Assembly (NCBI GenBank): GCA_963514005.1
Contig: OY740801.1
Location: forward strand, 27,156,001-27,220,000
Source: Raja brachyura
Lineage: Eukaryota
Direction: 5' to 3'
Length of the DNA: 64,000 bases
The first letter of the stretch is position 1, and each line of letters starts with the position of its first letter. Below, one piece after another: positions 1-64,000 of the stretch. Below the pieces are notes generated by a model. The model had not been told where the DNA came from. It saw only the letters and a list, made by a program, of their open reading frames with translations, and did no database searches. A program made the translations under genes and the position numbers.

Positions 1-294
1 CAAATTAAAATTCATAGCTAACATGTGGAGAATAACATATTACTTTGAATTGAGAGGCAACTAAAAATTATAGGGTAGTTTTAAAAGATGCCCAAATGTG
101 CTGTTTCATCTTGGCTTGGTGAGAGCAGTAACGAGATGCAAGGGAAAAAAAAAAATCAGAGAAATTGCAAAGTTTTAATAGAGAAAGGGAGAATTGTTAA
201 AGCCACACAAAATGAACTTACAAAGTTAAAGCACAACAAAGAAAGTATTCAACAGATCAGACAAGGAGAGAAAAAGTTAATGTTTCCGATGGAT

Positions 295-1265
295 GTCCTT
301 TCACCAGTATTGACTATCATCCCGGTGTCAAAGAAAAATAGGGTAGCATGCCTTAGTGACTGTCAACCAGTGCCTCTGACATCCACCATTATGACTTCAG
401 AATGCGATCTCGCTGGCTCTCCACTCAGCACTGGACTACTTGGATAATAAGAACATCGGGCTGTTGTTGATTGACAGCAGCTTGGTATTCAACATCATCG
501 TCTCATCCAAACTGACTCTCAGCTCATTCCTATGTAATTAAACCCTCGACTTTCTCATCAGCAGACCACCATCAGTATGAATTTACAACAATCCTTCCTC
601 CTCGATAACACCTCAAGGCTGTGTTCAGTCCCCCTGCTCTACTCCTTCTATACTCACGACTGTGGAGTCAGGCACAGTTCCAATGCCAACTTTAAATTCA
701 TCGACGATATCAGCATTGTTGGACGAATGACGGGTAATGATGAATCCAGAAAACATGAGGGAGATTGATAATCTGATTGAATGATGCAAGAACAACATCA
801 GCAAGTCAAAGGAGATGGTTGTTGATCTAAGAAGAGGAAAAACGGTGATCCACCCACCCATCTTTGTCGACAATGGAGAGAGTGAACGGTTTAAAGTTTC
901 TGGGCATATATATCTCGTAAGATCTGCTCGGGGCTCAGTACATCAGTGCCATCAAAAAGGCAGCTCATTAATGCCTCTATATCCTTCGAAGATTGAGGCG
1001 ATTTGGTATGTCGACAATACTCTATTGAACTTTTACATATGAACGGTAGAGACCATTTGCTTCACAGCCTGGTTCAGCAACTCAAACATTCAGGAATGAA
1101 GGAGGCTGTTAAAAGTGGTAGATATCGTCTCATCCATCACAGGTACTGACCTCCTCACTATTGCTTCAAAGAGGCAGCCAAAGCCCACAACATTCCAGCC
1201 ATGCTCCCATTTCATTCATCCCATTAGGAAGGGAGTACAGAGACATGAAATTCATGACCACCAAA
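295..1265 (+). mobile_element. Decayed Rex1/Babar-like LINE, RT region
   Basis: Frameshifted remnants TIIPVSKKNRVACLSDCQPVPLTSTIM, PLLYSFYTHDC...KFIDD and MVVDLRR. The 3' part seems to resume at about 1882-2103 after nested insertions. Confidence 0.7.
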
Positions 1266-1267
1266 TT

Positions 1268-1590
1268 TAACAATGAATGAATGAATTAATACAATTTATT
1301 GACCAAGTTTGTATACATTGTTCAGTGCCAGGGTGAGAGGGGTTAGAGATTATTTTACCTGCTCGCTTCTGGGCCCTTGCAGTGTACAGTTCGTCAATGG
1401 GGGGGGGGGGGGGGGGGGAAGGTTGCAGCCAACAATTTTCTCGGCTGATCAAATGGTGTGTTGCAGCCTCCGGATGTCATGCTCGGTGGCTGAGCCAAAC
1501 CAGACCATGATGTAGAAGGTGAGGACAGACTCTATGATGGTAGTGTAAAACTGGACCATCATTGCCTATGGAAGGTTGTGTTTCTTCCCA
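1268..1590 (-). mobile_element. Rex1/Babar-like LINE 3' fragment
   Basis: PIDELYTARAQKRAGKIISNPSHPG and an (ATTC)n tail. Similar to the copy at 54790-55580. Confidence 0.7.
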
Positions 1591-1600
1591 GTAACCATTA

Positions 1601-1878
1601 TGCCCCTGACCACTTAGGAAACCTGAACGGAAACCTCTGGAGACTTTGTGCCCCACCCAAGGTTTCCGTGCGGTTCCCGGAGGTTTTTGTCAGTCTGCCT
1701 AATGGTCGAAAGTGGTTTCCGTTTTAAAAATTGGCAATTTTTTAGTCGAAGACGGTTGCGATGCTAGTTGAAGGTGGTTGCCAGAGGTCAAAAACATCCA
1801 GGAACCGCACGGAAACCTTGGGTGGGGCGCAAAGTCTCCAGAGGTTTTCGTTCAGGTTTCCTAAGTGGGACAGGGGCT
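1601..1878. mobile_element. MITE, PIF/Harbinger-like
   Basis: About 88-bp terminal inverted repeats (GCCCCTGACCACTTAGGAAACCTGAACG... / ...CGTTCAGGTTTCCTAAGTGGGACAGGGGC) with TTA on both sides (1598-1600, 1879-1881). Confidence 0.8.
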
Positions 1879-2104
1879 TTAGGCTCTGGAACACGACACA
1901 ACTCTAATCACAGCAGCTGTGGACATCTATGGACTTCTTTGTTTGCATGACAGACTTCAGCTTTTGCACTATTGTGGTTACCATAACATACATTTATTGT
2001 ATTTTGGATTATATATTATTTGTGCTCTATTACATTTACAAGTCTCTTAAACTGCAGCAAGAATGAATTTCATTGCTCTGTTCTTGGTACATATGACTAT
2101 TAAA

Positions 2105-3112
2105 CCAGTGGGGTGCCTCAGGGATCTGTGTTGGGTCCACTGTTGTTTGTCATGTACATCAATGATCTAGATGATGGGGTGGAAAATTGGATAAGTAAGT
2201 ATGCAGATGATACTAAGATAGGTGGTGCTGTGGATAATGAAGTAGATTTTCAAAGTCTACAGAGAGATTTGGGCCATTTGGAAGAGTGGGCTGAAAGATG
2301 GCAGATGGAGTTTAATGCTGATAAGTGTGAGGTGCTACATCTTGGCAGCACAAATCAAAATAGGATGTACATGGTAAATGGTAGGGAATTGAGGAATGCT
2401 GTGCAACAGAGGGATCTAGGAATAACTGTGCATAGTTCCCTGAAGGTAGAATCACATGTAGATAGGGTGGTAAAGAAAGCTTTTGGTGTGCTGGCCTTTA
2501 TAAATCAGAGCATTGAATATAGGAGTAGGGAAGTAATGTTAAAATTGTACAAGGCATTGGTGAGACCAATTATGGAGTATGGTGTACAATTTTGGTCGCC
2601 TAATTATAGGAAGGATGTCAATAAAATAGAGAGAGTACAGAGGAGATTTACTAGAATGTTGCCTGGGTTCCAGCAACTAAGTTACAGAGAAAGGTTGAAC
2701 AAGTTAGGTCTTTATTCTTTGGAGCGCAGAAGGTTAAGGGGGGACTTGATTGAGGTCTTTAAAATGATGAAAGGGATACACAGAGTTGACGTGGATAAGC
2801 TTTCCCCATTGAGGGTAGGGAAGATTCAAACAAGAGGGCACGACATGGGAACTAAGGGACAGAAGTTTAGGGGTAACATGAGGGGGAACTTCTTTACTCA
2901 GAGAGTGGTGGCTGTGTGGAATGATCTTCCAGCAGAAGTGGTGGAGGCAGGATCGATTTTAACATTTAAAAGTAAAGTGGATAGGTATATGGACGGGAAG
3001 GGAATGGAGGGGTATGGTCTGAGTGCAGGTAGATGGGACTAGGGGAAAATAAATGTTCAACACGGACTAGAAGGGCCGAGAAGGCCTGTTTCCGTGCTGT
3101 AATTGTTATATG
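2105..3112 (+). mobile_element. 5'-truncated CR1 LINE with uninterrupted ORF2 C-terminus
   Basis: ORF 2113-3042 with GVPQGSVLGP, YADD and LYSLERRRLRGDLIEVFK. The 3' UTR has the GGCC...GGCCTGTTTCC stem-loop motif. Confidence 0.95.
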
Positions 3113-4767
3113 TTAGATTTAATTTAAACCATTAATAGTACCATACAAATACGTCCCAACCCAGACAAGGAAGGATCCTGAAGGGATCGAACCCAAAACG
3201 TCACCCATCCATGTTTTCCAGGGATACTGCCTGACCTGCTACCACTTTGTTTCTTTCTAGACAATTACAAACGCAGTGAAATTCAATAGGGACAAGCTAT
3301 CGGGGAAGCAGCTGTATGGGAGATGACCCAACCTGCAATGTGAGAAAGGAATCTCCAGTCTTTTGTTCTTCTATTATTTCCAACATCAGTTTTTGTTTGA
3401 CATAAATACTCTTTGCCCTGTTAACAACTTTCCTGCAATACATCCATTGTACTTATGTCACTGACACCTTTCTTCAACAGTGCCAAAGATTGCTAGCTGC
3501 AATTTAACAGTGGAAATTCAGCTGTTTACCATTTTCTAAAATTACTCGGTGCTTTTCACATATTTGCAATGCAAGAATCACCAAGCATTCATAAAATGAA
3601 AATAAATAATTTGAAATCTGATAGATAAACCCATTTTTATTCAGGGGATGTATATATCTCAGGCACAGCCAGAATTTACTGTTCATCTCTTTGGGAACAA
3701 CTGCAATCTAATGACTAAATTATAATTAAGCCCAGCAAAGTATTTTAAAAATCAGGATACACGTGGATGCAGGAGGGGAATCTGTAGCTATGAGTGATAT
3801 TACAGTGCACATGCTTCCAAGCTAAAGACACCATGGGTTGAAGACATGCTGCCTGCAGAAGCCATGATGAATTCAGTAGATGTACGATTGAAGGAGGGAA
3901 TGGTTCATGGCTACCAATCAAACATGTCATTTGGCCTTTAATGGGACAATGAGCTTAGAAGTACCTTGGCAAATGGGGCAAAATGAGATTGTGAGAGCGA
4001 CCTGATAAAGACAGGAATAAAGTAGATAATTCTGGAAAAAACCCTGCAGATTAAACAATAAGTTCCTGCTCCTAGAATGCCTCTCAGTGGGAGCAAGTGT
4101 GTACTGCTACAATTTAAATAGGGCACAGGTCTTAAATAGCCAGGCTTAAATGCTTCAGCTGCATGCAGCAGGTTCTCCTGCCAAAAATATCAGAGGGATT
4201 GTACTACTGGTTTTGGTGGACTTGTAGAACTGAATGTCTACCTTCCATCTCAAATGCAAGACATACATTAGCATCATAATACAATGTGACTGAGAAGAAC
4301 CATCTGGAAGACATTAATCTAGGACATGATTATCCAATACCCTCATCTTTAGCTCCCAAATTTTGACATACATGGATTGATGTCAGTTTAAAACCAAAAA
4401 GAAAAAGGGCTTGGTTCAGAATTGCATAAAATGTAGAGCACATAAACAGGCCAATCAGGCCCCGAGTCCATACTTTGATTTATGCTTTGCTTGAGTTTTA
4501 ACAACCTTCGATTTCCTTATTTCTTATATTTGGCTCTAGTCTCTTTTAAATGCATAGACACTGGTCGTCTTGATCACAACTTTTGAAAACATCTTAAAAA
4601 TATAAATGCAACGTGAATGCACTCATTTTATGAGATTTCATTTTCAATGCACTCTCTTAAATATCTCTCCTTAAACCCAACATTCTGCTTACAGTCTCAA
4701 GGCTGGGAAGCTAATTATTCTGGTACGAGTTCCAATTGTGTTTGCGGTGATCATATTCATTCATCTG

Positions 4768-4990
4768 TGAAGGAAAGAACTGCAGATGCTGGTTAAAATC
4801 GAAGATAGACACAAAATTCTGGAGTAACTCTGCGGGACAAGCAGCATCTTTGGAGAGAAGGAATGGGTGACGTTTCGGGTCGAGACCCTTCTTCAGTCTG
4901 AAGAAGGGTCTCGACCCAAAACGGCACCCATTCCTTCTCTCCAGAGATGCTACCTGTCCCGCTGAGTTACTCCAGCATTTTGCATCTATA
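4768..4990. mobile_element. Inverted pair of Penelope-derived terminal repeats with hammerhead-like cores
   Basis: Palindrome centred on CTTCAG-T-CTGAAG (4897) with arms of about 90 bp. Same sequence as the tail of the Penelope elements at 62-63 kb. Confidence 0.8.
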
Positions 4991-5280
4991 TTCATTAATC
5001 TAATATGTTGCTAATGAATAAATAATTACAACTGAATTATCCTTGTCTACTTTCTGATTAGATGAGTGCTAATAATTCAATGAGGTTATCAACTAAGATT
5101 TTTCCTTTTGAAAACCATGCCAACCATTCATTCTTCTGTTTTAACTATCACATGAGAGCTCACGACTGAATTTCTCACAAATAGGCTGATCAATTGTAAA
5201 AGCTGGTGGTGGTGGTGGTGGAGTGGGGAGCAGACAAAGTGATGGCCAACAAGACGTGGCAGGCAGTGAGAGGGAAGGGA

Positions 5281-5575
5281 GTTTAGTTTAGAGATACAGC
5301 GTGGAAACAGCCCTTCGGCCCACTGAGACCTTGCCGACCAATGATCACCTGTACACCAGTTCGATCCTGCACACTGGGGACAATTTACGAAAGCCAATTA
5401 ATCTACAAACTGGAACGTCTTTGGAATGTGGGTGGAAACCAGAGCACCTGGAGACAATCAACTTGATCTCAAGGAGAATGTACAAACTCTGTACAGAGAA
5501 CACCCCTAGTCAGGATTGAATCCAGGTCTCTGGCGCTGTAAGGCAGCAACTCTACTGCTGCACCACTGTGCCGCC
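5281..5575 (-). mobile_element. HE1/V-type tRNA-derived SINE
   Basis: GGCGGCACAGTGGTGCAGCAGTAGAG head with a B-box-like GGATTCAATCC, central GGTTTCC...CCCAC core, CR1-like tail and (TAAAC)n end. Confidence 0.85.
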
Positions 5576-5885
5576 TTAAAGTTTATAAGCATTACTCATG
5601 CAGGCACGTTGGTCACAAACGCAAAGTAATTGAATTTATGAAAGCAAATCGAAGGACTTTTATCTATAATCGCTAAATATAGTGAAGAAGGAGTGAAGGA
5701 GTTTTGGTGGTTGTGATAAAATTGGTGGATAAGTACAACAACAATGTACCCTTACAAATAGAGCTTTAGAATTGCATTTCTACAGCAAGTTGATCAGTAA
5801 TCCTATCTGCAATATATCATAAGTACATTTTAGACTTTGACGTCCCGAAAAAAAATTGAGCAAAAGCTCTTTTGTACTTTATATA

Positions 5886-7090
5886 AGCGAGTTTAGTATT
5901 CTGAAAAATGCAAGGAATCATGGGATTTCATCAAAGGTTGAATGCTATACATTAAAATCAAACAAAGCGCTGTAGATTCAGTGAGTATAGCTTGGGTCCG
6001 ATTTTTTGTCTTTTTTTCAGTGGGAGACCGGGGGAGGGGGGGGACCCGCAACCCTGGAGTTCCTCCACTCTCCCCCCCCCCCCCCCAACCACACACTCGA
6101 GTGTGCCATCCCCGCCCGGGAGGGGGCAGCCAGAGACGTCCGGACTGACGGGACACAGGCCCAGCGCAGAGTAGCGCCAACCCAGGCATGATATTCACTT
6201 CCAGAAAAAAAAGGACGGTGTATTGGCCAGGAGTCCGGGAGGCCGATTAGCCCCCCCCCCCCCCCCCCCATCCCCTGTGAGGGTTCAGGGAGCTCCTGCA
6301 TTTTCAATAAGTTGAAAGTGATTCCCAAGCTTTCTGCTGGTAGCTTAGAATTTTTCTAACACATAACCAGTAAAATAACCCCCAAAAGATAAATATTTCA
6401 TGAAATAAATGACTTCATACAGCTAAAAAAATCTTTACAAAAACGTTACCTGAAATGTCTCTTTGCCTTGCACTGTGTGTAAACAGAAAAAGTGATTTTG
6501 GCTGCAGCCATCTTCTGCTTCAGTAAGGGAAGCTGGTCGGTGATTGGCCGCAACAGCCCTCGGACCCGGCGCTAGACTGGGCCGCGCTGCAGGCGGCCTT
6601 CAGTCCAGACCTGGAGTTAGAGCTGGCCCGGACTCTGGGCTTGGGGCTGGGCAAGGGAGGGGGAGAAGGTTGCTGCCCCCGCCAGCACCACCATCACCAA
6701 CGGTACCCGCAGCTCCAGCGGGCGCCCGGCCTTCCATGGCCGGCAGGAGCCCATCTGCAGACTCTCCTGCTGAAGATGGCCAGCGGCTGCCCATCTTCAT
6801 CTCGGTGGATCGCAGGATCTCGGTGTCAGACTGAGGGGAGGGGGGGTGGAGGTGGAGGGCTGCCGGGTCAACCCGGAGGGACAGGCAGAGCCGAGCTGGA
6901 GCCAGGGCCACCCCGGACAGGGACGGGGACGGCCCAACAGCAACTCAACAGCACCCGCAGCGACGGAGAGCCGACCCCGACCACGGACGAAACGCAAGCC
7001 TGCAAACAATGCAGCACCACCATTGCCAAGACTGTTTTATAGCTAGTGACCTATGACTTGGGCATGCGCAGACGGAAAACCGAACTCGCT
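5886..7090 (+). mobile_element. Putative non-autonomous TIR DNA transposon carrying a ZFP36-family gene fragment
   Basis: Imperfect TIRs AGCGAGTTTAGTATTCTG (5886) and CGGAAAACCGAACTCGCT (ending 7090), each flanked by TA. Internal blocks are homologous to 28120-29020. Confidence 0.55.
6650..6834 (+). pseudogene. ZFP36/TIS11-family C-terminal fragment (copy 1)
   Basis: ...SPSADSPAEDGQRLPIFISVDRRISVSD-stop resembles the RLPIFxRISVSE/D C-terminus of TTP-family proteins. No zinc fingers in this copy. Confidence 0.75.
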
Positions 7091-7551
7091 TACTGCAGGA
7101 ACATATTTTCAGACAAAGATGGTAAAAAAATTTACTAAAACATGCAAACTGGTTGTTATAATTATGAGTTTTTAAAAAATATTTTAATCACAATATTCCA
7201 TATCAAGTCCATATTTTATTAGCTAAAATATATGAAACAAAAGTTTGCTGATAACAGAAGCACTTCTCTCTCACTCTTTCAATATGAAAAAAATAATGCC
7301 CAAATGAGAATTTGCTATGTTGTACAAATACAATAAACAGTAAAATTTGGTTGCAATACCCTTCATTAATTCATTAAGCGTTATTCATTCTGAATGATTA
7401 CTGAATTGATTCAAACGGCATCATTAAGACTGCTAACATTTTATCCTAACTTTTTGTTAAATCTGAGACAAATTTGGAAGACACAAACACACAAGGAATA
7501 AATAAACCATTAATTTGAATAACAAATGAATGTCATCAAGTATTCGTCCTA

Positions 7552-7644
<93 letters not shown>

Positions 7645-7687
7645 CTACAAAACAGTATAGACAAATGAAGCCTACTTCGGAATTTAT

Positions 7688-7750
7688 GAATGAATGAATG
7701 AATAGCCTTTATTGTCATTCAGACCTTTCGGTCTGAACGAAATTTCGTGC
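7688..7750 (-). mobile_element. Isolated retroelement 3' tail with GAAA stem-loop
   Basis: Reverse complement GCACGAAATTTCGTTCAGACCGAAAGGTCTGAATGACAATAAAGG then (ATTC)n. The core is identical to the tail at 56650-56720. Confidence 0.75.
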
Positions 7751-8660
7751 TTTCAGATGGTAATAGATATTCACCATAAAAATGTCCACCAGAAACTTAT
7801 GTATTTCTACCTTAATGAGAGGAACACTAATTAATCAAGTCTATCATCACAGATCCAGAGTTGTACAGTGACAAAAGCCCTTCAACCCGCCATGTCTGAC
7901 CTTTGTGCCGATCTAAATTAATCCCAATTGCCCACTCTCTGATTTCTATTGTGCCTTGCCTATTTAAATGTCTGATTACATGTCTCTTAAATATAGTGAA
8001 TTTATCAGATTCCACTAGCTCCTCTGACACAGTTCCAGTTATCAACCACTTTCCATGTAAAAAAGTCCTCAAATCCCTTTAAATCTCCTTTCTCAGACCG
8101 TACACCTATGCCCTCTTGTTTTTGATACCCATATCACTGTAAAACAAATTCTGACCATCTACCCCTCATAATTGTATATGCCTCACCTCTCACCCTCCTT
8201 TGATCGATGGAAAACATGCACAGTCTATCCAATCGTACCCCATAACTCAATTTTTCCAATCCAAGCAATCTAATGAATCTTTTCTGTATTCCGTCCAAGA
8301 CAAGTTTTGGGGCAAATAAGCAAGTGATATTCCAGGATGGATCTTACTAAGGAAGAAAGAGTTCGCAAAAGAAATCCAATGGTTCAGGCGCTGCAAACTC
8401 ATGAGGGACATGGCCAATGTCCACAAAGTTCAGGATGTTCATGAATCTGATATTTTAAGGGACTGTTCAGCTGTAAGAGGTTATTAGGTTAGGGATGGAC
8501 AGGTTAATAGAGAGATTTGAAAAGCATGTTGAAAATTTAATATATTTGAAATATTTTAGCTAAGGTTCAATATAATATAGATAAGAAAGAAAGGGTGCAC
8601 ACAAAGTAAGAGCTGGGGAAGGAGCAACAGAGATTTGGATGAAATCAGATTTACTGAAGT

Positions 8661-8792
8661 CTAGACTAAGTGGGACCCATTGGGTCCCAGTCACACGAGA
8701 GACCTGGTCCCCCAACGCAACCCATTCCCCAATCCAATATTCCACCATGGTGTGGGAGAGGGGGTGGTGTGGGAGAGGGAGTGGTGTGGGGG

Positions 8793-8857
<65 letters not shown>

Positions 8858-9604
8858 GGGGGGGGGGGGGAGGGGGTGTATGTGTGGGAGGGGGTGTATG
8901 TGTGGGAGGGGGTGTAGGGGGGAAGGAGTGTGTAGGGGTAGAGAGTGGTGTGAGGGGGGGTGGTGTGTGGTGGGGGTGGGGTGGTGTGGGAAGGGGGTGG
9001 GGTAATGTGGGGAGCCGGTGGGGGGGTGGGGTGGTGTGGGGGGGTGGGGTAGGGTGGAGCTGGGGGAGGAATGGTGAGTGGTAAAGGATGGTTGTGTGAG
9101 GATGAGCGGGAGGGGGGGAGGGACTCCACTCAGCGGCCACTGGCCGCGGCGCCAAACGGCTCCAGTCAGCGGCTTCCCCGACTCCACACAGCGGCTTCCC
9201 CGACTCCACTCTTGCGGGCTCATTCAGCACGGTTTGCAGACTCAATCACCACGGCTTGTGGACTCAATCAGCACGGCTTGTGGACTCAATCAGCACGGCT
9301 TGTGGACTCAGCTCCGCTTCCGGGGCTTTATTCTCCTCGCCCCGGTGATTGACAGCGGGTGCCGGAAGGGGCGCTACCTTCATGGTGACAGACAGGTGAG
9401 AAGTACAATCTGTTGATCTCACGATTTTCATCACTTCATAACTTTTGTAATATTCCACCGAACGGAACAAAACTTGGTGTGCTTGGAGCAGAGGAGAACG
9501 GTAAGGTGGCGGGCAAATCCTAGCGATATAGGGTATCGTTTTTGCACAAATTTAAAAACTCAAACTGGAAGAGGACAGGATGAGAGTTTTAATAATAGTA
9601 TAGA
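8661..9604 (-). mobile_element. Non-autonomous Helitron-like element
   Basis: 5' end TCTATACTATTATTAAAACTCTCATC, 3' hairpin TGGGACCCAATGGGTCCCA then CTTAGTCTAG. No TIRs or TSD. Contains (GT)n, G-rich and 22-bp tandem repeats. Confidence 0.75.
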
Positions 9605-10318
9605 TAGATGGAAAAAGGCTGGACAGCTGGACAACAGCGCAGAATCATACAGCATGGAAACAGGCCCATATACCGACCAAGATGCCCACATTTGGCCTAT
9701 ATCCCTCCAAACCATTCTCATCCATGTACCTATCCAAATGTCTTTTGGACAGTGCACAGTGAATAGATCAATTTCCCTCATGGGATAAATAAAGTGCTAT
9801 CGTATCACATCAAACCGTTAACACAATCAATTAAGACATAAATCATGATAGGGAAGAGGGGGGTCAGCAGATTAGTGGAAGAGTCAAGGTGCAAAAAACA
9901 TAGATCCCTTGGGCAAGATAAGATAGCATATGGTGGAAGATAAAGAAATTAGGGAAAGATATAGGATCAGGACTGGGATGGGAAACATTTAAAGGAAGTC
10001 TGTGTTGATAGGCCAGAAGTAGGAAGCAAAGCAGCTAAGGCTGTGTAGGAAGAAACTGCAAACCCTTCTCGACCTGAAACATCACCCATTCCTTTTCTCC
10101 AGAGGTGCTGCCTGACCCGTTGAGTTGCTCCAGCATTTTGAGTCTATGCAGCTGAAGGTGTTAGTCAACTGTTCTAAACTGACATTCCCAGGTAGTCGGG
10201 AATTCAGATTTTTAATACAAGATAAAGAGGAAAAATAAGGCAAATTGAGTAAAGGGAGAAAAAATCCCAGTTGTCGCAAGCAGACCTGGATCTCTGAACA
10301 AAATCCAAATATGTATCA

Positions 10319-10492
<174 letters not shown>

Positions 10493-12267
10493 CTAGATGT
10501 AAACCAGAAAAAAGATGTGTTTTATATACACATTCCAATGTCTTTGTTAAAACCAAACAAACTAACAATAAAAATTCTCCAAAGACAATATATTGTTAAA
10601 GAGTGAACTAAATATAAATGACAACAGCCACCATGCCATTCAGTAACTGGTTAGAAATGTCTTGTTGTCAATGGTGTCCAATCAGGTTGAATAAAATTGG
10701 ACCTGGTCCTTCTCCATTGACCATGGCTGCATGCACTTACCTGGACTGGATGCAAGGAGCAATCCATCAGACGTGCTGCACCTCGCAAAATTATACAAGG
10801 TCAAAGCATCTAAATACCTCAGTGGTGAGCAAACCCTGCCTGGACAATATATTGCTGAGGTCCCAGCTTAAAATGGCCTCTTTAACAGGAGGCAAAGCTC
10901 GGGAGCACAGTTTTATCTTATTGTCAAAACAAAGGCAGCAAGTCAAGAATAAATAACGTAATTCTTTCTTATTCCCATGATGGGAATCCCCATTCAAATG
11001 AATGGGGTTTATGATCTGGTGTCAGGTATAACTGGCATTGGATCAGGGAGGAAAATTCCAAAACATGATGCTGATGAATCCCACCAAGATGAGGATCCTT
11101 CACTGGATTTGTGTGGACAGATACGCCATCATCTGTCACTCAGCACATCCCAGTCTTCCAGTAAGTCTTCACATATCTAGGATTTTAATGAATTGCTACA
11201 CAATTTGATCCATAACATTACGCTCTGTTTTATAATCTGCAAGATACCAGTGTTTTGTTCGCAATAGCTACTTTAAGTTTCTGTTGCATATCATTTCAAC
11301 TCCTTGTCCCATTCCCACACCTACCTATCTGCCCTCAGCCTTCCCCACTGCCGTGGTTAGCCAAAAGCAAACTAGAAGAGCAACATCTTATATTGCACTT
11401 CGGTAGCCTCTGACCCATAAGGTATGACTAATGAAGTTTCCAAAATCAGGTAACCCACAACCTTTGTGTTACATTCCTACTCCCCCGTCATACCCAAGCT
11501 CTTTCCCCCATTGCTCATTTTTCTCATCCCTCCATCTCATTACCAAGACTCGTTACCCTCATCCACTTGGTTACATCTGCCTATCACTCACATATCTATC
11601 CATCTTGTGTTTTTTCTCCCTTGGATCACCTTTCTACACCCGCTCCCCAACCTGGTCCCATCTACCGATCACAGCACGTGATTCCATCACCGTTTCCAAT
11701 CTGGTTCCACATATCACCTACTCGTCTCATCACTCCCTTTCATCCTCTGTACTGGCTAACTTCCCACTATATTCTCAGTCTTGATGCAAGTTCTCAACCC
11801 AAGACATCGATCATCTCTTTGCCTCCATAGATGGTGCTTGATCCGCTGAGTTCTTCCAGCAGCTTATTTTCTTACCCGCTTTTGACTCCAAATCACTGAA
11901 AGCAAGCTGTTATTCAGTCTTTTTGTTCCAACAAAATTAAAAACATCTTTGTAATTTAATTTGATTCTATAATCAGCCTTAATTTTTCCGCAAATTCTTT
12001 GTATTTGCTCCAATCAAAATCAAGTCTATAGCCTTTCAACTTCATTAATATTCTTCAAATAGCAAGGCCCAGTGCACATGACCCTTCAACTAAGTGTCTT
12101 TCAAAGTTTTATAACAAAAATCAAGTATTGCATTTTAATAGCATTGCTTCGAACTGTACGTCAGCACACTGATCAGGGTGACCATTGATGTGCCCATGTG
12201 TAGACAGTCAATTCCCTATTATTTTTATGTATATAAACCATCTTGCAGTCACCAATTCAGCAGGTCA

Positions 12268-13561
12268 TCTATATAATTAAAAGTCTCATCTTGACCACTT
12301 CCTGTTTTCACTGCGCTTTGATTTTAGAAAAAACGCTAACAAAAATGGCTGTGATTTTTTGGCCATCTTACTCAGAGTCCTCCTCCGCTGCGCAGACCCC
12401 GAGGATTTTCCCCATCGATTAAAAATAAAAGACTTAATAGTGTTAAAAAATTTTGAAGAATCTCTCTCCTGTCAATCAAGGCCACGCCCCTTTCGGTGGG
12501 AGGGGGGGGGAGGGACTATAAAACCTGGAAGTGTGGGCGTGGCTCAGTCAGTCTGCAAGATGGCGAGGGAGATGGCATGACTCTCTGTCTGAGCTGGGAA
12601 ACTACAGAACACTGTGAGCATGCAATGTACTTGAAAAATGATTTGTTCGTCCTTAATGAAAATGAAATGAGTTGTTTGGCCTGCCCTGTGCTTGAAACTG
12701 CAGTGGCAATGGAAATGAAGTGAAAATGCAATGAGCTGTTTGGCTTGAGCCTGCCCTATGCTTGAAACTGCAATGGCAATGGAAGTGAAATGAAAATGCA
12801 ATGAGCTACTCGGCCGGCCCTGTGCTTGAAACTGCAATGCAATTGGAAATGAAATGAAATGGAGTTGTTTGGCCTGCCTGAAACCACTAATTTTGGCGCA
12901 CAAGGCCCCTATTAGCCGAGAAACCAGTTCCTTTTGCCCCAAATGCCCATATTAGCCCAGGAGGAGCATTTTAGCCCAAAAAGCCAGTGCCAGGCCTGGA
13001 AAAGTCCAGAAAAAGTACCTTTCACTCTTTCCCCCATTTTTTAAAGAGCCCCTTCGGCCCATCAAGCCTGTACTATCCCAGGAGTCACTTCGGCCCATCA
13101 GTAAGTATTCCCCCTGCAAGTATTAAACCTCGCCCCAGTATTTTTCTCCCTCCCTTCATTTGCTCCCCGTGAGATCCAGGCCAGGATAGACTTTCCTCCT
13201 TCATTGCTGTGATCTGCACAAAAATATGAAATATGTCTAAAATTGATTCTCCACCCTCTCTCTCACACAGTCTCTCACCTGCTTTGGGCAGAATTTCTGT
13301 CAGTTTCTGAGCTTCCAGCCCACCAGGCCTGAGTGACTGAGCTGCCAGCCCAATAATTCATTCAGCCCACAATGTCCATACTAGCCCTCTGGAAACCAGT
13401 CCCTTCGGCCCACAACGCCCATGATAGCGCTCCAGAAAGCCCCCCCCCCCACCCCACCCCCACTGGCCAGCAATATTGGAATTGGTGGAGAGGTGGAATA
13501 TTGCGTTGGGGGACCAGCCCTCCCGTGGAACATGGGACCCAACAGGTCCCAATTAGTCTAG
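12268..13561 (+). mobile_element. Non-autonomous Helitron, complete termini
   Basis: A|TCTATATAATTAAAAGTCTCATCTTG ... TGGGACCCAACAGGTCCCA-ATTAGTCTAG|T: 5' TC, 3' CTAG, subterminal hairpin (13533-13551), inserted between A and T. Internal tandem repeats of about 65-70 bp at 12655-12880. Confidence 0.85.
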
Positions 13562-13884
13562 TTTGTCCCTATAAATCAGCTCATCTATTTTAAGTACGTT
13601 TAGAGATAAATGTTGGCCAGCAACTCTTCTGCTCGAGCTCAGATGCATCTTCTGGAGAGGATTATTATCCCGTTCCAAAGATGCAAAAATAGTGAATTGC
13701 ATTTTACAGCATTTAAGGCTCTTGAAGACATCATTTTTATAACTCAGAAGAATACAGCTACTGAAATAACTCTGGTATAAGCTCCAGAATCTTCTCAGAA
13801 ACCTGTATATCCCAGAGGGTGAAAGCACCAATTCCCACAAAGATGACAAATATTTCTGCCGTGTGCACATTCTTTCCTTATCAC

Positions 13885-15742
13885 GAGAGCCAGGATTTTG
13901 TCATAAATGCCATGTGCCTTTTCATGCCTTTTTTCTGATGATTTCAGGAAGATAATGCCCTTTTCACGATTGAGTGCCTAAATCAACCATGTACCTTACA
14001 TGATAATTTACAGCCTTGTTTCGCCCCGGTGGTGTAAGTGGGTGTGAAGTGGTACTTGGAGAGGGGTGAGTGGGAAAGTGTCCAGTCTTTGCAGTCTGGA
14101 GTCATGCTTTAAGTAGGTGTGAAGTGGTGATTGGGGAGGAGTAGGTGAGGAAGGATCGAGTCTTTTCAAACTGGAGTCAAGCTGTGAGTACGTGTGAAGT
14201 GTTGGGTCTGAAGAATGATTTCTGCCCGAAACGTTGCCTATCTCCTTCGCTCCTTAGATGCTGCTGCAACCGCTGAGTTTCTCCAGCTTATTGTGTACCC
14301 TCGGTTTTCCAGCATCTGCAGTTCCTTCTTTAACACAAGTGTTGGTTGGGGATGGGTTGTGGGGGATATCAGGGTTAAGTTTCTATTTATCGAACCTGCA
14401 GTAGAACTCGTTCAGGTCGTTGGTCAGCTGACGATTGTCCAAGGAGCAGGGGGGGGGGGGGGTTTCCCTCTTGTAGCTTGTGATTTCTTGCAAGCCCTTC
14501 CACACTGAAGAGTCATTTGCTGAGAACTTGCTCCTCAACCTCTCAGAGTACCTTTCCTTGGCAGCTCTGATTCCTCTTCTCAGCTTATACTTGTCCTGCC
14601 TGTAGAGGTCTGCATCCCCGTTCCTGTAGGATCTACCCCTGCAATCGTCAAAATGCCTAAAGTCTAGTCAACGCCTTGTAAAAAACTGAACGATTTGGTG
14701 AGAGTGTACGGGAGTGATATATTTTCTACAGACAACTGTGTGCTGTTTTGCAAAGCATGTGAGAAAGCAGTGAATCATGAGAATAAATATTTCATCTCCC
14801 AGCATGTACAGACAGCTAAACACAAGTGGGCGGCAGAGAAACTGAAGGTAGGAAATACGCAAGCTTGTCTCCTCACAACATTTACTGCTGGCTCCAATTG
14901 CAAATCTGAGCTGGAGTGATCTGGGCAAAGCATTCATTGATGCTGGAATTCTACTGTGGAAATTGGAAAACAATTCTCTCAAAGGTTTTTTACAGAAATA
15001 CACAGAGGAACATAAGCCGAGCGAGTCATCATTACGGAAAAATTATGTTGACAGAAGCTTCAACATTGTTGTGCAGAAAATTGTGCAGATGAATCAACAA
15101 AATATGGATCTCAATAGACGAGACAACCAATGCTGTAGGGAGATATGTTGCCAATGTACACTGGAGGCAGATCAACCATCAAAGGAGTATTTCTTGACAT
15201 TGGAAGTATTGGAGAAGCACAACTATTGCTCAGTTGTTTACATCTTCACTTGCTGAACTTTGTACTTAAGTTCCTGGCGATGTAGGTAAAGGCATACAAG
15301 GAAAATGTGAGAGGGTGATTTTAGCTAACAAAGATCTTGAAGAAATACAAAACATAGCTAAAGTTCTCAAAGGTAGTTGTATTGCACAAGATATCAACAT
15401 GAATGTAAAGTTTGTACCTTGTTTCAGGAATGCACCAGTGACCTTAGCTGGGGTAGAAATAAGTTTTTCACAACTGAAACATATTCTGTCTGACAGACGG
15501 TATAGTTTAACACCAGATAATTTGATAAAATGCTAGTAGTTATGTGCAACCAGGCAACTTTGGTAATTTAATGTAGTATACCTTTATATTATCATTTTTA
15601 ACCATATTTTGGTGGTGGAAATAAATGCCTTTTTATGCCTCTCTTGTCAATAAATGCCTTTTTCGTGCCTTTTTGTGTCATTTTATTATGCCTTTTGCCT
15701 ACCTATTTCAGAGATTTTCAGCGCCTAAACATCCTGGCTCTA
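13885..15742 (+). mobile_element. hAT-superfamily transposon (CGGBP1-like transposase, defective), copy 1
   Basis: TIRs GAGAGCCAGGAT / ATCCTGGCTCTA and a degenerate 8-bp TSD (CTTATCAC / CTTCTTAC). Frameshifted ORF with LFCKACEKAV...QHVQTAKH zinc finger and a VEISFSQLKHILSDRR dimerization motif. Confidence 0.85.
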
Positions 15743-15985
15743 CTTCTTACCATTATTTTACAAGCATGCAGTCCTTGTGTCCAGATTTTATATATCTCAC
15801 CACCCACTTGTTGTTGTGACAACACTTCTTCCACTCAAAATTACCTGCAGACACATTTCAACTGTCAGATTCCCAAACTGTTTTCTAAAAATCTTCACTA
15901 TCCCGCCGGCAATCGGCATATAACATGCGCAACTAAAAGCTCATAAATAAGGATGATAAATGACAATAATTAAGTGGAATTATAA

Positions 15986-16755
15986 ACCCACTGACTCCCA
16001 TGGCTATCATGCCTACTCTTCCTCCCACCCCGCTTCGTGTAAGGACTCCATCCCCTATTCCCAATTCCTCCGTCTATGCCGCATCTGCTCCCAGGATGAG
16101 GTGTGCCACATCAGGGCATCGCAAATGTCCTAATTTTTCATGGAACGAGGGTTCCCCTCCCCTACTATTGATGAGGCTCGCACCAGGGTCTCCTCCATAT
16201 CCCGTAACACTGCTCTCTCTCCCAACCCCCCCACTCGCAACAAGGGCAGAGTCCCCCTGGTCCTCACCTTTCACCCCACTAGCCGGCACATACAACAAAT
16301 AGTCCTCCGTCGGTTTCGCCACCTCCAACATGACCCCACCACTCGCTACATCTGCCCATCTCCCCCATCTGTCTTCCGCAAAGACCTCTCCCCCTGTAAC
16401 TACCTTGTCAATTCTTCCCTTCCCTCCCGCTGCACCCCTTCCCAGGGTACTTTCCCTTGCAACTGCAAGAGGTGTAATACTTGTCGCTTTACCTCCCCCC
16501 TTGACTCCATTCAAGGACCCAAGCAGTCGTTCCAGGTGCGACAGAGGTTCACCTGCACCTCCTCCAACCTCATCTATTGCATTCGCTGCTCTAGATGTCA
16601 GCTGACAGCTATATCGGTGAGACCAAGCGTAGGCTTGGCGATCGTTTCGCCGAACACCTCCGCTCGATCCGCATTAACCAACCTGACCTCCTGGTGGCTC
16701 AGCACTTCAACTCCCCCTCCCATTCCGTATCCGACCTCTCTGTCCTGGGCCTCCA
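15986..16755 (+). mobile_element. Penelope-like retroelement fragment (RT C-terminus and GIY-YIG endonuclease)
   Basis: KPTDSHGY..., CNCKRCNTC, FTCTSSNLIYCIRCSRC and YIGETKRRLGDRFAEH, with frameshifts. Confidence 0.9.
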
Positions 16756-17572
16756 AATATTCATTCGGCCCTCAATTTGCCCTCACCTCCGTCTCCAACT
16801 GCCCAACCCCCAGTTACGCTATTGGATTCCATGTCCTCATTTTGTCAGAGTTGCTAGATTTGCCACACTACTCTTTGTTGCTAGATTGCCTCAAAAGCTT
16901 GTATTAGTCTGAGCAAGGCAACTGGCATAACCTGACTTGCTGACATCCAAGGGCCGTGGCTAGAATCCTTTGGAGATAGACAAGGGGACAAAATGGGAAA
17001 GGATGGGAGAGAAAGCAAAAGAGACAAACAGACAAAGAAACATTCTTTTCTTCAAAATTAAACCAAAATTTACTTATGTTATTTTATATATTGCTTTAGA
17101 AAATCTAAAACAATTTAATTACATAATTTGTCAACTATTACATGACGACTTCATGTTTCCATTTGGCTTCTGAGGTTGTGCAAAATTTTAAATATAAAAA
17201 CAGGGTTGTTTCCAAAAATAGTTAGGGAGAGCCTGTGGCAGTGCTATGAAAAGTCTATGGCTCTGTTCGACTTTGTAGAAGGAATTTAGAATCTACTTCT
17301 CACTGTCACTTGACTCAAAGTACAAGTGATACAGTATTTATCTATATATTTTCAAATGGGAACCTCACTTACCCTTCACAACAAAAAATTCTGCAGTTGG
17401 CATAACACAAAGCATTTTACCGATTCTGCACACCTTGAGGTTACTGAAATTAATTATAATAATTACAAATCTTTGGTATTGTGAAAAATCCCAAGAAAGT
17501 GATTTCTAGGGCTTTATGCAATGTACAAGAACATTCTGATGCACAGCAGCTTCAGTTGACTATAACCATCTA

Positions 17573-18417
17573 TCTATATACATAACTAAAACTCTCATCT
17601 TGTTTTCTTCCGTTTTGTGTTGTTTTTACATTTGTGCAAAAAAGGTACAAAATAGCGCTACAATTTTTTGCCACCTTACTCACCATTCTCCTGTGCTGCA
17701 AGTGCAACAAGTTTTGTTCCGATCAGTGGTATATTCTAAAAGTTATTAAGGTTTTTAAAAAAATTAAACCGCGCATGTGCAAATTGGTCTCCTCTCCTGC
17801 CAGTCACAGCCGGAATGGCGACGCCCCTTCCAGCACCATCGCCGCTTTGATTGGCCGCGTCCGCTGTCACTCAATATTGGCGCCCACATTTGCCCGGCGC
17901 GGCATCCGGTCAGAGGAGCGGCAACCTCAAGATCCTGGGGAGATGAGGAGGGAGAGTGGGGGAATTGAGAGAGTAGGGGAGGGGGGAAAGTAGGAAAGGT
18001 GAGGAGGGATTGAGGGAGAAGTGGGAGTATGGAGGGAGAGTGGGGGAGGAGAGGGGGGATAGAGGGAGAGGAGGGGGGTAGGGAGGGGAGAGGAGTTATG
18101 GAGGGAGGGAGACAATGACTTAGGGTAGGGGAAAGGAGAGATGAGGTAGGGATTGGGGGGGGTAGGAGGAGAGGGGAAAGAAGAGGGAGTAGGTGAGGAG
18201 AGATACTGGGGAGGAGAGGCAGAGGAGAGAGCAGGGGGGGCATTTGGAGTGGGGAATAGAGGGAGAGGAGGGACATTGGGTGGGTTAGGGGGAGATGAGG
18301 AGTGGGGGTTTGAGGGATAGGAGGGGGGTGGGGAGAGGAGTTATGGAGGGTGCTGGGGATGAGGTGAAATGAGCCTCGCCTGCGCAGTTGGGGGCTGTGG
18401 GTGAGTGGTGGAATATT
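17573..18417 (+). mobile_element. Helitron-like element, 3'-truncated
   Basis: 5' TCTATATACATAACTAAAACTCTCATCTTG is shared with the other copies. Ends at the shared subterminal GGTGGAATATT but lacks hairpin/CTAG. Purine-rich low-complexity interior. Confidence 0.7.
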
Positions 18418-18758
18418 TAAAGCTGGAGTTCAGAAAACAATTTTCCTCAAGACAATTAAGTTAGTTCTCACACCCGAAGTGTGTGGGGATACGGAATGAA
18501 TATTATTCCTAAAATATATATTGTTTTAAGGATAAAGATAAACCACTTTCTTCTCATCAAGTTGCTTTTGTAGTTATTCTACATTTGCTTGAATAATGCT
18601 TGTATTTCTCCCTCACATCCCATTATACACATACAAACCTGCAAGATCAACAAAATAGGTGTTCTGGAATGTGGTTAAAACTTTCTCATTAAATTAATTT
18701 TATAAGCAAATCTGGCACTGATTAAATCAAAGGCAAACCTCAAAGGCAACCTCAAATT

Positions 18759-19055
18759 GCAACCTTGTCGTGGTTGGGGAGCTTGTGTGTCTCAGTGACC
18801 CTAGAGCTATGCCAACAGGAGATTCGTCTCCTGTTAGGGTCTCCCATGCTGGACAGGTCGAAGGGTAGAGGCGAGATGAAGAGCGATCCACTGGTCCTCC
18901 AGGTTGGAGGTTGAGCACAGGGCTAACCACCCTGTCTCGTAAAACAAATATGGTACGGAAACAAATACTGAAGGAATCAACATTACTGAGTGGAGGACCT
19001 TTGTTGCTGCCCTACATGCCAGGAGGCATAATAGGCAGAATGATGAATGATGATG
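18759..19055 (+). mobile_element. Short RTE-clade non-autonomous element (5' end fused to 3' end)
   Basis: RTE-type 5' sequences ACCTTGTCGTGG...GAGCTATGCC and GGTCCTCCAGGTTGGAGGTTGAGCACAGGGCTAAC. The 3' end encodes EWRTFVAALHA followed by (TGA)n. Flanks are near-duplicates (AAACCTCAA.GGC..CCTCAAATT). Confidence 0.6.
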
Positions 19056-22000
19056 AAACCTCAAGGCCTCAAATTAAAAAAAGTAAGCTTTCATATATCG
19101 TGAACATTTACCTCCCCAAACTCCACCACTGTGGGCACATCTCCAATTCCAATGGTTTTGAGTTAGAGATAGCTATTGTCGATCATGTCAATAGCACATC
19201 TGTGCAATGCTGTCCATATTTTAGGCAATTTTAAGCAGGAAAAACATTTACAGTTCTTTCACAAAATTGAATAACTACAAGCTTATCATGTGCTTTAAAA
19301 CTTGGCACAATGTAAATCTGTCCATGTTCGTATTCGAGGTCTGTGTCAAGTTATTTAACTGGAACCATCTTCCAATTTGGAGTTAAAAGGAAACAAATTC
19401 CCAGGCTTGACATTTTGCCTATAATACGTATTTTAAGAACAAACTCTTAAGCTTCTCATTCTTATGTCATTGAAAGCCTGGATCAAAACTGGCTTTCAGT
19501 AGCTATGAACACAATTCTAGGTTCACATGGCAAAATATATCACAGCATCAGCAAATAGCTGATCAAAGTAATCGTATTTCATCTCACACAACCCAACCCA
19601 ACATCCCATCGTCCCACCCCCCCCACCCATATATTTCTCCCGACGGTACTGATGTTACTTACACAGTTCACTTTCAGATATGCCAGCAGTCCTCTGAAGC
19701 TCAGTCAAATGCCCATTTATCATCTGTGACAGTGGTCAATGAAAATAGATAGACTTCATTTCATTGCTGAATGAGAGTGTGAACTATTGAAAGATTACCT
19801 ATAAAATGCATTAAAGTACACATTGAGGCAGGTATCAAAAACACAATGGCAATAATCCTGAGATCATTGGCACCAATTCCAGTATTCTTCCTCAATGTAA
19901 CGTCAAGTAACAGATGACCTGATCCCAGCTTGTGTTGGTGAACACAGGGACCTTCATGGATTCAAAAGGACTGATATTTGCATCAACATAACTGTACTTA
20001 GCAATTCATTTTAAAAGTGTATTGATTCCCAAGAGAAGTAACAAAAACACCCCAAAAAAAACAAAAATCACCCGGAGAAAACCCACACGGTCACAGGGAG
20101 AACATACAAACTCCGTACAGACAGGACCCATAGCTAGGATCGAACCTCGGTCTCGGGCGCTGTGAGGCAGCAGTTTTACAAAATGAAAAAATGAACAGGT
20201 TATGGTTAAACTCATTGTTTCTTGATTGCACTCCTGATAAGAGATGTGCTCATCAATAAAATTAAAATGGACTCAAATGTAACCCAAACACTTTATGTTA
20301 ATCTCACCTAAGAAAAATACACTCTAAAGGGCATAGCCATGATACTTCTGTTTGGTTCCATTTTATATTTAACATTAGTGGGGGGTTTTTTCACTCATTT
20401 TCTTGGAAATTGCTGGGACTTTGGGAAGATATTATATGAAATGTCCTTTGCACTGTTGCCTTATGCAATGCTGTTGAGCGATAGAGATTTCTTATAATTA
20501 GGAATTAATTTTCAATGCTTTGTTGCTGGTGTAAATGTTTACAAATGGAGATTAACAATAATCCACTTTTGTCTTAAGTGAGCTGTCAGACTATGTTCTC
20601 GTTTTACAGGAAGAGCTAAACAACTGATCGAATTCAGTAATAATAAGGTGGGATTAAAAAGAACAAATTAGGCATCTTGAAAATGCTTCATATAATCGTT
20701 ATAAAATCAGTAGGACTCCAATTCCATATTATTCAATTCCACTTAGTTTCTTTCACAGCACTGACTGAAAATGGAACAATCCACATTGGCTTACAAGACC
20801 TGATCACGAGCTGTCACGTCGCATAGTCATTAGCATGATTTAAATAGGACACAATGATAATCTTGAACAGCGGATCAAATTATCTCTTTGGCCTTTACTG
20901 GTAAAACGACCGTTAAATTCCTCACGATCAACATTAGGGATGCCAGGAAGCTTAAAAGAACCAGTTTGAATTTGTCTAAACTGTATAGAGACAGGCTGCT
21001 TCAGAATAAATGACTTATCTTCTGTCCCTCTAAGCCTAATCAAAACCAACAGAACATGAATGGATATTAGCCTTTTGCAGATAAGCACAGCTGTAGGAGA
21101 ATTGAAGACACAAAATAATTTTAATAATTCAAGACAAAGCAATTTGCTGGACAGATAATGGACAAAATCTGTTCCTTTATCAAGACTGCACTAGGTTCCA
21201 TTGTTAAAAGATAAAAGATCCAATGCACAAACTCAAAGTTATTTAATCAGTTATAAATAAGAGCCTCTTGGGGAAAAAAACATAACAATTATCTAGTAAA
21301 AGGCAGTAGCCCTATGTTTTCCTCCATTTCAAACGAAGTTCTAACTCGATATTAAACTCAAACTAAATGCTGGAATCCCCAACCTTTTTATGAGGGAGAC
21401 ACCGTAGCCATGATAACTTTGGTGGTAAAACTAGAGGGCTGATCAACAATTTATCAAGGCATGTAGTCAAAGACAATACATCTCATCATCCCAATGCTAT
21501 CTATATTCCAAGAAAATATAAAAATAAATCCACAGCAACTACTATTTACAGCATACCGGTTGCATGAAAGAACACAAGAAACAGGAAACAGGAAGCTATT
21601 CAATGAAATCAATGATAAAAGCGCAATTCAATCAGTCTGAAGAAGAGTTCTGATCCAAAACACCACCTATCCTTTTCCTGAGACGTTGCCGAGTTACTCC
21701 AGTACTTAGTGTCATTTGTAAACCAGCATTTGCAGTTCAATGTTTCTACATTTCACATTCCTGCCAATGCCCTATACTCCTTACAAACTGTCCAATTCCA
21801 ACAAACCAAAAATCTGTCTGTCCTAGCCTTGGAGTATATTCAACCATGCATTGACACTTGCATTAAAACAAAATTTGTGTATCTGCATAATGAACTAACG
21901 CACTCTATATTAAAAATAATAAAACATAATCTTGAGCAGCACTCAAGTAATTATATTTTATGATCTTCACAATGGCAAACTGATTTTAAGTTTGCAATAC

Positions 22001-22889
22001 GTTCAAAATTCACGAACAATAATTTGTGAATTATTAATAGAATTATTTTTATTCACAATAAGACCAGAGTAACCACTTTCCATTTTTGTGAAGGCACAAT
22101 GCACCTCAAGCCTCAAGTATGCTATAAACAGTAACAGGAATCCAAATCTGAAGCAACCCATTCCTTCTTCTCTGTCAAGCACTTCTTACATTACCTGTTA
22201 CCTCTGCAAAGGATTTTCAGCCATATCAGAATGCAGAACTGGAATGGAAGCAAATCATCTTTGAAATGTATTCCCACAATTCTTTTAAGTATTTGCATAC
22301 ATTTAGACCTTGTAACATTCAATGGTTTACTTATATTTTATTATCACATGCAACTAGGTACAGTAACATTTATTTTTCGTGTGCAGTTCAACAAAAATCT
22401 TGCTGCACATAGGCAAAATCCTACTTAAGTACAAGTATACGAGCGATAGATAACACTAAGCACACAAGAGTCGCCACGGTCCAGTGCCATTTTGTATTAT
22501 TCTAGACAAAGCTGTTAAAAATGTAGAGTCTTCACTTGGCCAAAAAGGCCCATTGGCCATTGAATCTCAGGCTGCTACAGGGCCTCCAGCGGTGTATCCC
22601 GCCAACGCCTCAATCCAGACATATCAATTGCCAAATGTGGCATCCCTCACCTCACACGGCCACTGCTCCAACACAGTGCACCGGGGCCTCCCGCAGCAGA
22701 CCTCAGAGCATCCACAACACCTTTAGGGACGTAAGAAGTAACACCCCAGCCCCCTTGTTGTTTTCCTGTATCCGCCACCGTTGGCACCTTGCAGTTCCCG
22801 TGCACCATTAGCAAACATGGAAGGAATAGCTCCAGGTGGCAGTGGCTCTGGCGCCTGGCATTGCAGCACACACTGCGCCACGCACTCAA

Positions 22890-23275
22890 GGATAAAATAC
22901 ATTTATTGTCACATACACCATTTCTGGTGTAGTGAAATTTGAGTTGCCATTTGCAGCTCACCAATCAAAGCAAGACATCACATTAAAGAAGAATTTAACA
23001 TAAAACATCCCCCCACAATGGTTCCCTCTGTGAGGGAAGGCAACAAAGTCCAGTCCACTCCTCTTGTTTACCCTGTAGTCGGGGCCTATTTGAGGCCTCC
23101 GCAGTCGCCGCAACGGCTGCCCGATGTTTCAGGACGCCTCGCCGGATGATGGAGCTCCGGTATCGGGAGAACACTTCCCAGCGGCTTGGAGTGTCTGGAA
23201 CGGCCGCTTGCTGCCAGAGACCGTGGCTCCCGAAGTCCACGCTGGTCGGAGTTCCGACACTGGCGATCTCACCGC
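22890..23275 (-). mobile_element. GC-rich non-autonomous retroelement fragment
   Basis: Reverse complement has GACTTTGTTGCCTTCCCTCACAG...TGTGGGGGATGTT followed by GAAATTTC...stem-loop...TGACAATAAA, parallel to the 3' part of 55674-56724. Confidence 0.55.
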
Positions 23276-24499
23276 CCAATGTTACAGAACCACAAACTCT
23301 GACAAACTCAGATTAATCTCAGAGGAGTCTGGGCGAGTAACTGCAATGCATTTTCCAGATGGTATACAAAGCTGCCACATTGTGCCTGCAGTGGAAGGAT
23401 TGATGATTTAAGGCAGTGGACAACATTTTAATCAAGCAGTCGGTTTTGTTCTTGAGTGTAGTTGGAGTGTCAAGTGTTGTTGGAGTTTAATTTATCCTGG
23501 CAAACGGATACTATTCCTACATACTTCTGACTTGGACATGCTGACAACAGTTTTGGAGGTTTAGGAGGCAATTTAGCTGCACGAAACCCAGCTTTTAACC
23601 AGTCTTGTAGACTCAATATTTGTGGCTGGTCCGCTTGAGTTTCTGCTCAATGGTGACTGCGTCTCCCAGGTTGTTGAAGACATGTAGGGACAGGCGTTTT
23701 ATTTCCTACGATTGCAAGGGATAGTACCTGGGAAGGGAGCAGGTTGGGTAGGAGGAGGTAAACAAACCAAGGAGCTGCAGAGGAAATGGTCTCCATGGAA
23801 AGCGAAAGTTGGTGGGGACGAGAAAATGTGACTAGTGGTGGGATCACATTGAAAGTGGTGGAAATGTAGGCGAATCAGAGGCTGGTAGGGATTAGGAAAA
23901 CTCTATTTTTGTTCCATCTGTGGGGATGGGGGAACACAAGTAGATCTGTGACACAGAGGAGACACATGGGAGGGTTGCAATCACAACAGCAGGGGGGAAA
24001 CCATGTATGCTAATGAGTAGAAAACTTCATATTGGGAGCAGAGGAGAAATTGAGAGTTAGGGGTGCCACACTTGCAAGAGGCAGGGTGGGTGGAGGTGGA
24101 GTCAAATCTGAATGAAGGGTCCCTACCCAGACGTCATCTGTCCATAGCCTCCACAAATACTGCCTGACCTGCTGACTACTTCCAGCACATTGTGCTTGCT
24201 CAAGTAGGTTATGTTTGCTCCCTAATTGGTCACACAGACCCATCTGAAAACTTTGGCCACCAAGACTCAGCCAGTTTGATAATGGCAATGGACACTGAAA
24301 CCCCCCATTCAAACGTTTCTGTGCCCTTGCTAGTTTTAACATTTTGATCAAGCACTGTTCAGGAAAGAGAAATCCGTAATTATTACATCAATGTGGGAAT
24401 TGGGAGGTGATTTTGATGCCCTTTTTTGAACAGATGCTATCATCAGCACATTTCCCGCTGCACCAGAGAACCAAATGCTCTTGGCCACTGCTACTCTAT

Positions 24500-38074: not shown

Positions 38075-38641
38075 TATGGAGTTCCCAGGACCAAGAGATT
38101 CCAAACTCATCGTTGTTAGTGGACCTTCGCGAGCGGGCGCGCGCTTAGGTCCCAGTTCCCACTTCCTGGCATGGTTCATCTTCGGTTCATGTGCCTACTA
38201 TGTTAAGTGATTGTGCTTATGTTTTTCTCCGTAGAGACGCTCATCGCTCGCCGTTACAGCGGGTGTACGAGGGTCCATACAAGGTGCTCCATACTGGTGT
38301 TTTGACGTTTACGTTGGACATGGGTGGCAGAGAGGAGTTCGTCTCCATGAGCCGCCCTAAGCCAGCACATGTCGACGAGGATAGCCCAGTGACAGTGGCT
38401 ACTCCACGGCGTAGAGGACATCCACCTGCCGTTTTACCGCCCTCTGCACCTGTTTGTTCCCGGTCGTGTTTCTACTCGGTCCGAGTTACGCCCGTACCTC
38501 GTTCGCGTTTTTCGCGCCCCTCTGGTCCTGTTTTACCGGTCCCTAATGTTACGCTCGCCTCGCGACCTCGGACTACGCATTCCGGTCGAACCGTCCGTTT
38601 ACCCGTGCGTTTCTGTACCGCGGATTTTTTTGGGGGGGGCA
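38075..38641 (+). mobile_element. Gypsy/Ty3 LTR retrotransposon 3' internal fragment
   Basis: YVFLRRDAHRSPLQRVYEGPYKVL (integrase GPY/F module) and a polypurine tract GGGGGGGG just before the LTR. CpG-rich. Confidence 0.8.
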
Positions 38642-38875
38642 TGTAGCGGCGCCCGCTAGCGCACACATATATCGCTACCATATATCAACCCGGCGATCGG
38701 AAGCCGCGGTCACATGACTCGAGAGGGGCTGCTTGTTTTGCGCGGTTTTTCACGCGTTAGTTCAGCGCTGACCACCGTAGTGGGCAGACGTGTCTGAAGA
38801 ACCTGTATACAGTATATCGAACATTTGAATAAAGATCTGTTTAAAACTCCAGTAGTCATTTCTCAGACCACTAAA
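38642..38875 (+). repeat. 3' LTR of the Gypsy element
   Basis: Starts TGTAGCGG after the PPT, has AATAAA at 38828, and ends CCACTAAA, an imperfect inverse of the 5' end. Confidence 0.7.
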
Positions 38876-39239
38876 GCAGCCTGAATCTTCCAGAGATGAA
38901 TCTCCAGAGATGCCGCCTAACCGGGTGAGTTACTCCATCATTTATGTTTTGCTTTTACATAAAGAAAATCAACTTACTTGGGAAGCAGAATCAGTTTAAA
39001 GAAGGAAAGAGAAACCACAATTAAACCAATGTAATTTATCCACAAAAATGCAGTTGGTACTTCTACATTATGTCCAAAAAATCAACAATGGTTCACTTAA
39101 AAGAGAAAATCAAAAAACTAGAACAGAAACCAAAAGTGCTGGAAATGCTCGACCTGTCAGGCTGCAGCTGGGGAAGCCAAACGGAGTCAGTGTGTCAGTT
39201 AGAGACCTTTCATCATAACTGAAAAGGAGACATTGAATG

Positions 39240-39543
39240 GAACAGTTGAGCTGCCTCACAGTGCCAGATACCTGGATTCGCTCCTGACCTTAGGTGCTGT
39301 CTGTGTGGAGCTTGCACATTCTCCCTGTGACCATGTGGGTTTCCTCCGGCGCTCTTGTTTCCTCCCACAATCCAAAGACGTGCGGGTTTGGACATTAATT
39401 AGCCTCTGTAAATTGCCCCTAGCATGTAGGAGGTCGATGAGAAAGTGGGGCGACATAGAACTTGTGAGAACGGGTGATCGATGGTCAGTATGGACTAGGT
39501 GGGCCAAACATCCCATTTCCATGCTGTGTCTTTCAATCAAACG
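39240..39543 (+). mobile_element. HE1/V-type SINE
   Basis: GAGCTGCCTCACAGTGCCAGATACCTGGATTCGCTCC head, V-core and CR1-like tail. Confidence 0.8.
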
Positions 39544-40002
39544 AAAGAAGTCTGGGGAGATTCGGGGGATGTATTTGTATTGTTCTATTCTATGTTATTC
39601 TGGAGGGGGGGGGGGGGGGATGCAGGAAATGGATGAAATGCTGCCTGGGGCTTCTTTAAGAATAATAGAGTGGAAGCCATGGGTTCACCTCAACGGACAT
39701 GCCCCTCCCCACCAGGCACGTGCCGTGAGTTATTACTCAGGGTAGGCAGTCAGTCGGCTTTAAAAAAAAACTTAAACCGCGCATGCGCAGATTGTTCTCT
39801 CCGTAAAAATAAAAAATAAAAATAAATACAGTAATAATTTAATTTTCCCAAGGCTTCCAAGTCTCCTTTATTCTGAATTACTGAATGGGTGGGGGGTGAA
39901 GGGTGATGGCAGGTGGAGAGATGGTGGGAAAAACAGCACAGGGAAAAGTTGAATCAGTTGCCATCTTATTAAATGACAACTCTTGTTCAAGGGACCAATT
40001 GA

Positions 40003-40695
40003 GGGGAGAGTTCCTTTCACAGGGTGTCTGTGCCAGGGGTAAAGTTGCTGGGAGGGCAGGAGTGTTGAGAATGAGGGGGTCGGGGATAATGCAAGTAACC
40101 CCCTCACTCACCACTGCCGCAGCGCTTCGGGCGCGGAGCCACCACATTGTGGCGGGGAGGGAAGTAGCTCGGGCAGCTGTAAGCGGCCGCCGGGACCCGA
40201 CAGCGGAACTGGCCGCCACTTCAGCGCCTTCTGCCGGCCCGCTCACCTCTGGCAGTGCTCTTCGTCTGAACACCTCTCATCTGCCGCTCGCCGACTTTGT
40301 TCATGTCAGCCGCTTCCTGCAAATCCTTAAATGCCAACAACCGAGTAACTTCAATCGCGCTGTCGGAATTTAAGGATTTGCGGGAAGCAGCTGACATAAG
40401 TGAGGCCAGCGAGCGGAAGGAGAGAGGTTTTTAGACAGAGAGCTGCCAGAGGTGAGCGGGGGCCGGCAGAAGGCGCTGAGGTGGTGACCGGTTCCGATGT
40501 CTGGCCCAGCGGCCACTCACAGCCACCCAAGCTACTTCTTCCCCCAGCCTCAATGCGATGGCATTGCACGCCTCCGTGCAAGGGGCGTCGCAAGTGGCAT
40601 GATCCCGACCCCCTCCTTCACAACACTCCTGCCCTCCCAGCAACTTTACCCCTGGCCAGACTCCCCAAACGCTGTGAAAGGAACTCCCCCACCCC
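40003..40695. repeat. About 700-bp GC-rich palindrome (foldback)
   Basis: The left arm GAGTTCCTTTCACAG...GCCAGGGGTAAAGTTGCTGGGAGGGCAGGAGTGTTG...GCAAATCCTTAAAT is mirrored by ATTTAAGGATTTGC...CAACACTCCTGCCCTCCCAGCAACTTTACCCCTGGC...CTGTGAAAGGAACTC. Spacer at about 40340-40360. Confidence 0.9.
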
Positions 40696-42452
40696 GGGAA
40701 ATACGTTATTTAAAAACATATAACACCAAGAAATGTACTTACCACATTATCAGTACACAAACTCCATTCTTCTCTCTTTGTTTCCTAAGATACACTTAAG
40801 ATAATGGCAATCCATATTTGAAAAACCCGCCAAGAAACTAGCGCTGCGCATGCGCAATAGGCTGCTGCGCTTGTGCAGTACAGCAAAGGCAGAGTTTCAG
40901 CTGCCTTCAGCTCCCCTTGAAAATGACGGCCTGAAGCAGCGTCGATTCAGTGGGCCGAAGGGCTTGTTTCCAAGCTGCATCTGTAAAGACTAAACTAAGG
41001 GAGCAGATGTGAAAAAGCCTAAAACTGGAAGACTTCAAAGATGTAGTGTTTGGAGGAACAAGAGGAGAAAGAAATAGACGCAAAAGTCAGGACAACTACA
41101 AAGCTTAGGGAAGGAAATAAGTCAGTCAGTCAAAGTATTAAATTAAGGAATGTGATGTATCGTTCTTTGTTTAGAACTATGACACAGGCCCATTTTTCAA
41201 TAATTTAAAGTGTATAACCAGGTTATGCATCATTTAGCACACCGTCAGGAACTGGCTTTGCTTTGCATGGACTTGGCTGTGACGTTCTCCAGAGATGAAT
41301 AGGCCATTTATAGTCATTATCTAGGCTTATGTATGAATGTTGCCCACTTGGACAAGACACCAGAGGGCATTCAGCCAAAGCCCTCAATGTCAATGCCTTC
41401 ATAAACAGAAGGAAGGAGGAAAACACAATCTTTGATTCTTTGTCCAATGTGCAAGAGGGCATTCAGCTGCTTTAAGCAATCCTTGTTTTATCCCATTCGC
41501 GAGCAATGCTTTCCATTAAAGTGTGCAATAATTCATTAATATTGACAACAAGGGTTTCTTCAAAACAGTGACATTTTTTTCGCCCCCTTCAGGCCTGACT
41601 GCGAGAAAGACAGAAATTTGGCTTGAGATGAATTATATCCGCTTAGCACCAATCTGCTCCTAACAGTCAGTTGAAGAGCATTAACTGGACCATATTGCTG
41701 GCTGGGAATGCCTAATCTTGAGCGAGGGCCAGGAAGCCAGAATGGAAAGAACTGACTGAGGAAGCCAGCCTTGAAAATGGAAGCATTAAACAAAAGAGGG
41801 GAAGAAAAATAAAATAACATATCACAGCTAATACCAAATTAAAACTTTGATGAGCATTGAAAGATAAAAAATTTAATTAGAGTCATGGAGTCATAAAGCA
41901 TGGAAACCGGCCCTTTGGCCGAACTTGTCCATGCCAACCAAGATGCGCCATCTCAGCGAGTTCCCCCCCCCCCCATCCATGTTTGGCCAACATCCCTCAA
42001 AACCTTTCCTATCCATGTTCCTGTCCAACTTTGAAAACTAGTTAACATAATAAATGTTTCAGTCACTATTAAAAGTAAGATATTAATATTTTTAGGATTA
42101 GTGTTAAAAATGTTAATGACGAGGAATTGTTGTGAGAACAAAGTGGGGAATGAGCTCTAGGTTTTGGTTTATTACTGTCATGTGTACTGAAGTACAGTGA
42201 AATGCTTTGTTTTGGATGCTACCCAATCAGATCAGATAGTACAAAGCAGAGCAAATAGGTAAAATCCAGAGTGCAGAATATAGTTCTCAGCATTGAAGTG
42301 CATCAGATTCCTGGATAAAGTCCAATGTCCAGGCAACTGATGCACGAATGGGGTGGAGGTGAATCAGACAGTAAGTACCATAGCGAATGGAAGGACCATT
42401 CAGAAGCCTGACAACAGAGGGGATGAAGCTGTTCCCGAGTCTGATAGTGTAA

Positions 42453-43400
42453 TATACTATTACTAAAACTCTCATCTTGACCACTACCAGTCTGAGTTAT
42501 AATTAAATTAGCGCAAAAACGCTACCCTGTATCGCTAGGATTTTTCCGCCACCTTACCCACAGGTCTCCTCTGCTCCAACCCACTAAGTTTTGTTCCGAT
42601 AATTGAATATTAGAAAAGTTATGAAGGTTTAAAAAACCGTGAGATCAGCAGATTGGTCTTCTCGCCTGTCACTCACCATGAAGGTAACGCCTCTTCCGGC
42701 ACCCGCTGGAGAAAAAAAACCCCGGAGGCAGGGCTGAGTAAACAAGCCGTGCTGATTGAGTCCGCAAGAGTGGAGTCGGGAAAGCCGCTGTGTGGAGTCG
42801 GGAAAGCCGCTGTGTGGTGCCACGGCCGGTGGCCTCTGAGTGGAATCCCTTCCCGCCCACACCCCCCTACACACCCCCTTCTCGCCTCCCCGCATACCAC
42901 CCTCCCCCCACACACACCCCCTTTACCCCTCCATTCCTCCCTCCTTCCCCTACCTTCTCTCCTCCCTCTCCCCCCACACACACCCCCTCCCCCACACATC
43001 CTCCCTCCTCCACACCTCCTCCCTCCCCCACACCTCCCTCCCCCCCCACACCCCCCCTCCCCACAGCCCTCCCCTCCCCCACACCCCCTCCACTCCCACA
43101 CCCCTCCCCTCCCACACCCCCTCCACTCCCACACCCCTCCCCTCCCACACCCCCTCCCCTACACCCCCTCCTTCAACCTCCCCCACCCCCCTTCACCCTC
43201 CCACCCCATCCCCCTCCCCCACCCCCCCTTCCCCCACACACCCCTCCCCCACTCGCCCTCACCACCCCCCTCCCCCACACCGTCCCCCTCCCCTACACCG
43301 CCCCTCTCCCCCACGCCACCCCCTCTCCCCCACGCCACCCCCTCTCCCCCACCCACACCCCCCCCCTCCCCCACACCACCCCCCCTCCCCCACACAATCG
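42453..43400 (+). mobile_element. Helitron-like element, same subfamily as 8661-9604, 3' end missing
   Basis: TATACTATTACTAAAACTCTCATCTTG start. Collinear with the reverse complement of about 9120-9600 (CACCATGAAGGTA, GGAGTCGGGAAAGCCGCTG repeats), followed by a C-rich tract. Confidence 0.72.
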
Positions 43401-45673
43401 CCCCCAGCTCCACGATGTAATCAGCTGGCCGAACACGGCAATCCCCGGTAAGGCATTGCCTGCTCCGTGATGGAATTCAGTGCTGCGCCACTGTTGAAGC
43501 TCTGGCTGGTCTCCGGCAGGAAAGACCCCGCCAATCCAGATGGTGGGTCGCGAGGGGGGGACGGCGAAGATGTCTCAGAGAATAGACGCATCCCAACCAG
43601 GAAGTGACTGGGAAACGGTTACCCCCTTCCCCTCCCCACCTCCCCCACATAAAAAAGATTAAGAAACCTCCAGGAACATACTTTTAAACAGACCAAAAAT
43701 AACAAAAAGGGTGAAAGGACGAACAGATTGCTGGCGAGGCCACCCGATAAACCGTACATATAATGTTTAAGGAAGAACTGCAGATGCTGGAAAAATCGAA
43801 GGTGGACAAGAGATGCTGGAGAAACTCAGCAGGTGAGGCAGCATCTATGGAGAGAAGGAATTGGCGACGTTTCGGGTCAAGTCCCTTCTTCAAACTGTAC
43901 ATATAAATTGAGTTAAAGCCGACAACAGCACAAGTGTAGATTGTCATTGAGGTTCCCTTCTGACAAAGACCAAATTAGTATTTGTAGAATTACAGTTTTA
44001 AATTTAAGCATAAATTGCTAATCAGGCAGCCAACCTCCAAGAACCCCCCCTCCCCCCGCCACTGGCTTTTATCCCCCCCACCCCCTCCCATCTTTCCTGA
44101 AACCTGGCTGATCTCGCCCCCCCCCCCCCCCCCATCCATGTACCATTTACAATAGATGCACAATTTGCAACTTTTCTAACCATTAACAACAATTTGGAAC
44201 TCTTTATCATGTCAGGCCCACACCTGTCTCCTTATCTCTATCCAACAATCTGCCAATCAAATAAACCCCGCGCCTGTGTTCACCTGTTACCGGCCATGCT
44301 CTGTCCTGCCCTCCCCTTTTCCAGGTTTCTTTCCTGCCTCTCCTACAATCATACAATGGAAGGGTTCCGACCCAAATTGTCGCCTAAACATGTTCTCCTG
44401 GGATGCCTCAAACGCTGAGTTACACCAACATTTCGTGTCAATCTTTGGTATAAACCAGCATCTGCAGTTCCTTGTTATCACACTGCTAGCCTTATTATTT
44501 TTAAGACTCAAATGAGGAAACACATTACCTGCATGGCAAATAAATGTTGGTTCTTACCTCAGTGTTCTTCATATTGAATGACAGGGGTTGGTTAGGGAAT
44601 AGCCAAGCATAGTTTTGTACGTGGGAGATTATTTCTCACGAATCCGAGTTAGATTTTGGAAGAAGTAACCAAGAAGGTCGATGAGGGCAGGGCCATAGAC
44701 ATGGGGCAGCTTGGTTGGCATGGATGAGATGAACCGAAGGACCCGTTTCTCTGCTGTATGACTCTGATTCTTTTCTTGTTAATTGGTTTCACAGCATTCA
44801 TATGTTTTTCATTCCAAGTTTGTACAAGACCGCACTTAAACCATTTTTCATTCCTTCCAACAGTTAATGACAAATTGGATCTATAACAACTTTCCAGCAG
44901 GAACCAAAGGGTAATGGTTAGTAGGTGTTTTTGTGACTAGAAGATTGTTATTGCGGGATTCCCCAAGGCTCAGCATTCATTTCTTTGCTTCCAATGTATT
45001 ATATTATTGATTTACACTTAAACTTAAACATGATAAAGAAGTTTGTAGATTATGCAAAATGTTATGTGCTTAAATACGAGGGTGAACGTTTCTTAATGCA
45101 GGAAGGTAAGATGTCCTGGTCATTTGGATAGAGAGAAAAGCAAAATTACATATGGAATTTAATCCAGAGAAGTGTAAGAAAATGTAATTAGGATATACAA
45201 CAAGCATGACAACATACAATAAATGGGAGGATATTGTGTGGTGTGGAACTGGGGGATTTAGCAGTTTATGTTTTCAAGAGAGAGTTACATTTAGCTCTTA
45301 TGGATCAAGGGATATGGGGGAAAAGCCAGAACGGGGTACTGATTTTGGATGATCAGCCATGATCTTATTCAATGGTGGTGCTGGCTCGAAGGGCCGAATG
45401 GCCTACTCCTGAACCTATTTTCTATGTCCACTGACACTTAAAGGTAACTGGGTAGGTATAAATACATAAGGGATGTTTTCTTTCATTAGCATTTAAGAGG
45501 AAAGGTATATTGGAACAGCATACAACACTAGCTCTCAACCCGAAATGTCACCTATTCCTTTTCTCCAGTGATGCTGCCTGACCTACTGAGTTACTCCAGC
45601 ATTTTGTGTATATCACTAGTTTTCAACAGCTGGGTTTTGTGTACAATTGTGTAGAATTCACCACCATGATAAA

Positions 45674-47436
45674 TAGAGCCAGGATGTTTAGGCACTAAAA
45701 ATCTCTGAAATAAGCAGGCAAAAAGGCATAATAAAATTACAAAAATGGCACGAAAAAGACATTTATTGACAAACAAGGCACGAAAATGGCATTTATTGAC
45801 AAAAAAGGCTTAAAAACGCAATTATTTCCATCACCAAAATATGATTAAAAATGATAATATAAAGGTATACTACATTAAATTAACAAAGTTGTCTGGTTGC
45901 ACATAGCTACTAGCATTTTTATCAAATTATCTGGTGTTAAACTATGCCATCAGACAGAATATGCTTCAGTTGTGAAAAACTTCTTTCTACCCCAGCTAAG
46001 GTCATTGGTGCATACTTGAAACATGGTACAAACTCTACATTCATGTTGATATCTTGTGCAATACAACTACCTTTGAGAACTTTAGCTATGTTTTGTATTT
46101 CTGCAAGATCTTTGTTAGCTAAAATCACTCTCTCACATTTTCCTTGTATGTCTTTACCTACATCGCCAGGAACTTTAAGTACAAAGTACAGCAAGTGAAG
46201 ATGTAAACAACTGAGCAATAGTTGTGCTCTTTGACTTCTCCAATACGTCCGATGTCAAGAAATACTCCTTTGATGGTTGACCTGCCTCCAGTTTACCGAT
46301 GACCACATTGGCAACATATCTCCCCACAGCATCGGTTGTCTCGTCTATTGAGATCCATATTTTGTTGCATGCAACTTCATCTCTAATTTTCTGCACAACA
46401 ATGTTGAAGTATCTGTCAACATAATTTTTCCGTAATGATGACTCGCATGGTATTTGTTCCTCTGTGTATTTCTCTAAAAAACCTCTGAGAGATTTGTTTT
46501 CCAAATTCCACAGTGGAATTGCAGCATCAATGAATGCTTTGCCTAGATCACTCGAAAACTCAGATTTGGGACTGGAGCCAGCAGTAAATGTTGTGAGGAG
46601 ACAAGCTTGCGTATTTCCTACCTTCAGTTTCTCTGCCGCCGACTTGTGTTTAGCTGTCTGTACATGCTGGGAGACGAAATATTTATTCTCATGATTCACT
46701 GCTTTCTCACATGCTTTGCAAAACAGCACACAGTTGTCTGTAGAAAATATATCACTCTCACCAAATCATTCAGTTTTTTTACAAGGTGTTGACTAGACTT
46801 TAGGCATTTTGACGCTTGCAGGGGTAGATCCGACAGGAACGGGGATGCAGACCTCTACAGGCAGGACAAGTATAAGCTGAGAAGAGGAATCAGAGCTGCC
46901 AAGGAAAGATACTCTGAGAGGGTGAGGAACAAGTTCTCAGCAAATGACTCTTCTTCAGTGCGGAAGGGCTTGCAAGAAATCACAAGCTACAAGAGGAAAA
47001 CCCCTCGCTCCTTGGACAATCGTCAGCTGACCAACGACCTGAACGAGTTCTACTGCAGGTTCGATAAACAGCCCTGATATCCCCCACAACCCATCCCCAA
47101 CCAACACTTCACACCTACTCACAGCTTGACTCCAGTTTGAAAAGACTAGATCCTTCCCCCACCTACTCCTCCCCATTCACCATTTCACACCTTCTTAAAG
47201 CATGACTCCAGTCTGCAAAGACTGGACCCTTTCCCATGCACCCCTCTCCAATCACCACGTCACACACCCTGACAGATGGGTTTCGCCCCGGTGGCTAACT
47301 TTTCTTGTAAGTTACGTTAAAATGGTTAAAAAAAGGCTGATTTAGGCACTCAATCGTGAAAAACGCATTATCTTCCTGAAATCATCAAAAAAGGCATGAA
47401 AAGGCACATGGCATTAATAGCAAAATCCTGACTCTA
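45674..47436 (-). mobile_element. hAT-superfamily transposon (CGGBP1-like transposase, internally deleted), copy 2
   Basis: TIRs TAGAGCCAGGAT / ATCCTGACTCTA and an 8-bp TSD ATGATAAA / ATGATAAC. ORFs 46175-46729 (FCKAC zinc finger, IWISIDETTD) and 45937-46218 (VERSFSQLK). Confidence 0.92.
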
Positions 47437-49209
47437 ATGATAACAAAGATGTAATTGCTTTGAAAGGGTGTAGAAGCAATTTACAAAGATGTTGCCATGA
47501 CAGTAACGTTTTAGCTCTGAAGAAATAGGATAAACTAAGGTTATTTTCTTTGGAACAGAGGAAGATGAGGGAGACACAAGACACTATGGATGCTGGAATC
47601 TTAAGCCAAAGGCAAACAGTTAGGGGAACTCAACGAGACAGACAGCATCTGTGGATGGAAATGGACAGACGACATTTCAGGTTAGGAACCTCTGTACACA
47701 TGATCGTGATGGGTTTACAGGGGTGAAAGTAACACATTTATTGTTGATATGTTCACTCAAGACCTCTTACCAGTACGATCATGTTGTGACAAAGAGTCAG
47801 CTGTCTTCTTACTGCTCTGTCATAGAGAGTCATTTAGCGGGCATTTCTGGGGCACTAGGAAATGTCTATATTTCTTCACAGTGGGGTCAAGAACTTGGAT
47901 ATTGGGAGGTGGTGGTACGCAGATTTAAAGTAATTCTTAAAGGATTACAAAGAAGAACTGCAATTAACATTGGTACAAATAATATAGATACAATGAGGGA
48001 TGAGGTCCTGCAACTTGAACTTTGTGAGCTGAGTAGCAGATTGGAAAACAGGTACAACAATAAAAAAAATGGTGAGTTTCTCCAGCATTTTTATCTACCT
48101 TTGATTTTTCCAGCATCTACAGATCCTTCTTAAACAAGCAGCATCTGTGGGTAGTTTACAATCCAACGGTATATACATTGAATTCTCCAATTTTAGGTAC
48201 CCTTTAACAACCCCTGTCCTCTTTCTCCCCAACACCACCACTTTCTCCCCTCCCCCCCCCCTCATTCCCTATGCCCCACCTGAACTATCTATTTCTCCCC
48301 TCCCCATCTTCCTGCTCCTATATTCCTTCTCTGGCTTCACAATATGCAACTTCAATTCTGTCTCACCCCTTCTGCTTTTATCTCTGGCCTTTGTTCCAAT
48401 CATCCGCCTAACAAAAACCACCCTTTCCTGTGTCCACCTATTACCTGTCACGCTTTGTCCTGCATCTCCTCTCTTCTAGCTACCACCCCCCCGACCCCCC
48501 CCAAACCTACAATCAGTCTGAAGAAGGGTTCCTACCCGAGACATCATCTATCTATGTTCTCTAGAGATGCCGCCTGATTCACTGAGCTACTCCAGCACTT
48601 CATGTTTTATCTGTGGGAAGAGTTTAGTTCAGTTTAAAAGAACAGCATGGAAACAGACACTCTAAAGTACTTAATTGTTTAATAGGTTTTGTGGGAACAT
48701 CAGAAGATATGGAAATGAAAGTCACTTGTTAAAAACCCCATGGGGTAATTTGTTCAGTTTTACTATTTTGTTCTTAGTCCAAAAAAATTATAACACTTAT
48801 TAACTCAAAAAATGCAGGAAATGGGTGCGATATAATAATGAGAAAAATATTCATGCCGATTCATTAGAAAATTCCACTTATGCACTATAACATCTATTGA
48901 AAATCCAAACAATGAATGCTCAGATCCATTTGGCTTTTGTGTGTCACTATACCCAAGACATTAACATATTCCCCCAAAATATTCTGCCTTTCCACATTCC
49001 TTCAACATATTTCTCCATTTCCAGCTCTGTCGATTCAAGTTCCCACTTGATTCTCCCCATAGTTCCAAAATTTTAAATTCTCAACAAAGAATTGCCAACG
49101 TTATTAATTTTCTGCTCAGTCTTACAGGACAGATAACATTCATCATCATTGTGGTCCCAATATCATGATCAAAATCGCTAAAAATAAACTTAGTATCAAT
49201 GTGTAACTT

Positions 49210-49625
49210 AGAAACATAGAAACATAGAAAATAGGTGCAGGAGTAGGCCATTCGGCCCTTCGAGCCTGCACCGCCATTCAATATGATCATGGATGATCAT
49301 CCAACTGAGTATCCCCTACCTGCCTTCTCTCCATACCCCCCCGATCCCCATAACCACAAGGGCCACATCTAACTCCCTCTTAAATATAGCCTCAACTACC
49401 TTCTGTGGCAGAGAATTCCAGAGATTCACCACTCTCTGTGTGAAAAATGTTTTTCTCATCTCGGTCCTAAAAGATTTCCCCCTTATCCTTAAACTGTGAC
49501 CCCTTGCCCTGGACTTCCCCAACATCGGGAACAATCTTCCTGCATCTAGCCTGTCCAACCCCTTAAGGATTTTGTAAGTTTCTATAAGATCCCCCCTCAA
49601 TCTTCTAAATTCTAGTGAGTACTAG
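49210..49625 (-). mobile_element. CR1 LINE 3' fragment
   Basis: RGDLIETYKILKGLDRLDAGRLFP...FFTQRVVNLWNSLP and a (TTTCTATG)n tail. Confidence 0.9.
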
Positions 49626-51767
49626 CCGATTAATCAACATCATAGTAAAAATATCTTATTGCAGTACAAAACTGTTAACCTTTTGCTTCTCCCTTTCAAT
49701 GTGCCCAGATCTCTCGACATTATTGACAAGACATTAATATCCCTCATGGTTATGACATTATGACTTCCCCCAGTTTTCGTTGCCTGTGTAAACAAACCCA
49801 TTGAACCAGGCTGCCAATGAATAGCAGTTGTTGTTACTTTGATCTTTTACGTCCAGCTTTTATCCAAATTGCTTCAAGCAGCACTTCCTCTGTTGTCTCG
49901 ACCATTTTGATAGCTGTTATGCCATCTCTTAGTGTCACTCTGCTGCCAAGATTGTGATGTTTCTGGTTGAGAAATATGCTCCAAGGTCAAGCTCTTGTCC
50001 ATCTCCTGCTCGCAGACATGTTTCTGTCATGACAATACTGCCAGCTGTGCATGTCAGGCATTCCTCCTGCTCCCTTGTATTTAAGGTTATCCTCTGACCC
50101 TCTTCCTATCTTTCTTACACATGTCATTCTCCATTTACGCTAAACAACTTTTTCTCCTCTCTTCCTGGCCCAGCAATTGCAATACGGCTTTCTTTCTTTC
50201 AGGTGCCATTCCAAGAGTGATGCCTTCACAAAATCTTTTTGTAAAACTTGCAAACATTTTTTTTTGTAGCTTCATACTTTTACTGAGGCGCGTCGAGAAA
50301 TGGTGTGGGAAGGACCGCAGTTACGGTGCCTTTTGTATTGTTCAATCTTGATCCTTGGCGATCAAGAGTGATCGGTTGCCTTGGCCAGTCTTAATTTTAT
50401 CCCTGTCATGACCCAAAACAGGGAGTGGTATTAAGATTAGACTATGTTGATCTTCCAGCTCAGCATTACTTTATTCTTGCCTTGTGCCCTTTTGCGTGCA
50501 AATAGATTTTGTTATGCTCCGAGTCTCCCTCAATACCTCACAGAGGTTTTTTATGCTCAAATCTCCATGAGTGAGACTTGAACCCATGACCTACTCACTT
50601 GGAGGTGAGTGTCAAACTCACTAATATCTAAAGATGTTAAAACAAAGCTGAATTCCACATGCCCCAAAGGCCTGAAGCAGGCGGGCAGAGACACTGACCT
50701 TGTGGACACCTGTCTACCACATGTTTTTTATGTTACCAATACGGTAAGCCACCTGATTGATCATGATTTAACAAATATGTTTCAAAATCAGTGTTAAAGT
50801 TGAATTCTCCAATTTCAGGCAACTAACTAACTCCCACAAACCCCCTCTTTTTCCCTCCTCTCCCTTTCCCCATCTGGGTTCACACCTATTTCTCCCATTC
50901 CCCTTCAACCTACATTCCTTCCTCTAGCTTCACAATTCAAACCTCTTCTATCCTTGTCTCTTCATTTCTGGCCTTTATCCAACAACCCATCAAAACACCT
51001 TTCACCTGTATCCACGTATCACCAGGCTTTGTCCTATCACCTATCACCTGTCTCCACTGCCCCACCACAATCAGTCTGAAAATGAATCCAGACCCAAAAT
51101 GTCACCTATCCATGTTCTCCAGAGATGCTGCCTGACCTGCTGAACTACATCATTTTTTGTGTTTTTTTTGTAAAACAACAACCACAATTGATTGAGTCTC
51201 GAATATCAATCGGTATTTGAAAAGATAAAACAGTGGTGTACAACATCATTGTTAAATTATAAGGATCATAAATATTTGAAGATGTGAGCGAAACACTTGT
51301 ATAATTGGGCAGAACATCAAGATAAAATGGCAGTATGTAAATTATGCATACTGTCAGCTTTAAAGGGATGTCGCTAAAATAGAGAGGGTGTACCTTTCAG
51401 CAAGTTTGAACATGCTGGATAAGTGGGATAGTTTCTTTCATTCAGAACAAGTCTTCAGAATGAGGTGGCCCATATATAGAATCTGGTCATTTAAACCAAA
51501 GTGCAACCTATCTGAATTACAACAAGATAATAAGAAATAGTGGCACGAATTGGCCATTTTTCTCCTGGTGCTTGACTATCGTTCAATGGCTGATCTGATT
51601 TTGGCAAAAGTCTCACTTTCCTGCCTGTTTTCCAATCTCAACTCCCCTATGGACCAGAAATCTGTCTAAACCAGCCTTGAAATATTCAATGATCCAGCCT
51701 TCAAACCTGTCCATGGGGAATTCCAAAGAATTGTGATGCTTAGAGACAGGAAATGTATCTCCACACT

Positions 51768-53370
51768 TATAACCATATAACCATATAACAATTACACACG
51801 GAAACAGGCCTTCTCGGCCCTTCCAGTCCGTGCCGACCATTTATTTTCCCCTAGTCCCATCTACCTGCACTCAGACCATACCCCTCCATTCCCTTTCCGT
51901 CCATATACCTATCCACTTTACTTTTAAATGTTAAAATCGATCCTGCCTCCACCACTTCTGCTGGAAGATCATTCCACACAGCCACCACTCTCTGAGTAAA
52001 GAAGTTCCCCCTCATGTTACCCCTAAACGACTGTCCCTTAATTCTCATGTCATGCCCTCTTGTTTGAATCTTCCCTACCCTCAATGGGAAAAGCTTATCC
52101 ACGTCAACTCTGTCTATCCCTTTCATCATTTTAAAGACCTCAATCAAGTCCCCCCTTAACCTTCTGCGCTCCAAAGAATAAAGACCTAACTTGTTTAACC
52201 TTTCTCTGTAACTTAGTTGCTGGAACCCAGGCAACATTCTAGTAAATCTCTTCTGTACTCTCTCTATTTTGTTGACATCCTTCCTATAATTAGGCGACCA
52301 AAATTGTACACCATACTCCAGAATTGGTCTCACCAATGCCATGTACAATTTTAACATTACTTCCCTACTCCTATATTCAATGCTCTGATTTATAAAGGCC
52401 AGCACACCAAAAGCTTTCTTTACCACCCTATCTACATGCGATTCCACCTTCAGGGAACGATGCACAGTTATTCCTAGATCCCTCTGTTCCACAGCATTCC
52501 TCAATTCCCTACCATTTACCATGTACGTCCTATTTTGATTTGTCCTGCCAAGATGTAACACCTCACACTTATCAGCATTAAACTCCATCTGCCATCTTTC
52601 AGCCCACTCTTCCAAATGGCCCAAATCTCTCTGTAGACTTTGAAAATCTACTTCATTATCCACAGCACCACCTATCTTAGTATCATCTGCATACTTACTT
52701 ATCCGATTTTCCACCCCATCATCCAGATCATTGATGTACATGACAAACAACAGTGGACCCAACACAGATCCCTGAGGCACCCCACTGGTCACCGGCTTCC
52801 AACCTGACAAACAGCCATCCACCATTACTCTCTGGCATCTCCTATTCAGCCACTGTTGAATCCATCTTGCTCCTCCGCCATTAACACCCAAAGATTGAAC
52901 CTTCTTAACCAACCTTCCATGGGGAACCTTGTCAAAGGCCTTACTGAAATCCATATAGACAACATCCACTGCTTTACCCTCATCAATTTCCCTAGTAACC
53001 TCTTCCAAAAATTCAAGAAGCTTTGTCAAACATGACCTTCCAGGCACAAATCCATGTTGACTGTTCTTGATCAGACCCTGTTTATCCAAATGCTTATATA
53101 TATTATCGCTAAGTATCCTTTCCATTAATTTGCCCACCACTGACATCAAACTAACAGGTCTATAATTGCTAGGTTTATTCTTTGAACCCTTTTTAAACAA
53201 TGGAACAACATGCGCAGTACGCCAATCCTCCGGCACTATTCCCGTTTCTAATGACATTTGAAATATTTCTGTCATAGCCCCTGCTATTTCTACACTAACT
53301 TCCCTCAATGTTCTAGGGAATATCCTGTCAGGACCTGGAGACTTATCCACTTTTATATTTTTCAAAAGTG
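51768..53370 (-). mobile_element. 5'-truncated CR1 LINE with uninterrupted 504-aa RT ORF
   Basis: ORF 51851-53365 has the full RT motifs (KSPGPD, NYRPVSL, QHGF, DFSKAFD, PQGSVLGP, YADD) and a (GGTTATAT)n tail. Nested in an older CR1 remnant. Confidence 0.96.
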
Positions 53371-53967
53371 TCGTTTCAACTTGCCGTTGAATGGATGATT
53401 CCTCATTTAAAATCCATTACCTCCCCCTTCCACACCCCAAAAGCCTACCTTCTCCCATGAGATCAAACAACAGCATTGACTTTGTCAGGCTCCTCAAAAT
53501 CATGTACCTTTCAATAAGATCACCTTTCATTCCTCTAAGCTTCAATGGGTACGGTAGAAGACTAATCTGTTGGCCCTTTTTATCATATGTCAATCCCTTC
53601 ACCACAGGTTACAGCCTAGAGCACTTTCGTTAAACTGTCTCAGAGGCAATTACATCCCCCCCCTAAAATAAGGCCACCAAAATTGATGATGTAAAGTAGT
53701 CACATCAGTAGACAAGGTCAGAAGAGGTGCATGTGAACCTCTATCTTACCTGAAACGACTGCTGGGATCCCTGGATGGTGGTGAGGGAAGAGATGTTGGG
53801 ACAGGTGTTATATTTCCTGCAGTTGCAAGGGGAAAGTACTTGAGGATTGGGCAGGTTGGGTCCCCTTAGTCTGAAGTAGGATCTCAACCCGAAACATCAC
53901 CTATCCATTTTCTCTAGAGATGCTGCCTGACCCACTGAGTTACTTCAGCACTTTGTGCCTATCTTCC

Positions 53968-54362
53968 CTTAGTTTAGTTTAGTTCAGTGGTGCAGAATTG
54001 AAACAAGCCCTTCAGCCCACCGGGTTCACGCCGACCAACTGTTCTATGTTATCCCACTTTCGCATCCACTTCATACATACTAGGTGCCATTTTACAGAGG
54101 CAATTTAACCTACAAACCTGCACACCTTTGGGATGTGGGAGCAAACTGGAACACATGGAGGAAACCCACGCGGTCACAGGGGGACCGTGGAAGCTCCACA
54201 CAAATAGCACCCGAAGTCAGGATCAAACCCGACCTGGTGGTGAAAAGGAGACAAAAGAGTGCCAGATAAGGAGAGAATAGGAGTGAAATGTAAAGCCAGA
54301 GTAAAATGTCAAATCTCCATCACTGTGAGGCAGCAGCTCGAACAGTTGCCCCACTCTACTGC
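53968..54362 (-). mobile_element. HE1/V-type SINE with internal insertion
   Basis: Tail and core as in other copies. The head is interrupted by about 90 bp at about 54232-54315. Confidence 0.65.
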
Positions 54363-54789
54363 TCTTATTCACCTCAAAACATGGACAACCTGAAAAGTGT
54401 CCACAGATGCTGTCGAAACAGCTGAGCACTTGGTACTTTGACTGGTCATATAAAAACTGTTTGGCTACTTGAACACTCCGGAACGTAGGAAATTACAATA
54501 AGTGGCGGACACTGCCCGGTCCATTACAGGTACAGACCTTCCCACAATCAAAGGGATCTACGACAGGCACTACCTCGAAAAGGCAGCCTGCATCATCAGC
54601 ACCCACACCACCTTGGCCACACTCTCATTTCACTCTAGCCATCAGGAAGAAGGTATAGAAGTCTGAAAATAGTGACCTCCAGATTTAGGAACAGTTTGAC
54701 GAAGAGTTTGAAGTAGGGTCCCAACCCCAAATGTCGCCTACCCATGTTCTTACAAGATACTGCCAGACCAGATGAGTTACTCCAGCACT

Positions 54790-55580
54790 GTGTCTTCTTT
54801 GGCATCCTGGTGCCATCGCAACAACCTGGGGCCCAATGCTCTTACGACAGTGGAATTAATTGTAGACCTTAGGAGAGCTCCCCCTCACCTCCCCCTACTC
54901 ACCATCAACAACACCACAGTCACGCCTGTGGAGTCATTTAAGTTCCTTGGAACCATCATCTCCAGGGACCTTAAATGGGGGACAACCATCGACTCCACAG
55001 TTAAAAGGCCCAACAGACGATGTACTTCGTGCGGCAGCTGAAAAAACACAATCTGCCACAGGCAATGATGGTCCAGTTTTACACTGCCATCATAGAGTCT
55101 GTCCTCACCTTCTCCATCATGATCTGGTTTGGGCTCAGCCACCAAGCATGACATCCGGAAGCTGCAGCGCATCGTTTGATCAGCTAACAAGGTTGTTGGC
55201 TGCAACCTTCCCCCCATCGACGAACTGTCCACTGCAAGGGCCAGGAAGCGGGTGGGTGAGATCACCTCTGACCCCTCTCACCCTGGCCACAAACTCTTTG
55301 AAGCACTTCCCACTGGAAGGCTACTCCAGACTGTCAACGCCGCCACAGCCAGACATAAAAACAGCTTTTTTCCATGAGCAGTAGCTCTGCTCAACAACCA
55401 AAAATCTCTGGAGCCTTCTTTTTTGTTCTGGTATTTTATTTCATTCTTCACTTGTTTAAATTATAATGTTTTATTCTTAACTGTTTACTGTATATCATGT
55501 TGTTACTTGCGAGCAAAGCACCAAGGCAAATTCCTTGTATGTATACATACTTAGCTGTTAAAAAAATTTCAATTCAATTT
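54790..55580 (+). mobile_element. Rex1/Babar-like LINE 3' fragment
   Basis: SWCHRNNL...TVELIVDLRR...VESFKFLGTIISRDLKW with frameshifts and an AT-rich 3' UTR. Confidence 0.8.
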
Positions 55581-55673
55581 AGGAACAGCTTCCAACAACC
55601 ATCAGGCTCTTAAACATTACGAATACCAACTAAACTACCAACTATGAACCATCTTGTTTGTGTTAGGGACTTT

Positions 55674-56724
55674 AGAGTGGCGGCGCTGCTTGGCAGCTGC
55701 GGCTCACCTGCAGTCCATCTGTCTTTTATTTTATTTTTGTCCTCGTCCCTGTTTTTGGTGTTTATTTTTGGTTTGTTGGGTTATGTATGTGTGGGGGGGG
55801 GGAGAAACGGGGTTTTAGTCTCTCCCTTCGGGGGGATGCGACTTTTCCTGTCGTGTCCCCCGACACCGTCTCCGTCTGTGCTGAGGCCCTGGTGACGGCC
55901 TTCCAGCTTCCAGCGGCGGCGGCACGGCCTTCAGAGCTTCAGCGGCGACCTGGCTTCCGGCAGCGACCTGGTTTTCGGGAGCTGCGGTGCTTCAACGGCG
56001 GCCTGGCTCCCTCTGAGCTGCGGTGCTCCAGCGGCGGCCTGGCTCCCTCTGAGCTGCGGTGCTCCAGCGGCGGCCTGGCTCCCTCTGAGCTGCGATGCTC
56101 CAGCGGCGGCCTGGCTCCCTCTGAGCTGCGGTGCTCCAGCGGCGGCCTGGGTTTCGGGAGCTGCGGTGCTCCAGCGGCGACCTGGGTTTCGGGAGCTGCG
56201 GTGCTCCAGCGGCGGCCTGGCTTTCGGGAGCTGCGGTGCTCCAGCGGCGGCTTGGGTTTCGGGAGCTGCGGTGCTCCAGCGGCGACCTGGCTTTCGGGAG
56301 CTGCGGTGCTCCAGCGGCGGCCTGGCTTTCGGGAGCTGCGGTGCTCCAGCGGCGACCTGGGTTTCGGGAGCTGCGGTGCTCCAGCGGCGGCCTGGCTTTC
56401 GGGAGCTGCGGTGCTCCAGCGACGTTCCGGCGGCGGGCCCTGTGGCGGTGTTCCGGCATTCCGGCGTCAGCGGTGGCAGCGGCCTGGATCTCCTCAGCGC
56501 AGAGGGAGAATAAGGAGGGGAGAAAGACAGAGACCCTAAGACTTTTGCCTTCCACCACAGTGAGGAGGTGTTTGGTGAACTCACTGTGGTGGATGTTAAT
56601 TTTGTGTTTATTGTATGGTATTGTTATTTTTATATATGTATGACTGCAGGCACGAAATTTCGTTCAGACCGAAAGGTCTGAATGACAATAAAGGCATTCA
56701 ATTCAATTCAATTCAATTCAATTT
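55674..56724 (+). mobile_element. GC-rich non-autonomous retroelement containing a minisatellite
   Basis: Flanked by a GGACTTT direct repeat (55667-55673, 56725-56731). Ends with the stem-loop TTCAGACC-GAAA-GGTCTGAA, AATAAA and (ATTCA)n. Confidence 0.75.
55934..56421 (+). repeat. 35/36-bp GC-rich minisatellite
   Basis: About 13 units of GAGCTGCGGTGCTCCAGCGGCGGCCTGGCTTTCGG (35 bp) or ...CTGGCTCCCTCT (36 bp). Confidence 0.95.
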
Positions 56725-57316
56725 GGACTTTTGTTTTACACTAACGATGCGGTTTTAAAAACATTTATTGAACTTCCTTTTGTTTAAAGTTATCTATGAA
56801 TACTGTATTTACAGACCTGTTATGCCGCTGCGTAAGAGCTTAATTGTTCCCTTTTTGGTATAGAGTCATACAGCCTGAGAAAAGGCCCTTCGGCCCAACT
56901 TGCCCATGCAGACCTAGGTGTCCCATCACCTATGCCCGCACTTGGCCCACAGCCCTCTAAACCTTTCCTATCCATGCCCCTGTCCAAATGTTTTTAAACA
57001 TTCTGATGGTCCTGCCTCCACTACCTCTTCTGATAGCTTGGTCCATATAGGAAAAGTTACTCCTCGGATTTCTATTAAATCTTTCCCTTCTCATTTTAAC
57101 CCTAAGTCCTCTGGTTCTTGATTGCCCTACTCGGTAAAATAATATGTGCATTCACCCTATCCATTCCCCTCATGATTTTATACACGTCCCTCCATACGAT
57201 CGCACCCTAGCCTTCTGCTCATATATCCCTCTAAACTTTTACTATCCGTGTACAGATGACAATTAAACACTCTTGATTCTTGTGTTGTAGTGAAAGGTTC
57301 CAGCCAAAGATCAGCC

Positions 57317-57387
57317 GTTTCTGGTGGCAATAAAGTTGTTTAGTTGAAGAAGCGGCGCGGTTGCCAGGGACAACGGTAAGATGGCGG
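57317..57387 (+). promoter_or_regulatory. RFX X-box motifs and YY1-like motif at the DNAAF5 start
   Basis: GTTGCCAGGGACAAC at 57360-57374, a weaker GTTTCTGGTGGCAAT at 57317-57331, and AAGATGGCGG overlapping the ATG. Confidence 0.7.
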
Positions 57388-57915
57388 AGGTTGCGGCTGA
57401 GCAGGCGGCGGTGGTCGAGGTTTGCCAGGCGCTTGGCCGCCACCTCAACTGCCTGGGCAGCGAGAACAAGAGCTCCAGGCGCCGGGCGCTCGAGTGCATT
57501 CGTGCGGAGGTGGTGGAGAGGCGGCTGTCGAGCGGCGTGAGGCAAGGCGTGATGTCGGCGCTGCTCAGGCCTCTGCTCGGGGCCTGGGGCGACCCGGCCG
57601 AGCGCTGCCGGGAGCTCGCCATCTGCACCCTGGCCGAGCTGCTGCGCGACGCCCCGCGGCCCCACGTGGCTCTGCCTCACCTCATGCCCGCCGCCGTGCA
57701 GCGCCTCGGCCAGCCCCACATCACCGAGCCGGCCGAGGAGCTGCGCCTGGCCCTGGTCGAGCTGCTGCTGATGGTGGTCGACATCTGCGGCGCAAAGCTG
57801 GCCTCTTACCTGGACGACATGGTCAAGATTCTCCAGAGGACCATCGTCGACCCCTTCCCCGAAGTGAAGAAGAAGAGCTGCGAGTGTGCAGCCAAGTATG
57901 CAAAATGGACCCCTG
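57381..57915 (+). CDS. DNAAF5: Dynein axonemal assembly factor 5 (HEATR2), exon 1
   Basis: GC-rich ORF MAEVAAEQAAVVEVCQALGRHLNCL...DPAERCRELA...EPAEELRLALVELL...DPFPEVKKKSCECA with HEAT-repeat character. Donor CCTG|GTAAGT at 57915/57916. Head-to-head with PRKAR1B as in other vertebrates. Confidence 0.92.
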
Positions 57916-58899
57916 GTAAGTGTGCTCCTTTACAGGACTCAAGAGGTCCTACTACAAACATTATGTTCATACCTTATAGGAACGGAATTAGACCATTGGA
58001 CCCATCAAGTCTCCTCCACCATTCCATGGCTGATCTATCTTTCCCTCACCCTATTCTTTTGCCTACTCCCCATAAGCCCGGACACACTTACTAATCAAGA
58101 ATCTATGCATCTTCACCTAAAAAATATCCATTGACTTGGCCTGGCTAACCTCGGCAACCGCTCCTCAGACTCCACCTATGTCTAATGTCTGTGGCATTAA
58201 ATGTCTGTGGCATTAAATCAAAACCACTCCTAGACAATCATCAGTGATCACATTTAGCAACACTAGTAAGTCTTGCTATTGCAAGTGTATGTCTGGGTAC
58301 TTAAATCAATGGTTAATGGTGCTTTATTTTCAAATGTACAAATGCACAGTGATTTTTTTCCCCCAAACAGTTTACTAAAATATAGCCATACCTAATCACA
58401 ATCTCCGATTAGCAGTGTACAGAAATAGTCCACTGAGACCGCATGCAAGAGGCGCCATGTTTTGGCACCATTTTGTCCACGCTCCAGGTTTATGATGATC
58501 CCATATCGTCCAAAAACAGATTGCCTAGGAAATGTCCATCATACAGACCAGATTTCCTCCTCCCCCCCCCCCTCACCATTGACTCAATCTACACTGCTTC
58601 AGAGAAGTAGCCAACTTAATCAAAGACTTGTCCTACACCAGTCGTCCCCTCTTCTTCCTGGCCACGTCGAGCAGAAGGTACAGAAGCTTGAAAACGCGCG
58701 CCCGAGACTCAGGAACAGCTTCTTCACCTCTACCCCATTGCGGACATTGAACTTTGTCTATGAATCTGATGCACTACAACTATGAGAACTATATCCTGCA
58801 CTCTGTATCTTCTCCTTTGCTCCACGTATTTTACTCGAGTGTGACTTAATTGTATTTATGTACAATGTTATCTGATCAGATTGGATGCTTGCAAAGAAA

Positions 58900-59660
58900 G
58901 ACTGTTTGGTATAGTCAACGACTTTGTTGAGGGTGTGGGCTTAATCACTTGCAGTTCAACACCGACAAGACTAAGGAGTTGGTGGTGGACTTTAGGAGGA
59001 GAGGAATACCCCTGTCTCCATCAATAGTGTGGATGTGTAGTTTCCCAGGGAGTGACTATAAATACCTTGGAGTGTACCTGGACAGTAAACTGGACTGGTC
59101 CACGAACACTGAGGCCCTGTACAAGAAGGGACAGAGCCAGCGGCACTTTTTTCACCGTCTGCAGTAAGATGCTGCAGATGTTCTACAAACGATGATAGCC
59201 AGTGCCATCTTTTTTGCTGGGGCAGCAGGGCGATGGCTGCAAACGCCAATAGGATCAACAAACTCATCAGGAAGGCTGGCTCTGTCGTGGGGGCGGAGTT
59301 AGGTTCATGGGAGGTGGTCTTGGAGGAGAGAATGCTCCTCAAACTGCAGAGCATTCTGCACAATACAGCTCACCCCTTTCATGACACACTGGTCAACCTG
59401 AGGAGTACCTTCAGCAAAAGACTGGTTCTACCAAGATGCAGGACAGAACGCTACAGGAGATCCTTCCTCCCTGTGGCTTTCAAACTTTACAATGCTTCCA
59501 CCTTCTGTCATAGGGCAGATTGAGACTAACCACCCCCCCCCCCCCCCCCCAATCTTTGTACATCCCCCAAGGCTTTCCACTCGTCATTTCAATTTCATGT
59601 TTCTTGTGTATTTATGACATCCCTCCTGGGATAACTAAAGTTCTATTGTATTGTATCATA
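58900..59660 (+). mobile_element. Rex1/Babar-like LINE 3' fragment in DNAAF5 intron 1
   Basis: LQFNTDKTKELVVDFRR...YKYLGVYLDSKLDW and NKLIRKAGSVVG...TERYRRSFLP. Confidence 0.8.
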
Positions 59661-61457
59661 TGTGACACTAATAAACCTAAACCTTGACTCTTTGTATATT
59701 GCCTCAGTTAATCTACTATTCGTATATCACAGAGAGACACAAAGTGCTGGAGTAAGTTAGCGGGTCTGGAGAAAAAGGAAAGGTGATGTTTTGGGTTGGG
59801 ACCCTTCTTCAGATCATAATCGTTACCACAATCATTGCACTCTTATACTATGTATGATTGCGTTTATGTATAGTAAAATTTTACTGAATTGTATGCAATG
59901 AAAAAAATTCACTGAATATATTATCGTACAGGAACTTGTTATGCACCTAACTTAGAAAAAAGGAGCTGCAGATGCTACACAAAACAGCACAAACTACTGG
60001 AGTAACTCAGCAGGGCAGGCAGCATATATGGAAATAGCTAGGTGAGATTTCAATCAATAAACTGGCTACTGCATTTTCACATTTTGCCAGGGACGCTGCT
60101 TCAAAAGTGTTGTGAAAAGGTGTACTTAAAAGGTAACAATCTATCCATGTTCTCCAGAGGTGCTGCATGACCTGCTGAGTTACTCCGGCACTTTGTGTCC
60201 TTTTATGCACCTAACATGTTAAACAGGATAGTGGCACAGTTGGTAGAGTTGTGGCATCATGAGTTTCCTCCAGGTGCTTCTTTTTCCTCCCACATCCCAA
60301 ATACGTGCGGGATTGTGGGTTAATTGGCCTCTGTAAATTGCCTCTTGTGGTTTGGGAGTGGTTGCACCAGTGAGATAAAATGGAACCAGAGTTGAAGTGG
60401 TCTCGGTTGGTCGAATGGTGTGTCTATGCTGTTTCTTTCAATTTAATCAATAAACTGGCTGTTAAATTTCCACATTTTGCCAGGGACCCTGCTTCAAAAT
60501 AGTTGTAAATGTTTAGAATGTTATTAAAGGGAAGGGAAATGCATGGCTTAAAAACGACTCTTTAACTGCAAGCACATGATAATGGGCAGGTGGGGAGTAT
60601 CGGTTTTGGCAACCTTTCCCCAATGATGACACTGATTGGAGTGACACTCTTTTATAGATTCAGTCTTTGGGATGAGACTTGTCTGCATCGGGAAGCTCAA
60701 AGAAACATTATCCCCTGTGTCCTGTACAATCGTTATTTCTCAACAAATGTCATCGTAGTCTCCTGATGAGGAAGTCGAGGATCCAATTACAGAGGGATGA
60801 GGAGAGATCCAGTATTCTGAGGCTGATGATAAATTTGATGGGGATGATAGTGCTGATTGCTGATCTTCGGGCATTTACTGTATATTTCCCAGCATGAAAA
60901 CGACTTATTTATTCCAATGCTTCGTTGCAATTAACCAGCCTTTCATCCGTGCCTTCAGGAAATCTAAATGCAAAGATCCACATATTTACGTTTATCGATT
61001 CTGCATGTTACATCCTCAAAGCACTCCCAGCAAATCCATCAGATACGATTTTCCTTTTTTAAAACCACATTGACTTGGTTTTATTGCATTACCTCTTTAA
61101 ATGACTTACTATTTCATTCTTCATTAATCAATAGTTCAATGATACTTTACTGCCACATGCACATACAATTCAGTAAAATCATACTATACATAAGCACAAT
61201 CGTAAATAAGTACAAACGTGCACTGATAGTTGTGTCAGAATAGGATACTTCACCAAGGCAGTGCATGAATAGATTTTAAGACATAGGAGCAGAATTAGGC
61301 CATTCGGTCCATCAAGTCTGATCTGCCATTCGATCATGGCTCATTTATTTTTCCCTCTCAACCCCATTCTCCTGCCTTCTCCCTGTAACCTTTGACATCC
61401 TTTCTAATCAAGAACTTGTCAATCTCTGCTTTAAAAATATCCAATGAGACCTCATTC

Positions 61458-61623
61458 ATTTCAAGTATATGCTACTTTTTGCTGGTTCAGATCCACAAGT
61501 TATAACCTCAAATCATTAATATTGCTTTTGGAATCAGTATCTTTTTCATCTAATAGCCATATTATTGATTTGAGGTTACAACTTGGGGATATGAATCAGC
61601 AAAAAGTTGCATATACTTGAAAT
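61458..61623. repeat. AT-rich hairpin / small MITE-like palindrome
   Basis: Arms of about 68 bp (ATTTCAAGTATATGCTACTTTTTGCTG... / ...CAGCAAAAAGTTGCATATACTTGAAAT) around a spacer of about 30 nt. Confidence 0.85.
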
Positions 61624-61884
61624 TAATCTGGCTGATCCCTGATTCTTCTAATGACACAGCAGATGAAAAGTATTCTATTACGTGAACATGATATTTCTGA
61701 CAACAAATATTGAAAATCTTTAAATTATTTGCATTTGAGTGAGTAGAAGTTTTGCACAGTAGACACGTTTGAGGCTATTCACATTAAACTAAGTGGTTTG
61801 GGAACACCTTGTACAATAAAATAGTTCTCTGGCGTGACATGTAAGCAAAACCCCCTCTCGCCTTTGTTCAACTATTACCTGCCA

Positions 61885-62378
61885 TGCTCTACATCGGTGA
61901 GACCAAGTGAAGGCTTGGCGATCGCTTCGTCCAACACCTCCGCACAGTTTGTATTAACGAACCTGATCTCCCGGTGGCTCAGCGCTTCAACTTCCCCTCC
62001 CATTCCGTATCCGACCTTTCTGTCCTGGGCGTCCTCCATGGCCAGAGTGACTCCCACCGCAAATTGGAGGAGCAGCACCTCATATTTTGCTTGGGTACAT
62101 TACACCCCATGTATGAACATTGACTTCTCCAATTTCAGGTAGTCCTTGCTTTCTCCCTCCTTCCCCTCCCCTCCCCAGCTCCCCCACAGCCCACTGTCTC
62201 CGCCTTCCTTTCTTCTTCCCGCCCACCCCCCCGCCCACCCTCACATCAGTCTGAAGAAGGGTCTCGACCCGAAACGTGACCCATTCCTTCGCTCCATAGA
62301 TGCTGCCTCACCCGCTGAGTTTCTCCAGCATTTTTGTCTACCTTCGATTTTTGCAACAACTGCAATTCTTTCTTAAAC
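61885..62378 (+). mobile_element. Penelope-like element 3' end (GIY-YIG C-terminus and terminal repeat)
   Basis: LYIGETK...KLEEQHLIF remnants, then CTGAAGAAGGGTCTCGACCCGAAACGTGACC at 62251-62281. Confidence 0.88.
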
Positions 62379-62834
62379 ATTACCTGCCATGCTGTGTCTG
62401 CTGCCGCTCTTCCAGTTTTCTTCCCCTCCCCCCACTTGCAATCAGTCTGAAGTTGGATTCCAACCTGAAATGTCATCATCCATATTCTCCAGAGATGCTG
62501 CCTGACCTGCTGAGTTACTCCAGCACTTTGTGTCTTTTTTTGTAATCCAGCATCTGCAGTTCTTTGTTTCTACAAGTGAGCTGAGATGTTTGATATTTGT
62601 GATGCTGTTGCCCATCAGTGATCTTAATCAACACGGTTTGATAATTCTCCTTGGACTCCTAGAGTTCCATAACATGGAAACTGACCCTTCGGGTCAACTC
62701 ATACATGTTGCCTGACTTGAGCTAGTATAACTTACCTGCGCCACTTCAAAATGATTCCATGCACAGCCTTTTATTTAATTGCATTGCAAATGTGGGGAGA
62801 TGCCACATTGAAACAAACCCATTACAATGGATTT

Positions 62835-64000
62835 GTTTAAGAAAGAACTGCAGATGCTGGAAAAATCGAAGGTAGACAAAAATGCTGGAGAAACTCAGCG
62901 GGTGAGGCAGCATCTATGGAGCAGTGGAATAGGTGAAGTTTTGAGTCGAGACCCTTCTTCAGACAGATGTGGGGGGGGGGGGATGGGCGGGAAGAAGAAA
63001 GGAAGATGCGGAGACAGTGGGCTGTGGGAGAACTGGGAAGGGGAGGGGAAGGAGGGAGAAAGCAAGGACTTCCTGAAACTGGAGAAGTCAATGTTCGTAC
63101 AGCTAGGGTGTAAACTACCCAAGCGAAATATGAGGTGCTGCTCCTCCAATTTGCGGTGGGACTCACTCTGGCCATGGAGGATGCCCAGGACAGAAAGGTC
63201 GGATTCAGAATGGGAGGGGGAATTGAAGTGCTGAGCCACCGGGAGATCGGGTTGGTTAGTGCGGACTGAGCAGAGGTGTTGGGCGAAGCGATCGCCAAGC
63301 CTGCACTTGGTCTCACCGATGTAGAGCAGTTGACACATAAAACAGCGGATGCAATAGATGAGGTTGGAGGAGGTGCAGGTGAACCTCTGCCACACCTGGA
63401 AAGACTGCTTGGGTCCTTGGATGGAGTTGAGCGGGGCAGGTAAAGAGACGAGTGTAGCATTTCCTGCAGTTGCAAGGGAAAGTACCAGGGGAGGCGGTGG
63501 TTTGGATGGGAAGGGACAAATTGACCAGGGAGTTACAGAGGGAGCGGTCTCTGCGGAAAGCCAAAAGTGTCGGAGATGAGAAGATCTGGCCAGTGGTAGG
63601 ATGCCATTGGAGGTGGGCGAAAATGTCAGAGGATTATCTGTTGTATGTGACGGCTGGTAGGGTGGAAGGTGAGGACAAGGGGGACGCTGCCCTTGTTACA
63701 AGTGGGGGTATGGGGAATGAGAGCGGAGCTACGGGATATAGAGGAGACCCTGGTGAAAGACTCATCTATAGTCGAAGAGGGGAACCCCCGATCCCTAAAG
63801 AATGAGGTCATCTCCGATGCCCTGGTTTGGAACACCTCATCCTGGGTGCAGATGCGGCGTAGACGGAGGAATTAGGAGGTGGAGATAGAGTCCTTACAGG
63901 AAGCAGGGTGGGAAGAAGTATAGTCCAGATAGCCATGGGAGTCAGTGGGTTTGTAGTAGATGTCGGTCAGTAGTCTGTTTCCTGCGATGGAGATAGTGAG
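62835..64000 (-). mobile_element. Penelope-like retroelement (RT thumb, GIY-YIG, terminal repeat), runs off the window
   Basis: TDIYYKPTDSHGYLDYTSSHP...FLRLRRIC and FTCTSSNLIYCIRC...LYIGETKCRLGDRFAQH...KLEEQHLIFRLG, with stops and frameshifts. Confidence 0.92.

Follow-up and report, generated by a model that had tools for sequence, protein, structure and literature searches.

An element at positions 5885-7091 of the window (the whole 64,000-nucleotide stretch of Raja brachyura DNA that was analysed) belongs to a family of non-autonomous DNA transposons, of which it is a decayed copy. The family is very probably of ISL2EU type and carries 551 bp of a host ZFP36-family gene, a fragment that was likely captured by template switching and likely spread in trans by the transposase of a 4.2-kb partner. 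The sequence comparisons give good support to the view that the family is a high-copy case of a known phenomenon, the animal Pack-TIR, and an evolutionary relic. A non-autonomous family of gene-carrying DNA transposons had been proposed in an earlier note on this DNA, and the proposal was borne out by an intact donor gene and at least 145 cargo copies. The bounds given there (5886..7090) were correctly placed at inverted repeats, and the exact ends are 5885 and 7091. The following features were identified in the window.

5883-5884, no strand: left target-site dinucleotide AT, recognized from the flanks of two-ended copies and from empty-site gaps
5885-5904, plus strand: left terminal inverted repeat, 20 bp; the consensus end is identical in the autonomous-type element L182
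5885-6019, plus strand: left end of autonomous ISL2EU origin, corresponding to the end that precedes the YqaJ gene; consensus 1-135 matches L182 at 116/135 positions
6020-6182, plus strand: what remains of the left inner arm (GC-rich), part of which has been deleted in the window copy
6183-6564, plus strand: leftmost 380 bp of another, unrelated element (about 640 bp in full, CAGGCATGATATTC ends, target duplications of 6 bp)
6558-6855, plus strand: captured ZFP36-family exon-2 sequence with indels (donor L133:1652-1992; 186/217 and 39/44 identical to the donor)
6856-6981, plus strand: GC-rich right inner arm with a decayed SINE-like head
6982-7091, plus strand: right end of autonomous origin, corresponding to the end that precedes the transposase gene; 88/111 identical to L182
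7072-7091: right terminal inverted repeat, within the right end of the element
7092-7093, no strand: right target-site dinucleotide, AC in the window copy
7555-7644, minus strand: PRKAR1B-like coding exon just upstream, in gene direction, of the element's intron (tblastn, 30/30 identical to P0122)
10319-10492, minus strand: PRKAR1B-like coding exon
28121-29031, plus strand: second family copy, both ends gone (consensus 133-723 and 853-1218 at 84%)
29748-29915, minus strand: PRKAR1B-like coding exon

The GC-rich block of 1.2 kb that the earlier note had described is evident from the composition (GC 0.595 in 6001-7000 versus 0.40 and 0.33 in the neighbouring kilobases), as are its imperfect inverted repeats, the two quoted terminal 20-mers being identical at 16/20 positions. 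The 6183-6564 portion of the block is a fragment of an unrelated transposon. Positions 5884-6043 show 91% identity with the family consensus. In full copies a decayed SINE-like head is part of the left inner arm, which is related to the right arm in inverted orientation; the left arm has also been detected in sister elements without cargo. The window copy lacks the right part of the nested CAGGCATGATATTC-ended element along with the zinc-finger part of the cargo, and the fragment of the nested element overlaps the cargo match by 7 bp (6558-6564). The nested element of about 640 bp, which may be hAT-like, is abundant in its own right, with 2,543 first-look candidates (host family included) and loci L003-L030. 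The window cargo frame ends in RLPIFISVDRRISVSD followed by the stop codon at 6832-6834. The tristetraprolin C-terminal frame reported earlier is thus present, and its NOT1-binding motif is split by a 4-residue insertion. Only about 135 bp on the left and 111 bp on the right derive from the autonomous element, and no transposase is encoded, as had been noted.

The cargo of the second copy lies at 28515-28913 and includes half of finger 1 and a frameshifted finger 2; no terminal repeat match was found near this copy. The sharing of sequence between the window element and this cassette at 28.1-29.0 kb, which had been pointed out before, amounts to 70% over 288 columns (E 7e-35). The location in a PRKAR1B intron was likewise upheld. 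The element is intronic and antisense to a PRKAR1B-like gene, because the coding exons flanking it are on the minus strand and the next exon lies about 28 kb before the window start. The PRKAR1B-like gene harbours at least two further family copies, one at G000:C21:27121.3-27122.2 kb (L230, L259) and the one at window 28121-29031, and more family fragments are found near 27126-27129 kb. Other repeats in the window include a 993-bp inverted pair at 2104-3096 and 51797-52789 (97%), a nested inverted arrangement near 62-63 kb (61885-63328), and a tandem array with a 35-36-bp unit at 55943-56472.

The family was characterized in the 2.7-Gb skate genome, whose proteins are closest to those of skates (Leucoraja 95%, Rhinoraja 83%). 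Genome searches with the right half, the left end and the cassette gave 1,439, 843 and 1,701 first-look candidates, respectively, of which only 40 were scored in each search; the element therefore has many copies rather than one or two, as a family of this kind would be expected to have. In both end searches the homology between copies begins and stops at the terminal inverted repeats, so that neither of the outcomes named in the earlier note as refuting its proposal was observed. In a set of 255 loci, 104 left ends and 111 right ends proved distinct, and 75 copies, spread over many contigs, have both ends. The length of a full copy is about 1.4 kb, and most of the 35 copies compared differ from the consensus by 8-15% (range 7.5-24%). 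The imperfect repeats of the window copy correspond to a perfect inverted repeat in the consensus, 21/21 counting a shared T and 20 bp without it, and the 20-bp repeat is likewise perfect in L182.

The earlier note had read the flanking TA as a target-site duplication. For the gap analysis the element was taken as AAGCG...CGCTT. AT is present on both sides in 54/75 two-ended copies, and the outer A is found at 77/104 left ends and 86/111 right ends. At 5/6 informative insertions, all in copies that landed inside other repeats, the empty paralogous site is 2 bp shorter than the summed flanks and reads A-AT-T; one empty-site match (L207, an eroded copy) has a gap of 0. The A-AT-T empty sites fit a 2-bp AT duplication. 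A TA duplication of the Tc1/mariner type, which would need empty sites 2 bp longer than those seen, was rejected. The duplicated dinucleotide is most probably AT, not TA, and the element is therefore assigned to ISL2EU rather than to a mariner-like family.

The same gaps are compatible with ends reading TAAG...CTTA and a blunt, duplication-free insertion between A and T like that of Spy, since the gap analysis cannot separate blunt insertion from AT duplication. This interpretation is decidedly unlikely. It draws on the 21/75 two-ended copies without AT on both sides, in which mismatches seldom co-vary between the sides (2 concordant non-AT pairs), and on four copies, the window copy included, that have AT on the left and AC on the right. 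Both dinucleotide positions, however, vary by about 10-12%, compared with 3.9% for A/T sites inside the ends, as expected of bases derived from the target, and the partner element has the ISL2EU gene set (THAP transposase and YqaJ). Spy is described as having one gene without THAP, AAA|TTT targets and GGA ends (PMC4122938). Membership of the skate family in Spy (PHIS) was rejected, as target, ends and gene content all disagree.

The earlier note had suggested looking for an autonomous element with the same ends, and an element with these ends and with transposase remnants was found. A genome search for HTH_Tnp_4 gave 28 matches over the cut-off among 150 scored, and six of 20 HTH_Tnp_4 loci (10 kb each) had ends like those of the cargo family. 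Locus L182 contains a 4.16-kb element with identical 21-nt ends and with subterminal identities of 116/135 (86%) and 88/111 (79%). This element encodes a broken transposase (HTH_Tnp_4, E 1e-10) and, convergent to it on the minus strand at L182:5652-6239, a YqaJ gene (PF09588, E 2.9e-11). L182 and L176 both contain decayed transposase homologues between the shared ends, and L182 matches the 542-residue frame of L166 (tblastn), of which 542 codons are open and in which THAP, HTH_Tnp_4 and DDE_Tnp_4 are all over the cut-off. Judged from these predicted proteins, the THAP-HTH-DDE transposase and YqaJ together are the ISL2EU (PHIS) gene set. Given the 79-86% likeness of its ends to those of the family, L182 itself is regarded as related to the true partner.

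Among the best 120 of 307 homologues of the transposase, nearly all have HTH_Tnp_4 and DDE_Tnp_4, and many also have THAP. The only named cartilaginous fish in this set are two skates; the next homologues are from oyster, echinoderms, amphioxus and a few teleosts at about 45-53%. This distribution hints at a horizontal entry of ISL2EU into skates, with the qualification that many homologues carry no species name. Several other transposase loci were observed. A 527-codon frame at L166:4087-5667 (G000:C16, about 2.678 Mb) is fully open and is also open in Leucoraja erinacea (503/527 identical); no terminal repeats are nearby, and its siblings are broken. Domestication of L166 was considered, but its substitution ratio (0.64) resembles those of its decayed siblings (0.46-1.48) and gives no signal of it. 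Loci L168, L172, L173, L174, L178 and L184 belong to a second HTH_Tnp_4/DDE_Tnp_4 family of many copies, with 33% identity to L166. An interrupted HTH_Tnp_4 frame at L167:4513-6543 is unlike both transposon families and may be an old domesticated gene.

The donor of the cargo was identified at locus L133 on contig C40, an intact two-exon gene that was among ten sites given by a looser pattern search. Consensus 561-1090 matches donor exon 2 (L133:1442-1992) at 513/551 columns. The cargo is thus 551 bp of exon 2, which begins after the second cysteine of zinc finger 1 and ends 22 bp past the stop codon. The earlier note had recognized the C-terminal part; in the family as a whole the captured stretch is considerably longer, reaching from the middle of finger 1 to past the stop. 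The donor encodes two CCCH fingers (two PF00642 stretches), and its C-terminus RRLPIFSRISVSD corresponds to RLPIFNRISVSE, the NOT1-binding motif of mouse TTP (mouse sequence from PMC8180021). Tandem CCCH fingers and a NOT1-binding C-terminus, which define the ZFP36 family, are therefore both present in the donor, and the carried copies do not have two intact zinc fingers. No terminal repeat was found in the 40 kb around the donor at 5 or fewer mismatches.

In a 24-row tree, which did not include mammalian TTP, the donor groups with ZFP36-like proteins of sharks and rays (97/99) and falls outside the clade of L1 and L2 from the same genome (100/99). By this placement the donor is a third ZFP36 paralogue, not L1 or L2, and a likely candidate for the tristetraprolin counterpart. 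ZFP36L1 and ZFP36L2, the only two genes that the first pattern search had found, were rejected as donors, being only 80-81% identical over the fingers.

The cargo copies are numerous. At least 145 distinct copies were counted by two de-duplication methods. An exact 24-base cargo word occurs 62 times in the genome, once in the donor, and is present in 7/93 copies found otherwise, which gives about 810 copies (binomial range, calculated by hand, roughly 400-2,000). A second estimate, restricted to copies with a preserved left end, is about 260 (345 left ends x 4/30 / (12/67)). Both estimates are rough and biased by which copies are easiest to find; the total is likely several hundred.

The copies diverge from the column majority by 19% at CpG and 6% at non-CpG sites, and outside CpG sites their identity to the donor is about 92%. 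Read in the ZFP36 frame, the cargo has a dN/dS-like ratio of 0.93, compared with 1.23 and 1.08 for the two remaining frames; a naive ratio of 0.73 rose to 0.93 once the mutation spectrum had been allowed for, and purifying selection was thereby rejected. By these measures the cargo copies are evolving neutrally. The claim that the family disperses pieces of an mRNA-decay regulator accordingly stands for the DNA only, as the pieces evolve neutrally. The first half of finger 1 is absent from all copies, the finger region is gone from the window copy, and no cargo copy has the whole donor frame. A deletion at the start of finger 2, which causes a frameshift, is common to 87/114 informative copies and absent from 27; the region is missing from 31/145 copies. 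On inspection by eye, compensating frameshifts leave about ten of the listed copies open between an arm ATG and the NOT1-binding tail, and one of these, L125, keeps finger 2 as well. The carried pieces are broken and most likely have no protein function. At the L125 / L078 locus (G000:C4, about 24.895 Mb), 160 codons stay open between the arm ATG and the NOT1-binding tail; they include an apparently intact finger 2 and an intervening stretch that is frameshifted, and this copy is the best candidate if any is translated.

The skew towards the finger-2 deletion could also be explained by a product of the first chimera. The chimera would have made a truncated ZFP36 protein (half of finger 1, finger 2 and the NOT1-binding tail) from the arm ATG, which is in frame with the cargo, and counter-selection would have favoured the frameshifted sub-lineage that now accounts for 87/114 informative copies, with 27 lacking the deletion. 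This explanation is extremely doubtful. The same ATG occurs in cargo-free sisters, where it alternates with ACG, and is therefore incidental; both finger-2 classes are equally diverged (median 7.6% for intact versus 8.1% for deleted); and internal deletions are common throughout the family, so that drift of a master copy explains the skew. Neutral decay of the cargo, with no protein function, is the preferred reading.

The window insertion is shared with related species. Contigs from two other organisms (X11, X18) span its left junction, and a third organism and all right junctions are just under the 31-base bridging rule. The window insertion predates a species split, because it is bridged elsewhere with flanks that differ from those of the window by a few percent. 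In three other organisms the read depth of the element is hundreds of times that of the flanks, a sign of the presence of the family and not a measure of its copy number.

The construction of the chimera can be followed in sister elements. Among exact matches to the left end, 4/30 loci have cargo and 26/30 do not, and many cargo-free sisters share the ends and the GC-rich arms. The sister non-autonomous elements form a clan (L266-L295; 345 left ends within one mismatch) with several types of interior, among them long fold-backs (L283) and a different AT-rich and GC-rich sequence (L266, L288, L290). The fold-back of L283 is 710 bp long and 72% self-complementary. A common SINE-like repeat has left decayed pieces in the arms. 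No second captured host gene was found in the arms, with no match among the fetched loci beyond SINE-like pieces and sister elements. The longest exact words shared by the arms and the donor region are 11-13 bases, a figure given without a shuffle control, and a search of Rfam with three loci gave one weak match far below its cut-off. At the start of the cargo, four cargo-free sisters read GCC or GCCG, as the donor does, which is a 3-4 bp microhomology at the left junction; at the right junction the microhomology is at most 2 bp and ambiguous.

The 3-4 bp microhomology fits template switching during repair, followed by transposition, a model that has been proposed for multicopy animal Pack-TIRs (PMC8277862). 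In the proposed sequence of events, an internally deleted derivative would have retained about 135 and about 110 bp of the partner ends and acquired inverted, GC-rich arms in which SINE-like pieces are found. A break inside this arm-bearing element would then have been repaired from the ZFP36 exon at the 3-4 bp microhomology, and the chimera would have become a master element that was amplified in trans. A sub-lineage with the 11-bp finger-2 frameshift may have produced most copies, and activity would have been over before several skate species split. In the window copy, a second transposon presumably entered and a later deletion took the finger region.

A template of ZFP36 mRNA, in the form of a retrocopy fragment or of RNA-templated repair, in place of genomic DNA, is unlikely. 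In its favour, the cargo contains exon sequence only, LINE remnants (as open reading frames) are plentiful in the genome, and SINE-like pieces are present in the arms. The missing intron is nonetheless uninformative: the cargo spans no intron and lies wholly inside one long exon, so that on this point a DNA and an RNA template are indistinguishable. An RNA template is less likely because there is no poly-A and the 3' untranslated region is left out, the match ending 22 bp past the stop although this region extends for about 880 bp in the donor. The microhomology at the left junction also argues for genomic DNA, which remains the preferred template.

The copies could act on the host gene as RNA, with transcription of the cargo from both sides giving rise to small RNAs that silence or tune ZFP36. 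Such an action is very unlikely. In its favour, the element has kept the ends that in L182 precede the YqaJ and transposase genes, the CpG decay shows that the copies were methylated, identity of the copies to the donor at non-CpG sites is about 92%, and a comparable conflict has been described for maize (bioRxiv 10.1101/777037). Promoter activity of the ends, however, is deduced from their position only, the copies show no sign of constraint, and the donor keeps an open frame, a CpG-rich exon and 83-88% identity to its skate relatives. In a fuller version, which is highly improbable, several hundred exon copies between two inward-facing putative ISL2EU promoters would feed silencing small RNAs and thereby regulate a tristetraprolin-type brake on inflammatory mRNAs, and the frameshifted sub-lineage would have been favoured as the in-frame product sequestered NOT1. 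If true, this would be a vertebrate conflict between a gene-capturing transposon and its donor gene. The family is better regarded as an evolutionary relic.

Plant Pack-MULEs are non-autonomous TIR elements with GC-rich gene fragments, mostly non-coding relics; they belong to the Mutator superfamily, produce 8-11 bp duplications and have many cargos at low copy each. The skate family is likewise a non-autonomous TIR element with a GC-rich gene fragment, whereas it has one high-copy cargo. The earlier note had described Pack-type capture as best known from plants, a statement to be amended in that TIR capture has also been described in animals (PMC8277862). A survey of 100 animal genomes identified 370 Pack-TIRs, four of them multicopy with examples of 3 and 5 copies; these were mostly hAT and Tc/mariner elements, with none from elephant shark in a screen limited to young cases (Tan et al. 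2021, PMC8277862). ISL2EU and ZFP36 are absent from the searched text and 12 supplementary files of that paper. The skate family resembles animal Pack-TIRs in having host sequence between TIR ends, an unlinked transposon-free parent gene, GC-rich cargo, distinct sites and a proposed template-switch origin (FoSTeST), and it differs from their multicopy examples of 3 and 5 copies (PMC8277862) in having at least 145. Transposon sequence is present on both sides of the cargo, the parental copy L133 (513/551) is free of the transposon, and repeated transposition is evident from 75 two-ended copies with unrelated flanks and their own target sites.

In copy number the family is similar to the Helitrons of vesper bats, vertebrate DNA transposons by which parts of host genes have been multiplied into the hundreds or thousands (28-1,381 copies in the case of non-promoter regions; Thomas et al. 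2014, PMC4224331). Bat Helitrons, in contrast, are rolling-circle elements without terminal inverted repeats and carry many genes (PMC4224331), whereas the skate family is cut-and-paste and carries one. ISL2EU elements have an A|AT|T target and terminal repeats of 6-259 bp, and their ends usually begin with GG, which is a tendency only (Han et al. 2015, PMC4482050). The skate family is like them in its A|AT|T target, 20-bp terminal repeats, partner of about 4.2 kb and predicted THAP-HTH-DDE transposase with YqaJ, and unlike them in having ends that begin AA. On target and predicted gene content its features are those of ISL2EU. ISL2EU has been reported from teleosts and was not found in elephant shark, gar or coelacanth in one survey (Etchegaray et al. 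2022, PMC9179366), in contrast to its abundance in the skate. No description of a gene-carrying ISL2EU was found in the literature searched, and the skate cargo family is undescribed where searched; Repbase, Dfam and most subscription journals were beyond reach, and the repeat library of the little skate may include the family unnamed.

The family shows that a captured coding exon can be multiplied several hundredfold by a cut-and-paste transposon in a vertebrate, a number far above that of the multicopy animal Pack-TIRs surveyed so far. It extends the range of ISL2EU to cartilaginous fish, in which one survey that covered elephant shark only did not find it. For work on skates there is a practical consequence, as the cargo copies will confound read mapping, primers and the annotation of ZFP36. 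In an animal, the family also makes it readily testable whether small RNAs directed at a transposon cross-silence the host gene that it has captured. Since the partner, the cargo-free sisters, the donor and the decayed copies are found in one genome, the steps of capture are traceable and datable.
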